Assembly (NCBI GenBank): GCA_051294905.1
Contig: CM119371.1
Location: forward strand, 31,002,001-31,066,000
Source: Botryllus schlosseri
Taxonomy: Eukaryota
Direction: 5' to 3'
DNA: 64,000 bases
Made by a program: the position numbers and the translations under genes. Below the pieces are notes generated by a model. That model made no database searches and was not told the DNA's origin. It worked only from the letters and a program-made list of their open reading frames with translations. How positions within the stretch are numbered: the stretch's first letter is position 1; the number at the start of each line of letters is the position of its first letter. Shown one piece after another: positions 1 through 64,000 of this stretch.

Positions 1-175
1 ACCGAGACAATTCATAGACAAGGTCATTGTAATGAGGTGCTAATAGATTTTTGTCATCTTAAATGGCTGTGATTGACACAACTTTAAACCACCTTGGAAA
101 CTATTCATATGTATTCTATCAACCCGTGTGCCTTGAATAGTGCATGCATGGTAATGACATTTATATTCATTATAG

Positions 176-390
176 GATCCGAAGAATGTCAACCCGACGA
201 TGAAGTGCGATACTCTTCAGAAAAAGTGGACAATCCATTTCGTTTGGGAATCTGTCGATGGACTAATGAGTTTCCATCATACAGTGGCGACATATTGCGT
301 TTTCAACATGAAGTTTGCGCCAGCGTCAGCGAGTTCATTGAACTTTTCGCAGATTTTCTTGCAAACATTCCAGATGTCACATACAGCTAA
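176..390 (+). CDS. Probable last coding exon of an unidentified plus-strand gene entering from the left of the window
   Basis: Acceptor-like ttatattcattatAG at 174-175, then an open frame GSEECQPDDEVRYSSEKVDNPFRLGICRWTNEF...LANIPDVTYS* with protein-like composition. No family recognised. Confidence 0.35.
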
Positions 391-3300
391 ATACATCTAA
401 CCACAGGGTATGTGTACATTAGTAGAGGTGAAAGGTCAATTTGAAGCATTATTAGGACATGGGTAGAGACATGGATGTCAACAGGTCTACATGGATGTCG
501 ACAAGTTATCATGGGCCTTTTCCATGTCAACATGACTCAGGTGGGACCAGGTCTAGACTATGGGTACACCCATGATTATTTTTTACAGTGTACGAAACAA
601 CATATACTTTAATCCTTCAAAATTCCGGACATTTAGGCATAATTTAGAATTTCCTCCCAGACGCTGTTTGAACGTTGAAATTTCAGGCATGACCGAGAAA
701 TTCCGGACGTAAGGCAACCCTATCCTAGACCAACGATCCGATGGGTGCGTCGTCCGAACTATTTTCAGAGGTTTCATTTGGAAATAACTCCTGAAATAAT
801 AGATATAGTCAATGATATATATACGATGATTGGAAACTCCAGTGAGCTCTGCGTTTGAGCGCGTCGCGAGTCATGCTTCACCAACGGTCTGAAATCGATG
901 TAAACAAACGGTTCGCTTCTTCAGGAAATGGCGTTAACGTAGCGAAAAGGTTTTTATCGAGACCTCTGTTGCAAGTGAAATGTGTTCATACTGTACAGGT
1001 TTTGGCCAATACCAGTAGCATGGCGAAACTGATGTACCAGTGTGCCTACGTGATGAACATTGTGATCGGAGGTGGTCTCGCCGTATCAAATAACGGGAGG
1101 GGGTGATACTTCATAGTACGAGGTAGAGTTGGAATCAGGTCACTATCTTCAAGTCATTGCAAATTTTTAATCAAGCCCCGAAGTAATTTCTAAATTTTTC
1201 AAGTCAATTCAGCCGGGTTCTAAAACTATCTCTGAAGTCAGGCCTTCTGAAGTTGTGAAAGTAGGCAAAACCTACTTGAGGATATCGCAAAAAGCATCAC
1301 GTTTTTGAAGTAATAATAGTCATTATTCCTTTGTTACGGAGATTCATCTTGTGATTCGAATGCTCCTATATACAATTGAATAAATAGAAATATTTTTGTT
1401 TGATACTTATCAGGAGTAGAGAGTCTTTATTTCATCCAACCAAAATACATAACAAACGGCAGTGATGGTGGTACAGAAAATATGCTTGCAAGTAATCGTC
1501 AGCAGCTTGTAGATACAGTATATACAATTGACTAACGAACTAATACAATGTATGGTCTAACTCTTTTCTTCATACTACTCGAGTTCTTTTCGGACTGTTC
1601 ATTTTCTGCTTCAACAAGTCGATCCAATTGACTAACAAACGTCTGCAAAATCTGGCCTTTACCTACTTTTTCAAACTACTTCATGAGTACAATTCCCCAT
1701 GATATGATGGTATATCTTATAAGTGTATGTGTGCGCAAGAGCGACCCACAATAAGTAGAAAGTCCCTGCCACTGTCCATTTAAGGTTTTATAGACTTGTT
1801 GACAGCCAATGATACATAAATGATTGTTCACAGCATAGACTTTGTATATTCATTTAATTGTAATATTGTCCATGTCCAGTTTGTCAACTCTTACAACCAT
1901 AGTTGACTTGCAAGATGGTGACTTCGAAGAATGGGACGGAATAGAGACTGTCCAACAATCCCCTTCACTCAACAAATTCCCGCACTTACACATCACCATT
2001 TATTCCCTCAACGGTCGCGGTGATCATGGAAGAAGTTGACAGAATCCAAGCGTCGTAACAATGTGTCATCGGATGGGTATTACAGAAGCAGGATTTTGAA
2101 CAGCTTGAAAACCTCACGTCTTCATGGACTCCTAAATGCGCTGATACTAGTCGCGACTAAATTTCAATGAGGATACCAACACCATATTATCATTGAGAAT
2201 TTTATACAGGGTATAGATATTTCATTTACTATAACACTTGAAAACTGCATAAACAACTTTTGTTATTATGTCAGACTTGTTGTCATCTAAATTCAGTATA
2301 ACAAGAACCAAAATCCTAGTCAACGAAAAGCATTTAAGTAGGCTTACCGGATTTGGAGAATTTATCTCCGGTTTTGCAAGTTGCAAATTTCTGAAAAAGT
2401 GTCCTCTTTTTTGATTTCCAAAATATGGTAAGAATAATTTAATTGAAGTCAATGTGTAGCAAAAAGGGATTTTCATGTTTATGCAAATTACAATATCAGA
2501 TATACCTATGTTTAAGCCATTCGATAAATGTACTGTCTGCATCTATTTTTGTTGTAATTCATGAAACTGTTCTGTGCTATTATTAACAATCGAATAACTG
2601 CGCCTAATAGTTGATACGTCAATGTTTCTTGTCACGTAACAAAAATATATATTCTCAAATGTTATTTATTCGAGCTTCGTTATTCTCTCTTAATGACAAT
2701 AACAGGACTGCAGTTGGATTGTAGAGCAGCGATTTTACATAATGTTGAGCATCGGAGGGCATTGAAGCATCAAGTACCATGGCATTTGAACACTAGGATG
2801 TTTCAAGCCTCTTTGGAAATCAATTATTCTTTAAAAATTACCATATTGCAGGTGCGGCCAGATTTCCTGATCAGGCTAAAAATGATTTCAATAACAGATC
2901 AAGACTCAATCTCTTGGTGATAATGAGGTAGTCTGCTCGATGGATTGGCAAAAATGTCCGTATCAAATTTATCATTGTTGTTGTTGTCTTGTCCATTTGA
3001 TAAACTTCCCTGCTGACGAATTTCGTTGCTATTTCTGGGGCATAAGAATATCTCCAGTTTTGCAGTAGTGGGATATATTTTTCCAGCGAGTACAAGTGAA
3101 GCAATATTATCTGTAATGGAATATGGCTTTAAATGGCTGTTGTAGCTGAACTTGGTAGTCATATTCACACGGCACAAAAATTATCCACAGATTGCATTGT
3201 AGTATCCATCTCCTCGCCTCTCGCACTCGAATAATACGCATAGTCTTTCAGCACAACTATTTTTCTCTGCATCAATTGATCAATCCAATCCGGCACCAAT

Positions 3301-4077
3301 TGTAATTTTCATTTTGACTACAATCTTTGGAAATATCTCAATGTCTGAAGCAGAGTGGAACATGACATAGTTGCTTCTCATGGACTGCCTGGCATGTCAG
3401 AATCCCATAAGATAATGATTTTCCCTTTTATTAAGATCCATAAATTCTATTCAACTTCCTCGCGGTTGTGGGTTACTTTGCGGCTGTTTCAATACACGAA
3501 CAATCCTTTCTTGCAAGTTACAATGGACTATAATTTATAATAAATGTTAATAACGGTCCTGTAAAAAATTTATGCATTAGACATTTACAGAATGGGAATT
3601 TGTTATGTCACAGTTTTGCCAGTCAACTACAATTGAAATCAAGGTAAATATTCAAGTCGTTTTACCTCATATGCAATATATATGATGAGCAATGAGCATA
3701 TTCAAAAGAGAGATTTTGCATTGGAGGATTGTGGAGTTACATTGCTGAAGAAATAACCTGGGTATTTCAGGCAGCAGTACATACAAATGCAAGTTGATGC
3801 TCATGCTCAGGTCATAAAGCGTGATGCAAATAGCGAAAAGTTATGAAGGTTTTACATAAAATACCATAGACGTACACACTATACAATGATGCAGGTTACA
3901 ATATCATTTCCCAACCTTTCAATGAATAAGACGCCATAGAACGTTGGTGGCAAATGTATAAATACTCTGATTGGCACAATCCTTCCAGCTATGAATCTTA
4001 ACGAGTACTCCTTGCTAATTTTTAGGGTTTACAGGCAATTCATGGGGAACACATCACAACGTGTAGTTTATATAGAA

Positions 4078-4240
4078 CAGTGGTTCTTAAAATATGGGTC
4101 GCGACCCAAACATGGAAAAATCTGAAAAATTAGCAGAGTGTTAACACAAAAAATACATATTTTTATGTTTGAGATTTGGGTCAGGAGGTGATCATGAAAC
4201 TCAGATTTGGGTCGCGCTCAAAAAAGTTTAAGAACCGCTG
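4078..4240. mobile_element. hAT (Buster/Charlie-type) MITE
   Basis: TIRs CAGTGGTTCTTAAA...TTTAAGAACCGCTG; perfect 8-bp TSD ATATAGAA (4070-4077 / 4241-4248) fitting the nnnTAnnn pattern. Confidence 0.9.
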
Positions 4241-5518
4241 ATATAGAAGAAGTACCAAAACGTTTACCAGGTATGAAAGATTCCCGGTGTGAAAGATTCA
4301 ACTATTGAGAGGAGTACGACAGATCACGCCAGGTCGATGTGAACAATACCAGCTATGGAGTGAATATAAGTGCATTGTTTTGCCGATTGAATATTGTTTG
4401 GTACAACGCCGATTCTCATCATTGATGTAGATTTAACGGCCTGACCCGGTAAAAAGTTATATATGTTAGCTTTTTAGAAATCAGTACAATGATAGTTTTC
4501 GGTTAGTTCCGATTTTACATTGTTAAGGTACAATCAATATATTGATAGCGGGTAAAAGATATATATGCAGTAGCATATAGCTTATGGGGTATTTCGAATA
4601 GCATGTAGTACATGATGCCTAGAGCTGTTGACTTTCTTCAATCCGGGCATAGACAACTATAGAAAAGTCTCAACTTTTCCAGGTTAGAATCATAGACCTA
4701 AACCGTTTTCACGAATTATATTACAATAATATTACTGGCGTTTCGCTCTAATTTAGTGAAATTAGACACCTAGAATTATCTAGTTGTCCAAGTCGCTTAA
4801 AACATCTGAATTACTGGTACCTATACTTATATCATGATATTCATGCTTGAATTTTCTAGGTATATAAGTCATAAAGATGCATACCAGTAGAACACTGATT
4901 CGTACGTTACCTGCCTTCGTACTGGCATCCTGATTTTATAAAAGTTGGTGCAAGAATGGACATTTTCAATTTGATGTTGATTAATGGAGCAAAATTTGAT
5001 ATTTGAGTGCAATTATACCACTAATCCAGTGACAAGATTAATAATCGTTGAAACCAAACGCAGCTTGTTTATGTTGGCCCAGAGAATCTGGCTTGTCATA
5101 CCATATTGATATAATATGGTCACAGTAAGATGATATTTTGGACTATTTTACAGGAACTTTCCAACATTTGATTTGATATGTCCGGTAAAACAGTTGTTAT
5201 TCTGCTTTCGAATAATACCTAAATTGCTGGTTTCAATGTTAACATTGTTTGTCTAAGGCTGTGAAGGCAATTTCTTTTTTATGTTAAATGTTTGTTTTTT
5301 TATGGTGTTCATGGTGGTGGTTCGACTACACTGATCATTTTACACCAGGCCGGCTCTTCTTGTTATTATTCCGTATCTGCCCGATTACCAGTGAATTCGG
5401 ATGCACAAACTCGGCACTTGGTGAATTCGGCCGTGGTAGCGGTACCCGGTACCGGTCACCATGATTGGTTACTGGACTGTTTGCTGGTGAACTTGGCACT
5501 TTGAGCGGTTGTCAATGT

Positions 5519-6093
5519 TGTACGGGGGTCATGGCATGCGTAGATCACACAGTTGTGGCGTGATTAGATCACAGATTGCGTAACCGCGGGAAATAACGCG
5601 ACGCTCTTCACTTGGTGAACTCGGCCCTTGGAGGAATTGGCACTAGAACACCTTCGCATTAGAAATGCATTTAATATGAATGAACAGTATCAAAAAGGAA
5701 ATTTAAACGTGTCGTGGCTGGCGGTAGAACTCGTAATCTTGGGTCCTTCAACCCTGTTATCGAGACAACCTAACCCAGAGTGGAATCGTCTCTCCAACCC
5801 ATAAAATAGTTTATTTTGACGTGATCATGCGAAACATTTGTTGATGAGAAACACTGGCTTGTGATCGATAAATGAAGAAGCGCCACTTGATCTTCCACAG
5901 CTCCGATCTTACATACAACGTCAAGATCCATCTTCTCAAAAATTACACGACACAGGCCCGTCACTCACGCCATCGATTCCAAGAAGACTGCGCGTGGTCT
6001 GTATATGAGCGCTGCGTCATTTCCCGTGGCTACGCAATCCGTGATCTATTCACGCCGTGACTGCGTGATCTACGGGTGCCCTGACCTCCTTAC
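5519..6093. mobile_element. MITE-like element with ~85-bp imperfect inverted repeats
   Basis: 5519-5606 (tgtacgggggtcatggc..gtagatcac..gattgcgtaaccgcgggaaat) is the reverse complement of 6007-6093 (atttcccgtggctacgcaatc..gtgatctac..gccctgacctccttaca). TSD not resolved. Confidence 0.65.
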
Positions 6094-6229
6094 ATTTACA
6101 AGTTTGACGAATCACTTGATAATACTATTATTAGTTATTAATTCATATCAATAGCTGAAAATACACTTCATTACAAGATTCCCCGAGGGCTGAATTCACC
6201 AAGTGGCGAGTTTATCGGCAACCTTCTGC

Positions 6230-6385
6230 CCACTTATAGCACGGCCCAATCCTAGGCTTTTTAAGACATGGCTATGGGGATCAGATGGCGAGGAGGAGCT
6301 TAGATAAACGGCCAACACTTCGGTACGAATTATGGAGTCGACGTGTCAGGCTCGAACTCGCAATTCATTGGTGTTTAGCTATAAT
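6230..6385 (-). mobile_element. Partial tRNA-derived SINE, same family as 53850-54083
   Basis: Shares acttatagcacggccc..ctaggctttt..aagaca..agatggcgaggaggagc..ccaacactt..agtcgac with the 53850-54083 copy. Confidence 0.65.
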
Positions 6386-7046
6386 GGAACGTACCATTAC
6401 GTTACCTCGCCATACATTGTAAAATGGGACCGTAGCATTTGGCATTTCGTGTGGCAATTGACTTTTATGTGGAAAATTCTGTTCGTTTTAGAACTTATCC
6501 GAAACTTTTATTCCGCCATAGATTGTATATGATAAAACGATATCGTAATTGATCCTAGAAGAATTCGAAAGCCATTCACCACAAAGGAGGATTTAAAGAA
6601 GTTTGATGACATTTTGAATGAAAGCAACAGCCTTTGCAAGATATGTGGTATGATGAATCTGTTTTGTTATTTTTAAATACTTAGTTGTGCCGAGAGCAGA
6701 CGTTATATATAAACGTAAGATGTGGAAGCTATCAAGGTGTTATGTTTATAATTTTTAAAAATTCAGTCAGTCAAAGTGGACGATCGTATTGCATTGTATA
6801 TTTCGGCTTATTTTAGCATCTTCGAGATGCAACTCTGAACGTAGACGGTTATGAACAGTCAACTAATTCTGTTCTTATATTGACATATCACACATTTGCA
6901 CTCGTACCGTTGGCGGCGAAAATATTGGTCAGTCAGCAAGAAGCATCATGAATAAGGTTGCCAGTCTGGTGTAATTATAGCAGAGTCTGAAAGAATGGGA
7001 AATACGCTATGATCAACCTCCATTTGAACAAGATCACATATAGTAA

Positions 7047-7788
7047 GAGACATTCATGATATGCTGCAAATGTGACTGTGTTCTTAGTCTAGTCACCCCA
7101 CTCATGTAACTATTGAGGCTTCATGCCAGGGTTGTAACCAAGTCACAAGGCTCCTAGTCGCAAGTCAATCTCACTTTTATAGTTTGGACTCGAGTCATTT
7201 TCAATTCACCACCGAGTCAAGTCCGAGTCCAAACCAGCGGGCAGACGGCCGAATCCGAGTTATGGTATTATGACTCGAGCCAGAGTCCAAGTCATTGTGT
7301 TAGCTGCTCAGTTTCCAATTTAAGTTTTGTTAAACCAACTTTTTATATATATTTTTTTGGGATATGGAGTGGGTCGCATTTATAATATACTAATTCTCCT
7401 TACTTTTAGCAGTTTCTGAGACATTCATGATATACTGCAAATGTGACTGTGTTCTTAGTCTAGTCACCCCACTCATGTAACTATTGAGGCTTCATGCCAG
7501 GGTTGTAACCAAGTCACAAGGCTCCTAGTCGCAAGTCAATCTCACTTTTATAGTTTTGACTCGAGTCATTTTCAATTCACCACCGAGTCAAGTCCGAGTC
7601 CAAACCAGCGACCAGACGGCCGAGTCCGAGTTATGGTATTATGACTCGAGCCAGAGTCCAAGTCATTGTGTTAGCTGCTCAGTTTCCAATTTAAGTTTTG
7701 TTAAACCAACTTTTTATATATATTTTTTTGGGATATGGCGTGGGTCGCATTTATAATATACTAATTCTCCTTACTTTTAGCAGTTTCT
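7047..7788. repeat. Near-identical tandem duplication, 2 x 371 bp
   Basis: gagacattcatgatat...ttttagcagtttct occurs at 7047-7417 and 7418-7788 with only a few substitutions. Confidence 0.95.
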
Positions 7789-7993
7789 GGCTGCATTTTC
7801 AAATACCAGTATCAATAGATGAAATCCCAATAGCGATTTGCTGTACTATTCTTTGAAATATTCATGAAATGTCGGTCTTGGCCGCCTGAGACTCAAGTCA
7901 TGCGCAATGAGTCGAGTCATTTCCGTACTTTGAGAAGATGACCTGAGTCAAATCGAGTCAACAGAAAATCGTGACTCGAGTCTAACAACCCTG
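7498..7993. mobile_element. hAT-type MITE with GAGTC/GACTC subterminal motifs
   Basis: Ends CAGGGTTGT...ACAACCCTG; perfect 8-bp TSD CTTCATGC (7490-7497 / 7994-8001). Confidence 0.9.
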
Positions 7994-8589
7994 CTTCATG
8001 CTATGAGCATTTACTTCGAAGATAAACAGTAACTGGTCGGTGGCAAAAAATTTTAATAACTGCTTTCAAAAGTACTTTCATGATAAACGTTATTGAAACC
8101 CGAAGAACTTTTCGCTTGCCAATTAAAGAGCTACCGGCACGATAAAGGAAGCAAAACAGAGTTGCATTCAAAACCAGATTGAGAATTATGACGCATTAAT
8201 GTCGGATTCAGAAATAACATCAATGGAGCCAGAACACAGCAACAATGCAGTGTATACCAACGGTTGCGTAAAACAGTATGACAGCGTGACAGTATTCTTA
8301 AATTATTTATGATAGTAGTGCCCACCGTAAATACTATTTTATTCAAATCGATGGCAATAAGACCGCATCCACTTAGTCGAATCGAACCAAATTTGATGAA
8401 CATCGTTTCTATACATAACCTAACACTTTCATTGGTTGAACAGAATATTTTCAAATTTTTTCCATTTATTTTCATATAAATCTTCAACAATCGTCTTCTG
8501 AAAATGGTTGTGAAACACATGTTTAATCAGAATTCATACAGACTTTGTCAATTATTCGACTCGATACTATCACAATAAACCTCATCTAA

Positions 8590-9640
8590 AATGTGTGGCC
8601 AAAATGCACATCCAGGAGGAATATTCTTCGTTGTTTGAATGGAACTACATAGGGGGCCTCCAAAGAATGCATGTTATTACCGTACATGGCACTGATACGC
8701 TCGATCATCGAATATATATGGCATCGAGGCTTATTTCGCTTCGCCGAAATATGTCTAGAAAAGACTTCAGACGCTGCAAAATAACACGTTGAGACTCTGC
8801 AGCAGAGCAATGTGGAGCACTCCGATACATGCGGTCAAATTTCTCTGCCGGTAGAAATGCATTACAAACAGGCGTGTGCAAATTAACGGTGTATCATTAG
8901 ATCACAAAGAGATCACTCCTGTACTTCGGCCGTCCAGGACTCTTGACACGATATATTTCAAAACTCTATCCGATTTCAAACCTTTAATATGGTTCCAAAG
9001 GGTGGATGCCAAGATGACATGGCAATACAATGTAAACAATATTCACAGATTCCTCCTTGAACTTCGGTAAACAGCACTTGTGACCTTGATCTAGAAATTT
9101 GAATCCTCGAACTCAATCATTCCAGAGCTATGAATATCGAATGCAGGGACATAATAGAGTAGCGATACAAAAACTATTTTGATATTTATACAGACGGCTC
9201 GAAAACTGGCGCCAGATGTCGTTCAGCTTTCTATGTAGCCTACCACGTTTTGAATTTTCATAAAAAAATCATTGAACAGACTTGTGAGTACCTTTACGAT
9301 GTAGCTGACGGCTATCAGAGAATTTAACACATTGGAGCCGAAGGGAGAACGCAATATTGACTCAATTGTACACCGTTAATTGCAGGCTAAACAAACACTT
9401 GCACAAACTCGGCTTACACGAAAGTGGACCCTATGCAGAATGCGGTGTGCCGGAAACGGTGGACCATATCGTGCTGTTCTGTAATAAATACTCCGTAGAA
9501 CGGATCCATCTGACCAAAGCCGCTCAAAAGTATTAGTACCTTACATATGGTAAATCAGAGAACGATTCAACCAGTAACTGACTTTGTTATATTGGCCGGA
9601 AGAGACATATGACCAGGGATTTCAGGAATAAGCAGTAAAC
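8590..9640 (+). pseudogene. Decayed 3' part of an RNase H-containing non-LTR retrotransposon ORF2 (I/Nimb-like)
   Basis: Fragmentary motifs in the expected order: IRSIIEY (~8695), LRLCSRAMWSTP (~8790), RNase H IFYTDGSK (~9183), C-terminal knuckle-like ECGVPETVDHIVLFCNKY (~9438). Many stops and frameshifts. Confidence 0.7.
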
Positions 9641-11997
9641 ACGATTCCGGTGCACATAGCCTTGGCAGCTAAGCAACACTCATCTCAAATACCCATACAC
9701 CCACATTCATTACACCACAAAATAGTCCATGCATGGCTCGCAAGTTATGGGTTCCCCACCACTGCACTAGAGGGTGCATTGGGCGGATTTGATTATTTAG
9801 TAGAACAACAACAGTTCTATGTATCTCCGAGTTCTGATTGGAAATTAACATTCGAGGTCATCGGTCAAATCTCAAAACTTGTCGTCGCGCTGGGCGCGAA
9901 GTATGTGCCGGCGGCTTTTGCAATATGCTTCCGGGCAGGCAGTGGTTTATTTCAAATTTATGTGAAAATAATTGTTCGCACTTTTGATCGCCAATTCCTT
10001 GATAAAACACTCCCGTCACGCCGGCTCTGATTGTTCTCGTCATAAGGTTTTGAAATCAATATGTTTTAGTCTACTAGGATCGATACAGGGCTAATTACAT
10101 ACGTTTTCGCTGAATACTGAAGTAGATTTTGCATATTTCATCACTGAATCCAGTTGCTAATTTTAGACTACTATCCTTCTTGTGATGAATCTAATTTTTC
10201 GGACTACTAGTAGCAGATTATCGTACTCGTAGTACTTGTAACAGGTAATATTCTTTCTAACTACTTCTATTCTAGTTGAAGTATTTGTGTGACTTTTTTG
10301 AAGTTTTGATGTAGATTTTGTCTGCTTGCAGTACTAACTGAAGTTTATATTTTTACTACTCAACCTTCATATTACTCAAGTAGATTTTGTCAACTTGCAG
10401 TACCTATTTGTTATACAATGATATTACATCATTTGTCTGACAAATGACGATATGTATCCTCCCATCTGCACTACGCCTATCCCTACCTCACCTGGGAATC
10501 AGGTTTTGACATATACAACGATTTTAAATCATTCTCTCCTAATTGCTACGCAACCTTATGTCTTCTTAGCAATCGCATAATAAATACTTTGAATAAGTCT
10601 CTTCGCATTCCGATAACCAAACGACGCAGCGCAAATGACTAATTAATTATTGTTTATTCCAAACCGAATCTATACATTTCATAACAAGAAAATGCGGTCC
10701 ACGAATAACATTAAATCACCGAAATTCCAGTCACTACACTCTACGTCTGGTGGAAGCACCTAGTATTTACTAACCACATTCTTGGTTGTTGATAATGCCA
10801 TAGAGTTATTCCATAACAATCATAAGAAATCGTAATGTCTCAGTAGAAAGAGAATAATGAATCACATTCATACGATTATTGAGATATTGAGAATTTATTA
10901 CTCGCATATCAATAATAAGCCGGCTCACTGATGGGATGGGCGAATTACAATACGGTTCGGGCATTTAGAAAAACAACGAAGCAGAAAACGTGGACATCGG
11001 TATAGAACAGGGGCAGGCAACATACAGCCGCCGGTTTTTTCGGGCATACGTGATGATGTGGCCCGCGTCGCCGTCTCTATAGGGCGCAAACATTTTCGAA
11101 CATCAACATTACCAAGACAATGCGACGCTCCAATACAACTGATGTCCACCGCATTGCCGTAGCCAGGGACGAATTGGGCCCTGCCATTCCGAGGATATTC
11201 GTAATATCTATAAAATATTTTCGGACAGATGGATTCAAACTAAAAAGAATTGCGTGCTTTGCGCGATTTAGTGCTATAACATACGTGTATTGATTGTGGG
11301 AATACAGTATCATAGATACACCAGAATCGTCCGAGACCGTTGGGCTGGAGGAGTCTTGAAGAAAGTAATTAACAAGAATGAACCCACCCGAAGTGAATAA
11401 TCTGCGACAATGTTCTTATGGCATGATAGATGCTCTAAATTATAATTACGTGCCGTAAAGTTTCGAAAAAACTACTTGCTCATACAAGCAACAATATCAT
11501 TGATCAAATGCATTCATCTATTCAAAAAACTTTCGCGCTTCGCGCGACGGGAAATCACCTGCGCAATGATTTTTTATCACATTCATATCGCTGATATAGG
11601 CTGGACCGTGAGTTGGTCGCCTAATATCAGATATAGTTCGCATCTGCTATAGAATGTGTTCGTCTCTGAATTGTATGTGCAATGGTAGTGTAGGGTAGGA
11701 TATACGGATCTGTGGCGCGTTCCCACGGGGGAGATCCCCAAACTCATAAAAAAGGTCGGGAATCCGGCCCGCCTTATCTTCACGTTTCCCTATCCGGCCC
11801 GCCGGTTGGGGAGGTTGCTCGCCCCTGGTATAGAAGCAAGAAAATCGTTGTCGTGTAGTACAGCGACCGTCATTCAATACTATATTAATATCAACGTTAT
11901 TGATGAAAATTCCGAATGAAATATTTTTGTATTGAAAGTTATGAACACGGTAAGATTAATATTCAACATTCTCCTGGTGTCAACAAAGGATAGAGAG

Positions 11998-12322
11998 CAG
12001 TGGTTTCCAACCTTTTTCAAGACACGCCCTATTTTAGGGTAGTGAGAAATTTTGCGCATCCCCCCCCCCCCCCGCCTTATCGTCATATCGCAAAATCCAA
12101 ACGGGATGCCTGCAACTTCAACATATTGTTTGATGACATGGAAGGTTATTATAGTGGATGAGAAAATTAAAAAATATGAAATTCGGTCTATATATAGATA
12201 TATCTACAGAGAAAGACGCGTGAATTGGAGGTACATCGCGTCGATCGAGAAGAAAATTTTCAGTTGATCGCTTCTTCGCGCTCCCTTCAGATGCTTTCAC
12301 GCCCCCAAGTTGTGAACCGCTG
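11998..12322. mobile_element. hAT-type MITE
   Basis: Ends CAGTGGTTTCCAAC...GTTGTGAACCGCTG; TSD degraded (atagagag / atatatgg). Confidence 0.65.
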
Positions 12323-13116
12323 ATATATGGAGATATCACATAATGTTGATGAAGCATGATGAATCTTACATAATTGGCATTACAATAACTTTCATTTATT
12401 TTTACTGAAATTTTATATTTTTTTCTGTTTTTATGCATTTATTTTTTATCGTAGTCCATCACGAAAAAACGAAGACACTGCACACTGCACATCTACGATC
12501 ACCAAAACATTTTTATTTTATTTTTTCCTGTCCATGCCTTTTTCGCATTTCGTAAGTATTAGGAAGGTATAGAACTACATGATCACTAAAGCATATCGAT
12601 ATTTTGATATGTATATATCTCTCTCTCTCTATATATATATACATACATATAACTGCGCTCAACAATTATTGTGAAGGTTAGTATCAAATGTTCACTGAAC
12701 TTAACAAAATAACACCATGAATATACATGATAGCGTATGTAACCACTGGCTGATATTATTCAGTAAAATTGATAGAGAAATTAAAGCATAATTAGGTCCT
12801 TTATTCTTCGTACCATATGATTTCAAAACAGAACTTTAGGGATTACAACAAAATTGACAGTCTTAATACTCTCCACCACATAACAATTGATATTCATTTC
12901 AAAATCCCACTATTCTATTCTAACTGGTCTGACCATTATTTTCGTCGGAAATTATTTCTGGTTACCGAACCGTAAATGCCCAATATCAATCACATCATTA
13001 AATAGGTCATGCGTCAGCTGTATCAATCATAAATTAAAGAGTCAGCTAGAATTCGGAAATGAAACGCAGTCATTCCGCTCGCCGATATCAGTTTTGTTGG
13101 TGACGAACTGTTTGCT

Positions 13117-13165
13117 CTAGCACGCGATTATACGTTGCTTCATCAGCCGTATTCTCTTCGTCTCA
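13117..13165 (-). CDS. NLR-like gene, putative last coding exon
   Basis: Acceptor ttttgattttcAG; phase 2 continues the 15866-15917 exon as SETKRIRLMKQRIIAC*; minus-strand AATAAA at ~12800-12805. Confidence 0.4.
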
Positions 13166-15529
13166 CTGAAAATCAAAATCCTAATTATACGATTGAAATT
13201 GCAAATTATTATGACTATGACCAGGAGATGACTGTTATCGTGGGTACACAATTACACTGCACCAAATATAATAAGACTTTTCGTAGACGACTTGGGATCA
13301 TAGTCGGATGAATTGTTGGGATATAATCTGATGGTGAAATGTGGATTTATATTTTCGGATGACGATTGTCTGGTATCTTTCGTACACAATCAAATATACC
13401 ATAACATATTTATTCAGTACACGCATTTCATAGGCACAAAGCTGCACGCAACACATCGTATCCCACAGAGCGGTATTGTCTGGGTCGGTGTTATTGCTTG
13501 AGGACTTTGTTGACAGTTTACATTCGTATTAAAGAAATTGATGTGCAGTCAACAATATCGAGTATCAATGGCACTTGAAAAGTAGCTTAACAGTTTGTTT
13601 AATATAAAGCATATTTTTAATGCCACTAGGATAATATCTATGTTCATGATAATCTATGTGAGTAGAATAGTCATAAAAAATAGGGACGTTGCATAAAATA
13701 TGCGACGATAATCATACTACTACTATACTTGAATAATTAGAATCTAGTGGCCAACTTGGAGCCTGCGAGCCTCGTGTTGCCTGCAATATAAGGTTTTAAG
13801 TAGCCCTTCAGGTAATTTTCGAAATCAGGTATATCATCAAAAAAACAATTACTCAGGTAATTTATTGTGTATACTTGCTATGCCAACCAAAATGTGAATA
13901 GCCTGGCCGTGAAGATTTGGATGTTGATGGCTAAAATATCATTTCCATTGCATGAACGTAGCCGGGGCAAGTCACATTTTTATAAATCTCCATATATATT
14001 ATGACCATTAAGTAGAGTATTTTGCGGAAGACATATTTAACTTGAAATTTTTCCCGGAATTTCACGCGATTTATTGTCACTCGCTTTGTTGCTTCAGGAG
14101 TTGACTTTTACTAGATTCGCAATCATGATAGGACGTGTCGCCCAACATGTGAATTCGCGTGTACGCTCGCAGAAATATCGTCGGCAATGAAACCTTGGCA
14201 CAAAATGATGGACGAATGTTAGCCGTAACCTTAGATATTGATATGTCTATTAATCATGTCCTTGCCAAATCAGCCCTGCGCCATACTGAGGCAATGCAGA
14301 ATATATGCAAGCAACAATAATATCGATCGAATTCATTTATAATCTTTGAAATTTTCACGCCGAGTTCCCATGACATGGTTGTTATTGATTTTGATGCGTA
14401 GTGAGATAAGTCTTGTTTTCACTGTTACCTATCAGACGAAGAATAAAATCTCATCAACATTTAAGTGGCGCGCGCAACGGTTCGTAAATCTCATCTGAGC
14501 CTTTGGCCGGGAAGGTTTTGCCCCTCCTGATTTAGATAATACTAGTGTCTAATTAGACTGAATAGAATGAAATTCCTTTACTTTAATTCTAATTTTAATT
14601 GTACAATGAGTCTTTACTTCTCTTCTATTTCGAATCTAATATGTGAAATGTTTTTATGCTCTCGTTTCCATTATTATCATATTTCTGGTTTTCATGCTAA
14701 TGTTTCCGAGAGAACTGTATAATGCAAAACGAACCAAGCTTCTTGTACTGTGACATTTGCTATTATCATGCTCATGACTCCTAAGAATGGATCATGATTT
14801 GATATCAACGGAATTCGATTCAATGCTCGATATTCTCACGAATTGAGTAGTTCTAAGTTTAATCCAATTCATATGTAAGCTGTGTAGCTAATATAATTTT
14901 GATTATAATATAATTTGGAAATAAACGTATAAGCATAATTCGAATTCTACTCTAATTTCGAGAAATTGTAAAATTTGTAGTTGCCCTAGTGCTAGTCGGT
15001 CTGGTAATAATTTTGAAATTGCATGAATTTGCTGCCAAGTTTTTGAGAGCACATTGATCGAAGCGGCGCACACGGAAAATTTGTAAGTTGTCACTTGCGA
15101 ATAACTAATAAAGGTAGTCGACAAACCGTCGCAGAAACAATGTTTTGAATGCACACACTTCAGTGCTTTTCAAACCTTCTTCTGCATTACTTCTACTTGT
15201 ACAAACGATGTGAAAAATTGACGCCTTCACTCCAACCTCTGTACAAGTTGAATTATTGAATATTTCGATAGGTAATACATGTTATGTGATTTAATACTTC
15301 GACCATGAACTATGCTTTTCCACTGCAAGCAGCCTAACAACCCGGACCAATTATTTATTGAATTCTGCCATATCAACGTCCTCCTAACTGCATGCATCTC
15401 GTCGAATCTCCCTTTATGTAATCCAATATTTTCCGACAAATGAGATCTACGTCATTTAATACAACAAGTAATCATGCATTCAAGTGACGCATCCCTGCCG
15501 AGGATCGACCTTCATTGGCAGTGCATTGG

Positions 15530-17317
15530 CAGTGGTGGTCAGAAACCAAGTACTTCTACTTTTTTGAAGTACAAAAGTGAGTTTTTCCCACTTTCACTAC
15601 TCACCAAATAAGTTATTGATAGTCTACTTTTAATTCTACTTGACAATATCCGTATTTTGTAAGAACATGAGTAACGTGAAAAGTTTGCTGTGACTCGATC
15701 TAAAATGATGCATGACAGCGGTATTACATTCTTGCAGAATAAACAAAGTTATTTATTCCAACGAAGGTACGTGTGATGCACTGCAGGTTCATTTTATGAC
15801 GTCACTATCCAACATAAATATCAAGTCTCATTTCATAACTGTCAGACTTCGCAACATCTACTCACCTTAAATAAAAACCCCAGTCGAGTCGCTGCCAGGC
15901 ATCTTCTTCTCGACGCACTAAAATGAGAGAAAATTCTCAAAGCACGTAACACTTGTTAGCAAAAGATGAATGCATCGTATGAATAGTGCTCCGTAGCTGA
16001 ACCTATTGCGTCATATCTGGAAAAGTCATCAGGCTTGAAGCGATTTAAAATATTCACAAATATAAGCGATGATAAGTACGCCTACGAAACATACGCTTAT
16101 CTAATTTTTAAAATCCAAATCCTGTCCCGGATGAGAGAGTCAAATTCAAAAACAAATATATATTTAATTGGTATTGCGTCCAGGACAACGCCCAATCAGG
16201 TAATGGCCGCCGAAACTTGTTCAGAAAGTCGCATGAAAATGGCAGGTTATGAGAAAATTTATGTCACAATACTGATGCGAATCCATGGTCGGATGAATCA
16301 CCCATCAACGTTTGATGAAGAGCCAAGTAGAAAAGCTTACGCATGACTTTGATATATAGAGATGTATAGAGTGGAGTAGTAAAATCGTGATATTATTTGT
16401 TCTGGTTACCGTTCGAAGACGGTGGATTTCAAATGGGAAACTGATGCGGCCAAATTTTTTTGTCACACTCTCAACCATCTCCGACAACATCGAATCTAGA
16501 GCACAGCGCCATTTTAATGTGCTATGGGTATGATCATGATGCCCACGACGGTTTATTGCATTTCACGTATATCTAATCAGATTTGATATGTGAATGAGTG
16601 AAAAAGACTGTGATCCACTCGAAATACATTCCTGCAATATGCAGCTAATTATTTGCGTATTGTCAAAACGATTTAAATCACTAAAATGTATATTTGATGG
16701 ATATTTGGACCTATTTCACGTTCTGTGACGGACTTTCACGAAACGAATATGAGCTCGCATATTCGTTTTTACATCAAATGTAATTCGAACAAAGTAACCC
16801 GAATGCTATTTAAATAATTAAATTCCTTGATCAGGTTGCACAAGACGTTCTCGGAATCGATGTAATGTTGTTGGTCATAATTTAGTTATACTTGAAGAAT
16901 TCACAAAGTACAACAACCGAAATTCCAAACATACACCTCCTTACAACAGGTAACACCCGATAATAAAATGCTACGTATCAGTGGTATCACTGCCAAAATA
17001 ATAAGTGAGATGTTGTATGACAGAAAACCACAGATCAATCAGAGAGGTCGTCATTATCAAACTACTTCTACTTTATCAGACCACTCAATCGGTGTTGCAT
17101 ATTCACACTGCTTAATCAAGCGGCCCAACCAGCCCACCTAATCTAATTCTGAAACTGATTACTTGCGTACATTCCTGACCGTTACATTTTCTACTCCCAC
17201 TTGAAGTAATTCTGATATTTCTTGGAAATTGCTACTTCTACTAGCATTGCTGCAGTAGCTTATGACGCCCCTTCAATTCTACTCGGTTATTATCTCTGGC
17301 TATTTTGACCACCACTG
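15530..17317. mobile_element. Old non-autonomous hAT-like element with ACTT/AGTA-rich subterminal repeats
   Basis: Inverted ends CAGTGGTGGTCA (15530) and TGACCACCACTG (17306-17317); ctacttctact-type motifs near both ends; TSD not convincing. Confidence 0.65.
15866..15917 (-). CDS. NLR-like gene, putative 52-nt exon
   Basis: Strong acceptor ttttctctcattttAG and donor AAG|GTGAGT; phase 1 to 2, reads LRREEDAWQRLDWGFYL in frame with the preceding exon. Confidence 0.5.
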
Positions 17318-19381
17318 ATCATTCATCCTACACGTGTTAGTAACTCTCAGAACCCATCGAAGACTGAATGGTCAACATATGTCGCAAATAACCTCCACGA
17401 AGTACCAACTTTTGCTCCATTGTTATAATTGAAATTATTTGGATCGTCATCCTCTTATCAAGCACGATATATTTTTATCGCCCCCCTAAAAAGTTGAGGT
17501 ATGATAAGCAGCCAAGTACCTATTCTGTTTTGTGTTACTCTGGATGTTATTATTATTTATTTAGTTTACTCGAGTAGTTTTGTTCGTATACTACACTTCT
17601 ACGTCAACACTTTTTTGATGGTGGAATACTGGTTTTTGCATGCTTGATATTGTCAATTGGAAAGTAGTTTACGAATCACTTCAACGATGCCTTGCTTCAA
17701 AATCGATGAAATTGATGAACTAGTTCACATTCAGTAATATATGAAAGATCATGGATGAATTTCGTAGAGCTAATCGTATCAAGTACGCCTATGGGATATC
17801 GACTCAGTCAACAAAAGGGCGTATATTCAATGCTGAACCAGGCGAAGACAGTGCAAGAGAGAAGTGAACACACCCACTTTGACACTACAGTAAGGCGGCA
17901 CGTCTGATATACAAAAACTGATCGCTCTCGAATTCAAATGATCGATCGTTCTCCTTTCCATCGGTCGGCCAGAGAGATTGGTGCCAGCGTTATTAACCAA
18001 TCTACTTGCGCTTGATTATCACGCGGCTTCAGCATGACGTTTCTTCTTTCTAGCATTGCCAGGTTCGTGAGCACTTGAGCGTGGAGAAATGTTGATGTCA
18101 TAATGAGTCGTCGGATGTTGTTTACCGCTACTTGAAGTTTGAATTATATTCCGTCCATATCGGCGAATTGTATTTCCGAGTTTATAGCGTAGTAAGGGAA
18201 TATGAATGAAGTTCTGCGTTGAGACAAGTTGAGCAAGAGATATTCCGGGCTATTGTTGGCATTTCAACTGTTCAGCCCAATACTATATTTTGTAATAATT
18301 TCTGATTAAAGTTTATATACTCATTTCAGTTAATCTACGAGTTATTTTGTTGCTATATTCAGCCTTTATTTTACAATGGAGACTGAAGCCAAGAAGTGAT
18401 CGCGATATGCCCAAATATCTGAATAAGCCTTACGGCTAATTGAAAAGGATGCAGCATTGGCGAAGGCAACAGTTGATGAAGTTTCGTCCTCTAAGCATTG
18501 GTTCAACCTGCAGCGGCTGCTAAAGATATCTGGCTGACCGTACATTGCACTAATATGAGGCCAGTGGAATTATCCAGATAACCGAGACTACACCAAGCCT
18601 AAACCTTGAAGACACCATTCACAATTGGGGTCTGAATGAAGTTAGCGTGCCACACAGTGAGTAGGCTGCTGATGGTAGTTCCGCGTTGCTTGATCCTATT
18701 CTTGGCGCCAAGGCACAGACTTGTTTGATAAACCAGATTTTGCCTGTATTTCAATTCAAGAGCAGGAATAATTGCATAAGACTTGTCCCGGAAAGAAGAT
18801 CTTTCTGTATCTCGACTGAAATCAATATGTTTCATTCATTTATTTGACTGGCCGTCTGTATTTGACCGGTATTTTTTATGTGTGCTCGTGATGGATCTTA
18901 TTATAACTGAAACTATAATGAAAAGATATTGTCAAATAGTGATGTCTTACAACATAAGGGTCAGTATGTTTGCCAGAAAGCAACAGTGATCCAGGTAGCG
19001 CTAGAGCTGATAGCGGCTGGAAGATGCAGTGGCGTGAGGGTTAATGGACGGCAACAACGGGTTAATAAGTCGCGGGATAAGTGGGAAAATTGTTTCTTTT
19101 GAAGCATCATTTGGACATCGAATGCGCATTATATGCCGGGAGATCGCTTCCCGTTTTGTTGACTGGAGAATCGAACTGAAAGTAACGAATACCGTGCGTT
19201 ATCAGGCCTTCTTGGAAACGACGTTACGTCATGTATCGATATATGTCCATGAGATATCTAGTTTCTTTAGTAAAGCATTGAGCCTAATACGTGAAATGGG
19301 ATTGCATGCAAAATGATCGCGCATAATTAATATACGTAATATAACGTATCAATGATACGATGCAACCAAACAATTACTCAC

Positions 19382-19571
19382 ACTTTAATACTGTCAATTC
19401 AGTACCGAGATCATGTGCAGCCATCTTGGCTTTCTGCAATTCATCTCCTTCTAACATATCTTCCAGGTATAACAATGTTATTTCCTTCAATTCAAACTTT
19501 TTGATGAGAGACGAAATCTCATCAAGTGAAGGGCGATATCCAGCGAAGAATATGCACCTGATATATTCGAC
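19382..19571 (-). CDS. NLR-like gene, C-terminal region exon
   Basis: Acceptor tttctcaccgcAG; VEYIRCIFFAGYRPSLDEISSLIKKFELKEITLLYLEDML...; donor T|GTGAGT at 19381. Read-through would stop at TAA 19374. Confidence 0.75.
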
Positions 19572-19817
19572 CTGCGGTGAGAAATTATTTCTATTAAGAT
19601 TGTGTGTTACCACTTTTTTTCCATTTCACGATAGATGCTTGATGTGTTACAAGGTACCTTGAAAACACCTATTGAGTTACCAGGAATCACGAGCCCCGCA
19701 ACTGCAGTGGATATCTTGGGCAACGAATATAAGTTAATTTATGTGAACGGGGTTCGTATAGTACGACATAATCCAGTGATAAATGTGCGATGGTGGGAGA
19801 AGAACGATGGGTACTAC

Positions 19818-19985
19818 CTTCTTCAGCTGACATTTTTCAACATTATTCCTGAGTTCATATTCTTTGGCGAAGAAGAACATTACATGGATATTGACAAAAC
19901 AAGACATTGCTTTTCCGCACTCCAAAACTTGGTTGTAGTCGTCGACTGATAGCTGACCATTTACGGCAATATCCAAGAGATCCAC
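19818..19985 (-). CDS. NLR-like gene, 168-nt phase 0-0 LRR-region exon
   Basis: Acceptor tctttcgaattttAG, donor AAG|GTAGTA; VDLLDIAVNGQLSVDDYNQVLECGKAM... 56 codons, a typical size for RI-like LRR exons. Confidence 0.75.
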
Positions 19986-22978
19986 CTAAAATTCGAAAGA
20001 TATATGTTAATTAGTTGTGATGGATATTAGATGCAGAATTTTGATTGAAAACAGGTATTCTTGAACATTAAGATAGCCGCCGAATGGATTATTTAGTTCA
20101 ATGTCAGATAAAATGACAAGGAAATACAAATGCGTTTAAAATCATTTCAAATATCGAAAGAAGAATCGTACTTGATACTTTCTCCGAGAAGTTCCAATCA
20201 ACGACCATTCGATATTTCTTTCTCCATAACAGTCGAGCAATAATTTGCTTATCTTAACAAAATATAGAGTTCCTGTGCTGAGACGACTTAATTGTTATTA
20301 CAATAATCACCCATTGAAAGATTATTCATACATTTACAATTGAATAGAGATTTGTTAGAAATATTCGATTTGCAAAATGCATATCGGCCAATTTTATAAG
20401 TTTAACCCTTTTGATGGGGGGTCACTTTTGGCAGAAATGACCATCGCCTCTCAAATTCACACCGTGACCTCACCAAGATTGAATCCATGAAGATTTGAAG
20501 TTCAGAAGTTATCGGAGGATAGCCCCGTACCGTCCTCGACCAACATTCCAGAACATGTCTTGAGTTACTTATTATACTAAATGACTCTCTCTTTCCCTCT
20601 CTCTCTTTCTAATTTGCAAGGTTTACACTCAGGATAGCGTCAGAGAGTCAAAAATGATGTTTCAGTGCGTAACCACCACTGATGAGGGGATGTTGCTTTT
20701 CGATAATCCGAATCCCTTCGACAACTATGGTCTCAGAGGAAATCTCCTCCAACTCCGAAGAGCTCAATCCAAGAATCCAAGATAATCCGAAGAATCTCGT
20801 CAAGTATCCGAAACATCCATATCGTTGGAGGTGACATTGTTGGAAAATCCCAAATGTACAGCTCGGCTGAGGATTCTGACAATAGAAGACAGCAATGACA
20901 GCAACGTGGAGATCTTATGTCATAATATGGTTACGTTAAGCTAGGGATTCAAAGACTGGAGGTTCAAAAACTGCATCTCAAGGCAGGAGGTAAATGATGC
21001 TCCGCGAAAGAAATTGGGCGCCTTCAATTTCGTGAACTCCAGACACTGCTCTACGAAATTGCCTTGCTAGATCATTAGATGAAAATAGCTCATGGCCAAT
21101 CATACCATTTTACCCAGTTATATATCATTACAGTAACAAGCATGGTACACTTGACAATGTGTTTTACTAATTAAATGTGATAATATGGGTGGCCTATAGT
21201 ATGGTCTACTCTACAGTCTCCAATTGCAGTTTTAATGGCTGATTGGTATTTACTGGGGTCCTTGACAAGCATTTTTGCATGTTACCTGTCATTATACAAG
21301 GTGTCGAGTATCTGTTTTTTGGTTTGTAATCAATAGTCACTTCTGGTCAGAGCTATCCAAAGATATCCGAGGCAAAATTCACTACACTCCTAAAAAATAT
21401 CTGTAGTAATATCCGACTGCGCTCCGAGTGTCACAAAATCAGCAAAACAATCTGCTCCAAGTACACTCCGACTCCGCTCCGATGCTCATCATTGGTAGCC
21501 GCTGTTGCCTGGTATCTACCAAGCCGTCAATCATGATCGTAACCCGCGCGGCTCCCAATATATCGAAGAAAACATGCGAAATTCACACATGAGCGTGGTC
21601 AGTGAGTGGTCATAATGGAACGGACCCCATACGCCCAGTTTATGGCATGAAACAATGCAATCCAACCATACACGGGCATCAAAACGAGTTTATGACTAAT
21701 ATTCCGTCACGAACATCGCGTTGAAGTTGGCTATGTTCTGGAAAATCACCGAAGCGTGACCACAATCAACAAACCCACTCCAAAAACCGCCCAGTAGAAG
21801 GTTTGATGCTCGAAACGTCAAAAAAAACTACATAGAGTACCTTACAAGTCGACCTCCAATGCTCTAACAGAATGTCCAACGATATTTCACTCTGGGAAAA
21901 TATCTAAAAATTTCAGGTGATAAGCACGTTTTTCGTAATTTCGTAGTTTTAAAAAGTTTTTGTGAGTTCCATCTCCGAGTCTCCTAGTAACTTATCATAG
22001 AATATTCCAATAATCCGAGTCTGTGTTTTGCAGCTAGAACTAGAATTAAATTTCGGCTCGTGTAGTTCGTTTATCGGAAGCCTCGTGGGGAAAACAGACG
22101 ACGACAAAGTGAGTTTTTTATTCGAATCTCGTTCGTTACGAAATAGCGTCATAGTCGGCGTGGTTGCGTACACCTCATTTATTTATATCAACACGGGGAC
22201 TGGAGGATTGTTTTTAAGAACCGCGGATCTGCTAACGACGTGGCTAACATCGAGTCGTATGGCAAATATTGTGCTTCTGTCTCATGCAGTGCAGGCCTGC
22301 TAACACGAAGCTGATTGATTGGAACCTTCCCTTACAAATAACATGCTTTTGGAACGAATCAAATTTTCCGACAAGTACCAAGTAGCCGATATCTGCAGCG
22401 TATCAACATGAAAAAAACGGTCACAGAGACATGCCCTATCAGATATGATATTCACACTTCAACAGGGTGTTAATTCACATTCTTACTATGATTTTTTGTT
22501 ACAATCTACCTATGAATATCCTATGTATTGTACAAACGTATGATATAGGCAGTGATATGCATAGTAGTCATCGTCGGTACTCGAGTCGAAACTACTTACC
22601 TGAGTACTTTCAAGTCTTCTCACTTTCTACTCCCCCTTGAAGTAGTTTGAACACGTCGTTTAAACAACTATTTCTACATGTAAGTCAGTATAAAGTAAAA
22701 ACGTTACTTCTATTTCTTCTCGATTAGCAAGTCTGGCTGCCTTGAACACATCTGTGTACACTGCGTACACTCGACTCGCAATAGTAGATACGCAAGTTGA
22801 GTAGACATTAACATAACAATACAAGTCGATGTCGAATAGAGTTTGGCGGATTTGATATTTCAAAATGCATATTCTCTCCAAATTCAATAACGGCTGGAAT
22901 TCGTTTGAAATTCTCAATGAAATTGAAATCTATCAAGAATTTTTTATATGAAGAGAAGAAGAAAAACATATAAAATAC

Positions 22979-23134
22979 CTTTTCCAATTTACGCTCAGAT
23001 ATATTCCGCAGATCATTCTGCTTGACCAATAGTTGTGTTTGTTCTTTGAATTTGATAATTTCTGCATCAAAAAGTATTCCAAGAAATGCAGCTTCCGCTA
23101 CGGCATGAACCCGGTTAAAAGATAAATTGGCATC
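22979..23134 (-). CDS. NLR-like gene, 156-nt phase 0-0 LRR-region exon
   Basis: Acceptor ttttattttcatAG, donor AAG|GTATTT; DANLSFNRVHAVAEAAFLGILFDAEIIKF...KLEK, with an LxLSxN-like start. Confidence 0.7.
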
Positions 23135-23898
23135 CTATGAAAATAAAATGCAGTCAGCTACGTCACAATCTACACTAACACAAACGTTTCTGAGACACGA
23201 TCAAACATGAGAGAAGATTGTTACTGCTGAACGCTAGTGCAGGTGAAGCTATGGCTATGATGCTTGTCTTTTTTCAAAGATGTAATCGAACATTTTGAAT
23301 GGACTTGACAATCAATGTATTGTATCAACAAAATAAATTATAAATTCAGCAGGCAAAAAATCATTTTACCTATAAAATCAACGTGAGTTAATTCTCGATA
23401 TAAAATGATTCTCGACAACAGCATCTCGTCTGCATGACCATCATAGTTACGCCATAGGCTTCAGCCAGGCTATACTACACCGAGAAGTCATCGTCATCGT
23501 GTAGTATACAGCTCCATACACTGTGAAGTGAGTGAAGCTTTATTCCAATCATCAGTAAGGACCATTTTAATCATAAGGAAGGACTCGTTATTATTAAGTT
23601 GAATCATCTCAATATCCAACCTTGATGCAGAAGTGACCTTCAGCCGCGCCACTTATCATGATGACATCATCTTCATTTTTCAATTCAACACTCCATATTC
23701 CTACACTCAGCTTGACAACCTATGAAATTTAAGATCGTGCATTGCATCGAGCATCGGCCAAGTATCGTGACGTCATATCACACATACAGTGACGATCGAC
23801 GCATCACGTATCATCGCGAGTTATACGTTATCGACACTGATTTTAATGAAGGCAGAGCTTTAACTAAGGAGTTACTACATGGACATCATTTTGACAAC

Positions 23899-23923
23899 TA
23901 TATATATATATATATATATATAT
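23899..23923. repeat. (TA)n microsatellite
   Basis: Pure TA run. Confidence 0.9.
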
Positions 23924-25601
23924 AAAACCAGAAATTCAGACGAAATATTTTTAAACCGAGGATAGCGGGATGATTTTGAGTTTATCTTTCAGCTGTGCAC
24001 TGTGCACTGCATGCCGCTCTTTGAAAGAAAATAGTAGATTGCCACTAATTAAATAGCATAAACGTACATCGCTACGCAATGCGAGAAGGAGCTGAAAGGC
24101 CACGACTGCGGACTTTCAAATCACCAGATGGAGAATAACTATGGATATATCATGCTTATTCATCGTACATGCGTGTCAGGAAGCCTGGTATTCCAACCAG
24201 GGGTCTGAAAATGGAATATACGAGAGCCCGACCGATTATTACTGTCGAAACAATATCCCACTTCAAAAGTATCAACGGTGTCAGCCATTGATTGAGGAAC
24301 AAATAGGTGCAATTTTGTGGCGTCACCTCACAACATATCAGTAGGAGGTCAGAAAACAGTAATCTTTGACCGCCAGGCTGAGAATATTGATGAATTTCAG
24401 GATGCTTACATATCACAGGTGTTCAGTTGCAGCCTTTCTAGTTTAATTCATGTTCAAAGTATAACAATGGTTTCAAAGCCGTTCGGGGAAATGCTCTGAA
24501 ACTTTGTAATGTGCTTAATAAGGTATTCCACTTCTTTCAAATATATGCTGAATGCATTGGGTTTATAGGTCAGAGTGTGAGATATCGGTTTTATTGGCAT
24601 CAAGCCAGAAATCCAACTTCGGTCAGGCTCTAAAATGTACCACAGATTATTTGTTGCTTTCTTGGAGCACGAATGCCCTGCAGCGATAAAGTGCCCTAAG
24701 ACTCATAAGTCTGTTGCAGACATCTCTGGCACTAACATAATTGCAGAAAGAGGAGTCAAATTGATACCGGAACTTTACCAGAAGCACAAAAGCGAAGATA
24801 TATGAAGAATAAATTAATAGCAAAGAATAACCTTTGCATTGTAATTTTTTCTATTTTTGACCGATGTCGAAAATTGAAGTTAGATTGTACATGTCATTTT
24901 TTACGATTTGAACAAATAAATTTAATTTTCTTATTTTATATCGAAATGCTCAGTAATTCATGGTACAGGCATTTTTTTAAAATTCCTGAACCCACTTCAC
25001 AGCTTCGGAATGAGAACATTGAATGAAGTATAGTGCTTTATCGCACGACTATAACGTGACAGATCACTAACGATTGTCACGTCACTAGTCCCTATACCAA
25101 CATAAAATTATAGTTCGGCGCCCATATATGTTCGTTAGCACACAACTAAATCATAGAATCGAACTCACTTCCCACTCCAAATTTCCAGATAGCGATTCAA
25201 TCCGACGATGTCCGAGAAGTGAACGTAGTGCTTCTATTGGGAAATTGTTGGTACCCAAATTCACTTCCTTAACCTTGAACGATGAATATATTTTATAATA
25301 CGTTGAAGAGAACTGGCCGTGAAAAACACTATTTAAGCCAGAATGTATTTACGTTAAGGCCGGAGGATATTCAATACAACGTACATCACAAAGCCAATAT
25401 TGATAGTTCGTGACATAAGCCAATTTGAAGGCAAATTTAATTTCCTTGGATACATATTGCACGAAGCAATATGATGTGAATTTATTGCCGGTATTTCAAT
25501 ATTTATATATAATTGAATAGTATATTATATTGAAATGAACCCGAATATTTTCGACTGACACTCGTCAGCAACTTGTCGAGAATTGGAAAAACATTGTAGC
25601 C

Positions 25602-27275
25602 CAGAGGTCTCAAACTCAAATGTGCTCGCGGGCAAATTTCCTATTTTTGAAGGCGCCGCGGGCCGCACCATAAATAATAGGGGAATTCAATGTATTTCAA
25701 AGTAATCCTTATTTCCGGGTTTCCAGCATAGGTCTACTCCTGATAACTAGGCTATATTGACATGTCCTTACGGAAGTCAAATGGAATCAGCGTTTCATTT
25801 TACCGTCGAATGTTGGAACAGATCAATAACAACTTGAACAAAATGGACCAGTACAATGAAAATAGAAATGTGCAATCGCCGAAGAATCCGTTCGTTACAG
25901 CTGTGAAGCGTAGGCTACGACTAGTTAATACTCGCCACATTAAATTGGCGACAATAACATCTATACAGATACCCAAGGTGACACGGGATGTAACCAACTA
26001 TATCAAAGGGGCAACATAATGCCAATGTCGGTTGCCATAGGCTACCTTTAATATCTAAATATGCTATGCTATGCTACGCAACGCAAGCTACGGCCTTTTG
26101 ATATTTTACTATTTCTCCTACCAGTATTATAGTTTGTTTATAGTGTCCTATATGGTGTGGACACAAACAAATCTCACGGGCCCACTGATGGCTTTAGGGG
26201 TGGGCGGTCGCCCGCCCCCTGGTGGAAGCCCCCCCCTATTTGGATGATGCGCTTTTTCAAGGATAATAACGAATAAACATGGAAATCCGTGTACCAAGCA
26301 AGAATATGATTCCGTACAGATGTGTCAATCATCATCAAATCTCTGTAGTTGTTAGACAAGTCCCGTATCCCGATAATCCACACGTCTGTGCATGCGGTGG
26401 AATTACTTAGTTTTGATGTAGTCTATCCTTGCACACGTGCAATAATAAATGTTGCAATAATAAATTTATTCTGTTCGTGGTCTTGGAACTCCCCAACAAT
26501 TGCCTCCAATGTTGCATTGTAAGTGAGTTTGGTATTGTGACGCAGCCATGCTCAATCGCCTGCGTAACAATGGCCAATACGCTTGCATCTTGCAATGCTC
26601 CTCGCCTGCTCCCAGACGTCATTGTAGCATCACAATACCAAACTCACATACAATGCAACATTCGAGGCTGATTTTGGGGAGTTCCACGACCACGAACAGA
26701 ATAGATTTATATTTTCGCAATCAGTACCGCGGTAGCTTTCGATTGATAACTGCTTCATAAAATTTAGGCTAATGCAGGACATGCCGGACAAAAATTACCG
26801 TCAAGTTGCCTTCGACCAAATGGAAAGTGTGACGTACACCAATTTCAAAAGCCGTGACATTTGCTTGTGTCCACACCATATAGGACACCATGGTTTGTTG
26901 CATGCGTGGTTGTACCAAGTCACGGCATTCCGAGTCACAAAAGTCCTTCTCTGATTGTAACGTTTGACGTGACGAGTTCGAGTACGAGTAATTTTACAGT
27001 GGGTCGTTCTCAAGTCCAAATCACAATTTTCAGTCACTAATCATCAACAGGTCATGTTTTACCATATCAAACAAGTAATGTCACGTAATAGTTGATCTTC
27101 CACTGAGTGGAAACTTATGTATTAGTTGAGTTTGAGTAGTTACAGACTTCTGGAATAGTTTTAGAGCGAATTTTAAGTTCACAGAAATTGGTAGTAAATA
27201 TTGTCGAATACTTCAAAATCCCAAATGCCGTCGCGGGCCGCATACGGCCCGCGGGTTGCGTCTTTGAGACCTCTG
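25602..27275. mobile_element. Non-autonomous hAT (Buster-type) element with nested inserts
   Basis: TIRs CAGAGGTCTCAAA...TTTGAGACCTCTG; perfect TSD TTGTAGCC (25594-25601 / 27276-27283); internal inverted pair 26462-26500 / 26671-26708. Confidence 0.9.
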
Positions 27276-28645
27276 TTGTAGCCCATGTCAACAGTCGTAT
27301 GACAAAATATGACGTCACCAGCATGAAATTTCCAATTAGAGAGCGTTCAATGCACTATTCCCAGGTGGTACACGAACGCGTTCTGTTGACAGAGTTTCGA
27401 CTGGTGTATTTTGAAAAATGTCGACTCCAAGGCACACAAATGGAAGAGCGAACGGCCCCTACCATTAACGCGAAATGTGTGCGAATAATCATCGAGACGG
27501 AAAATTTCGCGTTATTTTGTAGGGGCCGTTTCACATGAATCTGCAGTAAATTTCAAAATATTCTACATAAAATTTTGGCACGTCATAGTTACACTAGCTG
27601 CAATATTATTACACGACAGCTTTTACGTCATCATGCGTCCTCTGGCATGATGTCTATAACTCATTATTAAAACAAATTATTCCATGCACGAAAATTATTT
27701 TAATAAAAAAAAAATCGTTTCAAGCGTGAATAGTATAATAGAAAATTACATTTTCGCGATTTTTGTGGAATGCCTGTCCGCAAAGTGCCGTCAAATAAGA
27801 CTTACTTTGATATTATGAATTGAATACACGCATAATTGATGTTCCTGCCTGCGGCTTCATCAGAAATTAGGATATCGGCCCTCAAGCACATTTTAGTTTG
27901 AGACCCCTGCTTTAGCGCCTACTAGCGGGCTACACTATGAGTAACGAACACGACGCCTGTCAACATGATGTCAAACTCTCAAAGCTTTGGCCTTACTTAC
28001 TCGGGGCATATTTTCGAAGCTGATTACGTTCAACATCTTGACGATCCTGATAACAAAGGCGGACGAGCCCCAGGTTTAGGACCAATATGTTCTACTGAAC
28101 CATTAAAACCGCTTCAACGGATTTCAGGAATACACTGTTATCTTATAATTGCGATTACAATTTGACTTCAGTAAATGATGATAATTTTATTTGCTTTTAA
28201 TTGCAATTTTGCGAGATAGGTGACCCCATATTAAAATGAATACATATTATACTGAATCACGCACAGCGCAAAGAAAATATTTCTGTAGCATAAATCTACT
28301 GATATTGTTTTTTGATTAGGGAAATATTTCGAGCCCATTCCAAGACTTCAAAATTCCGGACATTTAAGCATTGTCTAGTAAGAATTTCGTCCCCGACGCA
28401 ACTTGAGCAGTGCAATTCCCAACATGACTGGGAAAATCCACACGTCTGGCAATCCTAATGTGTACCGCATTCCACAATCCCTGTGATATACGTTCAACGA
28501 TTCGGAAACATTCGTCATATTCAAAATTACTTGAAAAGTTTGGATCATCGTCCGTGTGCGAATTTTTCGACATAAGTAACGTTGTTGTGATGACATGTAA
28601 CAATGCCTTCGGAAAATCCCAACACAGCACTGCGATTATTTAAAT

Positions 28646-29523
28646 CCGGGGTGTCAAACATGGCCCACGGGCCGCACCCGGTTCGCCAGAAAAAGTCATT
28701 CTTCCTGCGAAGCAATTCTGAATGAATCGGAAAAATGCTTGTAATATTGAGTACATTTATGACATAATGTTTAAATTTTTGATAAGAAATTGGCTATTTC
28801 CAATAAATATTCCCCTACGAGTGTCACCCGACAGTATTCGGGTTCATTTCAATAAGATTTTTCTATTCAAATAAATATTCCCTCAAGAAAACAATTGTTG
28901 AGTTATATCCATAGGCCACATTAGAAACACTAATTCCAATGGTTTACATAAAATTCGATCAACAAAATAGTCCTTTGCAGAGTCGAAAGCGCAATGCGAA
29001 ACCGTTATATAGCCCACCGGTCACATGGACGATAAAATAGTGACAAAAATATGATTCTAGTTTCTGTTTTCGCACCGCTGTGTCCGTTTTGGCCCAAAAG
29101 TACCCTGACCTCCGCAGAAACCAAAAATGGTACTTAATATTGATGAAGCAAATTACAACGTCCGCGTATATAGTTGAATCTATTTTATTGCTCACAGCGT
29201 ATAGTCAGTGCTAACTTCAAAATACGACTAAAAATACCCGCTCATACTGTCGTTAAAGCCACTGCTTTTAGCAGTTTATATATCTATTGAACTTATGTCG
29301 AGTCGATTGTTTGCGAATGAAGGTGTTACCAGATTAGAACTCATATTATCCGTAAAATTATGTAACATACTATTAAGTACACCGGCTTTATAATAAAGTA
29401 TTACAGTGACGAAAAGGGAACGAATTCTAAGGAAAGTTTTCTGAATAATTTGACTGATCCTGCTCGCGAGCGATCAACAGGTTTGGATCCGGCCAGTGAC
29501 GCAGTTTGAGTTTGACACCCCTG
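28646..29523. mobile_element. Non-autonomous hAT (Buster-type) element
   Basis: Ends CCGGGGTGTCAAAC...GTTTGACACCCCTG; TSD ATTTAAAT / ATATAAAT (7 of 8 match). Confidence 0.85.
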
Positions 29524-30128
29524 ATATAAATCCTATCATCAGTTTAAAATGATTTATTTCAGACGCCAGCCCGTGACATAAAATATGTCCAAGGTCGAAA
29601 ATGCGAAAACTGATATTCGATGCACGATGCGATTTTAGTTGACGAATAGGCTACTGCTTTTTTGTTAAGTCACTAGTAATTTATAACTGGAAGTCACGCT
29701 ACTTGTAGTGAACGACCTTTAACTCGCATACTGATAACACGGTACGTTGACATGGCACTCACTCGAGCTAAACATCCGACAATGGTCTATACCAGTGGTT
29801 CTTAACCTTTTTCCTCCACCCACCCCTTTCAAACATTATCGTGCCCCAGCGCTCCCCACCTCATATTGTAAGGACTGTAATAAAGACAAGGAAAGATGGT
29901 GGCTGTGCCGCCACTTCGTCATCCCCCTAAAAACGATTGTCTCGCGCGCCCATAGCGTCATAAACCACACTTATAAGGGCTTCGCTCCCAACAACCCCGT
30001 CGCACGATATTGATGGTCAGCAAAATTCGAGTAGCCTAGTCGTGCTAGGCGCCAAAATTTTCTATAATGGATGAATGAATAGGTGGTAATTGCATATATA
30101 TGTTGCTATGAACTTCTTATCCTCTTAC

Positions 30129-30290
30129 CAGGGCTGTGGAGTCGGAAAATTTTACCACCGAATCCAACTCCGACTCCACACATTTTCAATGGACCGACTC
30201 CGACTCCCGAGTCATTAAACGTTCCGACTCTGAATCCGGCTCCGACTCCGACTCCTGAGTCTTTGAAAATACCGACTCCGACTCCAACAG
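30129..30290 (+). mobile_element. Left end of a DNA transposon with (ACTCCG)n subterminal repeats
   Basis: CAGGGCTGTGGAGTCGG start followed by repeated actccg; the same hexamer occurs near 21400-21485. The PTPTP ORF here is a by-product of the repeat. Confidence 0.6.
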
Positions 30291-31389
30291 TATTACCAAT
30301 TTGCTTTGAAAAGTATACGTCAAAGTGACGGTTAAATGACTATCATATAACCATTAAACATGTGCAAACATACGATTAACGATGACATGTGAAATTGTTT
30401 CGTTGTGGCACAGCTTGAATTATTTACTATGCATGCCTCACATTATATCAGTTTCCATAACATAACCTCTCTAATAACCTAATATGTATGCATCATTCGA
30501 ACACTGTACTGTGTATGATTAAAATGTAGATAAAACAATCGAAGTGTTGCTCTTCTGTATGAGTCAACAATGGTCATTCTCATTCGGGCTATTCAAAAAA
30601 ACCTTTTTTTCCTGAATCTTGCTGGCTACATAATTAAATCGTTAGGTTGCCTTAAAAAACGACGCAAGCCAAATTTCAATTCATTCCAACCAATATTTGC
30701 GCTCTGAAAGATAACTTTATGATTGCCAGAAATCCTACAGTTCCTTACGCAAAACAATGCCAGATTACAGCTTAGGTGAAGCGGAACGAAGTAGCAAATT
30801 CGGTCGTTGCCATTCCATGTTTACATTCTATAGTATCATCCTTTATGATGATTTCATTTTGTAGATTTCAAATACAAGTATATTTAGTCGTTTAATTCGT
30901 GCACAAAGCTTCAAAACTTATATAATGTAAAACGGGCTTTACTCTCAAAAGTGATATAAAATCCCTCCTTATTCGATTTTCACACGCTGTGCGCTGCGGG
31001 ATATAATACCTAATTCGAGCCATATTGTTGAAAATAAACCTAGCAAGCGCGACAGCAGTGTTTTAACGGGAAATTGGCGATCTGAAAGTACGCGCAATTC
31101 GTTTTATATCGTCGCGTAGCGCAACCAAACATTCCAGGATTCGTCATGCTTTATCGGATATTACGTTGCTCTGAATACTCATTAAACGTGATTGAAGATA
31201 TGTCCTACTACCACATCATCTAATGCGAAGCCATTTCTCTTCACCGCACCACATATTGCCTCCTGAGAGTTTTCGTCCCCTTCAACTTCGCCATCCCCCC
31301 TTGGGTGGGCACTGAAGGCAAGTTTAAGAACAACTCGTCTATACCTACCGAGCAACATATCGATCCAAGTGTTTTGTGCCTTAACTCAC

Positions 31390-31703
31390 CTGTATTCTTT
31401 TTTCCAGGCACCCCGTAATTATCGACAAAAGCTCGTCGTTGATGTTGCAGTTGGACAAATCCAGGCACTTCAGACTTTCACTCCTAGCTGTAAGCGATCC
31501 GACAATGTGAGCCTCATCACGACTCAATGAGATGCCAGATGCATCGATATCGGAAATTCTTCTCATAAGATCGTCGTCTTCTGATTCATAGATTGCTGTA
31601 TACAGTTCCATGCCAATGTATTTTTCTTCAAATCCAGTCACTTTCTCGAGTTGCAAATGAATCGATCGAGAAAGAAATCGTTGTCTAACCGACCGATATG
31701 AGA
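31390..31703 (-). CDS. NLR-like gene, helical-domain/first LRR exon
   Basis: Acceptor atttatttgcctgacAG, donor CAG|GTGAGT; phase 1 joins the NACHT exon in frame; contains ELYTAIYESED and the RI-like LRR SLKCLDLSNCNINDELLSII. Confidence 0.9.
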
Positions 31704-31972
31704 CTGTCAGGCAAATAAATGCACCTCATTACATGTTATTACGAGTGAATAAAGAGAAAGCGTAGTGTGCAGAGAGGTACAGCCATGTGGATAGATTAAC
31801 GGCATCATTGACTCGCATGTCTGTTTTTGGTTACTCAATGAATCCATGACGCCATGGCATTGCTGTAAAATATTTAGTTTTGCGGTATCGCTAAACTTTC
31901 CAATTGGGCGTAGCAGGTTTTTCGGCTAAGAGCGCAATTTAGTGTATGCCGACCAAGGATGTACTCAGGAAA

Positions 31973-32300
31973 CAGGGTGCCGAGTCATACATCAATATCA
32001 CTTTTATAGGTTTGACTCGAGTAAAGTCGAGCCATTTTCAATTCACCCCTGAGTCAAGTCCAAGTTCAAGTCAGCGAGCAGAGGATCGAGTCCTAGTCAT
32101 GGTATCGCGACTCGAGTCCGAGCCCCAGTCATTGAGTTGACTGTTCAGTTCCGAGTTAATGCCATGTGAAATGCAATTTTGACAACTCTAATCGGTGATA
32201 TCGAATGCTTCGCATTCATAATATACTAATTTCCCTAACTTTTAAATGTATCTGGTAGCATTTGCAAATACCAGTTCTGATAGATCAAATAATAATGGTG
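31973..32300 (+). mobile_element. Left part of a GAGTC-rich MITE of the 7498-7993 family; probable right end displaced to ~42075-42133
   Basis: Shares cacttttatag..tttgactcgag..ttttcaattcacc..gagtcaagtcc..ataatatactaatt..aaataccagt with 7498-7830; ctcgagtcaacaga at ~42090 matches the 7950-7965 right-end motif. Confidence 0.7.
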
Positions 32301-32316
32301 TGATACATATACAATT

Positions 32317-32443
32317 GGAGCGAGATAGCTTCGTGGTATAATCCGCGGCTGCAACACCAATTATTACAGGTTTTAGTCCGACCGAGGTCGACTTCAGAAT
32401 CCCATACCTAAGTGCTGGACGTTTATCTAGGCTCTTAGACGCC
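32317..32443 (+). mobile_element. 5' half of a tRNA-derived SINE, cut off by the AGTAGT element end at 32444
   Basis: cgagatagc..ggctgcaacacca..agtccgaccgaggtcgacttc matches the reverse complement of 53957-54083. Confidence 0.75.
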
Positions 32444-32790
32444 AGTAGTATAGTAGATCAGTCGCTATTTGCCTGGGGTTCTTATGGGCCCTCTCGCACG
32501 GTGCCTCGAAACTCGTGTTGGCACGGTGACCCTTTTCAATCCCCTTCCGCCAGCACGTGCCATTGTGCCTTATGGAGTCTCTCACACGGTAGCCCTTTTC
32601 GGAAAGGGATATCTCGCACGGTGCCCCGAAACTCGTGTTGGCACGGTAACCCTTTTCGGTATAGGGATCTCCCGCACGGTGCCTCGAAACTCGTGTTGGC
32701 ACGGTAACCCTTTTCGGTATAGGGATCTCTCACATGGTGCCTCGAAAACTGTTGGTGAGCCGTACTTTCGGGTATATGCCTCCACTCGGA
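32444..32790 (+). mobile_element. Isolated Polinton/Maverick-like terminus related to the 33378-41672 element
   Basis: Starts AGTAGTATA, then cttatgggccc and ~56-bp tandem units ctcgcacggtgcctcgaaactcgtgttggcacggt(g/a)accctttt, which parallel the ctcgaccggtgccgcgaaaactcgtgttgaaccggtgaccctttt units of the inner TIR. Confidence 0.7.
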
Positions 32791-33377
32791 CAATATATCC
32801 GGGTAGATTCAGACTGTGTGCCGCCGCCAGACGGACTGGGGCATTTTTTTGCAACACAGATATCATATATGGGATGTCTTCTGTCACTCGGACATCATGT
32901 CTGGGGTATGTTCGGACTGTGTTGCCACCAGGACAAATATCTGGTGTAGATTCGGACTGTGATCTGTCACTCGGACATCATATCTGGGGTATATTCTGCC
33001 TATGTGGCAACCCAGACATCATGTCAGGTTATGTTTGGGCTATCTTGGCACTGGGACATGATGTCTGGGGTATGTTCGCTCCATCACTCCGCCATCATAT
33101 CTGGGGTCTGCTCGGACCATGTTGCCAATCAGACATCATACCATGTTTTCATTGTGTTCTGCTCTTCGGACATCATATCTGGGGTTGATTCGGACTGCCA
33201 TGTTGTCTGAATGGCAAGTGCAGTCCGAATCTATCTCAGAAATGATGCCCGGGTGGCACAGCACGGTCCTAACATACCAAACATGTGATGTCCTAGTGAT
33301 GTAACATTGTGCAAACATATACCAGAGACATGATTTCCTTGTAGCAGTATAGTCCAAACATACCCCAGGCAGGTATA

Positions 33378-35625
33378 AATAGTATATACGATCGCTGGCA
33401 CATCACCATTGGCTCTTATGGGCCCGCTCGACCAGTGCCGCGAAAACTCGTGTTGAACCGGTGACCCTTTTGACCCCCCTTGCGGTGGTGACTCGCCTTT
33501 TCAGAACCCCCTTCCGCTCGACCGGTGCCATGTGTTCTTATGCGTGCGGTCGTGAATCGCCCTTTCGGATATAGCCATCTCTCGACCGGTGACCCTTTTC
33601 GGTATATGCATCGCTCAACCGGTGCTAGTATAGCCATGTCTCGACCGGTAACCCTTTTCGGCATATGAATCGCTCAACCGGTTTCGCGGTGGTAATTCGT
33701 ACTTTCGGGTATATGCATCTCTCGACCGGTGTTGAATATGTATCAAGTAAATAGTCATGTGAATGAATCTTTGTTAATGTGTATATCGTGAAAACTCGTG
33801 GTCGTCACTCGCCTTTTTTGCTATAGGCGGTGGCGGTGATTCGCCTGTCGTGTATTCTTACGGGGTCTGTGGTGACTCGCCATGTGTTCTTATGGGTGCG
33901 GCCGTGATTCGCCCTTTCAGGTATAGCTCGTGGCGGTGATTCGCCGTGAAAACTCGTGGTCGTGACTAGCCTTTTTTGCTATTGGCGGTGGCGGTGATTC
34001 GCCTGTCATGTATTCTCACGGGATCTCTGGTGATGTGCCATTGTTTCTTATGGGCGCGGTCGTGATTCGTACTTTCGAGTATAGGCATCTCTCGCGCGGT
34101 GTTGAATATGTACGAGTCACCAACAATAACCGCACGAACGGAAACGTGGCTTGTTGTGCAAGAGGATTTACGCAGTGCGTGCGACCTATATTTCGAATGA
34201 CCTGCGCGCTGAATTGTTTCCCATGCAGCTGTGTGCTACTATCGATTATTACCCTAATCCATTCAGTGCGAAATAGTTTGCTAAATCTAGGAATCAGTCG
34301 CATGGTGTTACTTTAGTAATTAGTTTACCACAGAACCGGCGTAGACGGTGATTCGAATATCAGCGATAACCACGCTCACAAACTAACAGTTCGAAAAGGT
34401 GTGAAATAGTTTGCTAAATCTGTCACATGGTAATGTTTTGGTAATTAGTTTGTCCCAGAGCCGGCGTAGACGGCGATTCGAATACCAACAATAACCACGC
34501 TCACAAACTAACACTTCAAATAGGTGTGAAATATATAACAAACCCCACGATCACTCACAAGATAACACCTAAGACATAGCCATTTTTCGCGTCTTACCAT
34601 TACTTACATCCCAATCGCTACAGTTTAATATGTCGATGGTTTTTACTATCAAGTAATAAGTAATGAATAACCGAACCGGCGCAGACTGTGATTCGAAAAC
34701 CAACAATTTGTCACTTGCACGCGATAGCTATATGTTTTGACACTTCGCACCGTTTTCACATCTATAGAATCAATACCAACTATAATTCCACAAGAATCAA
34801 GAATCACAAGTATGTGCATTATACAGTTATTGTCTTTATTAAGTTGAAATCAAACTCTTAACAAAAACACCCATCTTATCACTCGTCAACTCTATCATGA
34901 AAATCCTCGAGTCCTTATCATCAAAAATGTTATACCGCGGCGTCGGAATCCATTCGTGGGATGTACTAAAGGTAAATCCAGATAATCCAAAATGAAATAT
35001 TTTGACTTTGACATAGTCTTAATCGAAATATATTGACAAACATGACTACCAACTTTAATCCAGTCACATTTCAAGATCATACTTTGAAACAATCCTTGAA
35101 ACTTACAACTCTATTCACGACTGAGTTTTCCGTTTACCAAATAAAGTTTCAGTAAATACTATCGCGATATTTTAATGTGTTACTACACACAATAGAATCA
35201 ATCAATGAAATAGCACCTGTTGTAAATATTTCCAACTTGACAACCACTTGCGCATACCGCGATCGACTTGTGACGCGATGAGTTAAATAGGAATATTTCA
35301 ATCTATTTGTCGAAACCTTGAACAAACTAGCAGGTTATTTTTTGTTGTTGTAATCGAGTGAACGGAAATAGTATTACGCCTCAACATTTTAACATCTTCC
35401 CATACACAAAAGAGTAAAATACAAAAAAGTCTTGTCAAGTCAATCCGTTTGTAACTTACCCAACCAAAGTAAAAAGTATCCTTATGAAAAGTAGACAAGA
35501 CTACGCGAGTAATCACCACAATCCAAAATCCATAGCAAGTTCGGTTGTACTCATAGTCCACCAAATCGTATTTTTGTTCAACTTCAAAAGTCGTTACTAT
35601 TCTGTAAGATAAAGTAATTACTACT
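33378..35625. repeat. Left terminal inverted repeat (2248 bp) with internal tandem sub-repeats
   Basis: GC-rich short repeats (ctcgaccggt, gtgattcgcc) at 33420-34110; two ~130-bp copies at 34270-34535; ORF-like AT-rich part at 34840-35625. Confidence 0.9.
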
Positions 35626-38344
35626 CGGTATATTTTATGAACCAAAGTAAATACTACTCGGTGTGTGGTTTGAGATTAACATATTACATTTGAGTATACG
35701 AGATTTGAATGTCTGACCAACGTAGTTGAGAATTCATTTCTTACAATCGAACGCAGGCGTTATATTGAAAATTTCCACGATGTAAACATATGAATTGACA
35801 CACTGAGTTTGACATATGAGATTCTGTAATAGTCGATCATGACTTGATTATTAAATTATGATATTATTAGACCGGGTTGTGTTGAAGGTTATTACGATAC
35901 CAACAAACTTTTCAGAAACATTGTTATTAACATATCGATTTGTGAAACTAGATTAACATGTCTGAAATGTTTTGATTGGGAAGATTAACCCGTGTTCGTA
36001 AAAACCACGCAGCGTATTGTGGACATCAGGAAATATTTTACAAATGTAATTGTCTCCAGTAACCAAGACTAAAGATGAAACAACAATTTCCTTTGTTGAA
36101 CAATAACCGGTACAATACTTTATCATCGTAATCTGCGGTGAGAATTGAAACACTTTCGCACATTACCCGGGTCAAGATATCACACTAGGTGAATTGACAT
36201 ACCGCCGCTTGATTAATACCTAATCCGTTCGCACCATTTCGCATACTTTGATCATTACAAAAGTAAATTGGAATATGTTTCCTAGATGCATTCAATTCAG
36301 TTAGAAATGTCTGGTGCACAACAATCGTAACATCATGGAAGTACTTGCTACACTGTTATTCACTTAACGTGTTTTGCATTGTTGTTCATTTGTAGTATTG
36401 ATTGAAATTGTTTTTGAACCCCCAAATAATAATTCCGACATGAAACCAAGCCGCTGAAAGTCGTTACCATCACAACGAAACAATTTGTACGATGTTCGCC
36501 AAATGTATCCTATAGTTAGGTGTACTAGAATTATTTGTCTAACGCATACACCGACAATGCAATCGAAAATTTTTCCGTTGTCATTCGCTAAAGTAAATGT
36601 CATCACAATACTCTGTCACTAAAAGACGTTACTTGGACGTGCTTGAATTCTAGACATAGTTCTGATTTACCCAACACAAGACCCAACGACAACCCTAGTT
36701 TACAATCGTGAACACATATCCAAAATATCGCACACTCCGCTATTCCTAAAGTACAAACACCCGATACAAAATATTACTTGTTGTGTTGTTGCGGCATCAT
36801 CTTCACAATATCACCCTCAATACAAACGATGTTTATGTGTAACATGCTATTGATTTGATTCACACTCACCTGACGGAAGAGGATTTACTCAATCTTTACA
36901 TAACAATTATTGACCAACATCACATCACCGGATTGTATCTGTTTTGCTGGATACGAGTTATGTTAGTTTAACAGTAAACAAATTTCACCCTCTTGGATTT
37001 TGAACTCAATGCGTTAGCAGTCATTCAATATTTTGTTGTGTCAACTAGTTACTAGGTATGTTACCCCACAACTCTTACAAAAGTACGAAGGATATTAACA
37101 TCGCACTAAGTAAATAACTTTACTCGATATTCTCGCATTACGAAACTAAAGAATGGTTGGTTAGACTCTACAAACTGTTTCGATATCTCACGACCTTCAT
37201 TGTCTGAATGGGTGTTCATGTATCTTAATAATCAAATTGTTCAACACAGAACTAGTACTAACAGAAACATCAGAGTTGTTTACACAAAAGTTTGTATGTG
37301 TACAGTATGTGAATACCATGTGTAAGTCCAAAACAATTGCGGTATCCATCCGAGTTTAGTTAACACAAATTTATTACAACGGAGCCACGTAAACTTTCGC
37401 GAAAGAAAAGCATACTCATTTCTGGATGGTTCTATCAATGCCATAGCAATAGATCAGCTACTCCAACAAAAGAGTGCATATGTATTCTAGTGGCGGTCCC
37501 TAAATCATACACACGAAACTATCTACTTTTGCTAACGAAAAGTGCTGAGTCATCACATAATCGCTCTCACAATAAAACAGCTAGTAGATATTATCATTCA
37601 AAATATTCGTAACCCTTTACACACCAGTGACAAATCATACAACGAATATGTTTTGTGGGTCGAATTGTTGTTCAGTGTCAAGTCTACCTGTTGAAACTTA
37701 CATTAAAACAACACAGTCACAATTCAATTAAAACCACGAATCTATTTTCATTTCGTCACAAACTGTCACATACAGAAAAATAAATTTTCTTTCCCCAACA
37801 CATACTTGTAACCAATCGCTTTCATTAAACACACAACTTCATAAAAGTATTTACTTTCTACAACATAGACTGTCCGATGTAGTCAAGAAATATTTTTATT
37901 AATCAAAATCATCGATTTCTGTTCACAGTGTTAGTGTGTGCATGTCATACCTGTGGGCCCCGTATTAAAATGGACACGACACGACTGAATGTAAGGGGGG
38001 TAGAAGTCTATCGCATCGATTTACATGTGGTCTTCGCTACGGTTTCAAAAAACGAATCATCTATTTTGCATTGGTCGAGACCGAGCGAATCAGCCACATG
38101 TATTCGCGGTAATGATTTTGCTTGTCATATGCGAATGATAGGGTTGCTACTCCGACAAATCAAATCAACATACAACAATCTTCTGACGATCATAATAGCA
38201 ATTTCATTCTTCACCCCTACGTAACTGTATACGCACGAAAAGTATATTGTACAACTCGGCAACCACGTTTAACAAGACCAATCACACTACGAGCGTTGAA
38301 CACAAGATACCTACCCAAGTCAAAATATCACTCTGGTTTGGTCA

Positions 38345-38745
38345 ACTGACGTTTACCTGTGTAAAATTATCATTTTCACTTGGAGGTCCACCGTTACCTA
38401 ACTAAAATACCATTGTCCTTTGGAGATTTATCGTTTAGTCAGTGTAACAAACCCCTTTTCACCTGGAAATCTATTTTTGCTCTGGATAACACACCTTTTT
38501 CACTTGGAAATATATTTTTTTTCTGGGTAACAAACCTTTTTCACTTGGAAATATATTTTTTTCCCTGAGCAACAAACCATTTTCACTGAGCAACAAACCA
38601 TTTTCACCTGGCGGGTCGTCGTTTACCTGAGTAAAAATATCATTTTCCTTTGGAGATCCGGCGTTTACCCGGTGTAACAATACATTTTCTCTTGGTCATC
38701 TAGCTTTTCCTAGAGTAACAAAACCATTTTCATTTTGAAATCTGA
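38345..38745. repeat. Degenerate ~42-bp (21-bp sub-unit) tandem array inside the element
   Basis: Recurring aacaaaccattttcac(t/c)tgga motif spaced about 41-43 bp apart. Confidence 0.75.
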
Positions 38746-39415
38746 CAAACACACCGGCCAATTTGGTATTTGCTGTATTGACGATAGTTTGAAATAGATT
38801 ACAACGAACAGTGACGGAAATATACACGACTACCGGTTTCAGAGTATACCTCCATCAGTCGTATCACATCAATATCATCAGTTAACCACATACAATATGC
38901 TCTTGTACCCAGAAATGCATGTTTTGGAAAATTGGACAATAGGCTTCGAGAGTTCTGTGATGTCCGGGTTCGTGCTTTGGATTTTCCAGAGTCAAAATGT
39001 CTGAATAAAACACCTCCTTGACGATGGTTGGTATGTGGATAACGGTGTTCGGAAAACGGTTGGATTCATCTCACACATCGCGATAACAATTCCAGATCGA
39101 GTTTTCCTCCCACATGTTTACTATATTGTGTCTTTATTGGTCAATGTATGTCTCGACATTCAGTTTGAAATCGGAAACTCTAATAAAGTATGCAAACGGA
39201 TCCGGATATCTACTCTGAATCGATAAACCAATGAACAATATTCAAAGTAAATATGTTACACCCTGTGTTTCCACGAAAAAATACCATCCAGACATACGTC
39301 GCGCTTGTTTGCCCACACCAGTATACGCGTAAATGGAGGTGTGTGACATTGCATGCAATGTGTTGGTATACAAACATCGATCCACAGACATTATCATAGC
39401 CGGTAGTTTTGATGC

Positions 39416-41672
39416 AGTAGTAATTACTTTATCTTACAGAATAGTAACGACTTTTGAAGTTGAACAAAAATACGATTTGGTGGACTATGAGTACAACCGA
39501 ACTTGCTATGGATTTTGGATTGTGGTGATTACTCGCGTAGTCTTGTCTACTTTTCATAAGGATACTTTTTGTTTTGGTTGGGTAAGTTACAAACGGATTG
39601 ACTTGACAAGGCTTTTTTGTATTTTACGCTTTTGTGTATGGGAAGATGTTAAAATGTTGAGGCGTAATACTATTTCCGTTTACTCGATTACAACAACAAA
39701 AAATAACCTGCTAGTTTGTTCAAGGTTTCGACAAATAGATTGAAATATTCCTATTGAACTCATCGCGTCACAAGTCGATCGCGGTATGCACAAGTGGTTG
39801 TCAAGTTAGAAATATTTACAACAGGTGCTATTCCATTGATTGATTCTATTGTGTGTAGTAACACATTAAAATATCGCGATAGTATTTACTGAAACTCTAT
39901 TTGGTAAACGGAAAACTCAGTCGTGAATAGAGTTATAAGTTTCAAGGATTGTTTCAAAGTATGATCTTGAAATGTGACTGGATCAAAGTTGGTAGTCATG
40001 TTTGTCAATATATTTCGATTCAGACTATGTCAAAGTCAAAATATTTCATTATGGATTATCTGGATTTACCTTTAGTACATCCCACGAATGGATTCCGACG
40101 CCGCGCTATAACATTTTTGATGATAAGGACTCGAGGATTTTCATGATAGAGTTGACGAGTGATAAGATGGGTGTTTTTGTTAAGAGTTTGATTTAAAGTT
40201 AATAAAGACAATAACATTATAATGCACATACTTGTGATTCTTGATTCTTGTGGAATAATAGTTGGTATTGATTCTATAGATGTGAAAACGGTGCGAAGTG
40301 TCAAAACATATAGCGATCGCGTGCAAGTGACAAATTGTTGGTTTTCGAATCACAATCTGCGCCGGTTCGGTTATTCATTACTTATTACTTGATAGTAAAA
40401 TCCATCGACATATTAAACTGTAGCGATTGGGATGTAAGTAATGGTAAGAAGCGAAAAATGGCTATGACTTAGGTGTTATCTTGTGAGTGATCGTGGGGTT
40501 TGTTTTATATTTCACACCTATTTGAAGTGTTAGTTTGTGAGCGTGGTTATTGTTGGTATTCGATTCGCCGTCTACGCCGGCTCTGGGACAAACTAATAAC
40601 CAAAACATTACCATGTGACAGATTTAGCAAACTATTTCACACCTTTTCGAACTGTTAGTTTGTGAGCGTGGTTATTGCTGACATTCGAATCACCGTCTAC
40701 GCTGGTTCTGTGGTAAACTAATTACTAAAGTAACACCATGCGACTGATTCCTAGATTTCGCAAACTATTTCGCACTGAATGGATTAGTGTAATATTCGAT
40801 AGTAGCACACAGCTGCATGGGAAACAATTCAGCGCGCAGGTCATTCGAAATATAGGTCGCACGCACTGCGTAAATCCTCTTGCACAACAAGCCACGTTTC
40901 CGTTTGTGCGGTTATTGTTGGTGACTCGTCCATATTCAACACCGCGCGAGAGATGCCTATACTCGAAAGTACGAATCACGACCGCACCCATAAGAAACAA
41001 TGGCACATCACCAGAGATCCCGTAAGAATACATGACAGGCGAATCACCGCCACCGCCTATAGCAAAAAAGGCAAGTCACGACCACGAGTTTTCACGGCGA
41101 ATCACCGCCACGAGCTATACCTGAAAGGGCGAATCACGGCCGCACCCATAAGAACACATGGCGAGTCACCACAGAACCCGTACGAATACACGACAGACGA
41201 ATCACCGCCACCGCCTATAGCAAAAAAGGCGAGTCACGACCACGAGTTTTCACGATATACACATTAACAAAGATTCATTCACATGACTATTTACTTGATA
41301 CATATTCAACACCGGTCGAGAGATGCATATACCCGAAAATACGAATTACCACCGCGACACCGGTTGAGCGATTCATATACCGAAAAGGGTTACCGGTCGA
41401 GAGATGGCTATACTAGCACCGGTTGAGCGACGCATATACAGGAAAGGGTCACCGGTCGAGAGATGGCTACATCCGAAAGGGCGATTCGCGACCGCACGCA
41501 TAAGAACACATGGCACCGGTCGAGCGGAAGGGGGTTCTGAAAAGGCGAGTCACCACCGCAAGGGAAGGGGGGGGGGTCAAAAGGGTCACCGGTTCAACAC
41601 GAGTTTTCGCGGCACCGGTCGAGCGGGCCCATAAGAGCCAATGGCGATGTGCCAGCGATCGTATATACTACT
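39416..41672. repeat. Right terminal inverted repeat (2257 bp)
   Basis: Reverse complement of 33378-35625; begins AGTAGT (39416) and ends ACTACT (41672). Confidence 0.9.
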
Positions 41673-43942
41673 GGCATACACGAGTGGCGGAACACAGTTA
41701 GAAATATGCCTACCCCAGACATGGTGTCTCAGTGCCAGAACAGTCCACACATAACCTGTGCTGGTGTCCGGCTCTCTATTACAGGCAGAATATACCCCAG
41801 TCATGATAGAGTGGCGGATCACAGTCCGAATCTACACCATATATGATGTCCGAATGGCGGACCACACAGCGAACACACCCAAGATATGATGTCCTAGTGG
41901 CAACAAAGCCCGAGCATATCCCAGACTGTCCGGTCGCTCGAATGCAATATCTGTTCACGAAGCGACGAGCAATCTCTATCTGCGTATGGGCACTCAACCG
42001 TTCATCACGCATTGCGCATCTATCCATCGGTTAGTCATCAATAAATCGACTCTCCGCGCTGGCACGTTATCTGGGCAAGATGATTTCACCTCGAGTCAAC
42101 AGAATGACTACTGAAAAATCATGTGGCACCATCATGAATATATTCAATTAGGAATTAAACCCTCAAATTCTCACTCTCTACTACCATAGTTGCGAAAAAT
42201 GGTCGCATCCTTTACATTCTGGGTTGATTTAAATTCAGAAGTTTCACCTGTCCGCCAAATATTTTTGGAAATTTTACCGGTCGTCGAGATGGAAAACGTT
42301 GAGAACCGCTGCTCTAGAGAGCCACCTTACTTCTGCATAAAGTAAAATATGTTGATGTTGCGCACCCGGGATATCACACAAAGCCGAAAAAGCCTTGAAT
42401 GTAACGCTCGGCTACGTATATAACACTGGTAAGTATACACGACTTTTGCGCCAGGACTTCTTTGGTTCTATAACACATATTTGAGGGGCGCTGAATACGA
42501 ATCTGACGTTATTTTTGCTCCATCACGTCACGTTTTTGAGATATATATGTGGAATATTTTTACTTTTTCGGGGAACTCAAGTATATTTTGACTACTTGCA
42601 GTACTTACTGAAGTGGTAATGTTTGACAAATACTTGAACATCTACCTGAACTGTAATCTGGATGAACTAATTACATTTGCAATCTGGTTTTTGTGAGGTA
42701 GAAAGTAGTTCAGGTATAATATTGCATCACTATCATGAGTTAAATTGTCAGAAGAAAAGTGTAAAATAGCCTCACGGTGCCTGAGTATATTATTTCGAAG
42801 ATTATATCCATGTGTGGTGTCATTATAGTCATTTTGCGTTATATGCGGTGATACATCATGTGATTTCGTATGTAGCCAACCCCGACTAACCGTTAAAAGT
42901 ATGCGACCACCCTCCCCCGATCAAATATGCTTAGATATTTACAGACTTTTAGTAATTCCCAGACCTTTCATTTCGTCTTCCACATGAAGTAGATTTGACA
43001 TGTCTTAGAAATGACTACTTCTACTTGTAATTGAGTAGTAATGTAAGGCGTTACATGTGCTACTTGAGTTGCAACGCTGATCAATTCGACCGACTATAGT
43101 TCATAGCAAACTATTACGACAAATCAGAAACCATCAAAAATGTAAATCTTTTTTATTTGGAACTAGCTTTTAATCATGCAACACACTAACAAAAAGCCTC
43201 GAAATTAAGCGATGTTATTCTCTGGCTCTGTTCCAGCATGGAACACGTGGTATTTGTTGTAGTCCACAGTATCTCCCATGTCGAGCGAGATCGACTGTCC
43301 TAGAACCGATGCATATTTATTTCTATTGTGAAGTAACATGTACTTCAGGTTTCGTGTTGAGCTGTTAGTAAGCAGTCTCCATTCGACCGATTGTCTATAG
43401 CAGACAATGTAAAGAATCCCGTCATATAATGGCACCTCACCAATAGAAAAACAGTTCAGAAATAGCTTTCCTCGATTCCGAAAATATGACAATATATTGG
43501 AACTGGAAAAGAAGAATTAGCATGGTAAGTACAGGTGGAGATTGATGATGATAAATTATTTCAATTTAACATGATAAGCATTTTTTTCTTTGAAAAAACA
43601 GACATCCTTTTTTTTCAATGTTTCAAAACAAGCTTAAAGGGCCTCATATTCGGATTATGCACCAGAGTGAACAATCATCTTCTACATAATATACCAACAA
43701 TAAAATGTTTATTTTTGCAAACTTTTACGTTTTACGAAAGAGCAGAGTCCTGTCACAAAATGCATTGACCGATTAAGTCTGCAGGACGGATGTAGAAAGA
43801 CAGATAACGTATGGAACAATCTTTAAACGAAGTGTGGTATAAAAATATGATAGCTTCTACCGACTAAAAATAGTTGCACCCGCATATAAATTTATGGATC
43901 AAAAAGAGGTCCTGATCGAAAAATAAAGGGAGCCACTGGTTT

Positions 43943-44555
43943 CAAGTTCACCGAAAACTCAGTTATTCTGTTCTACAACACAGGTTTCATCATTATAGAT
44001 GATCTCAACAACAATATTTTATCTGTTGCTGTTGTACGCTGACCGTAATGTCACTAACTAAAGCCGAAATTTGAATAATTTATGAAGATGACAAAAAGGC
44101 ATAGTCAAAATTGAAGTGATAGAGAAATCGATTTCAGCAACCACAAAGTAGCCTAAATAAATAATTGAAATTTTTAGAACAAAGTCTTTTGGAAATTATT
44201 AAACCAGTGTAATTTTATTGGTCGAAAAGAGCTTCTGATTGAATGAAGATAGAGAATTACTGGATACAAGTTCACCGAAAACTCACTCATTCTGTATTAC
44301 AACAACCCAGGTTTCCTGATAGATGATTTCAGTAACAATATTTGATCTGTTACTGTTGTATGCTTACCGTGATGTCACTAACGAAAGCCGGAATTTGATT
44401 AATTTATTACAATGAGAAAATTTCACACAGAAAAAATCGGACTTGATGGAGAAATTAGGAGCACAGAATTGGATTCAGCAACCTTAAATTAGCCTACATC
44501 ACTCATTAAAATTTCGGCGCAAAATTTTTGTCGAAATTTGTAGACCAGTGTAATT
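43943..44555. repeat. Diverged tandem duplication, period ~324 bp
   Basis: caagttcaccgaaaactca...gtcactaac.aaagccg.aatttga...accagtgtaattt occurs at 43943-44215 and 44267-44556. Confidence 0.85.
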
Positions 44556-44559
44556 TAAA

Positions 44560-45560
44560 ATTCACACTGCGCCGTTCAGAACTTCGGTCAATTCAGGAGA
44601 CATTTTTTGGCACATAAATTTTCCCGGTGAAAAATGCAATGTGTAACGAGCGGATCTGTGTTTGCCAGTTTTTTAATTTTCCTAGTTACACCCGAATAGC
44701 ATTCCGTCATGTTAGGAGCACCGACACAACAAACACCGACGTATTTTCCCCAATGTAAACCTTGTTCTTGGACATAAGTATCGAGAGATCGAAATAATTC
44801 TGAACTGGTCGTTCGTCCAGGTAGTTGCAGGGAACAATGAAATTCGGCAATAATACTGCCTTCGTGATCATATCGAACAAAGCAAGCAAGTATCACACAA
44901 TTACTCAAATCCGTGGATTCGTCAAGTTGTACAGCGAAATATTGCGAATTCTTTACTTGCTCAATAACTTGTTGTTCGACATCAACTACCATATTAACTA
45001 TTCTTTTTTCAATTGGATCATTTGATAGTGGTATGGCTTTAAGTTTGTTAGCTAGTTCCAGACCCAAAATCTCTTTCACAGCTGCTTACAGGCAATGTTT
45101 TATCAAATCTTTTCCAATAGTAAAAGGCTTTTTCGCTTGGCTAACTAGGAGGGCAATTATACAAGATGATATGAGAAGATGTCATCTTTTGTAAATCAAT
45201 TCTTTCATTTTCAACTTTGTACAGTAGGCTTTTAAAATAAGAAGCAGGCTTTTCAACGAGGTCGGCATGCAGTGAGTGAAAATGTCGAGTGAGCTTTGAA
45301 GGCTTCATTGCGTCGTTTGGAAGTATTTTGTTACAAACCAAGCACATGGAAAGTGATGTTTCTTGGAGCAATAGAAAATCCGTGCTCCAAGTACTTACTA
45401 TCGCATTGCCTTGTGAAGTGGACTTTTCGCTTTTTGCTTGCTGGATAAGCCATATCGGCATTGCCTAACCGCTTCACGCTAGGTGGTAAATCTGAAGTGC
45501 ACCCTTTTTCTGTGCTGGTAGACCCTTTAACTTCAATTTCACTGCTGGACTTCACTCGAA
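44560..45560 (-). pseudogene. Frameshifted, 3'-truncated hAT Buster-family transposase (ZBED5/SCAND3-like)
   Basis: RQCDSKYLEHGF, BED finger CLVCNKILPNDAMKPSKLTRHFHSLH, AKKPFTIG, IPLSNDPIEKRI, catalytic FAVQLDESTD and CxxH motif VTHCIFHRENL, spread over several frames; C-terminal half absent. Confidence 0.92.
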
Positions 45561-46401
45561 AGAAATTCTCAATACATTTGCGTTGTCAATTTGCACTAAA
45601 TTGAACGGTCAAATTTCGTTTGATTTTGCATAAAGTCTTCTAAGCCTTCACATACAACTGGTCTTGGAAGTTCGACACTTACAGGTCAAACAGTTGTTCG
45701 TACACAACCATTCAAGTATGTACCAGCAGCAAGTGTTACGCCGGACGTAGGTAGGCCTACTGCGCATACCCAGACAAATTTTGGGTATGAGGTTACCCTG
45801 AATTCCGCTAGGCATGTAAACACCCCAACTAGCTGGTGACTGGAGTGAATTAGAAATAATATATTTATCTCGTTTCTATACTGCTGCTCAGGTGAGAAAT
45901 TAGCACCAATACATTGATCGATCGAACGGAAGTACTAATAAAAATGCGAAACGCTATGTGAAACGACCAAAACGGCAAGACCTCGATGCTAAAGATTTGT
46001 AGTGATTGCTATGTGCTGTGTAGTAGTATGACACCTGACGCGCCGGCCGGAACGATCGCTTCTATGGCAGTTGTGTTGTCATACTGACTCCCAAGACGGA
46101 ATTGATAAATGCCGCACCTCGCTGTTTGTAGTTGTATTTTCATCACTGCGTTACACAGGATATACTGCAAACGTATCGAAATCGATTCCCCGTCTTCGAG
46201 ACGGTTGCTACTGCTGTGACTCAGTTGAAAAGCATTTGCTATAAAAGTTAACGCAATGAAGTTATTGTTTCATCACCCTGCATTTTGCGATTAGGATATA
46301 AAATTGAAATATGTCTCGCGGACCGGCAAGAATGTGGCCGCGGACCGATGCCACCACTGTCCTACACTACGAATACCTCTATATTTTCTAATGAGGCTAA
46401 C

Positions 46402-47823
46402 CTTCATGGACGTTATCCGGCTTTTTGTCGTAAAGGAGGCCGCATACAAATCTCCGGACGACCGACCACCGCTCTTTGTGCATGTGGTTCGAGATGAAGC
46501 TCATGAACTTTGGAAGCGTCATTTCGACTACAAAGCCCGCTGCGAAGAATTCTTGCAGACTTTGATGACAGAAAAAGAAAATGAAACTTCCATCCAACAG
46601 ATTGCAACTGTGGAGGTTCTTTCCTGGAACTTTCATCATGAGATCTTGAACTTCTTCTTTTGAAAGTCCAAACTTCTTCAAATCATTTTCAGAGAATGTC
46701 ACTCTCCCTTCTTTCATGCCACGATATGCCATCGCCTTCAATTTATTGATAACTCCGGCGATAGCATCAGGCTTTCTAATGTTTTTCACGCTGCTTAGAG
46801 TGGATATGATTTTTTTGTAGAGTCCTGTGACCGTCGCGGGAGGAGGTTCGTCCGGATTATTGGCCATTATCACAGCGGTCAATACCAGAAAAACGGGAAT
46901 GGAAACTAAATTGATTAGCCTTGGTGACAGTTGTTCTATTTTCTTCCATGCTTCATCCCCATGCTGACGTAACAGAAACACAAAAAGCTTCTTTGCGTCA
47001 TCTAGGGTCAGACCAGAAAGTGTGATGATGTCGGCCGGTCGCGCTTCCGCGGGTAAATCCGAGACAAAGAATTCTCGGGAAGAGATGACGATCTTTGAAT
47101 CACCGAGTAGATTACGTGAGAGTATATTGTACATGATCGTTGCTGCCACGGCTCGAGTATAGGGATTTATTCTCTTGTCGCCATCTCTGTTTATTTTCCA
47201 CGTAGCCTGATCCAAGCCGTCGAAAAATAAAACTGCTTCTGATTGATGTTCGAGCAACCACTTATAAGCATGATCCTCGTCGTTCTCATTCTGAAAGAGG
47301 CCACCGAAAAGAAATTTAGATGGTCGGATTAATCCATCATCTCGCATGTCCTTTATTTCTATATAACATATTAATTTGTACTTCAGCGGTGAGCGGCTGG
47401 CAATGTCCTCGAGAGTTTTTTTCGCGATTCTGCGCATGAGAGTGGTTTTCCCAGATCCCGCAGACGCAACTATGGCGGTGATAGAACGTTCTTCGATGAT
47501 AGCTTTCTGAAAGACTCCATCTAGCTCGATGAATTTGTTGTCGTCAACTTTTTGTCGGAGGAATCCGAACTCCTTTCTGAATTGATTTTTCACAACCCCT
47601 TCCTTTCGCCAAAGGAAGAACTTTCTTTTTCTTGCTACTTCCATTTCGTGAACCTCTTCATAATTTCCTTTGAAATATTCTGACTTGGTGACCCTTCTCA
47701 TCTGTGGATGCACTTGGAAATCAGGTCTGTTGAGGTCATCGACGCCGATGTCATCGAGAATTCTGTCTGCCGTCTTCCGGGACGTATTGTCGTTTATGCA
47801 TTTGATCAGGGCTAATGGATCTG
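46402..47823 (-). CDS. NLR-like gene, large NACHT NTPase exon
   Basis: Walker A ASAGSGKTT, Walker B VLFFDGLDQ, sensor-1 IVISSR, IPVFL, winged-helix FFFCHQSLQEFFAA. The frame is open upstream of the listed ORF to a NAGNAG acceptor (ttcCAG|CAG, exon start 47823 or 47820); donor GAAG|GTTAG at 46401. Confidence 0.95.
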
Positions 47824-49408
47824 CTGGAAGATAACAATATTCTTTCTTATTTTTTCTTGATATTTTAATAATAGAAATGATCGTGAAAAAGCTATTACTG
47901 CTTTATGTGAATATTTTATATGACCCACACATTAAACATGAATATTGATTATGGTTGAACAAAATTTGGAAATTTTAAAAATAGCATACTCCATGATTGT
48001 GTCTTATTCTGTGGATTATTGATAAAATAAATAACGCATTGAGCCTGAAAGAAGCTCACAGGAAAGATGTTAAGATTTCGGGCAAAGCGTTTGAAAGTAA
48101 CTGCCCAAGAATGGGCGTGCCGCCGACCATACAACGGTGTGAAGACTAGTAATCACATAACCCCAGCTCTTGATTGGCTAATCGGCCATGCTCCAATGAT
48201 CACGACAGAAGCAGCTTGTTGATTGGGTGTTCAATGAGTCTGCTACCAGTGGGGATTCTGAAAACGCATTGTTGGTAGGTTGGCAGATGATGATTTATTA
48301 TTACTTCTGGACAATCGAGCATCAAAAAAGTTACATATATACTACGGCGTGAGCCAAATAAGGTCACACAAAGTATAGTGTTGTTGTTAAGCTTTATATT
48401 TGTATTCACTGATGATGGATCCCTTCTGAAACGGGGAATTTGTTCACCACTTGCATAAGCGCATTTGCTTTCACTCGATGAAAACATGGCATGCAGTCTA
48501 CACACGTTTCCTTTGCAATGTAGCAGTCATGCTGTTCAAGTTTTTGTGAGGCAGCTGTTGTTTGTTCATTATGTATTTCGTACCTCAATATGTCCTCACG
48601 AGTAAATTTCGAGTCATCAAGCAATCGATGTCGATAAAAATATTGTTTCTTGCATATTTTAGGATTGTACGCGAATCACTGGTTGAACCCGTGAGAGCGA
48701 CCAATCATTCAATGATAGCGCCTTTTACTGAGCCTCCGTTTTTCTCACACAAATATATTGATCGTAAACAAAGTTACCGAAGCTTACAGCTCATGCTGTC
48801 GTAGATTGTAGTATAGTAAAGTGATTTAATAGTAAAATATATATTTCTATACTCTTAACTTGACCAAACCTCTTGATTTATTGAAATTGAATTCCAATAT
48901 AGTTTATATAATCCTCAACCACGAGCATAGGGTGGAATTGCATCATATCAATTTGTAGCTGGGTAATGTAGGCTATAGCAGTGCTTTTCAACCTTTTTCG
49001 TCGTGGTACACCCTGTTAACATTTTCTCAAAACTCGTACACCCCTGACCGTATAATACACCGATAACGCCGAAAGCCGCATTTTGATCACATATACAATA
49101 CGTCCAGATTCCAGCGGGGAGTCGCCATGGCGCATGGACGACAAATGCTAATATGAAATTTGATACTGGGAACTTAACACCGCGGAGAGCCCTTGTGTAG
49201 CTCTGTGCCTTCACTTATTTCTTGAGATATGCAATGCGCAAATTTTCTTATTGTAGAAGCAAAACATCCCAGCAGGCTTACAAGTCGGATGTTGGACGGC
49301 ACGCTCTCTCATAATTGCCAATATAGCCAAAGTAGATTGGGCGTATTTTTATATTCAGGAAGGGCTAGAAAAAAACAAGAAATTGAGTGACAATAAAATG
49401 AATTAATC

Positions 49409-49720
49409 GACAAGATAGCGTAATGGCGAAGCGTCCGGTTTCTTGATCGGTAGGTCGTGGGTTCGATCCCGGCCGGGTCAGACCAAAGACCTGATTAGTA
49501 GCACTGGTGTCCATGACTTCCCTGCTTGCCGCTCATGCATTACTGGGATAGCATGGAGGGTTGGTGCATGACTTAGAAAGCCGTAGAGGCTACATCCGTA
49601 CTTTCTTGTACAGAGGCATATGCACATCATGCACTTATGGTATGCATATGCACAGATCGTTTGTATGTGTATCATGAGTCGGTGTCTATGCCGCAAAATA
49701 ACATCAAGGACAAAATTAAA
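49409..49720 (+). mobile_element. tRNA-derived SINE (second family)
   Basis: A box TAGCGTAATGG and B box GGTTCGATCCC followed by a non-tRNA body. Confidence 0.75.
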
Positions 49721-50077
49721 CCAAGTCCTTCGCGCTAAGTGCCAAGAAAAATCTCAATTCAAATGAATCTGCCACGAAATATTCTACTTTATGAACATAT
49801 AGGGAGATCTACGGAAAATGTTGCTGTTCCCTGGCTACGCCAATTCGTCCGGACTGGTATTTAAGTCATCAAGATCCCAAATTTTGGTGTCAGACTAATC
49901 AAGATTTAGGTTGGTCTTGGAAGTTCACAGTAAATGACTTGGGTAATTTATTATTTGATATTATAGGTAATTTCGAGAATTATTCCCCGGGCCCCTCATT
50001 ATCTTCTCACGGGTCACATTTGGATTGCGAGCCACGGGTTGGCCGACCCTGCACTAGCTGGTCGATCCGTGGCTTAC

Positions 50078-50150
50078 CTTTGTTCACAGCGCATCGAAAG
50101 TCATGCATGGGCGCAACTAGTCGGTTTCGTTTCTTCGACTTAATAGTCAT
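50078..50150 (-). CDS. NLR-like gene, putative first coding exon (exon 50078-50181 including 5' UTR)
   Basis: Acceptor ttttcccatttAG at 50183-50182, in-frame TGA upstream of ATG 50150, MTIKSKKRNRLVAPMHDFRCAVNK, strong donor AAG|GTAAGC; phase 1 matches the NACHT exon. Confidence 0.55.
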
Positions 50151-50984
50151 CAGGGATGGAAATACTTGTTCGCACTCTCACCTAAATGGGAAAATTAACC
50201 TCTGGGGAATAGGGTGAGAATACGAGGAGACGATGCTACAAAAACTCAAATCCAACCCCGCCTTAACTAATAACTCCCTTCGGTCGAAAAAAAAAACAGA
50301 ATCTACTCGCGTACCACCTGGATGACCATCGCGTACCACTAGTGGTACGCGTACCACAGGTTGGGAACCACTGGTGTAGAAGGTCGCAAAATTATGGTTA
50401 TGCGGTCGTAAGTCCGCAGTTTGAGCACCCCTGGCCTAGCCGAAATAAGGATAGACATTTGAGCAAGGCTGCAACGTATAGTAAATGATAAACACGAATA
50501 AGGGCTCGAGGTTACTGGACCACCATCTAACGCAGTGGTTCGCAAACTCGACCCCGTGACTGCGTAAGCTTGTATTCTGTGCTATTCATAAGCTGACCGC
50601 AGGAAGCACCAATTCAAAATGTCCGAGATTTAGCGGTGGTTTCCTCGATAATCATCAGACAGATATCGCAAGCAGAATACATGCTAACTCCACCCTGCTC
50701 TACTCGAAAAGGAAGTAATACGTCCATTACCAAAGGTTGAATGATGAGAAACATTTGCTTATGACATCACATTGTACGATATTACACACTCAGTGATTCT
50801 GTTTTGAAGCATAAACTGGCGAATTTTTGTGATAGCTATAGTCATCGTATCATCGGTTCATCATAATGTGGATCTGGTACATCCCTGTACACCCCATCCG
50901 AGTGGTGCACCCTTTGAAAACTCTGGTACACCCTAGGGTGTACGACAACCCCGGTTGAAGAGCACTGGGCTATAGCATCTTATA

Positions 50985-51451
50985 CGTTCGTTTCTCTATT
51001 CTATATTTTGGCTGGTAACTATAATCCGAGGCTGTGCTATTACTTAGGTAGTTTAGCATTTCTACGTATATGTGAGCTTAAAGCGCCTTCTTGCGTTTAT
51101 AGTCAACTCTATATACGTTCATGAATCCATAATCGATGACCAGTCGAGCTGTATTTCTGACAGCTAGCACAATGCAATAACGCGAGCATGCCTCATACTT
51201 CGAAAAGGCAACTTGACTTGACTCGTGACTTGACTTGACTCGTGACTTGACTTTACTTGACTCGACTTGACTCGAGTAACCTCTAAAAATCGAGTGACTT
51301 GACTTGACTCGAGTCACCTTCCAAAATCGAGTGACTTGACTTGACTCGAGACACCTTCGAAAATCGAATGACTTGACTTGACTCGGGTCAACATGTGCAA
51401 TGACTCGAAATAACTCGTGACTCGAAGGTGGTGGCTTGATCCCAACACTGG
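50985..51451. mobile_element. Right part of a DNA transposon with (GACTT)n array
   Basis: Pentamer array at 51210-51390 and end GATCCCAACACTG; homologous direct copy at 58185-58626. Confidence 0.75.
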
Positions 51452-51592
51452 TACATGAATGCTCAACCTTTGTTCAGTTGTTGTTCATTTTTCGATTTAA
51501 AACTTTGTGTGGCCCACCTTCTATCCTCCTAGAGTCATGGTCTTTTTCAATGCGTGGTAATCGCCGGCACTGATATGCCTATTTGTCTAAAC

Positions 51593-52840
51593 CAGTGGTT
51601 CTTAACCTTGCCTCCAGTGCCCCTTGGGGGTGATTTTGAAGGGGGAGGAGACACTCAGGGGGCGATATGGGGGAGGGGGCGCTTGGATCAGGGGCGATGA
51701 AGAAAAATGGCTTCGCAGTAGATAATGATGTAGTGGTAGGACATATCCTTGATGAGTATTTAGAGCAAATTAACATTCCACAAAACATGTCAAATCCCGA
51801 AATTGTTGGTCGCGCTTCGCGACGATTTTTGTTACATATGTTTTCATAAATGTAGGGGGTTATTATATTTCGTGTAAAATTAATTGCGCGTACATTTAGA
51901 TCGCCGATTCTCCGTTGAAACAATGCCTTCACGCTTGCTAGGGTTATATTCTACAAAATGTTTCTAACTATCCTGAAGCGCACAGCGTGTGGAAATCTAA
52001 GAAGGAGGCACTGTATATCACTTTTGAGAGTGCGAGGCAATTGTACATAAAATACGTTTTGAAGATTTGTGAATGAAATGAATAACTAAATATAATTGTA
52101 TTTGAGAGCTACAAAATTAAATCTTCAGAATATTTCTTACTATCTAGTGTTGTGGTCCACAACCTCACAAGAAGGTTACATAATATGAGTTGCTTTATTT
52201 GGAATACATTCACGTTAAAATTAATAACTGGGTAGGCCTACAGTACCAAATTCAATGTGGGCAGATATATGCATCCCATTCTCAGTTGACTTACTTGGTC
52301 ACACAAAGCACTAAAACAAAATCCAATACCATCACTTTCCCCGCATTGCCAATCGCAGATGTGAATTCGGAATGGTTTGAACCATAGGGTATGGGAACGT
52401 ACCAGATTGTTGGTATATCAACCTTGATTTGCCCCTGAAGATACCACATACTATCAATATATGGTTCATTATAGTCGAGGGGTCCTCGAGAAATATTTCC
52501 AATACTAAAGTCCCAAAAAGACCGACTGGAAACGGTCATGACCGAATAAGTTTAATTATTAATTACGTGGCCTCAATTTTCCAAGACAACAGCTCACTCA
52601 GCGCTATTGGTAAATCTGATTACGTGGGCTGAGAGGATTGAAAGTTTATAACGACATATATATGCAATTACCGCCTATTCATTCATGCATTAAAGAAAAT
52701 TTTTGCACCTAGGGCCACCACGCCACACAAAATTTGCTGACCACCAAATCACGTGACGGGTTTTTTAGGGGCAAAGCCCCCAGAAGTTGGATCAATCACC
52801 CTATGGGTGCGCAGTGAGCAAGACAGGTTAAGAACCACAG
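51593..52840. mobile_element. Non-autonomous hAT (Buster-type) element
   Basis: TIRs CAGTGGTTCTTAACC...GGTTAAGAACCACAG; perfect TSD GTCTAAAC (51585-51592 / 52841-52848). Confidence 0.9.
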
Positions 52841-52893
52841 GTCTAAACTATGCGCATTTTTCTCTACCTATATTTAAATGTAAACATCTAGGA

Positions 52894-54848
52894 CAGTGAT
52901 TCTCGACCTTCTTGTCTTCACGGACCCGTTTTGGACCATCATTGACCTCCGCGGACCCCAAAAGGTACAAATTTAGGTCTAATATTTGCAATCGACATTT
53001 GTCTTGTGCTAATGATACCCATAGGCTTGGTGATAAACAGCGAATTTTCTTTGAAATGTGATCATACTATACACGTAAATATTGGGTTGACTTCAATCAC
53101 TTCAAAATGAATCCTACGATTGCATTTTTGATATAAATAGATTTTGCGTCTTCAAGAACCGGAAACAATCTTTACAAATATAGGCGGTGGTGAATGGAAA
53201 ACATGGGGTGATGAATTCGTGAATGTAATCGATTGCGATTATGATTACTTCTGATTCTCGCGATAACGATTACGATTACAACAAAATCTGAAAGTTGTCG
53301 ATTACGATTACATTGGAAAAGTAATCATGAATACTTGCGATTATATTTATTTTACTTACTTATAAATTTATCTTGGAACACATGTTGCAGTGGTTCTGAA
53401 CCGGGGTCCGCGAAACATTCTCGGGGGGGGGGGGGGGGGTTCGCGAAACCTCTAAAGTTGTAAAATGATTGATAACTTAATTTGTATTTTTTATCAGGGA
53501 AGTAACGAGACCGTATCGCCTAATTATTGATAAATCTTAAAATCAGCATATTGCTGTTTGGAGATATTTTGGTAGGAATTGTAGAATTTCTTGAAGAAAA
53601 AGCTGGAAAAGTAAGTTCACAATCACGGTGACTCCCTAATGGTAGCGAAACCCATGCTATCCTGCGATATGCATCACCATCACCACCGTTCCACAATAAC
53701 TTCAATATGAGCTTCTAGTTACAAATCACCAGGCTGGATGTTAGATGCTCATTAAAAAATAGGTTTCTCAATTTTGGTACCGTCTTTGTTGTAATCAAAC
53801 CACTGTGTGTTTGTTTGTATTGGGGTATTCATGGTGCTTGTCGACTGCTATGGTCATTTACACCAGGCCGATATTCCTTTTATTTTCCGTAACTGCCGAC
53901 TTATAGCACGGCCCACTTGTACTAGGCTTTTGTAAGACACCGCTGACGCGGATGAGATGGCGAGGAGGAGCCAAGTTAAACTCCAACACTTAGATATCGG
54001 AATTCGGAAGTCGACCTCGGTCGGACTCGAACCCGCATCCATTGGTGTTGCAGCCGCAGATTACACCGCTGCGCTATCTCGTCACTTACAACCAATGTGT
54101 GTCGTTGGAGGCGTTACTCGTTTTTTTTACATTCGACACCAGCCACCTTCGTGGAAATGGAGGCAATGGAAGCATGTTATGCATATGTGCAGGTCGTAGG
54201 TAGGTGCATCAAGGCGTTGCCAATTCGGTATCGATTCTCAGATAAAAAATTTTCGACATCGTCAATCTCATTAGGTCAGATTCCCGGGATTGGCCGTCCT
54301 CCGTAATGCCCATTCTCTGTAATGACCATTCTCGGTAATGTTTTTCTCGGTATTGTCGGTATCGCCTAACGCTTCCGACGACACGTGACACTTCTGACAA
54401 CAATTTTGAACACGATCGCAACATATATGGCACAAAAATTAAGAAACAGAATATTCAATGATGTTATACCATCCAAGCTAGTCATTTCTACACAGCAGCT
54501 CATCTTCAAGATATTCTGGAATAGTTATGGTTACGTGATGAGGATCAAATCCCATTTTTGTGACTTACTTGGAAAAAGCTGTTTTCAACCAACCGCAACA
54601 AATCATATCTAAACAGCAATATGATTGTATATGTAGGTTATCAGCAATTGGGCAATTGAAATGAGTTTACACAGAAAGATATGTAATCTCATACGCCCAT
54701 TCCGTTGATGTGCTTACTGAAGCATCAACAGTTTAGAAGCAAAACTGCTTCGTGGCTTTCCTAATATATAAAAGTTAGAATTTTGTAAATTTAGAAGTTT
54801 TGCGAACCCAGTGCAAATGCTTCGCGGACCCCCAGTTGAGAACCACTG
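52894..54848. mobile_element. Nested hAT MITE fragments (left ends at 52894 and 53388, right end at 54848)
   Basis: CAGTGATTCTCGACC, CAGTGGTTCTGAACC and GTTGAGAACCACTG ends with cggaccc/cgcgaa motifs; no matching TSD, so the pairing is uncertain. Confidence 0.5.
53850..54083 (-). mobile_element. tRNA-derived SINE, most complete copy
   Basis: Minus strand gacgagaTAGCGCAGCGGtgtaatctgcggctgcaacaccaatggatgcgGGTTCGAGTCCgacc (A and B boxes) plus a ~160-bp body repeated at 6230-6385, 5335-5385 and 32317-32443. Confidence 0.8.
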
Positions 54849-55055
54849 GACTAACTCACGAACTACATTTCTATGGTAACAGAGAAGAGAAAGAGATTAA
54901 TTCATGAAGGTCAGCACAACTAAAGTATCAACAGAGAACGAAAAGAGCAAATACAGGTATATGAAAAATTATCGTTTGTCCCAGAAGTTACCTAACCATG
55001 ATACCAACGAATTTAGTGCGGATTATCCCACTATCCTAAAATCGGGTGTGTGCAT

Positions 55056-56589
55056 CAGAGTTGGATCAATTGTAATTTGTAATTGAGCTGAATGTAATAA
55101 ATTACATTTTTCAATGTAATTGAAATGTAATTGTTATTGAAGCATTTTTATTTTGTGTAATTGTAATTGTAATTTGACAAAAAAATTTCTTAATTACAAT
55201 TTCAATTACAATAGATTGCTATTGAGACCTGACAAGCGCAACATAAAATAATTGACTTATAATGCATTCTCTTGAAATGTCGACAAAGAATTTAATGGAT
55301 CCTTTCGCGGAAGCCCTTGACTGCGCCCTTGCGGGAGAAGTTTTTTTTTAAATTTAGACGGTTATGCTGGCCTCGGCTGCCATTGTATACAATTTTTAGA
55401 TTACTAACCAACGGATGGATTCGCAACACGTGACTCACGATTGAATACGCCGAAAAGCGAACTGCTGAGCCGGCTAAAAGCAGCAGAATTGATAGTCCCA
55501 TAGCTGGCGATCCAAGCGTCGAAATTTGATATGTATTGTCCTAATCGAAAGCTAGTGTCGCACTGATTTCGCAATAAAAGTATATTTCCAGGCAATGGTA
55601 CCATCCGAGAATAGTCGTGAAAGTCTGAGAATCGGTATTGTTCTGAACAATCGCTTGGCATAATTGGTCATTGTTGTGGTCATGCTGCTGCGGCGCTCTC
55701 ACTTTTCAGAACAGTCGGCCTTAAACGGCTATTTTGGAGCAGTTACATTGCCCTGACGAGATTTTAATTTGTATTTTCGGAATAATTGCATCAATAGCTT
55801 ACGATAAAGACCAGATGCATCAAATTTGCACGCTTGGATCGCCACCTCTAGGACTACAAAGTTTGCTGCTTTTAGCCGGCTCTGCAGTACGTTTGTCGGT
55901 GCATTCATCCGTGACTCACATCTTGCGCATCTATCCGTGGGTTGGCAATCTACCATACGATTTCAGATCATGATGCTGCATCGTTACTTCGTCTGGCTAA
56001 CTAACCAGACCACTGGATATTATATAACGTCTTATCTGACAAAGCACAGTTTTGTTTTCACTCCTTATCCTAATTCCTACGTCCCTCGATAGAAATAATA
56101 TTATTTCTTTAATTATATACTATATACGCAAATCCAACACGCGCATATAATATAATAATTTTTTCAACGTCATACTGCACCCTATCCCTAATCCTAACCC
56201 ATAGGAAATTAGGCAAATAACATTTTGCATTTCTAATTACGCGAGTCATAATTACCGAGCATACAAAACACGCTTATATTACCGGACAGTGACATCTTAA
56301 TAACCATACTATGTACGCACATGAACGCATTTATTACTACACAATCTGAACTAGACTTGAATTGTTGTTAAATACGACGCTACGGTTGTCAAGGAGCACG
56401 GTTGAATCTGTGATTATTCAATTACATGTGTAATGTAATTGAAGCATGCAAAGAGTAATTGTAATTGCAATTGTAATTTGATATTTTTAGATTGGCGTGA
56501 TTTTAATAGTAATGTAATTAAAACATGCATGAAAGTAATTGTAATTGCAACTGTACTTGAACTGAAATAATGTAATTGATCCAACTCTG
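55056..56589. mobile_element. Non-autonomous hAT-like element with (TGTAAT)n subterminal arrays
   Basis: TIRs CAGAGTTGGATCAATT...AATTGATCCAACTCTG; perfect TSD GTGTGCAT (55048-55055 / 56590-56597); nested inverted pair 55400-55532 / 55818-55950. Confidence 0.9.
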
Positions 56590-57753
56590 GTGTGCATTAT
56601 GCATGAGTACAACAATTCTTGGAAAATATCCACCTCAAAATAAAACTTGAAATCACATCTTTTTTTATTTTTGTGTCAATCGCGTATCATATTCAACCAT
56701 CCTGCTCAATAATTCGTAATATCAGTATTTTGCGTTGCCAATTAACGAGAAGTGTTTTGATAATTAGCTAGAATCGTCTACGCTGCGTACTAGCATGCGG
56801 TCTCCTGCTGAGTTGGTTTGCCATTTGTACGCTAACGAAGTTAGGTCAACTATTTCTGCACGCACGCGCGATATTCACTGTTCCGGTTAATCGCGTCAAC
56901 AATATGCCGAAACCACTGCGTCTAAAGCAGGCCAGGGGCGCTAAATCAAATAGCTGGCACAAATAGTCACCTCTGCAACAGGCTTGGTTACGCTGGACGC
57001 ATGATGTACTGCTCCTTCAGGTTACGTGCTATAAATGAGTACAGAATTTTCCCAGAATCTACAGTTTCAGGAAGCGTGTTTTATATAGAAAATTGCAGTA
57101 TAGCCAATGAAATCGACGAAATATGACCTAGAGCCGTGTTCTTTAACCTTTTTCGTTGTTGTACATCTTTTTAACGTTTACCCGAAACTCGTACACCCCT
57201 GACCAATGCTCCCTCTAATTTTGATGAGTCTGCGCAATCAGGCCAATCACTGCGCAGGCCCATAGACAACAGTGCGGAGCCAGGCTCCCATATGGTAATA
57301 AGCCAAATTTCTGGGGGGGCTTCGCCCCCCAGACTCTACCCCGGGCCTTACGCTTTTTGCCGATACTTATCATATATATTGGCTGTCCGTTTAGTGGGTA
57401 TATATCCAGGGCGCAAGAAGCGAGAAAAATTTGTATAGTTTATCATTGAATCGGTCAATATGATCGAGAATTGTATATATATTGCTATCAATTTCTATCC
57501 TCTCTCTGCTCACGTAATCAGATTTACCCGGAGAGCTGATCGAGTAAGGTGTGTTGGAAAAGGTAGAACCCATGAACAATGTTCCCTCTAAATTTTCGCG
57601 AGTCCACGCAAACACGCCTACTCATTGCGCAGGCCCTTGGACAGCAGTGCGCAACCAGGCCCCACACAGGTTGATGAAACCCCTCTGTGTCTGTGCTTTT
57701 TGCCAGTACTTATCGTCTATACATTAGGTACCCGATTAGTGGTTGTGTCGCGA

Positions 57754-57926
57754 CAATGTTCCCTCTAAGCTGCGCACGTGCGCTGTGCTGAGACGGTCTC
57801 TGCGCACAGAAAATCTAATCTGCGCACAAAAAATCCGAAGTGATATTGTTTTTATTAGTCGTTGCACACTGTTGTCTAAGGGACCACGCAGGCGCGCAGA
57901 CTCGTGAAAATTTAGAGGGAACATTG
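57754..57926. mobile_element. Short CAATGTTCCCTCTAA-family unit
   Basis: CAATGTTCCCTCTAA...TTAGAGGGAACATTG; inverted homologue at 62824-63002. Confidence 0.8.
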
Positions 57927-58184
57927 CCAGTGAAAATAGTGTTATCACTGAAGTCTGAAACCGAGGCACAAGTGCGGCCCGCAAAGGTAAATATTGCGCT
58001 CCGCGACGAAATGAGAATTTGCAATCACGTGCTCCTCACGAAAGAGAATTTTTTTGTAGTATTGTCTCGTACGCGTAAGCGATACTGATATCATTTCAAT
58101 AGCGCATTACTTTCTGTGAATGGCGAAATAACATGCTTTAACGCAGGCTCGAATTGTATCATGAGTAATGTATTGCATCTTATC

Positions 58185-58626
58185 AATTCGTTTCTCAATT
58201 TTGGCAGGTAACTATAAAGCGAAGCTATGCAATTACTCATGTATAGTCAAACAGTTCTACGTATATGTGAGCGGTACAGCGCCTTCTTGCGTGTATATTC
58301 AACTCTATATTCGTTCATCGGTTCAGAATCAATGACCACTCAATCTGTATTTAACACAGCTGGCAAAATGCAATGACGTAATCATGCCTCATACTTCGAA
58401 AAATCAATTTGACTTGAATTGTGACTTGACTCGTGACTTGACTTGACTTGACTTGACTCGACTTGACTTGACTTGACTCGACTTGACTCGAGTAAACTCC
58501 GAAAATCGAGTGACTTGACTTGACTCGAGTGACCTTCGAAAATCGATTGACTTGATTTGACTCGAGTCAAAATGTGCAATGACTCGAAATGACTCGCGAC
58601 TCGAAGGTAGTGACTTGATCCCAACA
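58185..58626. mobile_element. Second copy of the (GACTT)n transposon end
   Basis: Homologous to 50985-51451; pentamer array at 58410-58570. Confidence 0.75.
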
Positions 58627-59164
58627 AGATTTACCAGTAGAGCTGATCGAGTGAGGTCTATTGGAAAAGCCAGGCCCTCCAAAGAATATTAAAACATCCG
58701 CGGGAGTACCCGTTGATATACCGACTTCGTTACATGATGCTATTTCGTGACCTCATATCTGTTATGTCAAAAGATATGGAAATCACCCAAACGTACTCAA
58801 CTAAATGACGTACACGATTTGGAATTGGTATTTTTTTATTGGCAAATAATGTTCCCTCGATATGCCATTTGTCTTGTTGTGCGCGACTCGGATCGCAAGG
58901 ACAGGAACATTCAGCGCCAGCCATTTAGGCGCCTATATACAATTAAACATGTGTGTATAATTGTATATATGTCGAGGTTTTCGGTCAGCACAAGGGCAGT
59001 CCTTTTCGGCCAAGGTTTTTTCGCTGCTGATCGTTCTGGCGCACTTCTCGCAGCCACATGTTACATAGCCTATAATTTCATATGTCTTGGTGCGTTGTGG
59101 CGCGGTAGTGGCCGACTCCCAAGTAACAATCATGCTTATTTTTTCTTGTAGAAAGGGTATCCTC

Positions 59165-59953
59165 TAGGGTTGGTGTGAACCTCTGAAAGGTTCAGGTTCG
59201 TGTGAACGCGGACCCTTTTTGAAAGGTTCTGTGTGAACACGAACGTGAACCTGATAATGTCACGTGACGTCATATTGCTAATTCCAACTTTACATTTTGT
59301 GAAGTGATAGGCTTGCCATACCGAGGGCCAACTCGGACCAAAATGCTGAAGTGCATATTGACGTTTTAAACGTCTACAGATATATCAACTGGGGCAGTCA
59401 ATTGATATAATCATCCCAGAAAATGAATATCTTCCGTCGCTTTGTCAACAATTTCGATGAGGACTGAGTAACGCTATACGTTGATATTGAGCAGAGTGTA
59501 AAACGGGTTTCTACAATTGCTACCGATATTATAACATTGACAAGTAATACAGCAGTAGCCAATACCCCAACCGCAAGGATTTGGTTTTTCTGATACAATA
59601 GAATTATGAAGTCACGATTGATCCCGAACGCCTGCTAGATTTTTACAACAGACAACGATATCAATTTCATTGATTGGTTGAATAAGCAACATTCGCCGAC
59701 TAACTAGGTACCTACGAGTAATGTATTTCGCTCTTGATGTTGTGTAATTGCGGTTCAAGCGCACAGCCGAGAGTCACTAAATATTCACAAACGGAAAGAT
59801 GGATATTTCGAGCAAACTATTGTAACAAAGCAAGTAAAATTTGTGAGATGGTTAAGGTTCGTGGTCGGTTGGTGTTGATTTTTTTATGTTGCCAGCGCCA
59901 TGCATAGTGTGGCGAAGAACGCGAACGTGAACCTCACGTTCACACCATCCCTG
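59165..59953. mobile_element. hAT-like MITE with GTGAAC subterminal motifs
   Basis: Ends TAGGGTTGGTGTGAAC...GTTCACACCATCCCTG; flanks GTATCCTC / GTATCCAA; the paralogous host copy at ~62341-62360 (aagggtacccaataatcaga) lacks the insert. Confidence 0.85.
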
Positions 59954-61496
59954 GTATCCAATAATCAAGATAATTGTCACCACTGAATCACGCCCGGCGC
60001 GATTTTTTTTTGAAAAATTCCAAAAAACTACATCATGATTTATGTTAATTCACGAAATAGTTTTTGGTTCCCTTTGAGCACGGCCCCTCAAATTGAGAGG
60101 GTTGGGAGTGGGGCAGTTAAAATACTGAGTAAATCTTACTCAATGTTCATGCCACGCGGAGAAGACTATTCGTTAGATTCTCGCAGATTAACTTGGAGCT
60201 AGCCCATTGTTATTTATAACTTTATTAAAGCATGTTATTTCGCCATTCCCAGAAAATAATGCGCTATTGAAATGATATCAGTATCGCTCACGCGTACGAT
60301 ACAATACTACAAAAAAAATCTCTTTCGTGAGGAGCACGTGATTCCAAATTCTCATTTCTTCGCGGAGCGCAATATGTACCTTTGTGGGCCGCACTTATGC
60401 CTCGGTTTCAGACTTCAGTGATAACACTATTTTCACTGACATACAATGTTCCCTCTAATTTTTCACGAGTCTGCGCGCCTGCGTGAGACACACACGATTC
60501 TGGCTTAGTATATCATTATGGGATTCATCATTTACCTCAGCGGTTCTCAACTGTACGGTGGAGCTGAGATTACAACTATTACTTTAGAAGGGAAAATTCA
60601 GAATCATCCTGAATCCTGAAGTTGAAAGATTAGGGAACCAATTCGTCGATTCAAATTGCATATTGACGGAACCCAACACACGCTGATTTATTTAGGTGTA
60701 ATGTGACCGTTCGTCTGCAGGGGGACAGCCTCTGGCCTGTTGAAATAAGGATGTGCGAGGCTGTAACGTATTGGAAGTGCTAAATACTATGATGAGGGCT
60801 CGAGGTTACCAGAGCACCCTCTAATTTAGTAATTATTCAACTCGACCCCGTGACCCGGTTGCTATGCCCTTGCAATTATGTACACGGCGCTATCAATGAG
60901 CATCCTACAGGAAGTACCAATTCAAAATGTTTGAGCTCAGTCAATAAGTCTATAACCAACATTTAAATAATGAGGAGCAGCATTTGCTTATGACACCACA
61001 AAATAATGTAGTCTACAAGTTGCGCACAGCTGGAATATTGTACAATATCCCACATCCAGTCAATGTGTTCTGAAGCATAAACTTGCCTCATACTATGATA
61101 GCTAAGCTATAGTCACTGGTAAATTTTATTGCGGATCTGGTACACTTTAGTAGATCCCATTTGAGTGGAACACTCTTTCAACATATTAGTACACCCTGGG
61201 TGTACGATACACTCGGTTGAAGAATGTAATATACACATCATCGGTCGATGCTATGCAACATATGCAAGGTTTGCACATCGTCTGCGATATGTTTTGTCAA
61301 ACAGAAGGTTTATGGCCTCGAAGGCAAGCGAAATAGCTGGAAACAACATATAACGATACATATAAATTTTGGAAGATATTATGGACTGCTGCGTTCCAAA
61401 ATCCAATAATAGTCGCTTAGATCGGACACTGCTGATGTCGATTGCTATTCACGGCCGCATTTCGATTACTCATGTTGGCCACCGACGCATCGCAGG

Positions 61497-63002
61497 CAAT
61501 GTTCCCTCTAATTTTTCAAGAGTCTGCGCAAACACACCAACTCACTGCGCAGGCCCTCGCACAACAGTGCGCAACCACCCTCCAATGGGGTGATCAAATT
61601 AACTACTGGGGGGCTTCGCCCCCAGACCCCCCCTACGGCTAGGCTTCTTCGGGTACTTATCATGCACATTGGTTGCCTATTTAGTAGTAGCGTCCCTAAA
61701 CGCGCGAAGCGCAAAAAATTTTCTATAATTTATGATTGCATCGGCCAATATGACCGGAAATTGCATATATATTGCTATCAATTTTTATCCTCTACCTGCT
61801 CACATAATCAGATTTATCGGTAGAGCTGATCCAGTGAGGTGTGTTGGAATAGATGGGCCCTCTAAATAATAATAAAATATCTTCGGGCGCACCCGTTGAT
61901 ATAATGACTTCGTTACATGACGCTATTTCGTGACCGCCTATCCGCTATGTCAAAAGATATTGAAATCGCCAAATCGTACTAAAGTAAAAGACGTACACGA
62001 TTTCAAATTGGTATTTCAGAACTGGAAAATTATGTTCTCTCGATATGGCATTTGTCTTGTTGTGGGACTTGGATCGCCAGGACCGGAACATTCGGCGCCA
62101 GCCATTTAGGCGCCCATGCACATGGACAATTACACATATATTTGTATATATCGAAGTTTTCGGTCAGCACCGTGGCAGTCCTTTTCGCCCAAGGTTTTCT
62201 CGCTGCTGATCGTTCTGACGCACTTCCTGGATTCGCATGTTACATAGCCTTTAACTTCATATGTCTTGGCGCGTCATGGTGCGGTAATGGCCGACGCCCA
62301 ACTGCCCATTTCTATAGATCATGCCTAATTTTTGTTGGGAAAGGGTACCCAATAATCAGATATCTGACAATAATAAAACGCGCGTATAGCGCGAAAAAAA
62401 ATCCTGAAAAATTTCAAAAAATACACCATGATTTATGGTAATTCTCGAAATTCCCCTTTGAGCTCGGCCCCTCCAATTGGAGGGTTTGGGGTGCGAAAGC
62501 TACGGTCCTGAGTAAATATTACGTAATGTTCATGCCACGCGAAGAAGACTATCATTCGTTAGTTTCTCGCAGATTAACTTCGAGCTAGCCCATTGGTATT
62601 TAAAACTTAGTTAAACCATGTTATTTTGCCATTCCCAGAAAATAATGCGCTATTGAAATGATATCAGTATCGCTCACGTGTACGAGGCCATACTAAAATA
62701 ATATCTTCCGTGAGGCGCAGGTGATCGTGAACTCTAATTTCTTCACGGAGCGCAATAGTTACCTTTGCGGGGCGCACTTGTACCTCGGTTTCAGACTTCA
62801 GTGATAACACTATTTGGCCCTGGCAATGTTCCATCTTAATTTTCACGAATCTGCGCGCCTGCGTGGTCCATTGGACAACAGTGCACTGCAACTATAAAAA
62901 AAACATCATTCTGATTTTTTGCGCGCAACGTAGATTTTCTGTGCGCAGAGACCGTTTCAGCACTGCGCATTTGCGCACGTGCGCAGCTTAGAGGGAACAT
63001 TG
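61497..63002. mobile_element. Full-length ~1.5-kb non-autonomous element of the CAATGTTCCCTCTAA family
   Basis: TIRs CAATGTTCCCTCTAA...TTAGAGGGAACATTG; flanks ATCGCAGG / ATTACAGG (6 of 8 match); interior homologous to 57204-57560, 58630-59160 and 59955-60485. Confidence 0.8.
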
Positions 63003-63326
63003 ATTACAGGGGATAGTTGTAATGAACTGCCTGGACGACAAATACCCAATCTAATATGTCCATGTACATTTCCGATCAGCTCCGGATTAATGTATTTATT
63101 AATCTTGGCTTACTATACGCACCGAAGTCGCGAGCTGTGACGTTATGAATAGTCCACTGGAATAGATATAGTCGATAGAGTTTTCAGTTTCACGAACGAA
63201 TCTCGCTACTAATATTTGTAGGTTCACATATTCGTATCAAACACTTATTCTATGTGATCAGATTCACCATCGAGTTGTTGGAAGAGCTGCATTCTAGAAT
63301 AGTTAGTTATAAAGGACGGGTTAGTC

Positions 63327-64000
63327 CAGTGGTTCCCAACGTGGGCGATATCGCCCCCCAGGGGGCGATTTGTCGGTCCAGGGGGGCGGAAATAGCCAAG
63401 GGGGCGATAGGGGGGGGCGAAAACGGACGAAGGGGCGATAGGGGGGCGATGGCGCGTTTAAATGGCTATATTGGCGTCCATGACCAAAACTGCCACACCC
63501 AAACCCACAATTGGGAGTCCGAGCTCGAAGGAGGCCCACAATTTTTTCGTGAATTAACATCAATTATAGAGTATTATTTTGGAAATTTAGGCAACTTTTT
63601 CAAAAAAAATTCGCGCTACGTGCCATTTCGTGGTCTCATATTTCTTGCTTATTGGATAAAAATCAATTGCCCATGCAGAAATACCAATTTGAAATTGTGT
63701 GCGTCTTTTAGTTTAGTACGTAGGGGCGATTTGAATATCTTTTGACATAGCAGACAGGCCACGAAATGCCATTACGTAACGAAGTCATTATACCCACGGG
63801 TCCTCCCGAATATGTTCGATTAATATTTACGGGCCCTACATTTTCCAAGACACCTCACTCAGTTTTACCAGTAAATCTGAATACATGAGCAGAGAGAGGA
63901 TGAAAATTGACAGCAATATATATGCAATTCCCAATCATATTGACCGATTCAATTATGAATGATAAAAAATTTTCCCGCTTTGCCCGAATTAGGCCGACTA
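63327..64000 (+). mobile_element. Left part of a hAT-type element with GGGGGCGA motifs, running off the window
   Basis: CAGTGGTTCCCAAC start, repeated ggggcga motifs; the interior near 63770-63980 resembles 52500-52700. Confidence 0.65.

Follow-up and report, generated by a model that had tools for sequence, protein, structure and literature searches.

The window analysed here, 64,000 nucleotides of Botryllus schlosseri (contig CM119371.1, positions 31,002,001 to 31,066,000), contains an insertion with the tips of a Maverick/Polinton element and no recognisable gene of one. Elements of this kind (polintoviruses) were reportedly described by Kapitonov and Jurka in 2006. What such a gene-less insertion is, and how it could have been copied and integrated, is the question that this locus raises. 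A preliminary description, made from the sequence alone, had called it a non-autonomous, satellite-like Polinton derivative replicated and integrated in trans. We consider it quite probable that this insertion is old and that it is a gene-less, non-autonomous Polinton/Maverick derivative belonging to a family of giant palindromes.

The element has two inverted arms with 3790 nt between them (Table 1). Globally aligned, the arms are 97.5% identical: 2192 positions match, 56 differ, and there is a single indel of 9 nt. At the left tip stands AATAGT, which departs by one letter from the AGTAGT read inward at the right tip. The arms, the tips with their single mismatch, the imperfect 6-bp target-site duplication and the repeat-rich subterminal DNA (tandem repeats of three unit lengths, present in both arms) are all as the preliminary description gave them. 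Its "unique core" is of the length reported but is not unique: it is repeated family DNA, with homology to arms elsewhere in the family. The minisatellite that was said to resume after the element does occur on both sides, but in mixed orientation: 32882-33072 is 78% identical to the reverse complement of 41711-41902, and 33221-33326 is 72% identical to 41822-41925 in direct orientation. This arrangement agrees with one insertion into a degenerate minisatellite array, without proving it.

Table 1. Features of the element and of its surroundings, in window positions.
Feature	Position	Strand	Remark
Next NLR exon, weak LRR signal	31402..31710	-	collinear with residues after the NACHT part of ascidian NLRs
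Older solo left end of another family member	32444..32782	+	about 340 nt; 73-77% identity to family ends
Left target-site duplication GGTATA	33372..33377	.	equals right copy at 5/6 positions
Left arm, 2248 nt	33378..35625	+	first 21 nt are the family's conserved tip box
Subterminal tandem repeats, units of 59, 158 and 125 nt	33563..34533	.	mirrored at 40508-41469; both arms
So-called core, the inner left arm of the parental palindrome	35626..39415	+	collinear with, for example, L051 3594-6952
Deletion or template-switch joint	39414..39417	.	2-nt overlap (AG); private to the locus
Right arm, 2257 nt, outer part only	39416..41672	-	inward tip AGTAGT
Right target-site duplication GGCATA	41673..41678	.	
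NACHT exon of the host NLR gene	46427..47803	-	upstream of the intron holding the element

The solo left end in Table 1 has no partner within the window. We considered whether the right arm has an internal origin in the AGTAGT at its inner border and rejected the idea, as this hexamer occurs four times in the 8295 nt of the element, which is about the number expected by chance.

The window copy belongs to a large family. A genome scan with the 21-nt tip pattern gave 610 + 606 matches, compared with 2 + 2 for a reversed control; the motif is far more abundant than chance would allow and corresponds to roughly 600 tip pairs. The first 100 tips listed yielded 37 pairs with a median length of 14.5 kb, 28 of them within 12.5-17 kb. 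Most family members are palindromes of 13-16 kb, typically with arms of 6.3-7.2 kb and a spacer of about 950 nt, so that over 90% of the length of a typical member is arm. Long inverted arms (1.6-7.2 kb) are present in all 14 pairs that were read, and six more pairs, all on contig C1, have an inner-arm marker twice in inverted orientation, centred exactly on the midpoint. Each arm ends in AGTAGT (AATAGT at the left tip of the window copy) and the conserved 21-nt tip box, with a 6-bp duplication on either side of the copy. Nested family copies occur, as do short rearranged members, namely L048 (8.5 kb with 1.6-kb arms) and L049 (9.1 kb). Exact-pattern scans with a 26-nt stretch of the inverted repeat gave no matches in viral_contigs or metagenome_contigs.

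The target-site duplications of other copies are also 6 bp long, as the preliminary description implied: they are perfect in 11 of the 13 pairs with both tips located and agree at five of six positions in the other two. Arm divergence is greatest in these same two pairs, the window copy (97.5% identity) and L046/47 (97.4%), and across copies an arm divergence of 0-2.6% runs parallel to decay of the duplication. In all eight copies compared, an arm is closer to its partner in the same copy (98.8-100% identity) than to any arm of another copy (76-97.6%, or 76-98% as a summary range). The orientation of the spacer (four the same, two inverted) was tried as a tracker of duplication orientation and showed no correspondence.

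These observations bear on the assembly. Long-read libraries can hold foldback chimeras, and an inverted arm could in principle be an artefact of such palindromic reads; none of the listed contigs bridges the internal joint at 39415/39416, and the loose contig ends at 39414 have the sequence of full-length copies. We nevertheless give this explanation almost no credence, since hundreds of copies with matching tips lie at different loci, with perfect 6-bp duplications, arm divergence goes along with duplication decay, and nested copies exist. In addition, short contigs of run X1 span both insertion joints without any difference (33081-33444 and 41631-41804), although X1 is possibly the assembly's own sample and hence not independent support. 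For the assembly check that the preliminary description had asked for, the contigs cover the outer joints and not the internal one.

No gene of an autonomous element was recognised in the window copy, in agreement with its having been described as gene-poor. With a Pfam threshold of E 0.01, none of 61 window ORFs has a match, and neither the core nor the rest of the element showed a protein domain. An rve integrase was sought by Pfam and tblastn without a match. For capsid, protease and packaging ATPase, Pfam gave no match in the element and tblastn with the L055 ORFs gave none either, these queries coming from all but the left 6.2 kb of the reference Polinton, where its capsid genes are placed. 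With the 1214-aa L055 polymerase as tblastn query, neither the window element nor any of 18 family loci gave a match. In the full-length member L051, three of 37 ORFs have Pfam matches, all below the curated cut-offs. The 14 pairs read contain no ORF of at least 150 aa, save in one nested retroelement-like insert, and none of the pairs has a DDE transposase associated with it. A 214-aa arm ORF has no Pfam match and a single, near-identical protein in the database; its AlphaFold model (mean pLDDT 35) is unusable.

A gene-bearing Polinton of 18,263 bp is present in the same genome (C1:5923771-5942033). Its 1214-aa ORF matches PF03175, the protein-primed polymerase (E 5.5e-8), its 359-aa ORF carries rve (E 2.7e-16) and a chromodomain and is the integrase, and a 215-aa ORF is a P-loop ATPase. 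The element starts with AGTAGT and has the ATCG-S-TCG box of the palindrome family. Its ends are 99% alike over 300 nt, and its terminal inverted repeat (TIR) measures at least 300 nt and less than roughly 850 nt. The 13-16 kb of family members amount to about 70-90% of the length of this 18.3-kb candidate helper. The G-variant of its tip was tried as a general marker of gene-bearing elements and rejected, being rare (19 + 20 matches, with pairs of 7.8-29 kb). A first look for the polymerase returned 435 genome candidates; all 38 that were scored show 92-95% amino-acid identity, 34 of them without a stop codon, and candidate helper copies are plentiful in the genome. A genome scan with PF03175 found nothing despite these hundreds of candidates; its first look was too coarse, and the result is not evidence.

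Family members share more than tips with this Polinton. Nucleotides 886-1795 of L031 are 90% identical to its right end over 939 nt, the L053 tip is 78% identical to it over 295 nt, and nt 394-2033 of the right end have matches at 88-93% in 39 other scored places. Both arms of L031, L033 and L050 hold DNA that the Polinton has at its right end only. The window copy is more distant: its tip is 63% identical to the Polinton tip over 110 nt (15/21 at the very tip), and blastn gave no direct match between the two elements. Judged by these tips, the window copy and the Polinton are of different subtypes, and no gene-bearing element with the window copy's own subtype was found. L031 is a family member with the window copy's tip subtype. 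The link between the window copy and Polintons is drawn through the tip box, the duplication length, and members that combine the window tip subtype with Polinton right-end DNA. The suggestion that a Polinton would share the termini of the window copy stands for the kind of tip, and for right-end DNA in other members, but not for the subtype.

The family resembles Maverick/Polinton elements in its AGTAGT tips, 6-bp target-site duplications and terminal inverted repeats, and its tip box and right-end DNA are those of an element with pPolB and rve in the same genome. It differs from them in having no pPolB, integrase, ATPase, protease or capsid gene. For vertebrate Mavericks, Barreat and Katzourakis 2021 (PMC8097293) describe ends with an (AGT)2 or (AG)3 motif, target-site duplications of 6 bp that are perfect, and TIRs that measure 46-1447 bp; the arms of 2.25 kb in the window copy and 6.3-7.2 kb in the family are longer than this published range.

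Very long arms with internal tandem repeats also resemble those of foldback transposons such as Drosophila FB, Galileo of the P superfamily and the sea-urchin TU, in which copies are likewise mostly non-coding and frequently rearranged internally. The palindromes might then be a cut-and-paste family mobilised by a DDE transposase unrelated to Polintons, with ends that resemble Polinton ends by coincidence or capture, and the inner arms do lack Polinton homology. We regard this as improbable. Target-site duplications of the foldback type (FB, P, Mutator) are 7-10 bp long, whereas those of the family are 6 bp; the AGTAGT tips and tip box are common to a self-synthesising element bearing polymerase and integrase, as are the 939 nt at 90% identity between a family arm and its right end; and no transposase ORF turned up in any of the 14 pairs read.

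The palindromes could also be hairpin loci retained by the host, whose double-stranded transcripts silence Polintons, rather than parasites of Polintons. A perfect multi-kb hairpin sharing 0.4-1.8 kb with Polinton ends would be expected to yield such RNA if transcribed. About 600 dispersed copies with fresh duplications, however, point to ongoing transposition and not to retention at fixed loci, and we think a purely host-retained origin highly improbable; silencing and parasitism are in any case compatible with each other.

The short arms and long loop of the window copy set it apart from the typical palindrome. Nucleotides 1-6040 of the window element are collinear with one whole arm of full-length copies; the spacer is missing, and so are the inner 4 kb of the right arm. 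The joint connects a point in the parental arm about 55-70 nt short of the spacer with a point in the mirror arm that lies about 2.25 kb from that arm's tip; of 40 scored places, only this locus matches the joint at full length. By this comparison the window copy is a private, internally deleted derivative of the 13-16 kb palindrome family, and an old insertion, its arms having diverged by 2.5%. The class that it had been assigned, a satellite-like derivative, is kept in amended form, as a private deletion derivative of a family that is itself more than nine-tenths arm.

A single event with a 2-nt overlap would have removed the spacer and the inner 4 kb, leaving 2.25-kb arms and a 3.79-kb loop. 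Long palindromes in chromosomes undergo asymmetric centre-removing deletions, and we lean towards the loss having been a chromosomal deletion of this kind in an unstable palindrome. A more tentative explanation is that the short-arm form pre-dates the insertion and arose extrachromosomally, by a copy-back type template switch of the polymerase 2.25 kb from the tip. The 2-nt overlap suits a switch and end joining equally, and L048 and L049 provide other short rearranged forms; against a switch stand the known behaviour of palindromes in chromosomes and the privacy of the joint, so that nothing shows that this form ever replicated. The window copy is an ordinary decayed member that displays the fate of a palindrome in a chromosome, namely decay of the arms and of the duplication and, under the chromosomal deletion, loss of the centre.

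The absent genes and shared ends suggest that the family probably depends on gene-bearing Polintons for copying and insertion, the need for a helper being read from the absence of replication and integration genes; the proposed movement in trans is upheld in this sense. Gene-bearing Polintons would provide a protein-primed polymerase that starts at the AGT repeat of either identical end, and the Polinton rve integrase would make the 6-bp staggered insertion. Arms are near-identical at insertion and decay later, and lineages differ by up to 24%, which suggests that the arms may be made or kept identical off the chromosome, by snap-back synthesis or by hairpin repair of a displaced single strand. 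Neither the spacer nor the inner 4.5-5 kb of each arm has a match in the part of the C1 Polinton that was read (all but the left 6.2 kb), and hence simple snap-back of that Polinton does not explain the arms. A snap-back origin of the family and its packaging in capsids are hypothetical.

Adenovirus defective genomes with long inverted repeats were reportedly described by Daniell and Mullenbach in 1978. Snap-back and copy-back defective viral genomes carry one end twice, inverted, and have two identical origins (PMC13506859); AAV snapback genomes (PMC8235507) offer a further comparison. In shape, a full-length family member corresponds to a snap-back genome and the window copy to a copy-back genome, and the loss of replication genes would entail a helper in both systems. 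Unlike defective viral genomes, the palindromes are integrated, heritable, transposed with target duplications and split into lineages; the DNA of their inner arms cannot be recognised as that of the helper, and the family is known here from integrated copies alone.

It is possible, if unlikely, that active polintoviruses have in this family a true satellite, or defective-interfering genome, with protein priming at two identical ends, regeneration or repair of the arms in each cycle by way of a hairpin intermediate of full length, packaging into helper capsids that holds the size at 13-16 kb and, in some lineages, a selected OB-fold ssDNA-binding-like gene in both arms. It would then be the first Polinton satellite described and a natural readout of Polinton replication; the papers searched contained no description of gene-less palindromic Polinton derivatives. 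Tlr1 elements of Tetrahymena are sometimes seen as non-autonomous polintons (PMC5499653) and resemble the family in being Polinton-related and in their long, complex inverted ends. They differ in having many genes, whereas family members carry none or a single small, putative OB-fold-like gene.

In its narrow size range and in arms that are identical at insertion, the family behaves like defective or satellite genomes of protein-primed viruses. To our knowledge, protein-primed replication and virions of Polintons/Mavericks in animals are still largely inferred, and about 600 gene-less palindromes with Polinton tips bear on both questions. They make it possible to test single-strand fold-back, a packaging size limit and the shaping of Polinton load by hyperparasites.

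In RNA run X23, 43 reads among about 12.9 million lie only partly on the stretch, a number uninformative on expression. The window copy sits in an intron of about 14.7 kb, and the earlier placement in an NLR gene finds support in exons on either side of the element whose homology to NLR proteins of ascidians is collinear. It is an example of the insertion of such palindromes into immune-gene introns.

The element at 33378-41672 has decayed and belongs to a remarkable family of palindromic elements; the feature reported in the preliminary description is real, and its interpretation is supported with corrections. The inverted arms, the tips, and the near-matching 6-bp duplication were all borne out: the arms lie 3790 nt apart and are 97.5% identical in a global alignment (2192 matches, 56 mismatches, and one 9-nt indel), with mismatches that are evenly spread and include 27 transitions. 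Read inward, the left tip is AATAGT and the right tip is AGTAGT, and the adjoining hexamers (GGTATA and GGCATA) are equal at 5 of 6 positions. The subterminal DNA of both arms consists of tandem repeats of 59, 158, and 125 nt. The longest stop-to-stop frame is 153 aa (48 frames are at least 60 aa), and none of the 61 frames of at least 45 aa in 33378-39500 has a Pfam match at E 0.01 or better.

The terminal 200 nt of this copy have many matches in the genome from which the window comes (495.5 Mb in 219 contigs), mostly as inverted pairs 6-20 kb apart. A 21-nt tip pattern gives 610 forward and 606 reverse matches, versus 2 and 2 for a reversed control. The first 100 tip places listed, all on the contig C1, resolve into 37 pairs with a median length of 14.5 kb, of which 28 span 12.5-17 kb, plus 26 tips that lack a partner. 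Fourteen pairs were read in sequence (12 picked because they resemble the end of the window copy, and two from the tip-pattern list), and long inverted arms are present in every one. Long palindromes of added complexity are seen at L040/41, L037-39, and L042/43, and shorter or rearranged forms, whose arms measure 1.6-2.4 kb, at L046/47, L048, and L049. No coding-looking frames of at least 150 aa are found in the 14 pairs, apart from a nested insert in L046/47, which by eye looks like a non-LTR retroelement, and a 214-aa frame (discussed below). In six more pairs on C1, two inverted copies of a 72-nt marker from the inner arm lie approximately 1.1 kb apart, exactly at the pair midpoint, and the spacers of different copies are homologous (75-95%); the palindromic layout is therefore inherited rather than made anew at each locus. 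At C1:16768420-16810257, the tip order (+ + + - - -) indicates three family members nested within one another.

Features of the window copy, related loci (L031-L054, family copies; L055 and L056, stretches of the gene-bearing Polinton), and the host gene
Feature	Location	Strand	Size	Remarks
Window copy, left arm	33378-35625		2248 nt	Inverted relative to right arm
Window copy, right arm	39416-41672		2257 nt	Inverted relative to left arm
Family copy	L031		Arm 6347 nt, spacer 984 nt	Arm identity 99.9%
Family copy	L033		Arm 6349 nt, spacer 970 nt	Arm identity 99.6%
Family copy	L035		Arm 6402 nt, spacer 951 nt	Arm identity 99.9%
Family copy	L051		Arm 6889 nt, spacer 955 nt	Arm identity 99.7%
Family copy	L053		Arm 6344 nt, spacer 922 nt	Arm identity 98.9-99.9%
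Family copy	L044		Arm 7239 nt, spacer 329 nt	
Family copy	L050		Arm 2874 nt, spacer about 180 nt	
Protein-primed-polymerase-type frame	L055	minus	1214 aa	PF03175, E 5.5e-8, above curated cut-off
Integrase frame	L055	minus	359 aa	rve core, E 2.7e-16; chromodomain
P-loop ATPase frame	L055	minus	215 aa	A32-type match weak
214-aa-type frame	L031:1171-1812, L033:971-1612, L050:992-1621	minus		Plus mirrored copies
214-aa-type frame, Polinton right end	L056:621-1272	plus		Split over two reading frames
NACHT exon	46427-47803	minus		E 8.4e-16
Next NLR exon	31402-31710	minus		Post-NACHT residues of 4/6 ascidian NLR queries align, E 2e-5 to 3e-7

The core of the window copy had been called unique, a description that does not hold: it is the inner left arm, lacking both its mirror image and the spacer, because nt 1-6040 (33378-39417) are collinear with one complete arm of full-length copies and are followed by a jump to the mirror arm. 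For example, nt 1363-2713, 2868-5210, and 5067-6040 match L051 nt 1893-3219, 3594-5923, and 5946-6952. Homology stops 55-70 nt short of the arm/spacer border in L051, L035, and L053, where the window copy jumps to the mirror arm approximately 2.25 kb from the tip with a 2-nt overlap (AG). The joint is full-length at only one of 40 scored places (from 2628 first-look candidates), namely the window locus, with each of the others matching just one side; the short form is therefore private to this locus. Judged by sequence comparison, the window copy is a putative private deletion form.

Perfect 6-bp duplications flank 11 of the 13 pairs with both tips located (CTTGTT, CATGTA, TATGTC, TATGTT, CTTGTA, AATGCA, GACGTA, CACGAT, ACCGTC, GTCGTA, and AACCAA), and 5 of 6 positions match in the other two; L044/45 was excluded from this count as its right tip was not located. 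The imperfect duplications belong to the window copy and L046/47, whose arms are also the least alike (97.5% and 97.4% identity, respectively). A pyrimidine followed by G occupies positions 3-4 in 10 of the 11 perfect cases (6 TG, 4 CG, and no CA), with T at position 5 in eight of those 10. This small sample of 11 duplications suggests a possible target preference, NNYGTN. Such an asymmetry between TG and CA is unexpected for symmetric arms and shows no correspondence with spacer orientation.

A gene-bearing Polinton (C1:5923771-5942033, 18,263 bp) is present in the same genome. Its right tip begins AGTAGT and has an ATCG-S-TCG box at positions 14-21, the same as in the family. The right-end 300 nt recur inverted 18,263 bp leftward with 99% identity; this inverted repeat is short, with a length of at least 300 nt but less than roughly 850 nt, because searches with right-end nt 301-1200 and nt 1-2033 do not list the left end as a match. 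A further 39 scored places show 88-93% identity to right-end nt 394-2033 (2332 first-look candidates). The Polinton right end is 90% identical to L031 nt 886-1795 over 939 nt and 78% identical to the L053 tip over 295 nt. The tip subtype of the window is shared by L031 and L033 (86-91% identity over 110 nt); a second subtype, comprising the gene-bearing Polinton, L051, and L053, is only 63% identical to the window. As expected, Pfam and Polinton-protein comparisons found no match to the gene content of an autonomous Polinton in the family or the window element. In every applicable test, the tips with their shared box, the 6-bp duplications, and the shared right-end DNA therefore point to a non-autonomous Polinton derivative and, together with the missing genes, support the original proposal. 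Published Mavericks resemble the family in their short-repeat AGT end motifs and 6-bp duplications: vertebrate elements 12.7-24.6 kb in size have (AGT)2 or (AG)3 motifs, perfect 6-bp duplications, and terminal inverted repeats that range from 46 to 1447 bp (PMC8097293). The Polinton population of this genome is very large and young. The polymerase has 435 first-look candidates, such as C1:5934715-5938356 and 37 further places; these 38 scored places show 92-95% protein identity, and 34 are without a stop codon.

In eight of eight copies, the two arms are each other's nearest relatives (98.8-100%), and between copies the difference over the same segment of approximately 1 kb is 2.4-24%. Arms drift apart in the chromosome, because divergence between them is greatest in the two copies whose duplications have decayed; arms are therefore near-identical at insertion, and lineages diverge elsewhere. 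Thus, some extrachromosomal step must use one arm to rebuild or repair its partner, as the LTR pair of a retroelement is made equal in each cycle. Two routes are plausible: snap-back synthesis by a protein-primed, strand-displacing polymerase, or mismatch repair within a hairpin that the displaced palindromic strand would form. Both are suggested by analogy with adenovirus, which has panhandle intermediates and defective genomes with long inverted repeats. A further analogy is with snap-back and copy-back genomes, which are classes of defective genomes (PMC13506859). Simple snap-back of the gene-bearing Polinton is disfavoured because neither the spacer nor the innermost 4.5-5 kb of the arms has a counterpart in its DNA or proteins to the right of the leftmost 6.2 kb. 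Family sizes fall in a narrow range, 13-16 kb versus 18.3 kb for the gene-bearing element, which may reflect a packaging limit.

Both arms of some palindromic copies, excluding the window copy, contain a frame of 210-214 aa with nonsynonymous/synonymous ratios of 0.06-0.4. It has no Pfam match, and the closest clusters in the ESM-Atlas are those of RPA-like OB-fold nucleic-acid binders (scores 0.93-0.95). This frame may encode a single-strand-binding protein that some members of an otherwise gene-less family have retained.

Contigs from the sequencing run X1, which may be the assembly's source sample, span both outer joints without difference (33081-33444 and 41631-41804); none of the pieces listed crosses the internal joint. 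The literature searches found no account of palindromic Polinton derivatives that lack genes. By term search, the words non-autonomous and palindrome are absent from a coral polintovirus survey (PMC11131425). Tlr1 elements are sometimes regarded as non-autonomous polintons, according to PMC5499653.

The proposed location in an NLR intron is supported by collinear alignment to ascidian NLR proteins (4/6 queries): given the NACHT exon and the collinear downstream exon, whose frame has a weak LRR signal, the element therefore lies within an intron of about 14.7 kb. A degenerate minisatellite (32880-33377 and 41684-41926), whose periods are approximately 40 and 83 nt, occurs on either side of the element, both directly and inverted, and has no match in the family loci compared. 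The same intron contains a hAT-like transposase remnant at 44591-45464 on the minus strand (DUF4371, E 6.7e-6; Spin-doc-type zinc finger, E 6.6e-4). It also contains, 930 nt upstream of the insertion, an older solo left end of the family at 32444-32782 (+). This end has no partner tip in the window, differs at one position from the commonest 21-nt tip, and is 73-77% identical to the ends of family members.

What the first reader, a model, noticed from the sequence alone, without database searches (positions are those of the whole stretch)
35611..39430. The inner ends of both arms are also AGTAGT: copy-back defective genome or composite of two mini-elements
Seen: arm homology stops exactly at ACTACT (35620-35625) on the left and AGTAGT (39416-39421) on the right, so each arm is bounded on both sides by the terminal hexamer. 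The left junction motif aaagtaa(t/a)tactactcggt is locally repeated at 35611-35629 and 35644-35662. GGTATA, identical to the left outer flank, occurs at 35627-35632. The arms also extend ~0.8 kb into ORF-like DNA. Inference, model A: a copy-back (defective-interfering) molecule formed by template switching at an internal origin-like AGTAGT during protein-primed replication. Model B: each arm is a mobile 2.25-kb unit and two inverted copies moved the core as a composite transposon.
Basis: partly seen in the sequence, partly recalled or inferred. Interest (0 to 1): 0.75.

Follow-up and report, generated by a model that had tools for sequence, protein, structure and literature searches.

The report
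Internally rejoined Maverick-type satellite copy
This 8.3-kb gene-less copy of an abundant virus-like jumping element was shortened by one cut-and-rejoin event that landed on a sequence resembling the element's own end, which may be a rare trace of its enzymes mistaking an internal site for an end, or may be chance.

Summary
The 2.25-kb arms (33378-35625, 39416-41672, 97% alike) stop at ACTACT/AGTAGT, and that site matches the true end at 10 of 12 bases. But the two inner junctions are not equivalent. Public runs show arm and core are one high-copy family sequence. The left junction is native: it lies inside a 33-bp two-unit repeat, which also explains the GGTATA. The right junction is derived and rare: relatives continue past 39414 into other DNA. 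Only the whole 8.3 kb has a target duplication and continuous host flanks. So model B (two mini-elements carrying a core) fails. The element is a longer family member with a one-off strand rejoin, probably an asymmetric internal deletion. The scan has already noted several hundred 11-17 kb palindromic Maverick satellites elsewhere in this genome; they are the likely parents, but I could not link this copy to them by sequence. A random break hits this motif with P of about 0.001 (0.0003-0.004), yet the genome holds many rearranged copies. End-directed rejoining (integrase or protein-primed polymerase) and coincidence are about even. One junction; moderate interest.

The parts
33372..33377 (+). 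Left copy of the 6-bp target duplication (GGTATA)
   Evidence: partner GGCATA at 41673-41678, 5 of 6 identical
33378..35625 (+). Left arm; native left 2.25 kb of a longer family sequence; outer end AATAGT (one mismatch to AGTAGT); GC-rich subterminal repeats to about 34120
35598..35663 (+). Two-unit 33-bp direct repeat spanning the left arm/core boundary; each unit holds ACTACT; relatives carry a variant unit without the hexamer
   Evidence: 25 of 33 identical; table 7 (loose end behind 35634, 15 contigs in X1)
35614..35625 (-). End-like site used at the junction: 10 of 12 match to the true terminus, first 7 exact
35647..35658 (-). Second end-like site, 11 of 12 match, not used
35626..39415 (.). 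Core: single copy in this element but high-copy family DNA continuous with the left arm; no recognisable gene; internal 21/41-bp repeats at 38300-38760
   Evidence: tables 2 and 8
39415..39417 (+). Derived junction: one base matching neither parent context, then a 2-nt (AG) overlap between the relatives' continuation and the arm
   Evidence: table 7 (loose end behind 39414: 43 contigs in X1, 6 in X5)
39416..41672 (-). Right arm, inverted copy of 33378-35625, ending in a perfect ACTACT terminus (41667-41672)
41673..41678 (+). Right copy of the target duplication (GGCATA)
33215..33371 (.). Left host flank: roughly 40-bp-unit repeat into which the element inserted
41679..41940 (.). Right host flank: same repeat, same orientation, in register with the left flank

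Best explanation
The unit is one 8.3-kb non-autonomous Maverick/Polinton-ended insertion. It comes from a longer member of a high-copy, gene-poor family by a single strand rejoin. A strand that had read the first 2.25 kb from an element end, up to ...ACTACT-3', was joined to the opposite strand 6.04 kb from an end. That gives end-arm-core-inverted arm-end, with both termini intact. Shown: structure, target duplication, native left junction, derived and rare right junction, 2-nt overlap. Inferred: the parent is one of the genome's 11-17 kb palindromic satellites, so the event is an asymmetric internal deletion of several kb, though an intermolecular join or copy-back gives the same product. Inferred, about even odds: the internal ACTACT drew the event because a helper Polinton's end-recognising enzymes took it for an end. 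Either the integrase nicked after ACTACT and transferred the 3' end into the core, or the protein-primed polymerase realigned a 2-3 nt end on the trinucleotide repeat. One continuous strand suffices if the element copies by strand displacement. Confidence in the structural part alone is about 0.85; the number given is for the whole statement.
For: Relatives leave the window's sequence at 39414 (43 contigs in X1, agreement 0.91; 6 in X5, 0.99). Few records run over either end of the laid stretch 33300-39440: 5 of 137,081 in X1, at least one of them at the left end; 3 of 9,250 in X5; 1 of 7,976 in X6; 0 of 263 in X23. A diverged X5 contig bridges 35625 colinearly (35571-35754, table 8). Arm/core median depth is 1.05 (X1) and 1.11 (X5). 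The empty-site test gains 14-16 score points for the whole element (shuffled controls reach it in 0-1 of 300) and 0 for the left arm alone. The break lies within 2 nt of the 3' end of one of 2 ACTACT sites in 6026 nt, in the polarity of a true end (P 0.0003-0.004), and shares the AGTAGTA start of both terminus types in the window. Use of cryptic ends is named as a route of aberrant cut-and-paste transposition (PMC3952818, passages). Adenovirus polymerase realigns a trinucleotide on a 3-nt repeat (PMC5175343, passages).
Against: One junction only. With 100 junctions inspected, chance gives at least one such hit with P 0.10-0.33. The better site 33 bp away was not used, and the inner end lacks the subterminal block conserved between the two terminus types. 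A 10-of-12 site exists somewhere in 6 kb in 9.7% of 300 simulations. A variant repeat unit in relatives lacks the hexamer. No loose end at 35625 is listed, so repeated use is not seen (only 24 of 3102 loose ends shown). Integrase transfer does not need the AG overlap, and base 39415 fits neither parent. X6 gives arm/core 1.64 (2.34 for the first kb of core), near a 2:1 step, and the tool warns that contig depth is no copy number. The loose end at 39414 is not among those listed for X6 or X23. No sequence link to the palindromic families was obtained.
Confidence: 0.48

Rival explanations
1. Same internal deletion, but the hexamer is a coincidence. A long palindromic copy broke near its centre in the chromosome or slipped during replication and was rejoined asymmetrically through a 2-nt microhomology by host end-joining.
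For: 2-nt overlap plus one unassigned base is typical of end-joining (own knowledge). The left breakpoint at 6.04 kb is close to the arm lengths (about 6.2-6.6 kb) in the scan's notes on 13-14 kb palindromes (unchecked). Symmetry-breaking deletions are the main fate of long palindromes in animal cells (PMC8701086, passages). The junction is rare. Look-elsewhere P 0.10-0.33 per 100 junctions.
Against: Per-junction P is only 0.0003-0.004 and the polarity is that of a true end. The same review says spacers stabilise palindromes and that most such deletions are small.
Confidence: 0.38
2. Model B of the first reader: each 2.25-kb arm is a mobile mini-element, and two inverted copies moved the core as a composite transposon.
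For: Each arm has end-like 12-mers at both ends. GGTATA recurs near the left inner end. The solo-right-arm empty-site test gained 9 points against one of two references (shuffled left side reached it in 2 of 300; 32 of 300 against the other reference).
Against: The core is high-copy and colinear with the left arm in relatives. Flanks of the solo arms are GGTATA/CGGTAT and TGATGC/GGCATA, so neither has a duplication. The left-arm empty site gains 0. The right-arm gain rests on a few bases; 150 nt of core show no likeness to the host repeat (26 of 300 shuffles, against 0 of 300 for the true flank). GGTATA is a repeat-unit boundary.
Confidence: 0.05
3. 2.25 kb is simply the regular TIR of a subfamily, and the inner hexamer marks its normal boundary.
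For: Polintons with TIRs of about 2 kb are reported in butterflies (10.1101/2025.02.07.637071, passages). X6 depth is near 2:1. Identical copies collapse into one contig.
Against: Relatives continue past 39414 into other DNA, and at most 4 X1 contigs can cross the right junction, against an estimated 1300-2700 contigs over a typical base (assuming a mean contig length of 60-120 nt). No step in X1 or X5.
Confidence: 0.04
4. The junction is a chimera of two separate insertions (ectopic recombination or misassembly).
For: The target duplication has one mismatch. No listed contig spans the junction (table 8 shows 24 pieces only).
Against: Host repeat units are in register across the whole element. 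The arms differ by 2.5%, so they are not one collapsed read.
Confidence: 0.05

Closest known systems
Maverick/Polinton elements and their gene-less derivatives (PMC8097293, section 7 and passages read; 10.1101/2023.08.22.554363, passages)
   Same: (AGT)2//(ACT)2 end motif, 6-bp target duplication, long terminal inverted repeats.
   Different: No pPolB, integrase, ATPase, protease or capsid gene detected; 8.3 kb against 12.7-24.6 kb; arms of 2.25 kb against 46-1447 bp in vertebrates (about 2 kb reported in butterflies); an end-like site at the inner arm boundary.
Giant palindromic Maverick satellites of this genome (scan notes; unchecked)
   Same: Maverick ends, gene-poor, high copy, mirror arms.
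   Different: Arms cover 54% of the element rather than about 93%; best read as a deletion derivative. No sequence link was obtained here.
Galileo/Foldback-type non-autonomous copies with recruited TIR sequence (PMC3573991, passages)
   Same: TIR length varies by copy, internal sequence is recruited into TIRs, and the longest TIRs are in non-autonomous copies.
   Different: P-element superfamily, cut-and-paste; no end-like motif at the inner boundary in the passages read.
Copy-back defective genomes (RNA viruses; adenovirus left-end defective DNA). Recalled; only the title of Daniell 1976 and a passage on left-end bias (PMC12090768) were seen
   Same: Complementary termini with a unique middle, formed by one strand switch.
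   Different: No helper genome with two different ends is shown, no evidence of replication or interference, and a deletion in a palindrome gives the same product.
Cryptic-end, single-ended and autointegration products of DDE transposases (PMC3952818, passages)
   Same: An end or end-like 3' terminus is joined into the element's own DNA, giving deletions or inversions.
   Different: Shown for Sleeping Beauty and piggyBac; I found no such report for a Polinton integrase in my searches (20 of 55 papers listed).

Membership tests
Autonomous Maverick/Polinton | 5'-(AGT)2//(ACT)2-3' end motif | tested here: met
   Right end perfect, left end AATAGT with one mismatch; motif from PMC8097293 section 7
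Autonomous Maverick/Polinton | 6-bp target site duplication | tested here: met
   GGTATA/GGCATA, 5 of 6, with host repeat in register
Autonomous Maverick/Polinton | pPolB and integrase genes (plus ATPase, protease, capsids) | tested here: not met
   No significant Pfam hit in six frames of 34100-39500 read through stops or in 18 shorter frames; PHROGs blank apart from one E 0.039 hit in 13 frames; none of the 7 window ORFs of 140 aa or more is a Polinton gene
Autonomous Maverick/Polinton | Length 13-25 kb, TIR up to about 1.5 kb | tested here: not met
   8295 bp, arms 2.25 kb (ranges)
Non-autonomous Maverick-type derivative | Belongs to a multi-copy family with Maverick ends and no core genes | tested here: met
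   137,081 contigs laid in X1; all 30 bins covered in X1, X5 and X6
Non-autonomous Maverick-type derivative | Ends shared with an autonomous helper in the same genome | not testable with these tools
   No assembly held for this window; claimed only in scan notes
Non-autonomous Maverick-type derivative | This exact 8.3-kb structure has itself transposed (several loci) | tested here: inconclusive
   At most 4 X1 contigs cross the right junction, but identical copies collapse and X1 counts were truncated
Composite transposon | Middle segment is passenger DNA unrelated to the arms' family | tested here: not met
   Core as deep as arm in X1 and X5; relatives colinear across 35625
Composite transposon | Arms exist as solo elements with their own target duplications | tested here: inconclusive
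   Not at this locus; no loose end at 35625 among 24 of 3102 shown; a genome-wide search was not possible
Composite transposon | Each arm has a full terminal repeat at both ends | tested here: not met
   Inner end matches 10 of 12 only; no subterminal block
Copy-back defective genome | One native junction and one new junction joining to the inverted end | tested here: met
   tables 7 and 8
Copy-back defective genome | Parent has a different right end (the arm was made by the switch) | not testable with these tools
   Only about 30 nt of the relatives' continuation were visible; a palindromic parent fits equally
Copy-back defective genome | Replicates with, and interferes with, a helper | not testable with these tools
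   Sequence only
Giant palindromic satellites of this genome (scan notes) | Sequence identity with a described 11-17 kb palindrome | tested here: inconclusive
   Look-ups by sequence returned 0 windows

The most novel reading that the evidence does not exclude
Polinton integrase or protein-primed polymerase accepts short internal (ACT)2 sites as ends and so generates new long-armed, still mobile satellites. The junction would then be a direct footprint of Polinton end-recognition chemistry, which is so far known mostly by inference, and one route by which the genome's palindromic satellites change arm length.
Probability: 0.35. Interest if true: 0.65.

Novelty: new member of a known kind. Interest (0 to 1): 0.35.

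Why it matters
Polinton replication and integration are inferred largely from gene content. If breakpoints in this genome's many derivatives cluster at internal end-like sites, the minimal end signal and the enzyme involved become testable from sequence alone. If they do not, this is an ordinary deletion derivative. Either way the locus shows that these long-armed elements lose their centres asymmetrically and that arm length is a poor family marker.

Tried and rejected
No whole genome is held, so solo arms, full-length parents and helpers could not be searched directly. Exact-pattern scans found nothing in viral contigs (0 each) or metagenomes (0). The 26 loci are chance: 0 of 26 resemble the element. 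Protein searches of arm and core frames were blank: homologues, 1.84-billion library, PDB sequences, Atlas best score 0.79, Pfam and PHROGs only weak hits below cut-off. My idea that the 33-bp repeat is an 11-codon coding repeat with AGTAGT in Arg-Val-Val codons is unproven, since the open frame is within chance. BIR/IAP-like words seen by eye at 38850-39415 were not confirmed by any search. No Rfam family. No special fold at the outer end, either junction or the inner end (z -0.6 to +1.4). GGTATA as a solo-arm duplication was rejected. No RNA holder was listed; the 263 RNA reads laid are mostly under 95% alike, so they come from relatives and say nothing on this copy. Scan look-ups for a similar inner-junction finding returned nothing. 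PMC5033970 gave only reference-list hits. PMC3014272 reports no non-autonomous Polintons in anole (passages). No supplements were read; the TIR and end-motif figures in the supplement of PMC8097293 could bear on the length comparison.
Full report
Observation. The element runs from 33378 to 41672 (8295 bp). Its arms align at 97.2%, with 56 substitutions and 9 gap columns spread evenly. Identity ends sharply after ACTACT at 35625 and before AGTAGT at 39416. The right outer end is a perfect ACTACT; the left reads AATAGT. The flanks are GGTATA and GGCATA. These ends and a 6-bp duplication are the Maverick/Polinton signature (PMC8097293, section 7 read). The inner site matches the true 12-nt end at 10 positions and a second site 33 bp further in at 11. 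In the window, the only sites with the first 6 bases exact and at least 10 of 12 matches are the right terminus and these inner sites (4 in all). GGTATA at 35627 is the boundary between the units. The 'ORF-like' arm is not supported: a 125-codon open run arose in 40 of 300 simulations and has no homologue.

Chance. The hexamer occurs at 2.7e-4 per strand position outside the element. There are 2 ACTACT sites in the 6026 nt left of the junction, so a random break falls at one with P 0.0003-0.001, or up to 0.004 on a liberal count. The existence of an end-like site is less striking: 9.7% of 300 simulated 6-kb stretches have one at 10 of 12. Over 100 junctions the coincidence is expected with P 0.10-0.33. 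The number 100 is my assumption, based on the 50-64 scan notes that fit my look-ups in this genome.

What inserted. The element sits in a host repeat of roughly 40-bp units. With the whole element and one 6-mer removed, the two flanks align across the join to other units: gain 14 and 16 points against two references, with shuffled controls reaching it in 0-1 of 300. Removing only the left arm gains 0. Removing only the right arm gains 9 and 2 points (shuffled left side: 2 and 32 of 300). This weak result against my reading rests on a few bases, since 150 nt of core show no likeness to the repeat (26 of 300 shuffles; true flank 0 of 300), and the right arm has no duplication. The 8.3 kb is therefore one insertion.

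Relatives. I laid 4 of the 24 listed runs on 33300-39440 at 85% likeness. X1 may be the sample behind the assembly, so X5 is the independent check. Arm and core are both highly repetitive: 137,081 contigs in X1, all bins covered in X1, X5 and X6. Median arm/core depth is 1.05, 1.11 and 1.64; X6 reaches 2.34 for the first kb of core, and the tool warns that such depth is no copy number. A diverged X5 contig bridges 35625 colinearly (35571-35754). Fifteen X1 contigs leave at 35634 into a variant 33-bp unit that lacks the hexamer. In contrast, 43 X1 and 6 X5 contigs leave at 39414 into other DNA. Their continuation shares the dinucleotide AG with the arm at 39416-39417, and base 39415 fits neither parent. 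Only 5 X1, 3 X5, 1 X6 and 0 X23 records run over either end of the stretch, at least one X1 record at the left end. So the left junction is native and the right is derived and rare. Limits: only 24 of 3102 loose ends were shown, X1 counts were truncated, and identical copies collapse.

Genes. No Polinton gene or other family was detected in arm or core, nor among the 7 window ORFs of 140 aa or more.

Mechanism. The product is end-arm-core-inverted arm-end. It needs one strand in which the first 2.25 kb, ending ACTACT-3', is joined to the opposite strand at 6.04 kb. Three routes give it: deletion within a palindromic parent, a join between two molecules, or copy-back. Scan notes describe several hundred 11-17 kb palindromic Maverick satellites in this genome, some with arms of 6.2-6.6 kb. 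These notes are unchecked, and my look-ups by sequence found no link. They changed my reading, because a deletion from near the centre of such an element to 2.25 kb from its right end needs no new copy-back. Why the break sits at ACTACT is open. An integrase joins the 3' end of the terminus to its target (own knowledge), and cryptic sites are a named route of aberrant transposition (PMC3952818, passages). A protein-primed polymerase can realign three nucleotides on a trinucleotide repeat, shown for adenovirus at true ends (PMC5175343, passages); a DNA-primed switch would not need an origin (inference). Against both: the better site went unused, the subterminal block conserved between the two terminus types in the window is absent at the inner end, and repeated use is not seen. 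Host repair of long palindromes by symmetry-breaking deletion is documented (PMC8701086, passages), though mostly for small deletions without spacers. I put end-directed rejoining at 0.48, coincidence at 0.38, and model B, a regular 2.25-kb TIR and a chimera at about 0.05 each.

Comparison. The element works like a non-autonomous Maverick derivative and fails membership as an autonomous Polinton and as a composite transposon. TIRs of about 2 kb occur in butterfly Polintons (10.1101/2025.02.07.637071, passages), against 46-1447 bp in vertebrates and 100-1500 bp in a general statement (10.1101/2023.08.22.554363, passages). Recruitment of internal DNA into long TIRs of non-autonomous copies is known in Galileo (PMC3573991, passages). 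Adenovirus left-end defective DNA is recalled; I saw only titles and a passage on left-end bias (PMC12090768). I found no paper describing a Polinton derivative broken at an internal end motif. The searches were 20 of 43 listed, none with 'AGTAGT'; 12 of 13; 20 of 55; 15 of 283, none with 'copy-back' or 'snap-back'; 10 of 47. They were seen as listings, apart from the papers named above, and cover open-access text only.

Verdict. A real and precise observation on an ordinary kind of object: one rearranged copy of an abundant Maverick-type satellite family that the scan has noted many times. The coincidence with an end-like site is suggestive and cheap to test genome-wide, but rests on one junction. 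Interest 0.35.

Noticed in passing
window 32444-32782: One-ended remnant of a related Maverick-type terminus (starts AGTAGTAT, 76-81% like the arm, 58-bp tandem units), about 600 bp left of the element; no partner end with a matching 6-bp flank in the window.
   Followed up: partly
window 32780-33371 and 41679-41940: Host repeat of roughly 40-bp units that flips orientation near 33210; the element inserted about 170 bp from the flip, next to the remnant above.
   Followed up: partly
window 38850-39415, minus strand: BIR/IAP-like words by eye across several frames (motif recalled), in the deepest-covered part of the core, with the junction at their upstream edge. A scan note reports IAP genes in one palindromic family. 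Pfam, PDB, homologue and Atlas searches were blank.
   Followed up: partly
window 37195-37399: Local peak of RNA reads in X23 (mean depth 10.9, one direction) and of contig depth; reads overall are mostly under 95% alike, so relatives may express a small transcript here.
   Followed up: no
window 33300-33709: Contig depth over the outer 400 bp is far lower than inside (7,000-37,000 against 81,000-480,000 in X1), and a variant like the 32444 remnant appears at 33456-33458, suggesting that the interior is shared by subfamilies with different termini.
   Followed up: no
window 38300-38760: Cluster of 21/41-bp degenerate direct repeats inside the core.
   Followed up: no
window 46397-47902 (minus), 31381-31725 (minus): A 501-aa ORF with NACHT (E 8e-16) and NOD2 winged-helix domains, and a weak LRR fragment 15 kb downstream on the same strand: the element may lie within an NLR-type host gene or cluster.
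   Followed up: partly
window 44588-45085 (minus): DUF4371 fragment (E 7e-6, below cut-off), probably a decayed hAT-type transposase (the family link is recalled).
   Followed up: partly
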